This document shows positions 1 to 64,000 of a DNA stretch of 64,000 nucleotides, piece by piece. The notes under the pieces were generated by a model, which was not told where the DNA came from, ran no database searches, and saw only the letters and a program-made list of their open reading frames with translations. Both the position numbers and the translations under genes were made by a program. Numbering within the stretch: the first letter of the stretch is position 1; every line of letters starts with the position of its first letter. Origin of the DNA: Chara braunii (Eukaryota > Plantae > Charophyceae); the NCBI GenBank assembly GCA_003427395.1, contig BFEA01000017.1, positions 2,042,052 to 2,106,051 on the forward strand, written 5' to 3'.

Positions 1-63
<63 letters not shown>

Positions 64-65
64 TT

Positions 66-124
<59 letters not shown>

Positions 125-243
125 CATCGATCAATCCATGGATGTCGACGGATCCTTTCCTTCAAGATTCGTCGATATTGACGGGTCTTAAAGGAAAAGA
201 TCTGTCAAGATCCACGAATTGATTGATTGATTGATTGATTGAT
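1..243. repeat. (AATC)n / (GATT)n microsatellites flanking a degenerate ~85-bp palindrome
   Basis: (AATC)n at 1-122 and its complement (GATT)n at ~219-243 enclose 133-219, whose two halves are imperfect reverse complements. More (AATC)n occurs at ~499-612 and 2343-2390. Confidence 0.9.
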
Positions 244-508
244 TGGTATTGATCGTGGTTCAGAATCATTTGATGCTGCTTACCAGCCTTATCTCATTGC
301 ATCTAGATTCGAACTGGCATCTGTATTTCAACAGTTCACTTGGTGTACCAGGTGAGCTAGGCCCGTTCGTTATATGGCACTTTTTTGTCAAGGGTATTTC
401 TCCAGTTTGGGATTGTCGAGCACCAGCCCAACTCATATCTGTGCAGTGTGGAACTTCATTGGTTAGTTTTACATCGGAGTCACTTCGCTTTTTTTTGTAA
501 TCAATCAG

Positions 509-573
<65 letters not shown>

Positions 574-699
574 TAATTAATTAATTAATTAATTAATCAA
601 TCAATCAATCAATGATTGAGCCCGTGGTATCGACGGCTCCTTTAGTTCAACAATCGTCGATGTCGACTGATCTTGAGAGAGTGATAGATGTACGAGAAT

Positions 700-2342
700 A
701 AGATAGGGGAGGAGAAGATGGACGGGGTGGAGGAGATGGAGAAGGAGATCGAGGAGGAGATGGAGTAGGAGGAGATGGAGGAGGAGATGAAGTGGGCGGA
801 GATGGAGGAGGCGATGGAGTAGGAGATGGAGTTGGAGATGGGGTAGGAGGTGGAGTTGGAGATGGGGTAGGAGGTGGGCTAGGAGATGGAGGAGGAGATG
901 AAGTATGAGATGGAGGAGGAGATGGAGTAGGAGGAGATGGAGTAGCAGATGGAGTAGGAGGAGATGGAGGAGGAGATGGAGTAGGAGATGGAGTAGGAGG
1001 AGATGGAGGAGGAGATGGAGTAGGAGATGGAGGAGGAAATGAAGTGGGCGGAGATGGAGCAGGAGATGGAGTAGAAGATGGAGTAGGAGATGGAGCTGAA
1101 GATGGGGTAGGAGGTGGGGTAGGAGATGGAGGAGGAGATGGAGGAGGAGATGGAGGAGGAGATGGAGGAGGAGATGGAGTAGGAGAAGATGGAGTAGTAG
1201 ATGGAGGAGGAAATGGAGTAGGAGGAGATGGAGGAGGAGATGGAGTAGGAGATGGAGGAGGAGATGGAGGAGGATATGGAGTAGCAGATGGAGGAGGAGA
1301 TGGAGTAGGAGGAGATGGAGGAGGAGATAAAGTAGGAGATGGAGGAGGAGATGAGGTAGGAGGAGATGGAGTAGGAGATTGAGTAGGAGATGGAAGACGA
1401 GATGGAGGAGGAGATGAAGTAGGAGGATATGGAGTAGGAGATGGAGTAGGAGATGGAGGACGAGATGGAGGAGGAGATGAAGTAGGAGGANNNNNNNNNN
1501 NNNNNNNNNNNNNNNNNNNNNNNNNNNNNNNNNNNNNNNNNNNNNNNNNNNNNNNNNNNNNNNNNNNNNNNNNNNNNNNNNNNNNNNNNNNNNNNNNNNN
1601 NNNNNNNNNNNNNNNNNNNNNNNNNNNNNNNNNNNNNNNNNNNNNNNNNNNNNNNATATGGAGTAGGAGATGGAGTAGGAGATGGAGGACGAGATGGAGG
1701 ACGAGATGAAGTAGGAGGATATGGAGTAGGAGATGGAGTAGGAGATGGAGTAGGAGATGGAGTAGGAGAAGGAGGACGAGATGGAGAACGAGATGGACGA
1801 GGAGATGAAGTAGGAGGAGATGGAGTAGGAGGAGATGGAGTAGGAAATGGAGGAGGAGGAGGAGGAGTAGGAGATGGAGTAGGAGATGGAGGAGGAGATG
1901 GAGGAGGAGGAGATGGAGTAGGAAATGGAGGAGGAGGAGGAGGAGGAGGAGATGGAGTAGGAGATGGAGGAGGAGATGGAGGAGGAGATGGAGTAGGAGG
2001 AGATGGAGTACGGGATGGAGTAGCAGATGTACGAGGAGATGGAAGAGGAGATGGAGGAGGAGATGGAGTAGGAGGAGATGAAGTAGGAAATGGAGGAGGA
2101 GATGGAGTAGGAGGATATGGAGTAGGAGATGGAGGAGGAGATTGCGGAGATGGAGTGCATGGAGATTGAAGATGACATGGAGGAGGAGATGGAGTAGGAG
2201 ATGGAGAAGGAGATGGAGTACGAGATGCTGGAGGAGATGGAGTACGAGGAGGAGATAGAGGGGGAGATGGAGTAGGAGATGGAGGAGGAGATGGAGTTGG
2301 AGGAGATGGAGAAGGAGATGAAGGACATGAAGGAGGAGAAGA
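700..2342. repeat. GGA/GAT/GTA-rich minisatellite (GGAGATGGAGKA-like units), with N-gap 1491-1655
   Basis: Degenerate 9-15 nt units are directly visible and bracketed by (AATC)n arrays. They produce the long low-complexity ORFs (SPPP-, LLLH- and SISS-rich). Confidence 0.9.
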
Positions 2343-2544
2343 TCAATCAAACAATCAATCAATCAATCGAACAATCAATCAATCAATCAATTAACAAACA
2401 TTTCATCCGTACAGGATGCCATTTCTAATTGTTCTCTCTTTCTTCTTTTCTTTCCATGCAGCAGACGTGGACAAGTCGATGTTCTGCAGAGTACAGGCTG
2501 AATAGGCGTGCGTCGGCAGTAGGGCATAGCTGCAGACAGTAGTT

Positions 2545-3842
2545 ATGCTTTCACTGCACCACCGTCACCTTTTTGGAGCTATGGCATGCGCCAGTACACG
2601 GCGTAGAGGGGACCCGCTACCACCATTTGTGTCTGTACTTCAGCACAAGCAGGATGAATTGAGGCGCGGTCTTGTGGTGTGGGAGTGGGTCGAGAGGGGC
2701 CAAGAGTGGGGGAAGGTAGGCGTGGGCAACTTCCTTATCCGTTGCCTCCTGTGTCGGGAGGTTTTCACTGGATCCAAGTCTCGTGGAGTTGAGCATTTCA
2801 CCAAGCAGAAGACGTACTGCCCACGCTTGACTGGTGAGATTTTGTACGACTTGCAAAGGGCGGGGGTAGTCCTTAGAGATGTCATCTTGCGGCGCCTGGC
2901 TTCGGAGTACGCGGAGAGGGTGGAGGGTGTTATGGCTACGAACGACCTCCGTCATTACATGGAGGCGGAGGGGGGCGGAGAGCAGGAGCATACGAGGCCC
3001 GGGACACCCTCGCGTGTTGGAGGGGCGGATGCATCACTTACTGGAGGGGCAGACGCCGGATGGTGGCGATACAAGTGAGGGGACGATCAGCCTGGACGAC
3101 GATTTGGATGCAAATCGTCAGCGTGGTGGCAGGTCACGAGGCGACACTCAGCCTGCGGGTTTTCAGCATGCGCCAACCCGTGTACCAGGAAGTGTAGGAG
3201 GTGTGAGTGGCGGTATTGAGGCAGGCGACTGTAGTGTTAGTGCAGCACCCGCGTCCACATCCGTAGTGGGTAGGCGAAGGTCAACTCTGAATCCCTATAT
3301 AGGGAACAAGATCCAGATGGATCTTGATCGGTTGTGGCCCCTCGCTATCTATTGTGGCGGAGTGGCGTTCAACTGGCTGCATTTGGCCGAGACGCAGCAG
3401 TTGTGGGATTACATATGCACTCTATTCCGTCCCACGATAGTACCAGTTCCACGACTTCACCTGTATGAGGGGGTCCGAACGAGGATGATGGATATTATCT
3501 TCCATGAGGTCGCTGCCCTCATCGCCCCTAAGAAGGCAAAGTGGGCTACTTCCGGTTGCACGCTGATGATGGACGGGCTTACTGACACGACAAACAAGCC
3601 CATTATGAACTTCATCGCAGCAGGGGACTCCGGAACCATCCTCATCCGGACGATTGACATGTCGTATCGCGGCAAGACCGGCGTTAGCTTAACAGAGATT
3701 TGGGAGGACGTGATTCGACATGATATTGGCATCGAGAATATCAATGCGATATGTATGGACAACGCCGAGCTCATGAAAACCGTGGCGCACACGTTACAGA
3801 CACACCCAAATCCTGCTATGCGTCACATTCCCTGGATCCCGT
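2545..3842 (+). pseudogene. hAT-like (DUF659) transposase, N-terminal part: BED-type zinc finger plus start of catalytic domain, frameshifted
   Basis: BED-like segment VVWEW...RCLLC...VEHF...CP. DUF659/hAT catalytic-region motifs WATSGCTLMMDG..D...KPIMNFIA and AICMDNA. Ends at HIPWIP, where the insertion begins. Confidence 0.85.
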
Positions 3843-6800
3843 TGTCGACTGGGAGAAGTGATTTGTCGGCACGCCGTCCAAACCCTACACCTCGCACCGC
3901 GTCTGTCACCCACGGGAGGGTTGGACGGGGCTCCTGTAACCTGCCACAAACTCGTCAGTCACATCCACATAAATAAAGAGTGGAGCCGACTAAAGACACA
4001 ACCACGAGTCCCTCCTATCACACCGTCTGCGAGAAATAAAAAAATTGTTTTTATTTGATCCAAAATAATACCCGTGGAAGGGCTAGTTCCGGGCCCTTGT
4101 CTGAGATCTAAAATCCATTCGGCTATTGGAAAAGACGACGTCTTGGTTTACTCGAGTGCGCATCCGGTCGTGTCCTTAGTCTAGTCTAGTCTAATCTGCC
4201 CTGGACTGGTTTGGTCTGATGAGGTTTGTTCTGGTCTGGTCTCTATCCGATTTGATCTGATCTCGGGTGGTCTCTGCCCGGTCTGAGTCTGGTCCAGTCT
4301 GGGTACGGTCCTGTCGGATCTGGTCTGATCCGGTTTGGGTACGGTCTTGTCTGATCTAGTCCGAGTCCGCCTGATCTAGTCTGATCTCGTCTGATCCGGG
4401 TCTGGTCTGATCTGGTTCGGTCTGGTCTGATCCGGTCTGGGTACGGTCCCGCCTGATCTGGTCTGAGTCTGCCCAGTTTGGTCTGATGTAGTCTGGTCTG
4501 ATCCGGTCAGGGTATAGTCTGATCTGTTCAGGTCTGATCTGGTCCAGAACTGTTTGTGCCCGGTCAGGTCTAGGCTGGTCTAGGTTTGGCCTCATCTGGT
4601 CCGGTCTGGGTTTGGTTCGGACCTGGTCTGGTTTGGATCTGTCCTGGTCTGGACCTGTCCAGTCCAAGTCAGCAACAGAAAAAATTTCCAGAATTAAATA
4701 TTCATTCTATAGTAAAATTACATTCTAAATTTCAAATTTTTATTCCATCTTAAAAAATGTCATTCTACTTTTAAAATTTTTCATGTTACTTGAGAACTTT
4801 CCTTTTAAGAATGGGGTATCCCTTCTTATTTGAACTGCATGCTAGAGATGGAATGAAAGTCTGGATGAGTTCATGAAATATTTTAATTGGACTGTCATTC
4901 TAAGTAAGGATTTTCAGTCATAAATAGGTTAATCCAATTTAAATTAGAAGATATTTGTTGTAGTAGAATGAAAGTTTAATTAAAACATTCCATAAACTCG
5001 TCCAGACTTTCATTCTATCTTGAATAAATAGATGTAGTTGGAAGGGAAAACTCATATTTAGACAGGAACTTATCAAATAAAACTGAAAATTGTAGAATTG
5101 GACAAACATTGGAATGATAATTTATAAATATGAAGGATTTTTTTTTTATGGAATGTTTTTTCAACTTTCATTTCTCGTGGGAATTTTTCTGTTGTGTTCT
5201 GATCTGGGATGCTCTGATATGATCTGATTTGTAAGAGCTCAACATAATTTCGTGAGTGACAATGCTAGCATAGTCTCATTATCATCAACAAAGAACCAAT
5301 GTAGAAATCATGTCTGGCGGTCGGCGCTCAGACTACAGGTGACAACTTCTATCTAGCCTACTATCCTCAGCGCCGCTGGTGACGTCAACAAGGTCCTGAA
5401 GCACGAGCAGATCTTGGTCAATGTCGTTCTCTTTAAGCAAGAGGTAAGTCTCTCGTATCACTCCCAACCTCGGTGACACCAACTGCTTCGCGAAGCACGA
5501 GCAAATCTTGGTCAATGCCATTCGCCTCGGGCACCAGGCAAGTCTCTCCTATCTCTCACTACCTCGATCCCATCGACTTGCTTGCTCCGCCTAGGCCACA
5601 TAAGCTTGCGCCCACTGGCTCACCCCCCCCCGCACGGCTTCTTCCCGCGCGGCTCGTATCCGGGCTCAACAACTTTTCCCTCGCGCGGATCTTCCCGCGC
5701 AGCTCGTGTCCCGGGCGCAGCAGCTCTCCACGCTCGCACTCGTCCGCCTCACGTGCACTTCCGTCGCTTCCCGCGCGCTACTTCTACTCTCGCTCGCGCA
5801 TCCTTCCGGCATTTTCCCCTGCCCGCACTAGCACGGCCCGCATCCGCCAGCGCTTCTCCTCCTCTCGGTCTCGTTCGTGGGCAGATCAGCGCCCTTTCAA
5901 CTCACAAGTGGCTTCCCAATCCTCGCGCGCTGCTCGTTTCCTTCACGCGACTTCTCATTCTCCCTCTCTCTCTCACACACACACCCATGCGCAACCGACA
6001 CTTGCAGATGAACCTGACCTCTTTCGTGGTCCGGAACATTCAAGGCTTCCTGCAAGTCAAGTTTCCCCGCGCACATAGCCAATCGCAACAGAAAACTAGC
6101 AGTGCCCCTTCCCCATGTCCGATCTCTCCCTTCCCCGCTGGCTTTGCCCCTCCTGCCACTATTGCTCAACATGCAGTGTTAACGTGGAACTTGTTTGGAT
6201 AGTGCTCATGATCTCCATCCTTGGTAAACGGCCCCTCTGCACGTAGCAAGATCGCCGCGGGCGTATCAAGCTTCGAGCTTGACTGCGACTACCTACAGCA
6301 GGCTACCGTGAGTCCGTTCATTCTTCCTCCTCCTCCGTGATCGATCCGTGCATGATCAAGTCCGCTGTTGAGTTGCAACCCCCGTGCGTCGTACGTCGAT
6401 CGAGGTCCAGTACCCGTCCGATGGAATGCGTTAGCAACTTACCAGGTTCTTGATAGCACCTGCACTCTTGATTGATGCTCCCTCGTCGGGCAATGTCCCC
6501 CTTCCGTATGCATGGCCTTCGGTTGCTAGCCCTCTGCGAGCCAGCCCATGCGCCTGTCCCCACCGTGCGCCTGTCTCGTGCGTGAATTCGAAAAAGCCCC
6601 CCTCCGCTCGTGTCCTCTCGTGCGTTTCTGAGCCAGCACACTTCGTGTGCCAGCCCGTGTACCCCTCCGTGCGTCCGTTAGAATCCCCCCCTCTCGAGCC
6701 CAGTTGGGCTTTTGAACTTTGTCAGCCCCAGTATCACGTGGAACCTGGCTCTTTGGCCTCCCGAGGTGTCGGCCGCTGTCGAGGAAGTCACAGCGCCCCG

Positions 6801-7525
6801 GTACCGGGGCTTCCCCGAGCCTATGTCCGACCCTTTTTGGGCTCCGAAAGGGCATATGTGGTATCAAGCGGGCCTTTGTGTCGGTACCAATGAATTTGCA
6901 GCGCCCCGGTACGGGAGCTAAGCTGAGCCTCATTCCGAACCTGCTTTGGCTTCCCCTCCCAAGCAGAAATTAGCGAGGCCCGTCGAAATTTGGAGGGGAC
7001 CCGGTACTTGAGAAAAATGGGTCTTCCCTTCTTTGAGGCCCGAAATCTTTTTTCGACCGCCCATTTCAAGTTTCTAGCGTCGCGGTCCAATTAACGCCGG
7101 TTTAGCCATTTCCTCGACTTTTGGCCGGCCATTGATTCTTCACGGCCGTCGCTCTGTCGTTTACCCGGACGCTTACTGTGAGAACAGAATAGCCCTTTTC
7201 GTCCCACACGTCGCCAAAGCTCCAAAGTGAGTTACCCGTCCACCGCCGTCGTCACTCGCCTAACGCCTGCAGACTCCTCTCTCCCGCCATAGTTATTAGA
7301 TTTTCCTTGGCTATGAAAATTCTCGGTGCCCGTTGAAGAGAGTCTCCCTTCATCATGGGATCATGCTCTCCCAACCCCTCGACCCTGATCCCTCCCCCTT
7401 GAGTCTCGCCTTCGTCGATCTCGAGAAGGGAAGTGTCCGAATTGGTTGCTTACTTCAGCTCCGGCCACCAATAGATGTCTTTGTCAAGGAAGTAAAGGGC
7501 GGCGTAAAGCTTGGGCTGCCCGACA
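3843..7525. mobile_element. 3683-bp insertion with TGTCG...CGACA termini and 4-bp TSD (probable solo LTR)
   Basis: CCGT at 3839-3842 and 7526-7529. Removing the insert and one TSD copy restores tgg atc ccg tgc gca gca cac tgc = WIPCAAHC, the hAT CxxH motif. No recognisable coding domain inside. Confidence 0.85.
4175..4668. repeat. degenerate pentanucleotide satellite (TCTGG/TCTGA/TCCGG)n inside the insertion
   Basis: 5-nt periodicity is directly visible and generates the PDQ-rich spurious ORF 4356-4667. Confidence 0.85.
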
Positions 7526-8760
7526 CCGTGCGCAGCACACTGCCTGAGTTTGCAGCTGAGGGACATTGTCGCACAGCCTTTCGCGCGACAGACGATGAAA
7601 GATGAGCACAAGATTGTGAAGTTCATGCGCAACAAACAAAAAGCGCTTGCACTTCACAAAGTAATGAAGAAGGCGCTGGTGCTCAGGCGACCAGCCGAGA
7701 TGCGTTTCGGTACACCATACATGATGCTGGAGAGGCTGTATGACCAGAGGGAGGTCTTGGACACATTGGTGTCGTCAGAGAGGTGGGCTAGGGTGCGATG
7801 GGCCGGGGATGCTCGAGAGCGGATGCCGCATGTCCGCAGGCTCTGCAGGGATGACGACTTTTGGAGTGGCGTGATGGTGATGGACCTCATGGGTCCCGTT
7901 TACGCGTTCCTCAGGGATCTTGACAGGGATGGCTCATCACCCACTGGCCTGTGGCCCTATGGGATTTCGAGGTCATCCTCCGGCAGAGACTTCGTTCACT
8001 AGAGCTGTCAGACTTTGACAGGGACGCGGTGATGACCATCGTGAGGGATCGGTGCGCGATGATGCAGCAGCCTGCTCATGCAGCTGCTTACCTGTTGGAT
8101 CCGCGGTGGCGCGACATTTCATTGCTTAAGGACCGCAACAGGCCTGTTGTGCAGTCGGCGCTAGAGCACTTTGCTCGCGTTGTCGGAGGGTGGAACACGA
8201 AGGCCATGCAGGATCTGTGGGAGGCCCTGTGGACTTTCCAAAGTGACGACCCGTGATATAGGCCAAAGGCTGCTCAACACTGGTGGGACCCGTTTGCTGC
8301 CACCGACGCGAAGAAGATGCATCCCTTGACGTGGTGGGGGCTTAACGGTGGCCAGCAGCCCATTTTGCAGAGCATTGAGCGGGCAGTGGTGGGCACGTGG
8401 TCCACGACCAGTCCTTGTGAGAGGAACAGGGTCACTAACGATTTCGTTCACACGAAATTAAGGAACCGCCTGTCTGCACGTAGCGTTGAGAATATCGTGT
8501 TTATCCATTGGAACTTGCAGTTCAGTGTGAGCAAGCGGACAGACGACAGGTACGTGGACATCTGGGAGGACCAGCTTGAGGAGGAGGAGGTCGCTTTGGA
8601 TGAGGACGATGCCATCCCTGCAGATGTGTTGGAGGAGGAGGCCGAGGCGATTGAGAGGAGTAACAGGAGGAAGGAGGGTCGCAATCGAGCTGGTAAGGGC
8701 AAGGCACCGGCAATGGACTCGGAGGACGAGGAGGACGACATTTTTGATGACCTCGTGTGA
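7526..8760 (+). pseudogene. hAT-like transposase, C-terminal part including hATC dimerisation region, frameshifted with stops
   Basis: Motifs CAAHCLSL.LRDI, RPAEMRFGT.Y.MLERL, HAAAYLLDPR, HPLTWW and SPCERN..FVHTKLRNRL, followed by an acidic tail. Low-complexity element sequence continues to ~10415. Confidence 0.88.
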
Positions 8761-10789
8761 ATGCACCAGGGGATCAGGAACGAGGCATAGGCACAAAGGG
8801 ATGTTGGGATGATTCTTCCAGAGGACCAACACGACTTGCTGGACGATTGGGGTGGACACGATCCGCACGACAACTTCGATGCCTACGTTGGTGGCACCAT
8901 GCATACCGTGGTGTCCATGCGCAAGAGGGTTGGCGGCGAGGTTGATATGAAGGAGTTGCTAGCCCGTGATATTCAGATAGAGGAGGACGAGGCGATGCAG
9001 GACCGGAACGGACGCATGAGGTTCCAGTTTAGATGAGTCCCACAGCAGCAGGTACTAGTGTTGTCGACCCCTCTTCTGTCGCCACAACGACACATACGTC
9101 CCAACCCCCCATGGAGCACGGGGTTGGTACACACACGCAGGCGGAGAGGGAGAGGAGGGTGCCTCAGCGTCCTAAGGTTCCGCGACATGAGAGGGACGAA
9201 CATAGGGTGGAGCAGTTGCCACAGCAGGTCGCTGTGGAGCAGGTGGCGCATCAGTTTGCGGAGGCAGAGAACGCCTCTCAGATCATCTCTCAGTCAGTTT
9301 GGCTGCTTGGCTCACTCTGTCCGCATGCCGCCACATGTCCACGTACAGTGGTGCAGTCGTGTGAGCAGCGCGTGCAGGAGAGGGTGGACCCCTGAGTACC
9401 ATCGACCTTACAGCACGAGCCCCTCAAGCGGCGACATCGACCGGGACTTGAGCAGCGGGTGGAGCAGACAGCGGATCGTACAGTGCACAGTACAACAGAT
9501 GACAGGTCGAAGTGTAGGGTAGAGCTGAGGGTAGAGCCGAGGGTTGAGCAAAGAGCGGAGCAGAGGGTGGAGCGTAGGGTTGATGAGAGGGTGGAGCAGC
9601 GGATGGATCAGAGGACGAGGGACGTGGTAGAGGTTACAATTGATGTGACCTTGGACCAGGCCGAACGCGAAGGGGAAGTCCGTATCATGGAGCGACATCA
9701 ACAGAGTCACCCGCAAACTCAAGGATTCTATGCCTGGGGTTACGGGTGAGAGGAGGGATCGTGAGGGGAGGTTGTCGGAGATGTTTGCAGACGCAACAGG
9801 CTGGGTACGAAAGGGAGATAGGTTGGAGCATCCTGGTGCCGGGTCGTCGTGCATTGCTGAAGTACAGGGCAACACGATGGTTGCACCGCCGTCACGACCG
9901 CCTGCAAGAGGTGCAGCACATCGCGATGGTCATCGACGTCCCAAAGGGCGATCGTTCACACGTGCTTGGCCGGCTGCCTGACTTCCCCCCCCATTGTTGG
10001 AGGATGCCCCTGATCCTGCTACATTGCAGAGCAACCATAGAGCTTGTCTGTCGACTGCACATTGGATACTTGGGGAGGAGCCAGCGACGTCAGTCCGCGA
10101 TAGGACCGGGCAACCGTCGAGCTGCTGGGGGCCGCAGTGAGGATTCTGCGACGGATGGGGTGCCCATGCCTAAGGCTAGGAAGACGTACACCACCCTGAC
10201 TGGCATTTTGGGACGTTTTTGCTGCACGGGGTGCGAAGAGAGAGACAGAGGTCCAGGAGGCAGAGAGGATGGCAGCCAGAGCAGTTGGCAGTCACGCCGA
10301 GTCTGCGTCACAGCATTCAGGGAAGGGAGAGGAGACGGCGACGACGGTGCCGCACAGGCGGTGAGAGCTGATCATCAACGACGACGACACAGACGACGCC
10401 AGTGCGATGAGCCGTAGACTGGGACTTTGTTGTCGCGCCAATGATGTTTGTGTATGCCTATCTTCATTTAGTGTCTTATAGGTTTCATTCTTCTTCTTGT
10501 TTTTTTATTTTATTTTTCAATTATTCTTCTTTTATAATATTTCCTCTTTCTTAGTTTTTTTATTTTTTCTTCATATTGACGGTATTGTGCGACTCCGTGC
10601 TTCGACAACGATGTTCATTACTTTGGTTACTTGGTAGTTCTATTGTTCACTTTTTTTCTTACTGTAGCATTTGTGTTCGTGTATTTCGGTCCGTTCTACT
10701 ATCTTGAACTCAAAGTTGTGTTCTCATGATTGCAATTTTGTGTATTTGATGAGAATTTGTGAATTTCGTGGGGACGAGGGTAAGTTGCT

Positions 10790-11290
10790 TTTACTGGGGG
10801 GTATGCGGGAATGTGGGGGGAGGGGTGACATGGGTTTACTGAGGGGTATGTGGGAATGTGGGAAGACGTGTTACTTGGGTTTAATGACGACATTGAGGGG
10901 TATGTGGGAATGTTGGGGGGGATAGGGGGCCTGGTGCGTTGGTGCCACTTGGTGAGGGGTGTAGGTGCTGGGGGATTCGGGCCCGACGTCGGGTAAGGGG
11001 CGGGGTTGTGTTTTGGGNNNNNNNNNNNNNNNNNNNNNNNNNNNNNNNNNNNNNNNNNNNNNNNNNNNNNNNNNNNNNNNNNNNNNNNNNNNNNNNNNNN
11101 NNNNNNNNNNNNNNNNNNNNNNNNNNNNNNNNNNNNNNNNNNNNNNNNNNNNNNNNNNNNNNNNNNNNNNNNNNNNNNNNNNNNNNNNNNNNNNNNNNNN
11201 NNNNNNNNNNNNNNNNNNNNNNNNNNNNNNNNNGGTTGGGTTGGTATAGGTGGTATCACTGGTATGTGGGTTGTTACCGACAACCCACAA
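10790..11290 (+). repeat. GGGGTATGTGGGAATGTGGGG-type repeats, probable 3' subterminal region of the first hAT element
   Basis: About 4 copies of ggggtatgyggga(atg) at ~10797, 10843, 10897 and 11261, spanning N-gap 11018-11233. Confidence 0.5.
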
Positions 11291-11360
11291 ATTTATTTAT
11301 TTTTTTTCTGCTTCTTGGCGCTTCTCTGCCAGGGCCCTGCGCCACCCCCCACCGCCCACC

Positions 11361-14300
11361 TTTTTTCTTTTTTTTACAAAGTGCTGCTCCGTCTATTGGT
11401 GGGGAGCATCACCTGCTGGAAGTCGGGTCCAGCGTCCCTTGAATACATCAAATTCTTTACCAATCCTCTATTTTGAAAATGACACCACTTTGCTGGAAAC
11501 CGGGTCCAGCGTCCCATACCAAAGCTTTACCTCCCTTCCTAACCTAAGGCACCGTCGGGTGTTGGGGGGAGGGCCACCGGGGGGCACCAGTGGAATCTCC
11601 CTCCTTCACCCAGCCCCTGCCCACCACCTACTTCCCCATGGCATCCATTGTATACTAGGAATCATGTGCTGAAAATTCAGCCCTATGTTTTAAAATAGAA
11701 TACCTCTTAAGAAACCAAATCCAGCGTCTAATATCCCGCAGTCAAGCAGAGAATCCTGAGGAATACTGCAGAATACTGAGAATTACTAGGACAGATACTT
11801 ACAAAAGATCCTCAAAGGATCCTCCCAACACATACTGAGAAATACTGAAAAATACTGGAGAGTACTGAAAAATACTGAGAGGTACTGCAAAACTGCAAGG
11901 AATCCCCTGCCATGCCACGTTTGAGTGATTAAAATGACTCTAAGCCCCCAAATATTCCTCCAGGGCCAAAGGGTAAGGAGGAAAGGAATCGCCAAAATCC
12001 TGCGCAGGTCTCAGCTGTTCTCTGGGATCCACCCATGTCCAGTCCTTAAAGAGAAGCTGATAATCTCTTTCCAGGTCTCCCTCTTGTCCTTTCCCATGGT
12101 CCAGCATGTCTCCTGTCCAGCTCACCCTCGCGACCCAGCCCTCCCTCTCCCCCCCCAGCCAGCCTTTACAGAAGCGGGAGATGATGCTTTTGATATCCCC
12201 CCTGCTGTGCACCGGACTCAGTTTTTCCTTAACGTTGTGCCATTGTGCCATGATCTCATGTTGGAAGAGCAGCCGTATCTGTTTTGTGACCTCCCCCTCT
12301 TCTACCCTGGCCCCTTCCAATTCCAGGATGCCTCTTCGCCACCATATGGTTTAGAGGACTGTATGCCGGCCCAGGGAGAACATATTTGCTACAAAGGTAT
12401 TGTCGCAAAAGGGAGGGTAGTGTCCCAGCAGAATTGCCCTCCAGTCCCAAGGCCATAGTGAGCCTGGGACGGTATGCCGCTAGATCCTATCCCACCATCT
12501 CCACAGCAGGACAGCCGCAAGGCATTATAAGAAGATGTGCTCAACCGTCTCCGGGCGCATTTTTTCGGGGAAGTTTTGGTAGCAACCTTGGCACCAGGGG
12601 AGCGCCCTTCCTTGTTGCTCGAGCTGTGTATGATCAATCAGCCAGTTATTGGTCGGTAGGCAACGGTGAGTGATTTGCCATTGAAGAGCGGAGATTTTTG
12701 TCGGCCTTTTGCGATACTCGTTGAACAATTGGATAGATTTGAGTGTGCTTCGATCTACATTTAGATGGCGCTGCCATCTGTCCACCACCACATCCCGTAG
12801 CCCACGCTTGGGCCTGAGCATCCGGTAGACGGACTTCGTTTTTAGAGCGGCTAATTGGACCGTTGTTTCCTCCCCCCCGTCCCCGCCCTCCCTTTCCTTT
12901 CCACGACCATCTCCATTCTTGGGGATCAAGGGGGAGGTTCTCGATCGGGATCAATGCTCGATACGTTCTCCAACCTTTTCCTTCTTCTAACACCCTGATG
13001 CGATAGACTTCTGATTTTCTTTTCGAGGTGCAGGGTTGGCTATTCCCTTGTAGCCGCCCTGATTCTGTAACAACGTAACATTCAACCAGGACTTGTGTCT
13101 GATCTACTAGGTGCACGAGGCCTACTTGTGATTCATGGCCGGGTAGCTCCACCCAATCGTCTATTTCCAGCGTTGGACCCTTCTTACGCTTGGTGTACCA
13201 TTGAATAGGAAAGCTTTCAGTAAGTTCTTCCATTGTAGACTCGAGGGAGTGGCAGTAGCGCAAGCAACTTTTCATTCTTGCGACACTTTTTCATTCTCCG
13301 TTTTCCCCATCCCATAGGTCCCCCACCCTCAGCACCCCGTGTTTCACGCAAAATTTCCAGGGGGAGTCCGAGCTGTTTTTTACCTGTCCGAGGGAATCTG
13401 TGATTAGTCTATTACCGAACAGCGGTTGCCTAATTAGCTCCTCCCATCCGTCCGGGGTGGGGCGGTCGAGGAGTGAGAGTCTCCTCCACGTGCGCAGAAG
13501 GCGTATCCAGTGTTCGTCCACCGGGTCCCCATTCCTGTATTTCCTTGGGAGTCTCCAGTACCTGTTCTCGAGCCATATGAGAGGGTCTATTTCTGATGGG
13601 GTTTCCGGGGCCAAGGCCGCGATCTGCACTAGTGCCAAGGGAACCCAGGGGGAGGAGGTTTCAAAGATGTGTTGGATCCTGTGGATACTCAGAGCCTGAA
13701 ACTGCGTAGGAGGGTCCACAATTTCAAGCCCTCCCCCAACCTTAGGCTGAACCACAGAGTCCCATGCCACACGACTGATGGCGTGGGTATTACTACTGTC
13801 CCCTCTCCATAGGAAGGCTGCCAGCTGTTGCTTGAGCGTCTTAAGTCCACCTTTGCTTATGGGCCAAAGAATGGCTCGATACCAAAGAGTGGCAAGCATG
13901 ACGTTATTAATAACGAGAGCCCGCCCTAAGATTGATGTGTGTTTGTGATTCCATTGCAGCAGCTTGGCCTGTGCCGGTCTAATCAGCCATTCATCATTTG
14001 TAACGGGTTTCCCTTTGGCTGTGAGTGACGCTCCTAAGACTCTAAGGGGTTCGTCCGGGGGAAGCCAGGTGATGCGCGGATTTTCTGGCGGTCTTCCCCG
14101 CTGGTGGTGTAGCCACCATCCCACTGTTTTTTGCCCCCAGTTGACAGTCATGTCCGACACGCGACCGAAGCGGTTCATGAGGGTCTGGATCTCCTCCATG
14201 TTTTGTGCATTTGCTTCAACCATAATGGTAAGATCGTCTGCGAACAGGGTACAGATGGGTACCGCTTCCCTCGGGATGTTGGAGATCCTGATTTGGGTTA

Positions 14301-16210
14301 GATCTTTGTTGTGTCTTAGATTGGCCGAAAGAGCTTCCATGATGACCAGGAAAAGATGAGGGGCGATGGGGTCTCCTTGCCTGACTAATCGCTGGAGCTC
14401 AAAGGGAGGTGTCACCGATCCATTTGCCTATACACAGGTGGTGGCGGTTTTGTGTAGGATGCATACCCATCATTTAAAGACTAACCCAAAGTTCATTTTT
14501 TCCAAGCACTTATCTAGAAAGATCCAGTCGACGTGATTATATGCCTTTTCAAAATCACTGAAGACGATTGCCGCATTTGCCCGATTTCGTCGCGCTAGAC
14601 AGACAATTTCATTTACCAACATGATATTCTTTTGTATGTTCCGGCTAGTCATGAATCCTATCTGTGCTGGCTGGATCACATCTATCAGGATCTCCGCCAT
14701 ACGGTTTACCAAGGCTTTGGAGAGGATTTTGTAGACGATTGTAAGAAGAGTAATCGGTCTGTAGTTCCTAATGTTAATTTTATCCCCTTTTTTGTACAGC
14801 AGAGTCAACACTCCTTTCCCCACTACTTCCCCCATTTGCTCGTCCTCCCAGACGTGCTGGTAGAATGCCCACAGGTTTGTGCTAATTTCTGACCACATTG
14901 TTTCCCAAGACTCCTTGGGGAAACCATCTATGCCTGGTGTTTTTTCTTCCCTCATCTGAAGAAGTGCTGCCCATATCTCCTCCTTTGTCAGGGGATGTTC
15001 CAGGTACTCTTGCTGCGTGGGAGAGAGTTGTTTATCCATAGGCGCTAGGAATTCTTCTAGATCTCACATCCATGCCTCCCCCCGCGGGGCCGGGAGTTGG
15101 GATTTATAGAGTTGTTTGAAGAAACTGCGCGTGATCAGGGTGCAATGTGAGGTGTTCATTGCTATGATCTCATTCCCTCTGTCCGGGTCATACACTGCTT
15201 CAATTATAGTACGTCTCGCACCGGCAATCGCCATGCTAAAGAAATGAGCGTCCATTGTGGCTTCCTGAGTAAACTTTGACATTTTTCCTCGTATTCTAAT
15301 GCCCTGCCATCTATGTTGTGCGTATTGAAGAAGTTTGGCCTTCACTTCCTGGATGTGTGTGGTGAGAAGATGTGAATCTACCTGGTGTTCCAAGCTTAGC
15401 AGTTCCTGATGGATAGTAAATTCCTATTGGTGTCTTAGGGTTGTTTTTGATTTAGAGAAGTCTTTGCATTTCTTAGCTAAGAAGATCAGACCATTGTTGA
15501 ACTATATAGAGAACGAGTCAAAATTCCCCTTCTGTTGGCGCTAGAACTGCCACTCATACTGGATCATCTGTTTGAATTGGTGATCGAGTAATAGTGAGGT
15601 ATTTAGCTTGAAGAAACCGGGTCCTTGATCCGGTCTTTTTCACATAGTGAGTATTATCCCGCATGTTTTGTGGTCCAAACCTGGATGTGGACTACGAGGA
15701 AGGATGACTGACCATCGAAGAGTGCCTTCTAAATCATTGGAGAGTAGTATGACGTCGATTCGTGACTTGGACAGCCTGACCGGATCGCTATCCCTTACAC
15801 AGGAGAAGGTCCGATCTGTGGGGTGCAGGCGGCGGAAGGTGTCGAAGACCGCTAGGCCTTCGCACAGATCTGCAATCATTTGCTCATCTTCTTTTGCTGC
15901 AAAGGTGGGGGACCCCTGAGGGTTCCATCTGTCTTGCCCTCTCTCTGGGGCGACATTAAAGTCCCCTGCAATAACCAGCGGGATGCCATCTGATACGCGT
16001 GCCCCTAGGTTACCTAAAAAACCTCTTCTTTCCCCGACCGTGTTAGGAGAGTAGATGCATAAGATGCAGTGCAACTCCAGCTCCAGCATTCCAAGTACTG
16101 ACACCCACCGTCCTTCTTCCTCGTACACCGCCCAATGGACTATCTCAAATCGGGAATCGGGGGGTATCCAAATCGCCACTCCCGCTGAGCCAGGTCTAGG
16201 GGCATAGGCT
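11361..16210 (-). mobile_element. L1/Tx1-like LINE (lineage A, FADD), 5'-truncated in the endonuclease, ORF2 disrupted
   Basis: APE endonuclease motifs IYSPN, IAGDFN, SRIDVIL, DHK. RT motifs KTPGIDG, NYRPITLL, DFEKAY, VRQGDPIAP, LFADD. C-terminal C..C...ETVEHIF..CP knuckle. Poly(A) tail appears as a T-run at 11361-11375. Confidence 0.93.
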
Positions 16211-18403
16211 GTTACCGCCGTGTGGGGCTAGACCATCTTGTGGGCTCTGTTATGTGCTGGTTTATCCTGCAGGTGAGTTTCCTGAGGAGGGAAGTCAACG
16301 AACACCTTGATCCTACGCGCCAAAACATCAATCGCCTAGTCTCGCTCGCCCAACACCCGGTGCAAGTGTGCGGACCTCGCGTGCCACATCGCGGGTCACG
16401 TCCTGCGTCCACTACACAACCCACAACATGTGCAGCCCTCTCCGGTCTAACCTGTGAAGCATGTCGTACACAGGCTCCAAATTGCGGACAAGGACTCCCA
16501 TGGAATCCCACCAAGGACCATGCTGCACCTGCCACCTAACCCACCGAGCCAGCTGAGCAACGGTACTGTCCCAGGGGACCAGACCCCAACCATCGCTATC
16601 CACCGTCCTCTCCAACGCTCACGTTACTGCCAACAAAAGCTCCATCATAGCGAACACGGATGCGAATCGTGTTTCGCAGGGATAAATAAATCCCATCTGC
16701 GTGCTTTCGCCCTTGAAGATATGCAGAGCGGTGTCGTGCTTTTTAATGAAGCGCACCACCGCTCGCTCGCGCATAATGACGTCCTTTGACCACGAGCTTG
16801 ACAAGCCAATGTCTGACAAAATTTTGTTGCAGATATGCACTGCGCACGGCAGCCATGTGATCCGTCGAATCTCTGGCCTCTGTTGGGGCACCTGGAGCAT
16901 GTTTGTCGCGGCGACGTACGCAGAGGCAGAGTCTGTGTAGATGGCATTCACCCACTGAGGAGGGAAGTCAACGAACACCTTGATCCACCGCCCCAAAACA
17001 TCAGGCGCCTAGTCTCGCTCGCCCTCCCTGTTCATTGTTCTCACCATCATCACTCTGCGAGACCCGCCGACAAGGAAGTTAACGATTGGTCTGGTATACC
17101 GTGACTTTCTGCCATCCGACATGATGGTGTCCCCCGTCGCATAGAAAGGAGCCCTGACCTCTACCAGATCACCCGCCACATCGTCGGCAGTGAGGAAAAT
17201 CGTCTCCATGTCGGCGATCTCATTGTGCGATGGCCACAAAACCTTCACTGGCCCCGACAAGTCCCTGAAAAGTTTTACCAATTATTTTCATGGCTCGCTC
17301 TAGAAGACGTTGAACGGCAGACGCTGACTGTAGACAAACCTGAAATACTTCTTCTTGAACTCCATCCGCCATTGTGAAGAATACGACTCCGTGATGGTGT
17401 TCTGTCTCAACCGCTTTTGCCCACCCGGCCTCGCCCCCTCCTCTCCCTCCTTTCTCTTCCCCACAGCAGCCGCCGCATCTTCCGCATCCCGATGCGCCTG
17501 AGTGCGAGCCGACACGTGCGCATCCTGAAAGAAACGACCTTGCTACCCCCATGGCTCGTGAATGACATCCTTCCCTCGGTCCCTCGTCAATGGCCCAGGC
17601 TGCGCTGCCCACGCACCCTCGTCCTCGACGTTGTCAACGTCGACCACCTCCTCGTTACCCCTCTCTTGTCCCTCCCCTCCCGCCCCTCCCTCATCCCGGC
17701 GCGGATCCATGGCAGGTGCCGGACCGTGAAGCTCCTCAAACCGAAGCATGAGGTCAAGGATCTTGCCCTCCAGCTTGTAGTTCGAGTTGTAGTTTATGTC
17801 CACCAGCGCCTCGTCGGGCACTGACGGACACCCTTCAAGTTTCCCCTGCCTGAAAAGGCGTGCCTCCACGTACTGGTTTCCCTGGAACTCATGGCCTCAA
17901 GGCTCAAACCAGGCACTTCAACATGCGGTTCCCGTGGAACCTGTCCCCGAGACTCTGACCCACGTGGATGTACTTGTAGACACAAAAATTCTTCTGCGCC
18001 TTGCAATTCTCGTCGTCCCCGGCGTCCTCGAACGCCCGCGCTTCCCTCACGACATGTTTGTCGTGCGCTGTAGCCCTCCACATCCTCAACAATCCTCGCC
18101 CTGGTCAGTCCAATGGCCCGCCGGCGTGTTCGAAAAACCCCGCCGCCCCTCCAAGCTGTCCCAGGCCTCGCTCCGACGCCCCAATTACCGGCCCGCCAGA
18201 CACCAGACCCGTCACCACGCCGCAGTAGCGTCACAGTCAATTTTTGAACGCACGTTCAAAACATAAACGCACGTGTTCAATAATTGAACGCACGTTCAAA
18301 CAAAAAAATTGGCGCGTTCAATGATTGAACGACGTCGTTTGATTGGGTGGGTGGCCACCGCCGTCGCAGCCGCCGTCGCCGTCGTCGCCGTGTCGACGCC
18401 GCT

Positions 18404-18489
<86 letters not shown>

Positions 18490-18847
18490 ATAAACAGATG
18501 TTGCTGAATAAAAAACAAAAATCGAAATGACAGAAAATAACGATAAAAAAAAGCAAGAAAAAAAAGAAGAAGAAGAAGATGTAGCTGAAAAAATAAGAAA
18601 ATCGATATAGAAGAAAAAAATGCCTTCAAAAAAAAAAGCAAGAAAAACGAAGATGAAGGAGAAGAAGAAGAAATAATAAGAAGAAGAAGAAGATGAAGAA
18701 GAAGAAGAATGAAAAAGAAAGAACAAAGAAGAAAGTAGTAGAAGAAAGAAGATTATGAAGATTCTGAAGAAAAAAAATAAAAAGAAGAAAAAGAAGAAGA
18801 AAGATGAAGAAGAAGAAGAAGAAACTTACCCTGAAATTTCTTGAAGA

Positions 18848-18911
<64 letters not shown>

Positions 18912-19141
18912 CATTTATTTGCTCGTTTTTCCCACCTGCACCTGCGAGACGGACCCTATCCGCGCTCAGGAGGGTCGTCGGGACCGCCACCCCGACGCAG
19001 CGCCCCCGACGGGCCTCCCTTGCAAGGGTTACGCTCTACACGTTCGCGTTCAGAGTGTTCACCAGCATTCATTGAACGCGAGTTCAACGCGTTCAAACTC
19101 TGAACGTGGAACGCGAGTTCAATAAACGAGCGACAACACAG
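16211..19141 (-). mobile_element. second hAT-like (DUF659) element, degraded transposase
   Basis: BED-like region at ~17800-17950. Motifs GDTIMSDGRKS...PIVNFL, VNAIYTDSASAY, WLPCAVHICNKILSDI and PCETRFAS. Palindromic TTGAACGCRCGTTCAA subterminal motifs at 18244-18330 and 19072-19122. Boundaries approximate. Confidence 0.85.
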
Positions 19142-19339
19142 GGTTATGGTTCCCCTACCCAAACCACTGTTACTAGTCTGTTAGGCTCCTTGCTTGAAGC
19201 AGTCTTTTTAAAGGCATTATATTTTTCGTCCTCATTGACGTCGGACTCAAGTGCTGATGTAGAACATTCATATCAGAGTCTGACTCTAGATTGTCATCTA
19301 GAGACATATCATCTGCTGCATAGGATTGATCCTCGGCCT

Positions 19340-19950
19340 CCCAATGTTCCCGCAGGGTAAGCTGGTTGTTGCTTCCGAAACCGCTTGCGTCGTGAAGTTG
19401 TACCTGCTACTGGTGTCTTCGCATGCCTGACGCGGTCTTTGGCTTCTAGGTTGACTACATTCGTCAAGAGATCACGCTAGGTCAAATGCTCCTTGACTCC
19501 TAGTCAGGAGACATAATCTTCAGGGGTCACTCCCATTACTACATCCATACAAGACACATCAGTTCATCCCGGGTTTAGAGTAGTGAATAGACCAATCAAA
19601 TGCTGCTCCAAAGCGTGCATGGAAGTCCGCCACTTTTAACCCTCTAGGGCCTCAAGCTTTAGCCTTGCTTTGAGCGCAGCGTGCTTATCCTGATATTGCG
19701 TGATGAGGAGGTTTTCAAGAGTACGTACAAGAGTTACTTTCAACCACTCAGTCATGTCATCTCTTTTTAAATTATTACCTGCACTAATAGCTTGGAGTTC
19801 TACGAAACTCCGTACGGCGGGCTCAATATTTGTGCCCATGATCATACTTCGGTCTTCCGGAGTGTTGGTGAGCGTGGGTCAAGTACTCGACACAGACTGT
19901 TTGAGGAACTGCTTTCAATGTTTGTTATAACACTCTGGAAAACAACAGTG
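19340..19950 (-). pseudogene. LTR-retrotransposon gag-like remnant
   Basis: EWLK...TLENLLITQYQDKHAALKARLKLEAL.G resembles a Ty3/gypsy retrotransposon gag helix pattern. Recognised by eye only. Confidence 0.5.
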
Positions 19951-21109
19951 AAGGAGCAATTTCTAACAGGAATACGACACGAACATTAGGAAAGAATACA
20001 AGCACATGTCAGACGCAAGTGAAGCTCATATCAGTTACAAAGTGAAAATATTTAACAATTCCCACACAATATAGATCCTTACAGTTGCACCCTTACAATT
20101 GCCCACTCCACGAGTTCTCGTTGTTGTATTCCGATTGGTGCAACCTTAAAGAGTGAATCCTCTTTCTTGAACCAGCGTACTCCCTTTCAACATAAATAAT
20201 CTCAGTGTTCGAATCAAAACCTTCAAAGCTCGAAGGTCACAATTTTGCAAAATTTCTCTCTCTCTACCCCTTGTCCTCTCTTTCAACTGAACCAACCTCA
20301 GTGTTTGAATCAAAACATCAAATGCTTGAAGGAAGTAATTTTTTGAAAGCTCTCTCTCTCTCTCACTATGTAGAAACGAAGACTATTTTACGATTGTGTG
20401 ATCTCTCACTGCAGCTAACCATCCATCCACTCAGAACTATACAATTAAACACGTAGGATATCAGCGAAGTAACAACTACGTACAGGCTTGCTTCGCGTCA
20501 AAGCGAGGCCTCATGGCACTCTACCATTTCGCCACGTGTCCATTGTGTCGGCGGTACACCTTTTTCGCCTCCTTGCGCTGCATAACACCGTGAAAAGACA
20601 CTGTCGGGTTTTGGGACTTCGGCGCCCGCCAGCTGGGGGGGGAGGGGGGGGGGCAACAGCTGGCCGCCACGTCAGCGCCCATCAGTGTGTTGGGGGGGTA
20701 GGGGCGCGGGACGGTTCCTGCTCCGATACAAGTGTGACGGACCCGCCAGGATGGCGGTCGCCGGTCGGTCAGGATCAAGACAGAGGGTTGAGGACAGAGG
20801 AGATGGTGATGGAGCTGGAAGGGACAGCGCAGCTCCGACGCAGGCTCAGCACGCACGTAGTCCAAAGTGTGCAGAATGAAGAATGACCTGAAAACAGACT
20901 GCAGCAGGGGTATACCCCCAGCGGACTGACGGGACTGGACTGGACTGTCTGGTACCGACTGTGGTACCGGGCAGGACTGGACTGGACTGCAACAGCACAC
21001 GGCCTGTGGGGTCAGGCCACGCCTTGGTCCCACAGGCCGAACAGGCGAATGTCCTGATAGGCCCTGGCTGTAGGCCAGGGGCTGTAGGCCAGGGAAGATA
21101 GAGGCACGC

Positions 21110-21300
21110 TGCACTCTGGTACTGTTGAGCAGCCTCGTACGCCTGCTCCGTGGACGCGAACGTTTGGCGCCTAACCTCGATGTGGTAATCAGTCAGAAGA
21201 CAGACAAGGAACGAGTTGGTGAGAACGGTGTCCCGCGTCTCATTGCAAGTAGGGAGGGCATCCTCTAACACCCGGATGTGATGCTCCAGAACAGATTGGA
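21110..21300 (-). pseudogene. gag capsid C-terminal-like fragment flanked by a direct repeat
   Basis: VLTNSFLVCLL.DYHIEVRRQTFASTEQAYEAAQQ resembles the F..GL.....v......t...A...A gag motif. Direct repeat ~21000-21080 vs ~21320-21400. Confidence 0.4.
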
Positions 21301-22439
21301 CAAGACTGAATGAATAGACAGCCTGTGGGATCAGGCCACGGCCTGGTCCCACAGGCTGAACAGGCAAAATAGCCAAACAGCCCTGGCTCTAGGCCAGGGC
21401 AGCCAGAGGCACACTGCACTATTCAATTGTCTACATCATGAATGGTAGCTTTGTCTTTTCCCTCGACTTTCCTGGTGGATATCTCTTTTGATTTTGTGTA
21501 ATACATGTGTGTCTGGAATTCGGATGGGATCAGAAACACAAACGGATTGGATCTTCCTGAAGTAAATTTGCTGATGGATGCATGAATCGTGGAGTGATAT
21601 GGTGGAACTCCTTCGATCTTTCATCTACCCTTACTTACCTGATAATATTATACACGTGTTAGCCTTGTGGAATGAGCAAATGTTTGCGAATGGGACAGTC
21701 ATGAGGCTACAACACGGATCTACCAACCCTATGTTTTTCCAAATGATTCGCAGTTCGCTTCCCTAAGTTTTGGATTCATGATTGTAAAAACAGTTTTCGC
21801 TCGTCATTCGGTCTTCTTGCCCTACGACAAGCTCACCCTGATTCTCTGGCTTGCCATTTTGCTCCTCATTGGCCCGGGGCACCTGGCCTTCATGGTCAAA
21901 ATACAGAAGTGCTGAGGGCTTTCATGAACGAGGACTCGTTTAGACAACTTACTACGAAACAAAGATGGCCGAAGGACAGCACAGCCACGACCATCGATGC
22001 CGACTCTGAGCTATGCGAGACGTGCAAGCGAGCCATCGCCGTCTCGCCATCGCCAGTGATTGTGATCGCACGTACATGCCCTGACCCTTCCAGCCAGGGA
22101 ATGGTCGGCGAAGCACCATGAGTAAGTGTCCGGGTACATGCCCTCACCCTTCCAGCCAGGAAAGGGTCGGCGAAGCACCATGAGTAAGTGTCATGATTTC
22201 GAATTCGTGGCGTGACAGTACCTCCTATTTCTTTTGAATGCTCAGCTTCCTTTTGCTTGCTTTTCAGTCCCATGACAAACACCGTCAAACAGTTTGTTTC
22301 CCCCCCTCTTCTGGCTATCGCTTATGCCCACGCAAAGTATGGTGTCAGTGGGAAAAGTATTATTACAGCAAATGATGACCCAATCAAGTACCTCCTATCA
22401 TAAGGGATCTAGTGGCCACTTTCAGGTTTTTCAGTAAAT

Positions 22440-25400
22440 TAAATTCAGCAACTTGTTTTTGAAAGATGTCCATATATTATCAAATGGATGGAAAAGAGGC
22501 CGGGGACCTCACAATTTGACCCGGGAGAACCACTGGGGCCTTTACCCAGATTCGGCTAGTGCTGGAAACCGGGTCCAGCGTCCCCTGAAGAGAACCATCC
22601 TACGCTTGTCTTTCCAAAAAAGTTGAACTCTGAAGCACAGGAAAAGGTGTAACCGCTAAAACAAATCCCTACACTATTAATACTTCGAATTAAGCATTTA
22701 ACCCCAAGCCAAAATGTGTAGCTTTGAGGAGATTGTTGCGGTTACCCAAAATACGGCATGCTAACCCAAAAATGTGGCCACTATTCACCAAGACATTTAT
22801 TACGGTTTAAGCCACCTTGACAATGTCAGCTTGCGATCTGAAGAGACAGCCGCGAGCTGATGATTATTTGCCCATGTCCTCAGAAACCATATATAGCCTT
22901 TCTTCCGACTTCTGAAGCTGGTTTGCCAGTCTGCCGTAATCATATCTCTTAAATTCCTGCGAACCTGCTGCTGTTGTTCCTGCAGTGCCACTTTCTCTTT
23001 GTTAAAAACCATTGAGTTCCTGGCACGCCAAATTTCTTGCAGGAGGATACCTCTGCAAACCAGCGGAACATATCCCCAACCTGACTTGCATATTGAACCT
23101 GGTTTGGGTGGAATCCCATATAGGATCCATTCATCTGTCCAGGGCCAGGCTGGCCCTGTAGCTCTCTAGTAGACGAGACTGTTTTATCAGTAAGGAAGGT
23201 TAATGGAGAACCTGGTTTGTCTGACCCCTGACTCACCTGAGCCGTGACCGTCCATTCCTGTACTCTCATTCCCCCTGCCAGGTCTGGGCCCAGGACTTTC
23301 CATACCCGTCCCCCCACATCCTCTGCGAAGACCCAGGCTCCCACTCCTTGTTCAGAGTCGTTCCTCAACAGCTGAACCCAGTCCCTAGGAATTGCCTCTT
23401 TTAGTTTGTGAAGGTTCTTCTCAACATGGCGCAGATATGGAAGTTTAATTCTCAAGGTGGCTTCTGACAGCCAATCCCCTACCTCCCCATCCCAAATATG
23501 CTTTACCTGAAGTACGCCTTTCTGAATCCATGATCTCCCAAAGTGCCCTACCCCTTCACCCGCTGAGAAAACCTCTCCATTGTCCTGTAAAATTAGGCTG
23601 TTCTCAAATAGGAGCTGGTTCAGAACTTCTTGCTTGGATACCGGCCGATTAGAGTTTCGGGGTAAGAGTCTTCGCCATGCATATAAGATATCCCTCCAGA
23701 CTCGAGATTGTGGTCTCCTGTTAGGAAAGGAAGGGAGTAACAAACTAAGCAACACATCATCCCCCCCCCGGAGGTCCCACTCCTTACCTAAAATATATTC
23801 CGCCAGTCGAATCCAGAGCTTTGAAGGGTTATCAAACATAGCCTTCACTGGCCATTTAGCCAGTAGGGCAATGTTTTGATAACGGGGGTCCAAGACACCC
23901 AGACCCCCTTGATTACGAGGAAGAGCAATGGTTTCCCATGCTACTTTGGAGGGAAAACCTTCACCTTCCTCTGCCACTGGTTTCCAGATGTATTTGGCAG
24001 CGCACCTCTTAATCTGCCAATAGGCCTCGTCTCCCAATTGAACTATAGAGAGGGGAAACCATAATATAGATAGCCCAGAAGCTGACACCACGAGAGCCCG
24101 TCCAAACAAAGAGAGTTTATGGTTCCATTGCCATTGGCTAATCCTCGCTGAAACCCTGTCCACCAACAATTGATCCTGGGACTTTGAGCAGTTGGCAAGA
24201 GAAACCAGGACCCCCAAAAAACGTTCCGAATTCTCTGTTGGCACCTGCCGTAGACCCCAGTTGACTTTTAAGTTGAAGGCTGGTGGTAGAAAATATACGG
24301 ATTTTTGCCAATTAATAGATGCCTCGGATAGTACGCAATAACTATCAATCACCCTTTTAAGTTCAGACAAGGCCACTATATTATTTTCCCACGCGATTGT
24401 TAAATCATCAGCAAGGGCTCCCCCCTTCCATTCTAGCGAAGGTGAGAGGGAGAGATCCGTAATCCTTGGGTTGTATCGTATATTATCCAACAAAGTTTCC
24501 AGTTGCAGTACAAACAAAAGCGGTGCTCAGGGGCAGCCCTGCCGGAGAGAGCGAGTCAGATGAAATTCGTTAGATAATCTGCCGTTTACTACCACCACAG
24601 ATTCGGCCTGAGAATACATAGCCCTGATCCATGTACGAAAGCCTGTGCCAAAGCCCATCCTGATCAGTGTAGTAGACACAAAGGCCCAACCTACCTCATC
24701 GTAGACTTTTTCCATGTCTAGGAGCATCACCACTACCTCTCTTCTTTCTTTACCTATGATCTCCAATGCTTGCACCGCAGTTAGGATGTTTTCAAAGATA
24801 GATCTTCCTTTTACAAAGGCCCCTTGCTCCCACCCTACAAGATCAGGCAGGGCATCCGCTAGCCTTAGGGCCAATGCTTTCACCAGAATTTTATAGGCCA
24901 CATTTAACACAGAAATAGGCCTGTAATTTCTACTTCTTATCCCCCTTTTTGTACAGTAAAGATATCATCCCTTTAAAAAAAAAACTTGGGAGGGAACCCG
25001 TTTGCAAAGCATTATTGAAGATCCGACATAGAAAAGGGCAAAGGCCCCCCAAGAACTCAGAAACAATTCAATTGGTAAGCCATCTACTCCGGGGCATTTA
25101 CCTCGTGCCATTTGCTTAGCACTCCTCCCTAGTTCGTGCTCTGTCAGGGGGGCGTCTAATTCCTTTTTGACAGACCCCCGAATGGTAACCCGGGATCTGT
25201 TCCAGAAGTCTGAAACCTCGGATAAATCTGTATCAAAGCTATCGAAAGGTCGCCTGGTAGTCACTATATCACGGAAGTATTCCAGGGCATATTGACAAAG
25301 TCCTTCTGTGTCCGTGGCAACCGGCATGTTTAAAGCGAAAGGATGGGAAAGCTCTCTCAGTAGCGGTTTAGTTTGCCTAATAATCAGGGAGCGGAAAGTT

Positions 25401-25440
25401 AATTTAGTCATTCTGTCGTATCCGATTATACCCCGGAGCT
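22440..25440 (-). mobile_element. L1/Tx1-like LINE (lineage B, LADD), 5'-truncated, disrupted ORF2
   Basis: Motifs GKCPGVDGLP, YRPISVLNVAYKIL, DMEKVYD, LRQGCP, GGALADDL, INWQKS and GGLGVLD. Shared 3' motif at 22559-22586. Confidence 0.92.
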
Positions 25441-25912
25441 TAAGCCAAGGGATTTAATTTTAATATTTCCCAAGGAAAAAAATTGACAGTGACAGCAACT
25501 CGAGTGGGGAAAAATCCCAAACATATAAAAGAAACAGTGGCCAACGCCACAGATTTCGGCCACTGCCACAGATTTCGACTTTTAAAGTTTGCAAAGGCGA
25601 AAAAGACACACGTGGGGAAAGAAAACACGACTTTTTTTTTTTTTTTCAATTTGAAATGGCTTTGGGTCAAAAGGTATCCGTTTACTTTCATTGCTTTTTC
25701 GAACTTGCCGCCTTGTTTCTTTGCCGGCGCATGTTTTTTTTGCTTATTCCCTACTCAAAAAGGGACATGTACGGACTTACCTCCCCCAAAAAAAAACACA
25801 ATGAAACTCAGAAGGGAGCTCAGGGAAACTGGAGCCAGGACTCCAGGAGTGGAACTCAAATAGTGACCTCAGAATTGAAACCAGGAGTCCCACTCAAAAA
25901 ATCAATTCATAA

Positions 25913-26012
25913 GGAGGGGGAGGAGGAGGAGGAGGAGGAGGAGGAAGAAGAAGAAGAAGAAGAAGAAGAAGAAGAAGAAGAGGAGGAGGAGGAGGAGGAG
26001 GAAGAGGAGGAA
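25913..26012. repeat. (GAG)n/(GAA)n triplet microsatellite
   Basis: Directly visible. Confidence 0.95.
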
Positions 26013-26028
26013 GTCCACACTGGTGCCG

Positions 26029-26438
26029 TTGCAAACGTATCGTAGCAACTTCACCTGTCCAGCCAGGTATAGTGACAAACAAACACGTCTGTGAGCAGCC
26101 CTGTCTCTTTTGAGGTGACACTGTATCTCTGCATAAGCAGCAGAAGTCCAGGTCCGTGACATTTCAGTGGCAAATATAGGGATCGGCACCTGGTTTTGCA
26201 ACAGAGGACGCATGCATTGGGCCTCGGAGCCATTGCCTCAGGCCAGGCCCATGGGTCCCCCGTCACGAAAGCAGGTACCGGCCGGTAAATCTGCACAGAA
26301 TCCTTCGAAAATTTAAAGGGTATTTCTGCAACTTTACCCGTGTATTTAGCTTCGAAAAAAGGGTATTTCTGTAACTTTACTTGTATATTTGCCACCGTAC
26401 ATGCGCGCATGGGTGAAGTTGCTATGATACGTTTGCAA
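26029..26438. repeat. 27-bp inverted repeat pair (possible MITE or subterminal repeats)
   Basis: ttgcaaacgtatcgtagcaacttcacc (26029-26055) vs ggtgaagttgctatgatacgtttgcaa (26412-26438), 1 mismatch. Confidence 0.7.
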
Positions 26439-27108
26439 ACCGGTATTTCTGCAATTTGCCCAAGAAAGGGAAAACGAGAGTGGGAAAAAAAAAAAAAAAA
26501 AAGGCAACAGAAGTTACAGAATGCTCTGCTGTGGATAATATAAATATGTTACAACCGGCGGAGCTGCTGACTTGCGATCGGGCATGCTCACAACTTGGTA
26601 CTTTTCTGCATGTATCTGAGCCCGATTGCAGTCCGATTCGGCAAAATAAAGCCGAACTGCGAGTCTGCACTTCGCAAAAGAGAGTTCACAAAGTTATAAA
26701 CAAAATTTTTCAAAAAAACTCCCAAAATTTAATTCACCGCTTGTTATCTGAGAATCTGCCGTTCACGAATGCCGCTGTAAAACACTTCTCAAAATAATCG
26801 ATGGCAGGTTCAGAATAACTTAGTTACAAAAAAGTAATAAATACTACCGTAACGTTTTAAATTTTAATCATATCCGACAACCGCAAAATTTTTCACGCTC
26901 TTGCTGGGCCCCAGCAAGGGTGAAAATTTGAAAAACGATGAGCTTGTAAATCAACTTGTGAGTGATACAGGTCTCAGACTGATGAATCACGGCCACAAGA
27001 AGGAGGCCGCGGGAAAAAAAAAATGAAACAGGAAACTCCCATGCTTCAAAAGGTTCTACTATTTTACATTCCCGCGTTGCAAGGCATCCATAACGTCCAG
27101 AATCGATG

Positions 27109-27182
<74 letters not shown>

Positions 27183-27184
<2 letters not shown>

Positions 27185-27220
27185 GTCTCTTATACACATC
27201 TAGATGTGTATAAGAGACAG
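27183..27220. other. Nextera mate-pair junction adapter (assembly artefact)
   Basis: Exact CTGTCTCTTATACACATCT+AGATGTGTATAAGAGACAG (back-to-back Tn5 mosaic ends). Confidence 0.99.
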
Positions 27221-28013
27221 GTTCTATGCGTGTGCGTGCGTGTGTGTGTGCGTGTGTGTGCGTGTGTGTGTGGGTATGTGTGCGTGTGTGTGCGTGTGTG
27301 TGCGTGTGTGTGTGTTTGGTGGTGGTTGGGGGGGGGGGGGGGGGGGGNGGTGTAGCTCGCTTGCTATGTACATCAACAGCGAAGGGCAACACGATGACCG
27401 GCTGCTGCCCATCTACTGCGCAGCGGCTCCGATTTCCGAGATCCGGCGCTCCTCTCTACCTCAGCGGGAGTGCGTTTCCGAATCTGTCCTCAACTCCTGA
27501 GCGCCGCTTCCCTCGCATAGGGATATAGGGATTAGGCAAGATTGATTGGGTCTATCTCCAATAGGCCCAGAAATCTTCAACACAATATACGAGTGCGCTT
27601 TGGTGGATCCTGGCCCGTCGATTCTACCTGGGTGGGTGGGCAGCAACCAGCAGCGGCGCAGCCCAACTGCGTGCCGTGCCCAATGATCAGAACTACCATC
27701 TACCCGCTTCACCGGAGTAGAACGTCCTCCGGTCATTATAGCTGTATTTTTCGGTTGCACCTGTCCGTCCAAAATCCTCTAAATACAGCCATAATCATCG
27801 TGCGTTCTATTCGGGTGACCAAAACTCTCGGTAGCTCTCCTACTTGTTGATCGTCAAAAAAAAAAAAGAAAAAAAAAAAAGGAAAAAAAAAATCACGCAG
27901 ATTCTAGACGACCAAACTTCCAACTGCCAACTTCCAGCCTCGATCTGTTCACCTATCTCCCTATCTCCCTATCTACCTATCTACCTATCGAACTAATCCA
28001 CCTATCTTTCGAG

Positions 28014-28320
28014 TGACAAGAGGTAAGATCTGTCCATCCGACGGTCAGATCTGTCCAGACCGTTGGAGAAGAGACCAAACTTCGAACTTCAAGCCGTCGA
28101 CGTATCGAGCTATCGAGCTAAATTAAATCGACCAATCGAACTTCGAACTCTCGTCGTATCGAATTTCGAACTTCGAACTCTCGACCTATCGAACTTCGTA
28201 CTTCGAACTGTCGACCTAACGAACTTCGAACTGTCCACCTACTGTCGTTCCAGTGACTGAAGACAGGTAAGATCAGATCTGTCAATCCGACGGTCAGGTT
28301 CTGTCCCGACCGCTGAGAGG
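28014..28320. repeat. CGAACTT-based tandem array between two ~55-bp direct repeats
   Basis: Repeated cgaacttcgaact(c/g)tcg at 28075-28235. Flanking repeats aggtaagatc...tgtc.atccgacggtcag.tctgtcc.gaccg at ~28020 and ~28265. Confidence 0.8.
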
Positions 28321-28559
28321 ATTGCCAGGCTCACGATACGTTGGCTAACATGGGCTTAGGACGTCCGGTGAAGCCGGCTGCCTGCCGGGGAAGAATGAAG
28401 CGCGTGCTGAAAAAAGCTGTGTTGTTTCCCCAACCTCGTAAGCTGGGGCCATTGTCTCACGAGCAGAGTTTCAGGATAGGAAGGTCGTCGGTCGGGGGAC
28501 GGGATCCCATGTTCCAGAAACAATTAGCAGTTCTGTCAACACATTTCCGGGACTGCCGG

Positions 28560-29070
28560 ATCCCGACTGGTCAAGGTAAGGAACGTGTGCGCCGGAAGCT
28601 GTGCTCGCGAAGCGCGAGAGCTCGGCCATGACGTCGCCGGGAGCTGGCAATCGTCGGAGTCGGACGGTCGAGATCCGAGCTCCAGCATGGATTTGCTCTC
28701 TTTTAGTCGTTCAGAGATCCCGACTGCTCACGGCACGGTGTGCAGTGTGTCCCGATGCTGTGTTTTGTCGCCCGATCGACCCACACACGCGCTCTCGGCC
28801 ATCATGTCGCCGGAATCTGCGGCGGGTCCTGATCCCGCGGTCTCCAGGATCGATTAGCCAGCGCTCCTGTAAACAACGCGTTCCGCGGCGATACCGACCG
28901 CTTCAAGGTACAACAAGGTAGTGGGGGGGATGTGTGCGCCGAGAAGCTGTGTGTTCCCCCAACGACGTTCGCTCGGTCATTATCTTCACGTTGGGACCTG
29001 CGGCCTGCCTGTCCCGATGGTGATGCCCGTGTCGAGATGATACCACGCTCCAGCATTGACGGGGCGCTCA
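28560..29070 (-). repeat. three decayed tandem copies of the 3' end of the GH46-like gene
   Basis: Units ~28560-28700, 28715-28865 and 28890-29070 align by eye to 29075-29210 (ccgac..tca.gg, gtgtg.gcc.gaagctg, gtcgagat...gctccagc). Confidence 0.75.
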
Positions 29071-29086
29071 TACCCCGACCGACTAC

Positions 29087-29869
29087 TCAAGGGATGGAGT
29101 GTGTGCCGAAGCTGAGCTCTCGAACCACGTAGGCGCGGCTATCATGCCGGGAGCTACCGATCAGAATCGGACGGTCGAGATTCCACGCTCCAGCGTTGAT
29201 GAGCTCTCTGAAGACGGTCAAGCGAGGTAGGTGTTCCCTGATTGCCCGGTAAGGGCCCTCAGCCGTGGCCACGGCGTATTGGCGGCTTTCGAGGAGGGCG
29301 CGGCACCAGGCTCGCTCGTCGACGGCATGCCGGGACGGAGCACCCCTCATCGCATCATTGGTCATTTGGATGATGGTCATGGCGCCTAAGAAGGAGCGGG
29401 CAGGGGGTCGATCCGCTGGTCCGTGAGCGAGCCACGTGTCATAGATCAAAGCACGAGTAAGAGGAAGACGGACACCTTGGTCGTTGGCCAGAGACTGAGA
29501 AGGGGTCCAGTAGAGGTCGTCGATCTCGCGAAGCTGAACGTCCTTGAAAAGGGGATCGCGAGAGGCAGCAACCACGCTTTCTAAGAAACCGTCCAAACCG
29601 GTGGTAGTGGAACGATTGCCGCCGCGGAGAATGGAAGAGAGAGGGGCAATGTACTTGGCCAAAGGGTTGTCCTTCCTCCGGTCAGTGTAGCGGCGAATGA
29701 GCTGAAGGCCGCTCTCGTCGCCAGTCGTCCACCGAGCGAAGCCGAAGGAAATGCCATGACCGTTTCGGAGATTCTTCGCGAACGCGAAGTCCATCTCAGC
29801 GTCCTTGTTGTTGAACAACAGACTCAGCTTCTGAATCCGCGTCTTCACTACCTGACTTACCATCGCCAT
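29087..29869 (-). CDS. GH46 chitosanase-like protein (260 aa), catalytic Glu and Asp both replaced by Asn
   Basis: Colinear with Bacillus subtilis Csn motifs as recalled: LSLLFNN~LTSIFEN, LRNGHGISFG~LDDGRGYTCG, YT...DNPLAKYI~YT..PNNKLKKYL, RALIYDT..HG~RAVMYDT..HG, VDERAW~IDEKKW, WNLDRPI~YNLNGPI. The ORF is open and intronless. First ATG is at 29869; the longer 30127 ORF only adds (GA)n sequence. Confidence 0.9.
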   Translation of the reverse strand: MAMVSQVVKTRIQKLSLLFNNKDAEMDFAFAKNLRNGHGISFGFARWTTGDESGLQLIRRYTDRRKDNPLAKYIAPLSSILRGGNRSTTTGLDGFLESVVAASRDPLFKDVQLREIDDLYWTPSQSLANDQGVRLPLTRALIYDTWLAHGPADRPPARSFLGAMTIIQMTNDAMRGAPSRHAVDERAWCRALLESRQYAVATAEGPYRAIREHLPRLTVFRELINAGAWNLDRPILIGSSRHDSRAYVVRELSFGTHSIP

Positions 29870-29894
29870 CTCTCTCTCTGTCTCTGTCTCTGTC

Positions 29895-29983
<89 letters not shown>

Positions 29984-30019
29984 TGTCTGTGACTCTGTGC
30001 TGCGTGCCAACACGAACAG

Positions 30020-30092
<73 letters not shown>
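29870..30092. repeat. (CT)n and (CTGT)n microsatellites immediately upstream of the GH46-like ATG
   Basis: Directly visible. A duplicated gccaac(aac)acgaacag motif occurs at ~30006 and ~30117. Confidence 0.9.
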
Positions 30093-30094
<2 letters not shown>

Positions 30095-31316
30095 GGTGTG
30101 CGTGTGTCTGCTCCGCGCCAACAACACGAACAGCCCCTTGTTCTATTTCCCTCTCGCCAGCCACCTGCAGTTGTAACAATCTCGTAAGCGAGGAAAATCA
30201 AAAGGCTTAGCGTACCTCTCGACTGGCCCAAGCCACTTCCTTCAATCTTCTCTCGGGGGTCTCATTCTCGTTCCCTTTGGATGACGTTTGGCAGCCTGGG
30301 TGTGCTCTCCGAATGCTTTGACCGGGTTTGCAAGTGCCGGGTTGCCTTTCGAAAAACACTTCGCACTTCAGTCTTCAGCAAAGTCTGCTCTCGTCCACTT
30401 GTGACTGCAAAGTCTGCTGCAATCAGTGCAATGTCATACTGCCGACCAAATGCGACGGTTACCCTCTCGGCGACAGCTCTCAGGAGTCGGGATTTATTTT
30501 TTTCTCAGCTATGTACAGTGCACGTCCTGAGAGCGCAAAAAATAACACCTGGCAGAAGATGAACACTGCTGTCGCATCCAGGTCAGTGTTTTTTTTTTCA
30601 CTGTAGTAACAGTGTAGTTACTGTCGGCCGCAATGCCCGGCACAACCAGAACGCTGCAGCTGTACTCCACACTGTCCACAGCGCGCTCGCAAGACGATCA
30701 CGCCACCGACTTTCCTTCGTACGTTGAACTTGTCACGAGGCTAAGGTCAAATTCATGTTCATGTTCACGTTCATGATCAGTTGATGAAAAAAAACAGCAG
30801 CGCACATTGGACTTCCACTCTGCACTACCTGTCATTGTACGAGCACACAAACCCACCCACCCAGTGCACCCACCCACCCACACACACACACACCCACACA
30901 CACACACATACAACAAAAAAAAGTGCTCAGTCGTTATCCAACAGTCAAATGCATCTTGGAATCCTGGGAAGACTCCCGTGGTTCAATCTCCTCCTCATGA
31001 GTTGGTGAAAGTTCAACGAACCAGTACCTTTAAGAGTTGTTTTAGCGTACACACCCACACCCACACCCAGATTCAGGCATTCAATCCAATCCTCTGTGCT
31101 AGTGGGACCACTCCCCAAGGGCCATGCTACCTAAGCTGAATTTTACTTTCTCAGAGAGCGAGTTTTTCCAAATCATCTGAAAATATACAGAAGCCATTTT
31201 TCAAACGCCAAAGGGGTGTGTTTCACTCCACTGTCCCACCCTATAATACAGCGCTAGTCAGCCAGTCAGTCCTGGCCCCAGGGGCATTCAGTCCTCCTGT
31301 CTTTAAAAAAAAAAAC

Positions 31317-34300
31317 AGATCAGGGAAGGGGAGTATACAAACTAAATACATCTCTGATATCATATGATATCTTTAAAAAGTATTTAGCATATGTATGGGA
31401 ATATTGGCACTCGACGTTAGAAAAACAGGATTCATATATCTCTTGGTTCAACAATGGGTTGTGTTTTCTTGCAAGAAAATGTAATGAATTTTCTAAATTA
31501 CAAGCAAAAAACAGACATTTACAAGAAATACAAATTCAGGAACAAATCTTAAATTATGAATCTAAAGACCATCTAAATGACTCTTCACAAACTATCAATA
31601 TCCAAGAACTCAGAAATCAACTCCTGTCATTTGCGCAACATCGTTGGCAAGGACAACTAATCAGAGGCAAGTTGTCGAAATTCACAACAGAAGGACAAAT
31701 GGACACATCCTTTTTTGCTATGGCTCGATCACGAGCGAAACGCTCCTCTATAAATATCCTATGTGACCACGACGCTTCTCAGGATCCCACGGTACCAGTA
31801 TCTTCAGCTGAAAGTCTGAAAGTTGCCTATAACCTTTTCAAAAACCTATTCATATCATCAAAAGACCCTACTCGGACTCTGGAAGATGACCAAACCACTT
31901 GCCTCTTCTTAGAACCATTGTTCCAATCCATTACTGATGAACAATGTGAGAGTATTGAAAAACCTCTAACCAAAGATGAAATCTGGACAGCACTAATACA
32001 AATGGAGGAAGACAAGACCCCGGGGGTGGATGGTCTTCCCGAGGAATTTTGGAAAACTATGTGGCCCATCCTTTCACCCGACTTAATGCAATACTTTAAA
32101 GAGGTTTGGGAGACTGGTGAAATGGGCGAGATAGCGAGTCAAGGAATACTCACGTTATTATATAAGAAAGGAGAAAAATCAAACATCAGAAACTATAGAC
32201 CAATAACCTTACTAACGGTAGTATACAAATTGTTAGCAAAAACTCTTGCAAACCGTATGATCCTAGTGATGGCCGATATAATCCATCCCTCTCAAACAGG
32301 TTTTATAAATGGTCGCCACATACAAGATAACATCCTATTAATTAATGAAATGGTTAAAGTAGCGCGACAATCTAAGCAGAATGCAGCTGTGGTTTTCATA
32401 GACTTCGAAAAAGCATATGACCATGTCGATTGACGTTTCTTAGACGTCTGTTTGCAAAGGTTGAATTTGGTCCGAATTTGCGTAGATGGGTTAATATTCT
32501 CCATACAAATGCTACTACACGCATTCTTGTGAATGGGCTGCTATTTCCGGAAATCCATATACAGAGATCAGTTAGACAAGGAGACCCTTTGGCCCCTTTC
32601 CTTTTCGTGATTGTGATGGAGGCCCTGGGTGCCAACCTTAGAGCTAATCATAATATTAAACATCTAACTATCTCAGGTATACCGGAAGAGGCAATACCAA
32701 TAGCCTCAATGTTTGCAGATGACCTAACGATCATAATGGAGGCCTCAGAGGCAAACAAATATGGAGGAAATCAAAAGTCTGCTGGATAAGTTCTCAACAC
32801 TCTCAGACATGGTGGTTAATTGGGGAAATAAAACGCAAGGATGGTGGATTCACTCAAATGGTGTTCGGCCGCCTGAAGTCCCCAAGGTACAATGGTTGCC
32901 TTTAGAGGCCCCACTGAGAGTTTTGGGAGTATCTTTGTCTGCCTCGAGAAAACCTATATCCAATGATGACTGGATTTCAAATCCTGCGATACAAAAAATG
33001 AAACTATGGAAGAATCAACACACTTCACTTTTTGGTAGATCACTAGTAATAAATAATGTGGTTTTTGCTTCAATATGGTACAAATCAGCAATCTGGGCAA
33101 TTAGTAAACCACGAATCAAACACCTTCAAAAAGAGGTGACGGCCTTCCTCTGGAGAGGGAATCATGAGCTAGAGAGAGTTATTCCTAGAGTAGCATGGTC
33201 TATCCTCATTCAACCAAAATCGAGGGGAGGGTTAGGAATCTTGGACCCTACCCTACAATGTCAAGCCTTATCACTACAATGGATGATTGATCTCATTTAA
33301 GAAATTGACAAACCTTGGCAACCTTTGACTCTACAACAAATTAGGAAACTGGCACCGGTAGCTCCACCTGAAGTACATCCCCTTCCTTGGGTAGAGAACT
33401 TATTTTGGAACATCCCTCGTCCTTCTACTCACTAAAAACTAGAAGGGGAAAGAGGAGCAGCCTGTAGGAATCTACCCCTAGATAACCTATGGGTATCCCT
33501 ACTAAGGACATGGAGAAAGCTACCTCTTCCTAATAAACCCACAACCATACGCTTTGAAGAAATCATGAGGCAACCTCTATTTGGGAATAGAAGGATAACG
33601 GACGCTAATGGTTGTGTGTACAAAATTTCTATTCCTCCCTGGTATCAGTGGGTGAAAAAAGGAGTAATACGGGTTAAAGACATTTGGGATCTGGAAAAAA
33701 AAAAGTGGAAGTCTTCTGATCAACTTAAGAAAACAATTACATACGCGCACAGATTAGATCAAAATCTGGACTACATCATTTATTCTATCCCACTGGCATG
33801 GGTTAGAGAATTAAGAAAAGGAGTAAAATTTCAGGAATGAGACTTTGTAATGATTACACATGAACCATCATGTTGGCAGGTAGGACAAATAATGAGTCTA
33901 TTAGAAGAAGGAGCCTTAACGGCCCTGTTCATAATAACAACAAACCACTTGTTCCGACCTTCATCAACCAATCAAGTTGAGTTATTTCCTTTCACGGAAA
34001 TGTTCAGAATTAGAGTTATTTTTATATCAGCAACCTCTGGATGGAGAGTGTTTCAACCACAATGCCCAATTTCGATCCTTCTCATAGATCGAGACGAATG
34101 GGTATGGCAAACGGGGAAAAGAAGTAAACCACGCACTCTACAATCCCTAACAGTGAAAGCAACATATCTTTTGTTAAGACCACGGGTGGATGTGTCGTCT
34201 GTAATAAGAGACCGATGGACCAGACATCTGAATATTGACGCAGAAAGCATCAAAAACATAAAATTTTTCAATAAACTTAAAAAAAGACCAGCCAAATTTT

Positions 34301-35433
34301 CCTCCTTACAATGGCAAATTCTTCATCGTTGTTTACCAACTAATGATTGGCTCATTGATCACACCAATTTGGAACGACGAGGTCTGGCACATCCATGGTG
34401 CAAAGCATGTCTATCTGTTTTCCCCCACAAGAAGATCAGGGAGACAATTGAACATGTGTTCATTCAATGCCCAGGTACGGTCCTACTTTGGAGAAGATGG
34501 GACTGTGTATGGAGGGGATTTACAGGAATTGACTGGCCATGGGATTGGAAAGCCATTCTCTTGGGTCAATGGGTACCAGTGGAAACACAACTTTCAAAAT
34601 TCAAGATGATTTTTTTTGAGTTAGGACGGAAAACCATTTTATGGGTATTGTGGTACAAAAGGTGTGTACATGAAAGAGAAGAAGTAAAATTAGAAGGAAA
34701 GGAATTTGCTGAGCTGATCATACAATTTGTGCAGACAGAAATACGGGCACATTGGTCAAAGGTTCGATCTAAGATACAATTACTCCACCAAAAAAAAGAT
34801 ATCATGAAGTGTATTCAAAACTTTAATCAGGAATGGCTGGGGGGAACCGAAGGAGGAAGTTTGGGAGAAGTGAAATGGCCAGGAAAGGAAAAACAGGGGA
34901 CTTCCATCTTTGCTTCAGTGACTGGTTTTCAACTCCACCAGGAACCTCACTCAGATCACCGGAATGCTTCTCTGATCCCTTCCCTCCCTCAGAATTGGCT
35001 TTAGTTGATTTGCAATGGTATGCCATGCAATAAGGTTAAATCTCATAAAAAATATGAGTTTTCATCAGGTTCGATCTCAAGATATCTATCAGTATGATGA
35101 TATCTTGGAGAGATTCAAGATCTCATTTTCTGATGTTTTTGTAAGTTCTACTTTTCACTAGTAAGTAAAGTCAGGAGATAGGTCTGCTAGTTTTAATAGA
35201 AGTATCTGGCGGCCTAAGGTTTGGCTGAAGAGGCAGATTTCATTTTCTTGATACTCTATTCAAAGATATGTAACAGACTTATATGTATTAAGGGACGCTG
35301 GACCCGGTTTCCAGCAGGTGCAGCTCCCCACCAATAGAATGGAGCCAGTAGCTGGGCTGCTAGTGGTGGATGCTCTCACCACCATCCCTAGCAGTTCAGC
35401 CGGTTGTTTAAAAAAAAAAAAAAAAAAAAAAAA
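31317..35433 (+). mobile_element. L1/Tx1-like LINE (lineage A, FADD), 5'-truncated, ORF2 with frameshifts and stops
   Basis: Motifs KTPGVDGLP, NYRPITLL, DFEKAYDHVD, VRQGDPLAP, MFADDL, GGLGILD and PWCKAC...ETIEHVFIQCP. 3' motif at 35286-35338 and poly(A) at 35410-35433. Confidence 0.94.
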
Positions 35434-35628
35434 GGGTCTGACAGTGTATCGTTCCGATTTTACTAGATGTCCTGAAGGACGGGTCGCCTTTTTTGCTGCA
35501 TGTCCTTCTTCTTATTCCAACTTGCGTCTGTATTTCAATAGTTCATGGGGGTACAACTGAGCTAGGCCTTTTGGCTTTTTGCTGCATTTCCGGAACTGCT
35601 ATAGACTATAGACTATAGTTGCCTATTC

Positions 35629-35666
35629 CTGTCTCTTATACACATCTAGATGTGTATAAGAGACAG
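35629..35666. other. Nextera junction adapter (artefact)
   Basis: Exact 38-nt back-to-back mosaic ends. Confidence 0.99.
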
Positions 35667-36429
35667 AACCAGTAATTAGGATGGATGGCAGGTGTTGCTC
35701 CCCACCAATAGATTGGAGCATGTTCCCAAAAAAAAAAAAAAAAAAGGAGGGATGGCACCTGCACATTCAAGGTTAGACACCCCTGCCCTTTTTTTTTTTT
35801 TTTTTTTTTTTTTACAAGAAGACTCACCCCTGCCCATTTTTGGGGGGACCCTCTCTGAAACGGCCCCCAATCAGCTTTGTATGTGCCAGGCAACAGGGAG
35901 TGGCCAGATGCATGAGGTACTATTCATAGTAACCGGGGCATCTTGCGGCTTTCTGGGCAAGATGCATTCGTACACTTTTGGACGGTGGTCTGCTGAGGCC
36001 CTATCTCCATTGGTCTGGGTGGATCCGGTTCCATTTTTATTTTTTTTTTTTTTATTTTTTTTTTTATGAATCATAATATATAATACATCGTATTGGGTTC
36101 CAGTATGGGGCAAGATACAGTTTGCAATTGCGGTTTGGGCACCCTACCTGGGCAGAAAGCTGGGTTGTATACATTGCCCAAACTGCAATTCCAAACTGTA
36201 TCTTGGCCCACAGTGCAATCATAACGCATTTCTGTGACTCCCACGTAGTTTCCCCCCTTCGTAAAAAAAAAGCCCAGGTTGTTGTAGAGGTGGGATACTA
36301 GACCGATCACAGTCACCCACAGTACTTGCCCACTCTGTTGTCCAGCTGAGCTCCTCTGAAGTCCCCACCCACCCTTACTCTCATCATTTTTGCCCTGCCG
36401 CACCCCCACCCCCCCTGTCCTACCCTAGT

Positions 36430-36602
36430 GTTAAACCACCAGTACTTGGCCCAGCTATCGTTGCCAAGCCTGGATACCGTTTCGATTTTTTTTGGCTGGC
36501 GCTTCCAGCCATTGACGTCCGGTACCCCGAAGCCCGAACTTTGCATAGCGTTAACGGCCCGCGGCCGATGTATAAGCCAACTTGAAGTACTGGTGGTTTA
36601 AC
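36430..36602. mobile_element. ~175-bp MITE-like element
   Basis: Perfect 18-bp inverted repeat gttaaaccaccagtactt / aagtactggtggtttaac. No clear TSD. Confidence 0.6.
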
Positions 36603-36823
36603 CACCCGGGACCATCACCCATCACCATCTTGGCGGGGTGACCTGGCCAGACAGCGGTTGCAGGCACCCGGGCTAAGCAGAGACACCTACATCCCTGCTC
36701 AGCCCTGGTTGAAGCCGATGCCGTGCAAGCCCCTGTTGCGCACGGGGCCTTCGGAAGCTAGGGTAGGTATGAACATGCTACTACAGGCCCTTTTTTTTTT
36801 TTTTCAAATGCCCAGGGTGTTGT

Positions 36824-37133
36824 CTGTCTCTTATACACATCTAGATGTGTATAAGAGACAGCGCTAAACCATTGGATAGATTTGAGTGTGCTTCGATTTA
36901 CATTTAGATGGCGCTGCCATCTGTCCGCCACCATGTCTCGTAGCCCGCGCTTGGGCCTGAGCATCCGGTAGACGGACTTCGTTTTTAGGGCGGCTAATTG
37001 GAGTCTCTTATACACATCTAGATGTGTATAAGAGACAGGTGTATGATCAATCAGCCAGTTATTGGTCGGTAGGCAACGGTGAGTGATTTGCCATTGAAGA
37101 GCGGAGATTTTTGTCGGCCTTTTGCGATACTCG
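36824..37133. other. chimeric segment: two Nextera adapters (36824-36861, 37003-37038) joined to reordered fragments of lineage-A LINE
   Basis: 36862-37002 matches ~12725-12860 and 37039-37133 matches ~12626-12720, in swapped order, next to an N-gap. Confidence 0.9.
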
Positions 37134-37540
37134 NNNNNNNNNNNNNNNNNNNNNNNNNNNNNNNNNNNNNNNNNNNNNNNNNNNNNNNNNNNNNNNNNNN
37201 NNNNNNNNNNNNNNNNNNNNNNNNNNNNNNNNNNNNNNNNNNNNNNNNNNNNNNNNNNNNNNNNNNNNNNNNNTTTTTTTTTTTTTTTTTTTTAGGAGAA
37301 TAGCCAACCCTGAGTCATTATTTTTAGGGGTAACTATGGCACAGTCACTAAAGCAATTTGTAAACGCGTTTCGAACTGCCTTTTTTCTTGCAGACCAGTA
37401 CGGTCCCAAGTTTCAAATGCATGCAGAAAAGTCGCAACGCCCAGTTTGCAACTGCAGTCCAGTCCGGCATGTGGCCTTTTCTTTTTTTTCTTTTTTTTTT
37501 AATCTCGGACGTGGCCGAGCCACACGACGGGCCAAGATTA

Positions 37541-37573
<33 letters not shown>

Positions 37574-38080
37574 TCAAAAAAAAAGGAGAACCTTGCTCCA
37601 CTATAATTCTTGACATGCACAAAAGACAAAAATAATGGTGCTGTATCTTTCCATGCTCTAGCGGAAGATTCACTCTCGTTTTGCAGATTTGAAAAGTGGG
37701 GGGCTCCACTGTATCTTTCTATGTTCTAGCCGAAGATTCCCTCTCGTTTGCAAAACATTTCGAGAGTAGTGGAGCATGGCCCTATCAGTCATGGAAACCG
37801 AGAGTGAATCTTCCGCTAGAGTATCGAAAGATACAGCGCCACAATCTTTTCTTTTTTTCTTCTTGTTTCTTCTTTTTGTTTTTGGAAAACAGCCTGGCCC
37901 TCCGACATGGAGGACTAGACTGCACTGTCACTGCAGTTACAAACTCTGCCCTGCAACAGCCACGCGAAGGAGGAGTTTGGCCTGCAGCGTAAACTTCAGA
38001 AGGGACTGGACTAGGGTGGCCGAGTACTGTGGGGCACTGCCATCCTTCTAGTATCCCACCTCTACAACAACCTGGGCTTT

Positions 38081-38251
38081 TCAACCACTCGTACCTCCGA
38101 GCCTATGTTCGACAAGTTCTGGTCTACCTCCGAACTTTCATGTGGCCGAGCCCGCCGTTGATAAATCTGATCGGTGGCCGTCGTTTCGTTCGGCCTCCTG
38201 TAAGGTCGGAGGCCGAGTATATTCGAATCTACAAAGGTACTAGTGGTTGAA
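38081..38251. mobile_element. ~170-bp MITE-like element related to 36430-36602
   Basis: ttcaaccactcgtacct / aggtactagtggttgaa, a 17-bp inverted repeat with 1 mismatch. Confidence 0.6.
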
Positions 38252-38874
38252 GAAAAGAAAAAAAAAATCACAAAAAAAATCAAAAAAGAAAAAAGAAAAA
38301 AGAGCGCAGTTTCAAATGTATTTAGAAACTCAAACCATGACAGCGCCCTGGTTTTCTCTTATTCACTTTTATTGGGGTTTTTAACTTCCCTTGGAGTCCT
38401 GACATCCTGGGGTGCTAAGAGAACCAGCAGGAAGAAAGGGAGTAGTTTTTCTCTTATTCCCCTTTTATTGGGGTTTTTAACTTCCGTTGGAGTCCTGACA
38501 TCCTGGGGTGCTAAGAGAACCAGCAGAAAGAAAGGGAGTAGTACCAATTGGAGGACTGACAAGATGGGCCCCCCCTCGGCTAAGTCACGGGCCTACATTG
38601 CCCGCATCGTACTCTGTTCACAGATTTTGTGTAGACTGAAACAGGACGCTCGGCCTGTTTCCAAGAAGGTGCTGCTCCTCACCATTGCATGAAGCCGCCC
38701 ACATCGTACTCTGTTCACAGATTTTGTGTAGACTGAAACAGGACGCTGGGCCTGTTTCCAAGCAGGTGCTGCTCCTCACCATTGCATGAAGCCGCCCACA
38801 GTCTCAGCCTGTCGTGTGTCTGTTCCTACCGCCACCTCAGGCTGTCTTTAAAAAAAAAAAAAAAAAAAAAAAAA

Positions 38875-39679
38875 CATCTCTTCCATTATCAACATGACAA
38901 ATGAACTGAGGCCGGGGACGTCACAATTCAACCCGGAGTCATCCCAGCAGCATCAGCCAGTTTAGCTTAACATGAAAAATATACTGTCTCGAATGCAGAT
39001 ATGATAAACCTCTTCACTCCAAGAGAAGCTAATTGTCACCAACCTCCTGCTTGATTGTTACAAGAGCGATTGGTGGGGAGCGACACCTGCTGGAAACCGG
39101 GGACCTCTTTGGGGCTGAAGAACGGCTTAAGATTATCACATGCAGTCAAATCTCGAGAGAGAATGCAGCCAGAAACACAAGGGGGGTTGTGGACACTCCT
39201 GGGAGTAGACTCGGGAAGATCAGGAGACAACTGCCAGGTGGGGCTGGGTCAGATGTAAAGTCGGAGCACCGTAATCGGAACGGGACTATGTGGAGCTCCA
39301 AGGGACACTGGGTGCTCCAGAGTAGAACAGAGTAGAACAGAACAATGACTACAGCCTTATAATGGGTGCTCCAGAGTAGAACAGAACAATGACTATAGCA
39401 TCATCACTGAGATCTGTCTTGCTGTATTGAAGGGACGCTGGACCCGGTTTCCAGCAGGTGTCGCTCCCCACCAATCGCTCTTGCAACAATCAGCAGGAAA
39501 CAATCAAGCAGGAGGTTGGTGACGATTAGCTTATCTAGGAGTGAAGAGGTTTATCATATCTGAATTCGAGACAGTATATTTCATAAGCTAAGCCGGCTGA
39601 TGCAGCCGGGATGACTCCAGGTTGAATTGTGAGGTCCCCGGCCTCAGTTCATTTGTCATGTTGATAATGCAAGAGACGG
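38875..39679. repeat. fold-back: ~225-bp inverted arms made of LINE-3'-end-like sequence, ~340-bp spacer
   Basis: 38875-39101 is the near-identical reverse complement of ~39444-39679. The arms contain the GCTGGACCCGGTTTCCAGC and GAGGTCCCCGGCCTC hairpins. Confidence 0.9.
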
Positions 39680-39902
39680 TTTTGATAATAATTATATATA
39701 TATATATATATCGTCATATATATATATAAAAATCCAATCTATTGGTGGGGAGCTGCACCTGCTGGAAACGGGTCCAGCGTCCCTTATAACAGTGGTTCCA
39801 GGTCCTGTGAACCCAGCCCAATATGGAGGTGTATCTTTCCATGTTCTAGCGTCAGATTCATTCTCATTTTGAACATTTGTTGAGTGAACCCAGCCCATTC
39901 CA

Positions 39903-40845
39903 ACCTGCCTCGACGGTAGGTGTTTGCATTGGCGCCAGCGCAAGGCGATTGCCAGCTTGGGCACCCTGTGCGATGGCACAGGCGCTCCTCGATTGAACTT
40001 TTCGACACGAGTACTGTTGTCGGCTGCATCGTTGGCGACATTGTGTATGTCTCTGTGTGTGGTATGTTTGCCCGCTTGGGCACCCTCTGCGATGGCACAG
40101 ACACTCCTCGCTTGTACTTCGACACGAGTACTGTTGCAGGCTGCGTCATTGGCGACGTTGTGTATGTCTGAGTGTGTGGTATGTTTTGTGCTTCGTGTGT
40201 GCAGAATTGCCCGTGCTCGCGTTCACGGACTGCCATATACCTGCCCTTCATGGACTGCAAAGTACCTGCCAAGTGTCTGATGGTTACAAGGACCTCTAAG
40301 CCACGTGTCAGCGGCGGGCGACCAATCAGATGGCAGATCTTGAGTTAGATGTTCGACCTGATGCTGGGGGGAAGTTGTTCATCTCTTGGATACTTGGTAG
40401 AATTTTCGATAGCTTGGCCGAGGCAGGGATCATGGTCTCTACCTTTTGCTGTGCGTGGGAAAGGTTAGGCATAGGATGCTAGTATATAAAGGAGGCAAGG
40501 CCTTGGTATGGCCTCCAAGCTAGTGTGTTGGATGAGCACTCTCGTTGTACTGATCCACCTGAAGAGTCTGACACATGATTGGGATTTGATTGGCAATCGC
40601 CGATCGGGCTTGTGCTTCGCTCTTGAGCGATGCTACGTAACTCAAAGGGTGTATTTTTCGATTTCTCTCTGGATTGCACTCGTTCCTGTTTGCTTCTATT
40701 GTGTGCGCGTAACGCATTGTATGCTATTGGCATATGTCTTCACTTTCTTTCTCATGCTTGCCAATGGGCAGTCTGGCCGGTCTGTCTGTCTCTATACAGA
40801 GCAGTTCCCCATTCCAGTACCGTCGTTGAAAACGATATGCTTGCA
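39903..40845 (+). mobile_element. LTR-like non-coding repeat with internal ~118-bp tandem duplication and TATA/CCAAT-like motifs
   Basis: 39955-40070 resembles 40075-40190. ccaatcag at ~40322 and tatataaagg at ~40484. Ends not defined. Confidence 0.35.
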
Positions 40846-42733
40846 GGGGTCCCCTGTCTAGCCTTAGGAGTAGTGGTGGGTAGGCCGTGACAAATAGAAA
40901 ACATATAAGTTCCATGACATGGCACAAGCCAGTCACAATATGTGAGGTGAGAGGAAAAATAACTAAAATAAATAAATATATATATATATATAGGGGAAAC
41001 TACGCGGGAGTCACAATAACAAGTTATAATTGCACAATGGGCCAAGATACAGTTTTGAATTGCAGTTCGGGCAATGTATACAACCCAGCTTGCTGGCCAG
41101 GTAGGGTGCACGAAGTTCAGTTGCAAACTGTATCTTGCCCGATACTGCAAATATACAAAATAAAAAGGGATATTTCTTTAAGCCCAACCAATTCAATTAC
41201 CTGTGGAATCTGGACAGGACGGCCTTTCATGCCTTTTCTATGGTCGCTATAAAAATACGTGGAACCCACAGCAGCCACATCGGTGCTCAAGCCTCTAACG
41301 AGGGAACAAGGGGGGGGGCGGACCCACCAGCAGGCGTGATACCTGCTACAGCATGTGGGGGATACCGGCCAGGGGTCAGCCGGTAGTGCGTGCTTCCTTG
41401 ATGGGCCATATCACTGTGCCTCCCCTCCGGTCCCCTCCCCCCTATGGGCCTCGCCACACCACTCCCGAGTTTGGAAAATTTTTGGGAGTGCTCCCGAAGG
41501 TGAAACTCGCTCGAGAGTGGCCTTCGCCACACTATACACTCTCTGGTCGGCCAGTCCTGGCCGGGCTCGAAGTCTGAAAGTCTGAAAATGTCAGCTGCCA
41601 CATGCGGACACGATCAGTGTGAACACTGTGAAGCAGTCCGGCAGAAGTCCGTTTGTCCCTTCCAGCTCCACTCCTGAATCCGGGATGAAACTCAAGAGGA
41701 GCCATGTTCCAAGGACGTCTCTGAGAAGGCAGCTTTGCAGGTGGAGAATCAAGGAGTGCTCTCAGAAGCCACATTCTGACAGCACCAGAATTCAATCTGA
41801 CAGGCTGAAGACTGTAAGTTGGGGGCTGGTGTGGCGATGATGCTGCACTCCCGAAAATGGCCAAGAGCGCCCCCTTCTCCACAGGCTGTGCAAAACCGAC
41901 AATTTTGCATGGCCACACAGACTGTGCAAGAATTGGGGCTCAAACAAATTTCAACAGGCGTCAGATTAGTACGCTCTACAGCCACCCTCCCCCATTCGTT
42001 TCCTCCCGGCTGCAGGAGCATGGTCCCACTAGCAACGGGGATGGGATTAAGAGCGTGAATCCGGGCGTGTGTTTAGGCAGAGATGCAGAGGAGTTCAATC
42101 TCGATTTTCTGCACTTGTCCACAAACTCGGCCAAACTAAGGCCTTCAATCCAACCCTCTTTGCGATTGGGACCTCGCCCCAGGAGACGGAAATTCGAAAG
42201 TGCCCCAGTGCACCTGCCTTTGCGTTGTCAGGGACTGTTCGGTGACTGCTGTGCCTTGTGGAAAGGCCAAGTCCAGTCCATTTGGCCATGACCAAAACCC
42301 TTGCATCTGGACAGCCTGTGGGCCCGGGGGGGGGGGGGGGGGGAAACTGTCCACCGCCTACTTTCTATTTTCTTCTGACAGCTGTCGAGACCCAAAGCTG
42401 TCCACCGCCTACTTTCCAATTTTTTCTGACAGCTGTCGAGACCCAAAGAGTTTTGACAACCTGTGTGGCAAGCCTCCAAGGGCCTAGCCACACCCCCCTC
42501 TTGAGTAGTTGCCTTTTCAAGAGTTCCTCAGCCCCTCGCCTCAAGGCAAGCACTCTTGAAACGGCCAAAGTGCAAAAAAACAATGGAGGATGCAAAAAGA
42601 CTGTGTCGTACAGCCCTTTTTTTTTTTTTCTTTTTTTTTTCTTCACTCAATTTTTTTTTATTTTTATTTTTTACAAGGAAACTCTGCTCAATTTCACCTC
42701 ACACTAGTACCTGCCCACCACTACTCCTAATTG

Positions 42734-43092
42734 TTTTTTTTTTCTTTTTTTTTTTACTCCTAATTGTAAACATACGTGGAGCCCCGTAGCGGCGTAGCAG
42801 CCAGAACCGTGTTCACAAGAGAACATGCGGGGACTGCTCCCGACCTGCAGGTGGGCGATTGCAGGTGGGCGATACCCGCTAGACAGCCGGCAGCATCAGG
42901 GACCATCCATGCCAACAGGACCAATCCCTGTGCCTCCCCTCAGGTGGCGGTCCCCTCCCCTCCCAACATCAGCAGACTCTGCTCAATGCCTATGGCCGGA
43001 TCCAGTTGTCTATCTCTAGGTGGCGGGCGCCAAGCATTCCCAGGAACGTACATGAGTCCAATGGGGATTGAACCCACGCCCTCCTGAATGGG
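42734..43092 (-). mobile_element. probable tRNA-derived SINE (truncated head)
   Basis: Minus strand reads ggcgtgggttcaatccccat (T-arm/B-box-like) at ~43062-43081. Poly(A) appears as a T-run at 42734-42755. A partial second copy of the body lies at ~41256-41350. Confidence 0.5.
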
Positions 43093-43097
43093 CCTCG

Positions 43098-43215
43098 CTC
43101 CCCCTACTCACCAAATGTGCAAAAATGAGAATCAGAACGAATCTTCCGCTAGAATATGGCAAGATACCCCGCCAACATTTTTGTATTTTGTGCATGTCCA
43201 GAGTAGTGCAGCAAG
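43098..43215. repeat. representative copy of a dispersed ~115-bp palindromic-ended repeat (miniature MITE family)
   Basis: Ends ctactc.cc.aatgtgcaaaa ... ttttgtgcatgt..agagtagtg with core aatcttccgctagaa.atgg.aagata. Other copies at ~37596-37840, 39825-39885, 45628-45742, 49434-49806, 50809-50993 and 56707-56745. Confidence 0.8.
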
Positions 43216-43561
43216 GCCCAATGCCACTTGCCAGCCCTCCCAACTGAGTTAGGCCCCTGGATGCTTTGTTTTTTTTAATTGGCCTCAGGATAAAGGCCCG
43301 ACAACCACTCTTGAAAATGAAAATCGAGGACCTAGATCAGTTGGTACACCCCTGGGACGAGGTCGCATCAACAATGACGATTGGATTAAGTTCCTTAACC
43401 TGGACGTGTTTTAAGCAGAGGTGCAGAAAAGCAATATATCACAAGATGGCGGTTCGCATGCTCAATGGACTCAGTAGACTAAGCAGAGTCCGGATACCCA
43501 GTGGCCGCAGCATCGAGCCTTCGAAGCTGATTCCTACCGAAAATACGTTACAGAGAAGAGC

Positions 43562-43638
<77 letters not shown>

Positions 43639-43698
43639 GTGTCTCACTCTGTGTCTTGTGTCTCTCTCTCTCTCTGTGTCTCTGTCTGTGTCTCTCTG

Positions 43699-43773
<75 letters not shown>

Positions 43774-43993
43774 NNNNNNNNNNNNNNNNNNNNNNNNNNN
43801 NNNNNNNNNNNNNNNNNNNNNNNNNNNNNNNNNNNNNNNNNNNNNNNNNNNNNNNNNNNNNNNNNNNNNNNNNNNNNNNNNNNNNNNNNNNNNNNNNNNN
43901 NNNNNNNNNNNNNNNNNNNNNNNNNNNNNNNNNNNNNNNNNNNNNNNNNNNNNNNNNNNNNNNNNNNNNNNNNNNNNNNNNNNNNNNNNNNNN

Positions 43994-44034
<41 letters not shown>

Positions 44035-44761
44035 ATATACCCACACACACACGGATGTGTCCTTGTGTGTGTGCGCGCTACGCGGGCGCGTGTGTCTCTT
44101 GCGTGTGCGTGTCTGCGGCCGTTGAGTGTTTCTTGCGTGTGTGTGGTTACTGAAGAGTGACCGAACGACCCAGCTCTTCTCTGTGACGATCCACACCAGA
44201 CGCAGCACTCCACATTGCCCGTGCACACCACCTCTCAAGGGCCTGAAAAGCCCCTCAAGAGACTGAACCCCCACCACGAAATAAAGGCAGGTCCGTCACA
44301 GCGAGAAAGTGCACTCCGCACTCACAACTCGGCGTGCACCAAACGCGTTTGGTCGACTGCTCGGTAGTTTGAACTTTGAATTCAAGTTTCAACCACTGCC
44401 GTTCAGTGCGCTCACCAGTGTCACCACCTCTAAGTTCTAACCGGTCAAAAAAAGAGAACAAAGACAAAAGAAAAAGAGAAAGAAACTCCGCCCTGCGAGA
44501 ATTCTTCACCGGAGCTACCGCAGTCGTGAATACGATTTCTCACAGCCAAACCCCCTTTCATCTCTGTTTGTCAGACTGCCTGTCATTCTCTCACTCTCGT
44601 CGAGCATGTCCGCGCTTCACTACGGCTTCAGGCTTTCTGAGAAACGCTACCAACAGGTGGAAATGACGAGCGAACGCGCGCGCGCGCGAGAGAGAGAGAG
44701 AGACGCCAACACGAGAGAGAGAGAGAGACGTCAACACGAGAGAGAGACAGACGCCAACACG

Positions 44762-44816
<55 letters not shown>

Positions 44817-45185
44817 GGGGGGGGGTCCCAGTAGCGGAGGTTTAGTTGATGTTTCGTGTAGTTTCCAACGTGGTCACAACACAGTAGGGCCGTTAGATTT
44901 TCAGATGGGATGGCAAGGAGGAGCCATCATCCATGTATATTCGAAACCAGAACAAAACCTCGAGAAGTGGGACATGGCCACAGCTTCTGCGTGACATCAA
45001 TATAATGGCGGGGACAAGGGGAAAAAAAAAGAGATCAAATCAAAGAGGGAAAAAAATAAAATAAAATGGTGAGGGAGAGAGAGTGGGTGATGGAGGGTCA
45101 CCCTTCCATCTGTGCGACAAAACACAGTGTAATGGGGGGGAACCCGGGGAAGAGAAAACCAGAGCAAAATTACACTCCCACGATT

Positions 45186-45235
<50 letters not shown>

Positions 45236-45236
45236 G

Positions 45237-45267
<31 letters not shown>

Positions 45268-46135
45268 AAATCAAAGAAAGAAAGAATGGGGAGGGACAGT
45301 GTAAAGTGCCGGCGCCATTTTTACTTTTTTTTGTTTATTATTATATTATTTTTTTTAACTTGTCCATGTTTAGTTCTGGTTTCAAGTATGCAGGGCTCCC
45401 TGTTCCCTGCCATCCATCCGATCTGAAAACTCCACGGCCACGATGTGACCACGTTGCAAATTACACCAAACATAAAACTAAGCCCCCGCTACCTACTGGG
45501 ACATGGTCCCCGGTCACCCCGCCGGTGTGACTACGGAGGGTGAGCGACGGGCTGTGCTCGGCGCTCGCTCCCCCACTTCGCCTCGAGGAAACGTCTGAGT
45601 CCTTGATGCAATTATGACCTCGCCGCACTCCTCACCAACAACATGCACAAACGACAAAAATGATGGCGGTGCATTTAGTCATGTTCTTGCGGAAGATTCA
45701 CATTGAATTTCTCATTTCGTGCATTTGATGACTAGTGCGGCGATGCACAATATCCCTCATCGAGTCATCGTCACGTTCCGCGGCGCAGATACCGTCCGTT
45801 GGAGTTAACACTAATGGTCAGCAGATCAAGGATCGGTGCGCAGACTGCCAGTTAAGAAGTAGCCGGGTAATCGAAGGATCAGAGAAATCAATTACGACCG
45901 TCTGATCGAAGGATCTGAAATGTGTATGCGGATCGGGATCTGGATGGTAATCAATTACCACCGTCTAATCGAAGGATCTGAAACAAGTAACCAGATCGGG
46001 ATCTGGATGCGCGGAGAGCTCCCAGTGGAAAAAAGAACGAGTAGGATAGGTGTAGCCTACTCTTACATAAGCAGTGAAGAAGAGAATCGGACCGAACACG
46101 AGAGGTCAGCAGATAGAAGATTCGTGCGCGACCAA

Positions 46136-46302
46136 ACGATCTGGATCTGGATCTGGATCTGGAACTGGATGTGGACCTGGAACTGGATCTGGACCTGGAT
46201 CTGGACCTGGACCTGGATCTGGACCTGGACCTGGATCTGGATCAGGATATGGATATGGATCTGGATATGGATCTGGATATGGATCTGGATATGGATCTGG
46301 AA
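46136..46302. repeat. hexamer tandem repeat (GGATCT/GGACCT/GGATAT)n
   Basis: Directly visible. Produces GSGPG, WIWIW and QIQIQ spurious ORFs. Confidence 0.95.
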
Positions 46303-47022
46303 CTGATAGAGGAGATCCGATGAAATGCATAAGCCCGATCCCATTTGCGCGCTGGAGTACTGCCTGTCCTGGATCGCGAATCCATTATCCATCTACAATT
46401 ATGTGCAATGGATTGGATGCCGAATGACGTTTTTTTGGACAACTCGTAGCTTGCTCGCTATGGCTTTGGCTAATCTCCCACTTCCACCGCCCTGCTAATT
46501 TTATTTTCTCTCTCTCTCTGTGTTCTCTGTGTGTGTGTCTGTGTGTGTCTGTGTGTGTCTGTGTGTGTCTGTGTGTGTCTGTGTGTGTCTGTGTGTGTGT
46601 CGTGTGTGTTGTGTGTGTGTGTCTGTGTGTGTGTGTGTGTGTGTGCGTGTGTATGTGTGTGAAGGGTCGTTCAGGGCGGGGAAAGGTTCGTATGACAATA
46701 AGAACAAGTCATGAGCCTGGTTTAAAAAGCCATGATGGAAAGTGAAGGCACTCGAACAATCCACTTTCAGTTTCAAGAATCTCAATCCTTGACAAAATTG
46801 CACAGCTCGTATCATGATCTTTTCTCACGGCGGCTTCCACACACACACACACACACACACACATTGAAACACAGCACACGCATTCATGTTCTGGAAAACC
46901 TGTGCCAGTAGTCGTGGGAGTGCGCATACACCTCTCACTGAGGCACACACACAGAAGCTCACCCGCACGCTACCGCGCGCGTGCGCACTGACACAGACAC
47001 AGGCACACAAACGCGCGCGCGC

Positions 47023-47106
<84 letters not shown>

Positions 47107-49809
47107 AGAGCTACAGATCGGGGGCGAGGTTAATTGATATACACTTGGGGTATACATAGCAATTGGGGTATCCAAGCTGGCCACGAGGGAGCATCGCCAG
47201 TCCCGACGTTTCTGCGCTCTTCTTCTCAACAAAGAAGTAAACACCAACTCTGCTGCGCAGCGCACAGCAATCATTAGCTTCAGTAAATGCACGGTCGAGA
47301 GATTAGAATCATCATTCAATCATGCAGGGAGGAGGAGAGAGAGTGCCCAGAATTGATCGGGACCCAGGACAAAAAGCGATCCCATCCGCCATGTCCCGAC
47401 TGGCTCGCCGGTCGATCTGCATTGTGTTGGATCCCGCGTTGAGAGTCTCCATCCTCCATTCCCCCCTCCCCTCTCCCCCCTCCCCCGGCTGCTCCAGGCC
47501 CTGTACTCTGTAGTTGTGCCTACTTACGGCAAGATTCGAGCATCCAACATCCAGCTTACCTCTCTGGTAGCTATCAGGTGAAGCGCGCCAAGCCGCCGAC
47601 CGCACACCCGCTCCTCCTGCCTCTGCCTGATCTTCGTCCCTTTCCTTCACTGATTCGCTCTCAGTCTATTGCCACAGTGTGGTGGGCACTGGTATCTTCT
47701 GTGATCCTCTCTATTGCGCACCGATGGCCCGCTTCATATATACTCAATCACGAATCCTACCAATAGGTAAATCCCACCCGCTCGCTCTTCTGCGCGCCGA
47801 TGCCCAAATAATCTTTTATTATGTGAGACGTATCTACTATTACACATGTGTTGTCCGCGTCAGTGTGCGACTGCACTTCCCCACGAAAGGATGTCTTTCC
47901 CCTCGGCAGCGACGACAACATCTATTCACTCAAGTCTGACCTCTTGCCTCTTCCGTTCTTCTTTTTTCTATTTTGTCCTCCCTGTTCCTTTCTCGTTTTC
48001 AACCCTCTCCTCCTCTCTCAACCCTCTCCTCCTCTCTCAACCCTCTCTCTCTCCCGCTCTCTCTCCATGACGTTTGATCGTACAAGATCTGAAGAGAGTT
48101 ACAGATAGAGAGACAGAGAAAAGAAGAGAGGGTGTTTCCTTCACAGTGCTCAAGCTTCAGCACTGCACCCAGACTCTGTCTGACTAACAGTACGTCTGTC
48201 TGTTCCTCAGCATCTGCCGGCATGCAAACGTGTCCTTCAGCAGCGCCTGACTTAACCCCTCCCCTCTCTCCTGAGTCTCCCCCCCCCATTTCCCCCCGTC
48301 TTCCTCCTCCAAACCCCTCCGGTCCCTAACAATAACGATGTAATCTGACGGCTGGGAAGAGGGGAGTACGATACGAAGAAGAGAGCAGAGGGTTCTTGCG
48401 GCTTAGCTAATCGTCACAGGGAAAGCTCGTGCACCACGTCAAACGCGACGCGTTTCGACGCCCGCGGCAGCGCCGTCAGCCCGGGCTGAGGGCGATATCT
48501 GTCAACTAAGGCTCATGCGTCCAACGCTCGGCCGACCGCCGAGGTTGACCTGGGGCTGCCTGCCTCTTTGTGTTTGTCGTTTCTGTGTACGGATTTCTGC
48601 GTGTCGTTTTTGGAAAGCGCAGGGGCCATCCATCGATTCCATCCACGATAAGCTTCTCTGCGTTCTGCGCAGAATTTTTTGTGTACGGATTTCTGCGTGT
48701 CGTTTTTTGTTTCGTGGGCGTACGTTTTTTTTTTTTTTTTTTTTTTNNNNNNNNNNNNNNNNNNNNNNNNNNNNNNNNNNNNNNNNNNNNNNNNNNNNNN
48801 NNNNNNNNNNNNNNNNNNNNNNNNNNNNNNNNNNNNNNNNNNNNNNNNNNNNNNNNNNNNNNNNNNNNNNNNNNNNNNNNNNNNNNNNNNNNNNNNNNNN
48901 NNNNNNNNNNNNNNNNNNNNNNNNNNNNNNNNNNNNNNNNNNNNNNNNNNNNNNNNNNNNNNNNNNNNNNNNNNNNNNNNNNNNNNNNNNNNNNNNNNNN
49001 NNNNNNNNNNNNNNNNNNNNNNNNNNNNNNNNNNNNNNNNNNNNNNNNNNNNNNNNNNNNNNNNNNNNNNNNNNNNNNNNNNNNNNNNNNNNNNNNNNNN
49101 NNNNNNNNNNNNNNNNNNNNNNNNNNNNNNNNNNNNNNNNNNNNNNNNNNNNNNNNNNNNNNNNNNNNNNNNNNNNNNNNNNNNNNNNNNNNNNNNNNNN
49201 NNNNNNNNNNNNNNNNNNNNNNNNNNNNNNNNNNNNNNNNNNNNNNNNNNNNNNNNNNNNNNNNNNNNNNNNNNNNNNNNNNNNNNNNNNNNNNNNNNNN
49301 NNNNNNNNNNNNNNNNNNNNNNNNNNNNNNNNNNNNNNNNNNNNNNTTTTTTTTTTTTTTTTTTGTGCTTCGCGTTTTTTGGTCATTTTTGTCGGTAGCG
49401 AATGGAGGGTACCGGAAACGAGGAACAAGGGCCTCGCTGCACTACTCTCCACATGCACAAACGACAAAAAAGAGGGCAATGGACGTCGCTCCACTACTCT
49501 CGAAATGTGCAAAACGAGAGTGAATTTTATCCTAGAACATGGAAAGATAAATAACCATGATTTTTGTCTTTTGTGCATTTCCGTGTTCTAGGGGGTTCGA
49601 CAGCCTGTGTGGCGAGCCTCTAGGGGTGGATTCAGTGTCTGCACTACTCTCCACATGCACAAAAGACAAAACAAAACAAAAAAGAAGGCAAAAATAAGGC
49701 AATCTCCCTTTCCATGTTCTAGGGGGTTGTGCACTTTGAAGAGTAGTGCAGCGAGGGAGGCCCCATGGGCCTCGCTCCACTACTCACCAAATGTGCCGAA
49801 TGAGACTGA

Positions 49810-50808
49810 GGACATACTCACACGGGAACCATAAGGGCCTCCCCACACCTATCTCCAAAACAGCGATTTGGAGAGAAGTGGCATCGCCACACCAACTCCC
49901 GAAAATCGCAGTCAGGGCCTTGCCACACCACTCTCGAAAAGGGGAATTTTTTCAAGAGCTGTCAGACGTTCTCAAGAGTTGGGTTTTCGAGAGTTTCGGG
50001 CCCCTCGCCACACAGCACTCTCGAAAGGGCGATGGTGTTGGACAAAGAATGCAAAACGACAGTCGTACAGCTTTGTTTTTTCCGAATGGCCTCAGGATAA
50101 CGGCCTGAGAGCTCTCGAAAATCGAGAGTCCTTTGAGTGCCCTCGGGAGGACGCTTGAAAAGAGCGGTGCTAAAGGCTGGGCGTTTAGGAGTTTCGAGAG
50201 CTACTCTCGAAACGAGTTTCTGACAACTCTCGAAAGAGTTTTCGGGCCACAACTCTCAAGTGGCTGTGTGGCGACGGCTCCAACTCTTGAAAACCGGGTT
50301 TCAAGAGTGGTGTGGCGAGGCCTTGAGACTGAGGGCATACTCACACGGGAACCATGAGTCTCAAAAATTTGAGGCATTTGGTTCGGCTTTTTTGAGGCAT
50401 TTCGCATTTGGTCCCCGTGTGGTCACACCGACGGACCTCGTCCAGAAAGGACGAAGAAAGGACGCCCCTGACACTTTGCATTCAGGGCAAGTGCGCCCGG
50501 GCACAGGGGGGAGGACCAAACGAAAAGATGGGTTGTGAACATGTTCCTGGTCGCACTTCCAGTTGTTTGGCGGGCTGTCTTCTTCGTCTACTACTCTCTT
50601 CAATTGGCGAACATAGAAAAGAAAAAACGAAAGTTAATTTGAGACCACCTTGGGAGGTGGTCTCAAAAAGGGTACGCCCACGGTCCGCAGGCCGCTGACA
50701 GAAGGGTCATGGTTTGAGGCATTTGGGTAGCGAGCCTCTCCAGTGTGACTCGAAAAATGACTCAAAGTTTGGGATTTTGGGTCTTTTGGTCCTGGTGTGA
50801 GTATGCAC
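49810..50808. mobile_element. PIF/Harbinger-like non-autonomous element with TGA TSD, inserted in the palindromic repeat
   Basis: TGA at 49807-49809 and 50809-50811. TIR ggacatactcacac / gtgtgagtatgcac. A second left end (tga gggcatactcacacgggaacc) occurs at 50330. The flanks rejoin as aatgagac-TGA-atctt of the host repeat. Confidence 0.75.
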
Positions 50809-50993
50809 TGAATCTTCTGCTACTAGACTGCTAGAACGTGGAAAGATACACCATCAACTGGATCCAGGCCCAATGACCAACGACGGCCAAGCCCAGTTGC
50901 TACTGGGCGTCTCCACACCACTCTCAAAATGTGCAAATTGAGAATGAACTTCACGCTGAAACATGGCCAGATGTGCCCGCTACATTTTTGTCT

Positions 50994-53900
50994 CTTTTTT
51001 TTTTTTTTTTTGAGTAAGAATGAATTTATTTCCGTAGAGAGACAGAGGCCCGGGAATACACCTCCACATGACAACCCAGTACAAAGAACAACATGCTCGG
51101 GCCTTTACCCAGCTATAGGCTCCTGGAAACCGGGTCCAGTGTCCCTCTTCGAAGGTACTCCAAAAAACTCAAAAAAGAAAGGGCTTCTGCCAAGCAGATT
51201 ACTGTTCATGCCTGAAGAGTACCAAAGAAAACTAACTAATCAATGTTTCGTACTCTCCAATTCCAAGGATTTATGGAGGGGAGCTACAGCGCTCCCCATG
51301 ACCAGCTGGGGTTAGGAGCCAGGGCGAGAAGCACAGCCTGCCTTCCGCAGTAAGCTTCACTAATCTGGACTCCCTCCCCCAGGTGTCCCAAAACCATTTC
51401 CTAACCTTACCGTATTTGCTCCTATTTAGCCTGCAAAGCCAATCACTCTGTACCGTGATCCTGATCTGTTGAGCAACTGTATTCTTGATAGCTTGTCTGA
51501 TTTGAACTTCTTCTTAAACAGTTGGTCATTCCTGTCATCCCAAATGATCTTCATAATAATAGCCCTGGTGGCTTGAGCTACATAAAGCCAGTCACTTTCC
51601 TCTGAGATAGATGAGTCATGGAAACCATTCAGTATCCAATCGTCTGTCCAGACAAATTTCTGGTTGGTGATCCTGTTCCAATGTTGAATCCACCAATCCC
51701 AGATTCTTCTTGACGCAGGACAGGTCAACCATAGATGCCGAGAGTCCTCCAGTATCCATCTCCATCTCACACATCCTCCAAAAAATCTCCATCCCTTTTG
51801 AGACTAAGTTCACCGTTGAAGCTGTAGCCAACATGGACTGAAGCCATAATATACTTGATAGTCGTTGTGAAGGAAGTTGTTTGAGCTGCTTCCAGAAGGA
51901 TGAAAGGTGTTCCGTTGGTACTGTTAGCAGTCCTTGCTGCTGTCGTCTGTTAGCAACAACTACTGTTGGTGGTTTCTTAACCTTCAGTCTCTGCAACCTA
52001 GTGCCTTCTCTTGTTGTATACTCATCTAGGCCTACGACTGATAACTTCTGAGGATGCCACCAACCCACTGCTTTGCAGTCCACGGCTACCTTATCTAGAG
52101 GTTTCAGTCCCATTGGGAGGGAAACCACTGTTATTAGTGTCCCTCCCGTCGCAGCTCTCTGTGTTTTCTTCCTCACTATTGCTTCTGAGCAATCGTCAAT
52201 TGAAGATACCTGTATCTTACCCTTTTGTACCAGGATTCGGGGAAAGGAGAAGTCTGTTGGTATTGCCCATTCGGTTGTTGCCCAACCATCCTCCCCCAAA
52301 TCGTCAGTGACCTGTAACACGGTGTCTTGCTGTATAGCAGGGATCAGCCACCGATCATCAGGGGGGGCTCTCGCACCCGAAAGTAGTGCCACCCAACTTG
52401 GGGGGAATCCGATGGCTTTCTGAATTGCTTCTAACCTGGTGGATATGTGTCTCAGCCTTCCAAGTTGGTTTTTTACCTGAGATATTTCCTTCCATTTATT
52501 AGTTCCCTTTTCCCAGATGTCATTTACCCATACGATTCCTCTTTCGGTCCAGGATTTCCCAAAATTCCCGGCAGAATCATGTGCAGAGAAAGAGGTTTTC
52601 GTACTATTAACAATCAGTGGGTTCTCAAATAAAATCTGGTTGAGGACCGACTCCTTCGTATCTGGACTCATTCTTTCAGTTGGAAACAACTTCTGTCAGG
52701 CAGCCATAATATTATTCCAAAAAACAGACTTCAATTTCCTATTAACAAAAAATTGGATTAGGAAGCATGCAAAAACATCTTTTGGTCTACTGAGTTCCCA
52801 TTCAATACTCAAGATATACAATGCCAGAGAGATCCATGGGGTAGTAAGGTCTTCAAGTAAAGCTTTCACTGACCATTTAGCCAGAAGAGAGGTGTTCTGT
52901 TGCTTCGGGTCTAATAAACCCAGGCCTCCTTCGTCCCTCGGGAAGCAAACTGTTTCTCAGGCTACTTTGGAGAAATAATTCCGATCCCCCTCCGCTTCGG
53001 GCTTCCATAGTAGCCTGGCAGCTGCCTTCTTGATGGCCTTATGGCCTTGTCCTCTAGGGCATGTATGGAGAGCACGAACCATAGAACTGCAAATCTTGCT
53101 GTCTGAGTTACCAGCGCCCTTCCCAACAGAGAGAGGTGCCGTTTATGACTCCAGCTTGACAACCTGCACAAAACTTTTCCACCAATATCGAGTCTTGAAG
53201 TTCTGAGTTGTTAGCTAGTGCCGCTTGCATTCCCAAAAAGCGTTCTGACGCATCTGCAGGGACTGGATTAGTTCCCCAATTCACTTCCAAGTCGTAGTCC
53301 TTAGGTAGGAAATAAGTAGATTTATTCCAGTTGATCGAGGCCTCCGACAGTTCACAGTAAGTATTTAGCACTTTCCTCAAGTAATCAAGGCTGACCTACT
53401 GTTGACGCAGGTAATTGTTAGATCGTCAGCCAAGGCTCCTCCCTTCCATTGAATTTGGTAATGGAGCTTTAGGCCTTCGATCTGTTCTCTAAATCTTATG
53501 TTGTCGAGAAGCACTTTCATATAGACAACGAATAGTAATGGAGCTAGGGGGCACCCTTGTCTAAGTGAACGGGACAGTGCAAATTGTTGAGACTTATACC
53601 GACTGACCATTACTGACGCAGTTGTCGTTGAGTACATTGTAGCAACCCAGTGGGCAAAAAATTATCCAAATCCCATGTGCTTTAAGGTCGTCATCACAAA
53701 GGTCCAACCTACTCTGTCGTATGCCTTTCCATATCCAGGAGAAGGACTGCGACATTTCGTTTTTCTGCTGCAATGATTTACAGTGCCTGTATTGCGGCAG
53801 CAATATTGTCCATAATGGACCTATGCTTCACAAAGGCTCCCTGTTCTTTCTTGATCAAATCCGGCAGATATCTTGATAATCTCAGAACCAGTGTTTTTGT

Positions 53901-56706
53901 CAAAATCTTGTAGGACACGTTCAATAGTGAGATAGGGCACCAGTTTCTTATCTCCGTTTTCTCTCCTTTCTTGTACAAGAGGGAGATAATTTTGTTCATC
54001 ATTCCTTTGGTTATCCTACCCCCTTCTATAACCCCATTATAACAGGCAACCAGGTACGGGCTAATTTGAGGTCATACCGCAAGATAAACTTCTATTGGTA
54101 TGCCGTCGTATCCTGGGCATTTTCCACTAGTCATCTGTTTGGCTGCCTATAGGAGTTCCTCAGCTGTCACAGGTCTGTCCAGGTCTAACCTTGCCTGGGG
54201 TGGCACACTGGCCTGTGTCAGATCCCAAAAATTTGAGTTATCCCTCAAATCTGAGGCCACGCCATCAAACGGTCTTCTTGTTGTTAGGATGTCTTGAAAA
54301 TACAGTCTTGCGTACTCACACATTTGGTCTACATCCTTGGTAATCGTTTGTTGCACTGCAAAGGGGTGAGCGAGCTGTCTCATTGGAGGTTTGGCTTTTT
54401 GCAAGATCAGTCTACGAAAAGTGTCTCTATCCATTCTGTCCCCTGAAATTATATTTCTTTGGGCCAGTCATTGGGTCCACAGTTCTTGTTTTTTTATTTC
54501 CATTTTTTCCAATGCTAGGATTTTCCTTCTGCGTTTCGCTGTCCAGTAGGCGTCCAAAACTGGGTGTTTCCCCAGTTCAGCTTCTGCTTTCTGTATACTT
54601 AAGATCAATGCATTTTCCTGAATTTTGGCTTTCACTGCCTTTATCCTGGAGATGTTGTTCAAGGACCCTTGTAGAATCCTAAATCCCACTTCCAACCATC
54701 GGTCTTCCTCCTCAAAGAGGTGCCGGGTCTGAGACCATTCATCTAAGTGATGTTTGATCCAGTCCACCACCCCTTTATCCTTGAGGTGATTCGTATTGAA
54801 TTTAAAATACGATGGACCAAAATTATTCTTCTGTGGTAAGTTAAACTCTGCTTGTATCGGGCGGTGGTCGGATAGGTAGGAATTACCTACCTCCACTTTT
54901 ATACAGTTGGACCATGAAATTCCCCTTGCTAGAAAATAGTCAAGCCTCCTTCAAGCAGGGGGGGTCCGCGATCCGAACCAGGTGTAGCCATGGCTGTCCG
55001 GGTGCAAAGATCTGTAGGCATCCGTCAAATTTGGTGAGATAATAAATGCTCGTAATAGTCTTGTATCTGCTCTGATAGGGGTCACTTTGGGACTATCCAA
55101 TCCTGGATTCAAGATGGTGTTCCAATCTGCAGCCAAGATCAAGTTGTCAGAACTTGGGATCAGACTAGGGAGTTCCGCAATGAAGTGGACACGTTCGTTA
55201 TAGCCCATGGGAAGGTACGACGACATGATTGTCCAATTTTCCTCCCCAACTGTTATTTTCACCCATACCCAACGGCCCCATATATCCACCATGTGGTCAA
55301 TTACTATAGTTTTCAGATCTCTGTGGAGTAGGATACCGGTCTCTCCACAGGTACCTGCTTGCCCGTCCGTACCCCTTGCCGGGGCCCAAAATTGTGGGCC
55401 TGACCACCAAGAGGATTCAGTAATTAGCCTTCGTTAATCCAACTTCGACTCTTGAATACAAACAATTGCAGACTTTTTGAAATGCAGCCAAGATTTTAAT
55501 CTGTCCCTTTTATGCTTGTTATTGGTATCACATAGACCTCTAACGTTCCATGACATTATGCGCAGTATGCCCTTAGGCAGCATAGGTCGTGGCAACGTTA
55601 GAGGAATCTTAGATCCGGCCTGATACTGGTGTATTCATGTCCATCTGTTTCCGCCGTCTAGACCCTTCCCCTCCCTTCAGGTTCTGCTGTTCCAACCAGG
55701 GAACTCGCAAGGCGCTTGCCAAATCCGATCGGAAGATCGTTTCTCTGAGTGTTGAGGTGGCCAACCAATGGGCAATCGTCTGTGCCGTCATTGTTTGTTT
55801 AAAGATTATCTTGTTTAAATTCTCATTCACAGGGAAGTCCAGAATAGACAGAGAAAACCAGTCCTTGTCCATCGTGTTCAGTTGTTTCATCGTTAGATTG
55901 TCCATTTTAGCATCCAAGAAGACCAGGTACAAGCGAGCCCTGGTTCCATTTCCATTTTCTGCAGTAAAACATCCTACCCGTAGTGCAAGGATTACCCTTA
56001 CGTGTAGGAAGTTCGGGATCAGTGGTTTCACTTTCTCCAGAATAGCCAGCTCAGTTAGGGTCCCTTCTGCGTTTGCTGTAGGAACCTCCAGTAGGCCATT
56101 ACCCAACTGTGTGGCCATGACCATGACTCCTTTGTTGGAGTTAGCACAAATTAGTGGGATAAAAACTCTCTGGATATTTAGATCCGCTCGATCCAGTGGA
56201 TCCATCGGATCTGCGATCATCAGTCCGCCCGGGAGAGATGTTTTCCGATGTTTTTCAATACCACTCGTTCCGTCTCTTCGCAGGTCCGCTGCACTCTCCC
56301 CTGTCCCTGTTCCCCCACTCCCTCCTAACCCCTCTGTTGGATTTTCGTCCATTGGGCCGTGATCCTGACGACTTTCTGGGCATGATGTTATCATTGATTC
56401 TTCCATGATAGGCGTAGGTTCTTTCTCTTCCTTTTCTTTAGAGATTGTCATCCACCTGCCCTTTTCCTTCTCCCTCAACCTTTCTCTCTCTTTCTCTCTT
56501 TCCCTTTCCATTTCCTTGGCCTTCTCTTTCTCTCTTAACTTATCCCTTTCCTTTTCCTTTTTCTTTTCCCGTTCCTGTTCTCTTTTCCTTTCCATCTCTC
56601 TTTCCCGTTCCTTTTCCCTTTCAAGATCCCCCTTGAACCTTTGTCCTTGAGAACCGTTCCTTTTCCCCCTCTTTTGGATTTGTCCCGTTTCTGACCTCCC
56701 CCGTTA
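50994..56706 (-). mobile_element. L1/Tx1-like LINE (lineage B, LADD) with ORF1 C-terminal part (55609-56595) and disrupted ORF2 (start ~55583)
   Basis: EN motifs SWNVRGL, IQES, AADWN, RLDYFL, SDH. RT motifs NWCPISLLN, LRQGCPLAP, GGALADDL. AATAAA plus poly(A) (T-run 50994-51011). Apparent TSD atttttgtct (50984-50993) / atttctgtct (56707-56716) inside a palindromic-repeat copy. Confidence 0.93.
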
Positions 56707-59514
56707 ATTTCTGTCTTTTTCACATTTGGAGAGTAGTGGGCGAGGCCCGCTCCCGTGAACTGCTGAGACGGAGACCAGAGTTCCACTCCACACCCAAATC
56801 AGATGACAGATGGGTGAGCGAAACTTCAAAAAAAAAAAAAAAAAAAAAAAAAACTTAATGCACAAATGCAGGGGAAGAGAGAGAGAGAAAAAAAAAAAAA
56901 TACTTTGAGGGCATACTCACAGGACGACTTGTTTACTTATTGGGAGGATTCCCGTAGGGGCACTGCTGTAAATGGGGTCAGATACATGAACGATATTGCT
57001 GATGTGTCCCGGGCTACTGTAGGACAGAGCGAGCAGGCGAGCCGGAAGCTATAATCCCAGCGCTAATTTCATGCACTAACATTGCGCTTCGGCGCAACGT
57101 TAGCGCTAATTGAGATCAGGGTTAGGACCAGAAGATGCATCCGGCCTAATCGCCATGGCAACCCGAGCAGCATCATACATTTCAAGGCTGCTTGGAGATT
57201 TTACTCTGCATCGAGGGTAACTTGCTTCGTCACGGGCCGGCCTGCTGCTGTTATTCTGAGGACGCCCGTAGTCGTCCAAGTGGGATGAACGAGATCCGCA
57301 AGGGGAAAGGGAGAACCCTTGGTTGGAGGGCGACGACAGATGTGAAATAAATTCAACAAAGGGTTACCAGTCTGAACATGGTGTCTATGGCGCCGCTATG
57401 CCGGCGCTCTCCTTGAGACACAAGGGCGTGGTAGAAGTAGAAGGGCTCGTTCAGTAAGTAGACACCTGCAACAAGAAGCGCGAAGGAGTTGGCTTCAGAC
57501 GGTCGTCTACCGACGCCACAGGAACGAGTTGTCCCCGCAACAAGAGGTGTTTACGAAATATTCTCTCTCACAACTCGGGTGGGGGATTTTGGTTTAAAGT
57601 ACACTCCTATCCCAAATTATTGAGGCTTGTCGATTATCCATTATTAGGATAAGTGCTATTTTAAGTGAGGTTGTTTTTGCTGGTCAACGGACTCGCGATG
57701 CGCCGATGGCCGATTCGTCTTCATCTCGTCCTCCCCTGTCGATGTCATCGGATGAGAAGTCTTGAATCAAAGGAATCCTCGCTGACTGCTACCATGAGGG
57801 GTTACTCCTTGATGAACTCTTTCCTGAACAAGTGGAAGTTGGGGAAAATTTTGTACGAGTGGTGATAAACCCCAACCTCTATGCTGTCCAGGAAGAGTAG
57901 CCTTGTGACGCCCAACCTCACGCCCGACGCGACGTCCTGATCGGAGTGGGATGGGGGCCCGAAAGTGCGAAAAAGGGGTGTGCCAAGGATTTTAGGAAAG
58001 TGGGGGTGGAGTCCCAGGTCGGAACTGAGATCTCCGGTGGCAAGTTTAGGGACAATGGTGCAAGATGGTACGTGAAGATCGTATCCAGCGTTTCAGTCTT
58101 CGGGGGATGGGGCTATGGTCTCTGCCAGTGGCGTCGCCACGATCGGTCCCTTATTTGGTGGACCGGTGGGACACTATGGTTGTCGCGTTGGGCGAAAAGC
58201 CGTCGGCGCCGTTCATAACAAGCTTCGGAATCCGACAAGGCGGGCCGCAAGCGGAGGCTGTGTAATCGCTGCTCGGCCTCAGTTCGGGTTCGTCGGATAA
58301 ATCCCGAAGCTCGGTACATTTGGTACCGCTGGCACTCTTCGTACGATGGGTGAGACCAATAGCGAGCTATGGAATTCCACGGTACCACTGTGAGCTGGTG
58401 ATAGGGGAGGAGGAGACGGAAGGGAGGGAAACTGGTATTAATAACAATGAAGCCCAGGGATATGTAATATTGAGTGTTGTCAGTGTCTGGATAATATGGG
58501 CCGCTAGGATCGCTGGTTATGGCCCAGTGGAAATCCCCCGCGCACAGTCGGTCGTTCTCCGTCAGATAGGGGAATTCTAGGTTTCTCAAGTTTCCCCGTC
58601 GTTTGAGATGCTATCCTTCCCAGTACTCGCGATACTCCGGATCCCTGAGGCTCTCAAGATCGGTGATCCAAAAGGGAGTTTCTACGACCATAGCTGGCTA
58701 GGGAATTCGGTTTCCCGCATCCTTTTGGTGAGTTTGAGGTTGACTCATGCAGAGGCGTAAGTACGCTGCGACTCGGTTTTCTCGAGATTACTCTCGTACT
58801 TGAGCATGCACATGAGCGAAAGCGGATCGGTCCTTGGTTCAGTGTACCGATTGTGTTTGTCCTGCATGCAACTATCCTACTCATGCTATATTGGGTGAGA
58901 TCAAGACATTCCATTCATACTCATGTCATTCATGTGACGGAAAGGAGAGAAAAGGGGAAAGGACAATCAACTCATCACAACATTCATGGTGATCCAATGA
59001 CGACCGAAGAGTAACGATTAAACCCAAACATCCATAGCGAGTGTCTCCAATCATGGTTGAGAGTATGACACATGCAAATGGATAATAGAAGGTGACGAAA
59101 CAGGCATCGCAAAATAATATTGGAAATCTGAAAAAATCACTAACGGAAAAGAGTTCACATTCATTTCATGCATACATGAGGCAAAAATGACAAAGAAAAT
59201 CCGAGATCGTTTATAAAGAAAAGTCCAAAAAGGCCGCAACAAAATTGGTCATAGTAGGAACCAAAATTATACAGATAAGCGAAAGAAGGGACCTCATCGC
59301 GTATACACAACTATTTTCTCTCTCTGTCTGTCCCACTGCTCTACACCCCCGATACGGACAGTCTATCGCTGCGTATCAACACATAGTTGTCACCCCGCCT
59401 GGTTTGAGCATGCAAGCCAGGCTCGCCCGTGCGCCACAGTCCATTGCGGCCTGCACGTGAACCCCGCATACTTGACACCGGCTCGTCGGATCGCCCAACT
59501 CCCTCGTCGACTCA

Positions 59515-59640
59515 CCTCTCACGCTAATTCGTTAGCTGACCCTCAATGATCGCGCTAACTCCTAACTCGTTAGCCGACCCTCACTGATCGTGCTAACTCC
59601 TGACTCGTTAGTCAACCCTCACTGATCGCGCTAACTCCAA
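59515..59640. repeat. ~35-bp tandem repeat, 3-4 copies
   Basis: cgctaactcct.actcgttag.c.accctcactgatcg units. Confidence 0.8.
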
Positions 59641-60289
59641 GATCCATAAAGAGCAAACTAATCGCACTTGCAAAATTTATAGTATGCATGCCCGTGCGAA
59701 GGGTACAGGATTAATCCCAAGTGGTCAGGAGAAGGAGAGAGGAAGTGCCTACGTCTGCATGGCCAGGCCGCGGTGTCGGGGTCGTAGCCACACCCCACGC
59801 ATCGATCCGGTCATGCAGGCGCTTTGGCCAATTGGAACAGAGTATGCAAGACGAGGAAGAAGGAGAAGGCGAGCAAACACGAGGAATCCAAGAAAGAAGA
59901 AAGATACAGTTACACAAGATTAAGGGCGCGATCCAGTCAGAGCCCAGTTTCTAGTGTTGCAAGATGTGCACGAGTGAGAAGCGCGGTGCAGCAAAATTCA
60001 GAGTACCGAAATTCCTAGCCTAAGTTCTAATTGCAACAAAAAGAAAAAAAAGACCAAAAACAATTTCGCGAGCCCGTGGGGACTTGACGTAAGTTAAAAA
60101 TTCAAAAACAATATTCTCGCACAATGATCACGCAAAAAATTCCTAGTGCTCACGATAGAATAAGAAAGAAACCATGACAATTGTTATCCATCTCGCTCGA
60201 TAAGGCGCGGTTACCCAATCGTTGGCGTGAGACCTTCCCAACACCGGCCCGACAGATTCCCACAAAAAAATAGAAAGAAACGAGGACAT

Positions 60290-63200
60290 CCATGCAGTTT
60301 GCCTGACCGACCCATCTTTCCACTGCTCATCCATCCGACCCATTCATTTCCCCGAAGGCAGCTTCGGGCAAAAAGTCGCGCGATTACAAAAAATGGTTCG
60401 TCACAGCCTCGGAAAAATGTCATCCTGTTTTTTTTTCGAAAACGACTCCAAGTCCCTACCTGTTTCTGTCAAAATTCTGACACGCATATGGGAAAATGGT
60501 TGGTCAAAGAGCGGGTCAATTAGCGCCCCACCAAAAAGGGGGGTGTTTCATAACGAGGGTTTCAATTTAGTAGCATATGTAGCCTCTGTTAAGGAAATCG
60601 TAACGTGGATGTTACGAAAGAAAGAAGATAAAATTGAACTGGACAGGAAAACACACACTATAATATCACTATTTCCTTCAAACCATGGATGTCGGAACAT
60701 GAATTGTTCGAATGAAGGAAAACCTTAAGGTACATTATCAAGTTTTTTTGGATCAGATGTATAGTATGTACATCCCCGTGGTAACACTTTCTTATTTGGC
60801 TGCAGCGGTTAATAAGGCCTACGGTAAAATATTAAAGAAGTATGGGACTTTCTTCGAGTCGACGTCTCCTGAATTAATTGATGTACGTTTTGACCTGGAA
60901 CCGACAACCCTCCTGCGATATAAACCCTATCTAATCTTAGATATTGACGAGGGTGGGTATATAAAAAATGGAGTGGTTCACGTGCAGACACAGTGGTGTC
61001 GAGTCTGTCGGCAGCATTTCCACTCAGAGAATTATGAAATCATGCTCGCTCAAAAAGGAGCAAGCCGCATAGGGCAAAGGTAAGGGCCCTAACTCGGGAG
61101 ACAAGGTGCCCTCCCTGGGGTCAAAAGGGGGTTCGAAAGGGGGTTTATATACGAAAGGGGGTTTGGGTACTGAAGATGACACAAAAAAAAAAAAAGGGAT
61201 AGGGAAAAAAAAATTCCCCCAAAACTTGAAAGATCAGTCAGGCCCCTCTGATGGGAAGCGATCTCAACCCAGCCTTTCAGATCCTGAAAAGGAGGGTGGG
61301 GAACCCCCTTGGCTCCCAACGATCTGGACATGGTTGATGCAAATAATTGTCAGTTGACAAAAGGGGAATTAAAAACAAAGGTTCCCATCACGTCCAACTG
61401 GAAGGGAATCAGAAAAGGGACGGTCAAGAATCCCCAGCTAAGGACAAACAGACTCAAAAGGAGAAGGAAGAAGATCCTAACCCCCCACGAGATACAAAAA
61501 ATGAGGGCGAGGACAAAGGGGGCAAAGCAGCCGAGAGAAGTGAGGTAAGGTCAAGCAAGGAAGGGAAGCTGGACAACAAAGACATCCAGGATGATGGGGA
61601 AGGAAAGAAAAACCCACCTCTCCCTCCTTGCCCAACAAAAAATAACCCTCCTGCTGGTATTGATCAAAGAAAGAAAACGGGACAAGGATCAGGGTTGGAC
61701 GTGCCAATTAGGGGAACAGACAATCCAACTTGGGAACCCACATCAACGACAGGCGGGACCCGTCCTTCATCGATAACGGACAAGCCACAAGATCATTCCC
61801 CTAAATTGCTGGACAACACGACGTTGGTCATATCCAGACCGGCCCAGTTGTCCGCTAGCAAGCGTAAAGACAGTAAGATCCATAATAACACGATTTACTG
61901 CGAGAAAGATAGCTCGGACGACGAACAGGCAAAATTGAGGGGAATTAAAGTGCAGCAATTGCTGGTTAAAAACAAAACTGTACTGGTCACCTTGGTCAAT
62001 CCCGACGTCGAATGTCCCTCTGAGGAGGAAAATCAGAACATAGACGAACCTATTCAGGAATTATTTTTCCCTACGGAGAATACATTGGATTTTTCCGGAG
62101 AAAAAAAACAAGGACCGGGTAGTGCTCGGTCAGAAGGGGAGGTTGGGTTGGGAAACTCCTTCCCGACGTTCCAGTTCCTCCCTTCTCTCGTCTTCCCCCC
62201 AGGAGCCACACCCTTGGATGAACCACATACGGTTGTAGCTGCACATGACTCATCATCCATAAAAAGACCTTGTATTGAGGGGTTGAAGTTGAAGACAAGA
62301 TCCATCATGAAGGACATGGGGGGAGTATCGGAGGAGATCGTGGAGTTCCCAAAAAGAAAAGAGGGAGATCTCAGACCATCAAAACGGCTAGACGTTCACT
62401 AACGATGGAGACCCCTATGCGCACACTCATGCGGGGAGACAAGGTAAAGAGTCAGGTGGCCGATTACCTTATCCCCCTTATTTGCTTGTATGATGGTTAT
62501 ACACCCAGACTGTTTAGTTTGAAGGGCAAAGACGGAAGTTTAATGCTCCCATCTATTTTGCTAAAAAGTTCCCCTTCACCAGTATTGGTCTGCAACCTGG
62601 TGAAGATCCATATTTTGCAGGACCTAGGTAAGGCGGACCTGCTTCCGAAACCACAAATGGCAAGACACCTTGTTGACATACCAGGAGGGGGTAAGGTGCA
62701 CATGCTCCTTGCTTTTATGAATTTAACTTATATGAAGTTATATCACAAACAATAAAAGCAAGTAGGATGAGTTAAAGATCTACTGGATGAAACTGGCACA
62801 TTTGACTTCTATCCAGTCAGATACATTGGCAAACATAAGGCTCATATTGAGCCTTTCTGCAGGGTTGTAACGGATTGGCTTCAAGTTGTCCTATCAGATA
62901 ATCGGGAGGTGATTATGACTGACTCTTTTGCCGAGTCCTTGCTGAAAAGGCGAGCGAGCAAGAGTTTCAGTTGAAAGGTAGGAGAATGTGGTCCGTCAAA
63001 CTTGGGTCCAACAGTTACAGTAAGTGAAGAAGGGTTCCTCATCCGATCTCCGAGCGACCCCGGTACCTAGAATGAGTCTACCCAATAGAATCAGACTTGC
63101 CACCTGGAACGTTCAAGGATTAGGCGATTAGAACAGTTACTCACAACACAAAAGAGAGATTTTTCTTCGGTTGTACTCTCAAATGTACAGATACTCCTCT

Positions 63201-64000
63201 TACAAGAAACAAAATTTGGAACAAAGAAATTGACGAACATTCAGAACTGGTGGGCGGGTCCACGGATCTGGTCTTCCGTAGAGGGAACCAAAAGGGACGT
63301 GACCATCTTATTAGATAAAAATCTAGAAGTGGGTGTCATTGAAAGTTGTACAAGTCATTGAAAGGACGTTGGGCTTGGGTAAATTTAGCCATAGCAGAGG
63401 AAGACTGGACTGCAATGACAATTTATGCCTTAGTAAACTACTCTACTACGACCAACTTTTTTGTCGACCTCCTCAAAGTTATCCGTGACACCGAAAATCT
63501 TCTTTTGTTGGGTGATTCGAATTGTGCGATCAATCCGGGGCTTGACTCTCCCACCCCGTGTCCTATAAGAAATGATGCACATTGACTGAATTCCTTTATA
63601 GAGGTACACTCTTTTATTGACATATATAGAACGATACACCCTGATGATTTTGGTTTTACTTGACAGAGCTCTTGACCAGCCAAACGCGTGCCCCAACCAA
63701 AGAGGCGCTTTGACTTCATTTTGGCCAGGGGAGATCCGTCGGAACGATGCATGTGGGCAGATATCATTATTGCTACAGGATCAGCCACTACCCAGTTGCA
63801 ATGGACATGATATTTAAGGAGGTGGTGGAAAGACAGGGACCCACTTTTAAACTCAACGTCAAGATGATGAAGGACCCTGAAGGACCTTGGCATCCCTCAA
63901 TGGATAAATGCGCAGATGAAGGACTGACAAGTAGCCAAAGACTTGTTTATTAATCAAAATGATTGCGTGGATGTGGGCATTGGCATCCTACAGGCCGCCA
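60290..64000 (+). mobile_element. L1/Tx1-like LINE 5' part: disrupted ORF1 and ORF2 endonuclease start (ATG 63072), runs off the window
   Basis: ORF1 has WCRVCRQHFH (CCHC-knuckle-like), a disordered linker and an IPLIC domain. ORF2 reads MSLPNRIRLATWNVQGLG, LQETK, GRWAWV, LLLGDSN, similar to the lineage-B endonuclease. Confidence 0.88.

Follow-up and report, generated by a model that had tools for sequence, protein, structure and literature searches.

Retention of a GH46 fold without its catalytic pair

An intact GH46 reading frame in Chara braunii, here called copy A, has lost the residues with which chitosanases of this family cut and grip their substrate while selection has kept its fold, and for these reasons it probably binds rather than cuts: we regard it as probably a live pseudoenzyme paralogue under purifying selection, with a predicted non-hydrolytic binding role. 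It lies in the 64,000-nucleotide stretch of DNA analysed here (the window) and is a specialist finding, not a new kind of system.

29087..29869, (-) strand: copy A, single-exon GH46 ORF, 260 aa, catalytically dead by sequence
29222..29440, (-) strand: structural salt-bridge triad D144, R196 and R216, retained (N174 D145, R190 and R205)

Translation of the frame on the (-) strand gives no stop and no frameshift over its 260 codons, as the earlier note had described, and the transposable-element ORFs nearby are indeed broken, with only partial RT or DUF659 matches found among them. The assignment to GH46 is borne out by a match to the Pfam profile PF01374 (E 1.7e-30, model positions 13-210 of 210) whose score of 106.7 bits lies above the gathering cut-off of 27, and by GH46 chains in the PDB that match with E down to 2e-25. 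The predicted model of copy A (pLDDT 94) has a normal, two-lobed lysozyme-like fold that superposes on B. subtilis CsnMY002 (7C6C) with Z 30.1 and an rmsd of 1.9 Å over 239 residues, and its TM scores to GH46 structures are 0.84-0.91; the Asp-Arg-Arg network that stabilises GH46 chitosanases is present. With a pI of 9.9 the protein is more basic than is usual in the family (median 4.9). No signal peptide is evident in the ORF, as had been noted before: there is no hydrophobic segment, the best 11-residue Kyte-Doolittle mean in the N-terminal region being 0.67. Copy A looks unannotated, since its own protein was absent from the results of the homologue search of protein databases. Judged from its sequence, it is a member of the GH46 family without the defining catalytic features of a GH46 chitosanase.

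The catalytic cleft

29810..29812, (-) strand: Asn20 for the general acid Glu, codon AAC (N174 E22, B. subtilis E19)
29762..29764, (-) strand: Asn36 for the general base Asp, codon AAC (N174 D40); same letters in run X5
29756..29758, (-) strand: His38 for an Arg with two roles, tuning of the base and contact at subsite -2, codon CAT (N174 R42)
29747..29749, (-) strand: Ser41 at the water-positioning Thr, codon TCC (N174 T45); Ala in the paralogues
29729..29734, (-) strand: Arg46-Trp47 for the near-invariant Gly-Phe of the family (N174 G50-F51), common to all four Chara copies
29711..29713, (-) strand: Ser53 for the subsite -2 Asp (N174 D57)
29240..29242, (-) strand: Ile210 where the cleft has Trp (B. 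subtilis W204), its codon three bases removed from that of the paralogues

The replacement of both catalytic acids by Asn was the central observation of the earlier note, and both codons are as it gave them. The columns concerned are nearly invariant among 151 non-Chara homologues, with Glu at the acid in 147 and Asp at the base in 149; Arg occupies the partner column in 147 of the 151 and Thr the water-positioning column in 150. The same note had counted the Arg and the Thr as changed as well. The first of these stands, R38H being a loss, but Ser at the water-positioning site is a tolerated change in GH46 (PMC4663542), and with Ser41 a Thr/Ser is still present there. Table 1 of that review lists the equivalents of E20, D36, R38 and D53 as general acid, general base, partner of the base and subsite -2 determinant, respectively, and the general acid is said to be 'invariably' Glu (PMC4663542).

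Two further losses in the cleft go beyond what had been noticed before, D53S and W210I, the latter in a column that aligns to B. subtilis W204, a substrate contact in published work. The accessory acid position (N174 E36) is Lys32 in copy A, D51 and E52 have been gained beside the lost D53, and N21, Y120 and H149 are kept. The electronegative cleft with its subsite -2 Asp is missing (Ser53, Arg46): over 39 cleft-proximal columns the charge sums to -1, where the median of the family is -6, a tally of alignment columns as distinct from an electrostatics calculation. From the lost catalytic set we infer that copy A carries out no inverting hydrolysis, and because its -2 and +1 contacts are gone it would grip chitosan little or not at all.

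These substitutions are hardly likely to be errors of the assembly, or the ORF contaminant DNA. Remnants of mate-pair adapter do occur at a distance of 1.9 kb and in other parts of the window, where a Nextera mate-pair junction adapter was found at 27183-27220, 35629-35666, 36824-36861 and 37003-37038 (7 exact half-sites in the window with 0 expected, none inside copy A); joins at these points may be artefacts. However, every sampled word of the stretch is present in the probable source DNA runs (share 1.00), and independent runs agree with the ORF to about 99%. A contig of run X5, whose letters depart from the assembly at other sites, has the same codons for residues 36-53, and codon 210 is identical in runs X5 and X6; support for codon 20 comes only from the probable source DNA runs. 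Together with the placement of copy A among three nuclear Chara paralogues (100/98), the read words and the independent runs largely refute assembly error and contamination.

Chara paralogues and phylogeny

CBR_g45560 (L001): paralogue B, intact, single-exon GH46
CBR_g28795, true ORF L002:10001-10777: paralogue C, intact 258 aa, single-exon GH46
CBR_g19196 (L004): paralogue D, intact, single-exon GH46

Homologue searches return Chara braunii proteins as the best matches of copy A. B, C and D are 69-70% identical to one another and 43-46% identical to copy A in one comparison, 43-48% in another, with lengths of 258-260 aa. The earlier note had no view of these paralogues, which put the case in another light. 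The database model of CBR_g28795 is wrong, at 307 aa and spliced into an unrelated acidic low-complexity tail; its genomic frame is a complete 258-aa GH46 ORF. Like copy A, the paralogues are single-exon, carry R46/W47, are basic (pI 9.5-9.9 for A-C, against the acidic family median) and show no signal peptide in the ORF, a hydrophobic leader being absent there in all four; all four also have Lys or Arg at column 32, which is mostly Glu in the family. Unlike copy A, they retain the Glu and Asp and the D57 and W204 equivalents, with Lys for the Arg in CBR_g19196, and have Ala at the essential Thr45 site. There are 89 residues invariant across the four Chara copies, and 41 Chara-specific invariant residues, mostly within residues 120-260, are kept in copy A.

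Across the frames of B-D (10001-10777 in L001, L002 and L004) the cleft combines Ala at the Thr with Arg at Gly50 and is neutral to basic. Even though they keep Glu and Asp, these three copies are thus unlikely to be ordinary chitosanases by the standards of PMC4663542, and they are candidate GH46 enzymes with a new substrate, an activity predicted from their residues alone.

In a maximum-likelihood tree of 54 proteins the four Chara copies form a clade (support 100/98) within which copy A branches first, sister to B+C+D at 100/99. Sister to the Chara clade (99/97) is a Logan protein whose cleft is canonical and which appears to carry a signal peptide, and a wider clade (99/94) takes in Chlorella and Micractinium proteins, genes in eukaryotic neighbourhoods and viral-contig genes. 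The closest non-Chara relative, L003:796-1806 from run SRR29373782, has an apparent signal peptide, a Cys-rich module and a canonical GH46 domain. Given this sister and the membership of the wider clade, recent horizontal transfer from bacteria is not supported, and the silent sites of the paralogues, which bear on the same question, are saturated. Support is weak (88/81) for the node linking the Chara copies with neighbouring groups, and any deeper origin of GH46 in Chara read from it would be tentative. A scan of bacterial genomes gave cluster-B relatives, which were left out of further analysis.

Elsewhere in the family, two GH46 genes in one metagenome (L092:5452-6246 and L093:5051-5959) sit amid genes for eIF4E, Erg28, L14e, RUS, PPR and KCS, which points to GH46 as a nuclear gene in another eukaryote, probably of the green lineage. 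Two metagenomic homologues, P0132 and P0085, have Leu at the general acid, and P0132 also has Asn at the base; they are possible independent pseudoenzymes, and since they too are without the general acid, copy A is a rare but not a lone case of catalytic loss in the family. Three homologue searches and an exhaustive representative search gave no orthologue of copy A in other Characeae; a candidate distant orthologue from 'Organism B' was rejected as near-identical, with variants in common with run X5.

Selection on copy A

Cleft positions were defined from published GH46 papers, and the sites compared were those with a family conservation of 90% or more that B-D retain. By this measure copy A has lost five of ten cleft sites (E20N, D36N, R38H, D53S and W210I) and none of 13 structural sites (Fisher p=0.0075), a difference that persists at conservation cut-offs of 80% (p=0.012) and 70% (p=0.010) and in an ascertainment control with the two prompting sites removed (p=0.042). 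Under neutral decay from paralogue C, the joint probability of five changes in the cleft together with unchanged structural sites and a frame free of stops peaks at 2.4e-4 at any divergence, even without indels. A branch codon model puts omega for copy A under about 0.07, a whole-branch average over a long time with silent sites saturated, and rejects omega=1 at p=2e-7. Pairwise dN/dS was set aside for dating, since silent sites are saturated (fourfold-site identity 35-43%) and only a bound is usable.

In the tree copy A has a root-to-tip length of 0.66, little above the 0.50-0.65 of B-D, although relative-rate tests (p 0.01-0.68) incline towards a somewhat faster rate in copy A. The five cleft codons stand 2, 1-2, 2-3, 2-3 and 3 base differences from the paralogue codons, and A-specific changes in the small lobe (16/50 vs 4/31, p=0.066) are a trend only. 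Plain neutral decay after duplication is ruled out by omega, by the joint probability (at most 2.4e-4) and by the decayed partial copies described below. The proposal that the fold is maintained under selection while the catalytic cleft has been neutralised is supported: the losses are specific to the cleft, omega is far below 1, adjacent copies have decayed and the fold model is normal.

Decayed partial copies as an internal clock

28923..29063, (-) strand: partial copy 1, tandem and decayed, of the final ~40 codons of the ORF, from which it differs by 27% with several indels
28571..28701, (-) strand: partial copy 2, tandem and decayed, of the same final ~40 codons, with 21% divergence and 5 indels

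Both partial copies sit directly downstream of copy A. They share ancestry and are not independent; the likeness of copy 1 to copy 2 extends to about 28730. Partial copy 2 differs from copy A at 25 of 119 sites, spread 8/9/8 over the codon positions, with its 5 indels falling in these 119 nt. When changes at first and second positions are polarised with B-D, 11 fall to partial copy 2 and one to copy A (p=0.006), an asymmetry stable in five alignment settings, and the corresponding figures for partial copy 1 are 14 and one. Third positions also lean to the copy, 4:1, and part of the asymmetry may be mutational.

For a span of neutral time worth about 0.2 substitutions per site, copy A remained under constraint, its 783 nt free of frameshifts. 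Because the adjacent copies have decayed by 21-27% with indels while the ORF is intact, selection on it continued late. Most of the cleft losses probably predate the partial copies, since the cleft codons show roughly ten or more base differences in fifteen, far above the ~0.2 substitutions per site of the clock, and selection would have gone on afterwards.

Expression and the possibility of recent death

In 8.9 million oligo-dT (poly-A) reads of run X18 there were no true reads of copy A, and with 3-5 reads expected per TPM this places it under about 1 TPM. In three putative RNA runs, contigs of copy A at a depth of 2-6 cover the ORF together with as much as 800 nt of its 3' flank. The contig sets of these runs are 5-16% of the size of the DNA run's, which makes stray genomic DNA an unlikely source. 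Expression of copy A therein is putative and would be low or restricted.

It could be argued that copy A was long a selected pseudoenzyme and has recently died, leaving a young, still-open pseudogene with background transcription. The empty poly-A run and the low, flat contig depth elsewhere would fit, as would its absence among annotated proteins; one of the two strain variants in the ORF is non-synonymous (S244N), and a dead ORF would have a chance of about 0.6 of lasting 0.02 substitutions per site unbroken if indels are left aside. Against this, by the clock test the ORF was constrained for most of the latest ~0.2 substitutions per site, and stray DNA is unlikely to cover 12-28 of 30 bins with contig sets as small as these. 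Death within the last one or two percent is in our judgement unlikely.

What copy A might do

Two further alternatives concern the cleft itself. Copy A could be an enzyme with changed chemistry, through other acids (D23, E25, D51, E52) or through a lyase-like site, an idea encouraged by the change of both acids to the same isosteric amide and of Arg to His, by the D51 and E52 gained beside D53, by the basic protein (pI 9.9) and by a Janthinobacterium GH46 that is active without the Asp and Arg (PMC4663542). The review's 'invariably' Glu for the general acid and the Lys at the accessory acid position both argue against it, and we consider it improbable. In the lyase form of the idea, Asn20, Asn36, His38, Arg46 and Tyr120 would resemble the Asn-His-Tyr-Arg sites found in polysaccharide lyases and act on a uronic-acid polymer such as pectin, although we know of no lyase with a lysozyme fold; that the Chara GH46 family left chitosan for an acidic or neutral polymer and that copy A became a lyase-like Asn/His/Arg/Tyr catalyst is, by this analogy, very unlikely.

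A chitosan or chitin sensor, or a sequestering lectin, was the role favoured in the earlier note. Engineered E-to-Q and D-to-N mutants of GH46 enzymes still bind chitosan (PMC4663542), neutralised cleft acids could in principle admit acetylated sugars, and N21, Y120 and H149 are kept. But the proposal fares poorly against the loss of the R42, D57 and W204 equivalents, with which -2 and +1 binding has gone, the Arg at Gly50, the net charge of -1 over the 39 cleft-proximal columns where the family median is -6, the basic, rebuilt cleft common to all four copies, and the lack of a signal peptide in the ORF; R38H, D53S and W210I contradict the chi-lectin pattern, in which binding residues are kept and catalytic ones lost. 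We give it only a slim chance; the other suggestion of the earlier note, binding of another polymer, may still hold.

The reading we favour is a selected pseudoenzyme within a small, old GH46 family of Chara, with its own catalytic residues lost and acid and base kept in its paralogues. Sequence and tree show that the Chara GH46 ancestor, without an N-terminal signal peptide in its coding exon, turned basic and remodelled its cleft, where Arg replaced Gly and Trp replaced Phe. Gene duplication came next, after which the B/C/D branch kept the Glu/Asp pair and branch A lost the acid, the base, the Arg partner, the -2 Asp and the +1 Trp with its fold kept. Copy A would now be an intracellular binder or regulator that works alongside the active copies, present in small amounts or confined to a particular tissue, and would use the part of the cleft it has in common with B-D (R46, W47, Y120, H149) together with the Chara-specific conserved residues of the large lobe. 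Within this pseudoenzyme reading, we would put about half of our expectation on a neutral or acidic glycan bound through Arg46/Trp47/Tyr120/His149 and the large-lobe surface, and about a third on a protein partner, possibly the active paralogues; a non-enzymatic cationic antimicrobial would take up the rest.

Relation to known systems

Copy A has the same fold and Pfam domain as the GH46 cluster B chitosanases (CsnMY002, 7C6C/7C6D; Streptomyces N174 Csn, 1CHK), and the D-R-R salt-bridge triad and 13 of 13 invariant structural residues of these enzymes are also present in it. It differs in being without the catalytic Glu/Asp and the R42/D57/W204 equivalents, in having Arg for Gly50, and in being basic and showing no signal peptide in the ORF. 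A 2015 review knew of no GH46 in plants or animals, and of no full-length GH46 retained without its catalytic pair (PMC4663542). Literature searches linking Chara and chitosanase found nothing in the papers covered, and those on the paralogue gene ids, run SRR29373782 and inactive GH46 found nothing relevant.

In its way of working, copy A would be most like the plant GH19 chitinase-like proteins, without being one. These are streptophyte paralogues of the lysozyme superfamily that have lost the catalytic Glu and been kept as regulators or lectins, in which copy A resembles them; they belong to another family, and are secreted and widespread, whereas copy A appears cytosolic and is known from one species. 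The proteins meant are CHIT 3 and 4 (PMC8547705), among them AtCTL2 and latex lectins.

A glycosidase fold has been kept for protein or glycan binding after catalytic loss in alpha-lactalbumin and SLLP1/SPACA3 (GH22), in the GH18 chi-lectins and in xylanase inhibitors. The families of these GH22, GH18 and xylanase-inhibitor cases are unrelated to the GH46 of copy A, and chi-lectins keep their sugar-binding residues whereas copy A has lost several. Copy A parallels, in an independent family, the land-plant GH19 chitinases that turned into cell-wall regulators. The one Chara genome amounts to a natural experiment, with a rebuilt, basic cleft in which three copies keep acid and base, while the fourth has given up catalysis and is still under selection, and since all four are small soluble proteins, the substrate of B-D and the ligand of copy A are directly testable.

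Genomic surroundings

29870..30092, no strand assigned: GA/GACA microsatellite, directly upstream of the copy A ATG

GA or CT runs also occur within about 400 nt upstream of the paralogues. After the second Met codon of copy A there is a splice donor resembling the consensus (29855-29860, (-) strand), and paralogue B has an acceptor-like AG ahead of its ATG (L001:9995-10003); upstream exons could be added through these 5' splice-like sites of A and B. The window is rich in repeats with fragmentary retroelement ORFs. It also contains a short, degenerate 30-nt tandem array at 28082-28248 and a long, MITE-like inverted-repeat element at 38870-39683, the arms of which are about 240 nt long and 91-98% complementary.
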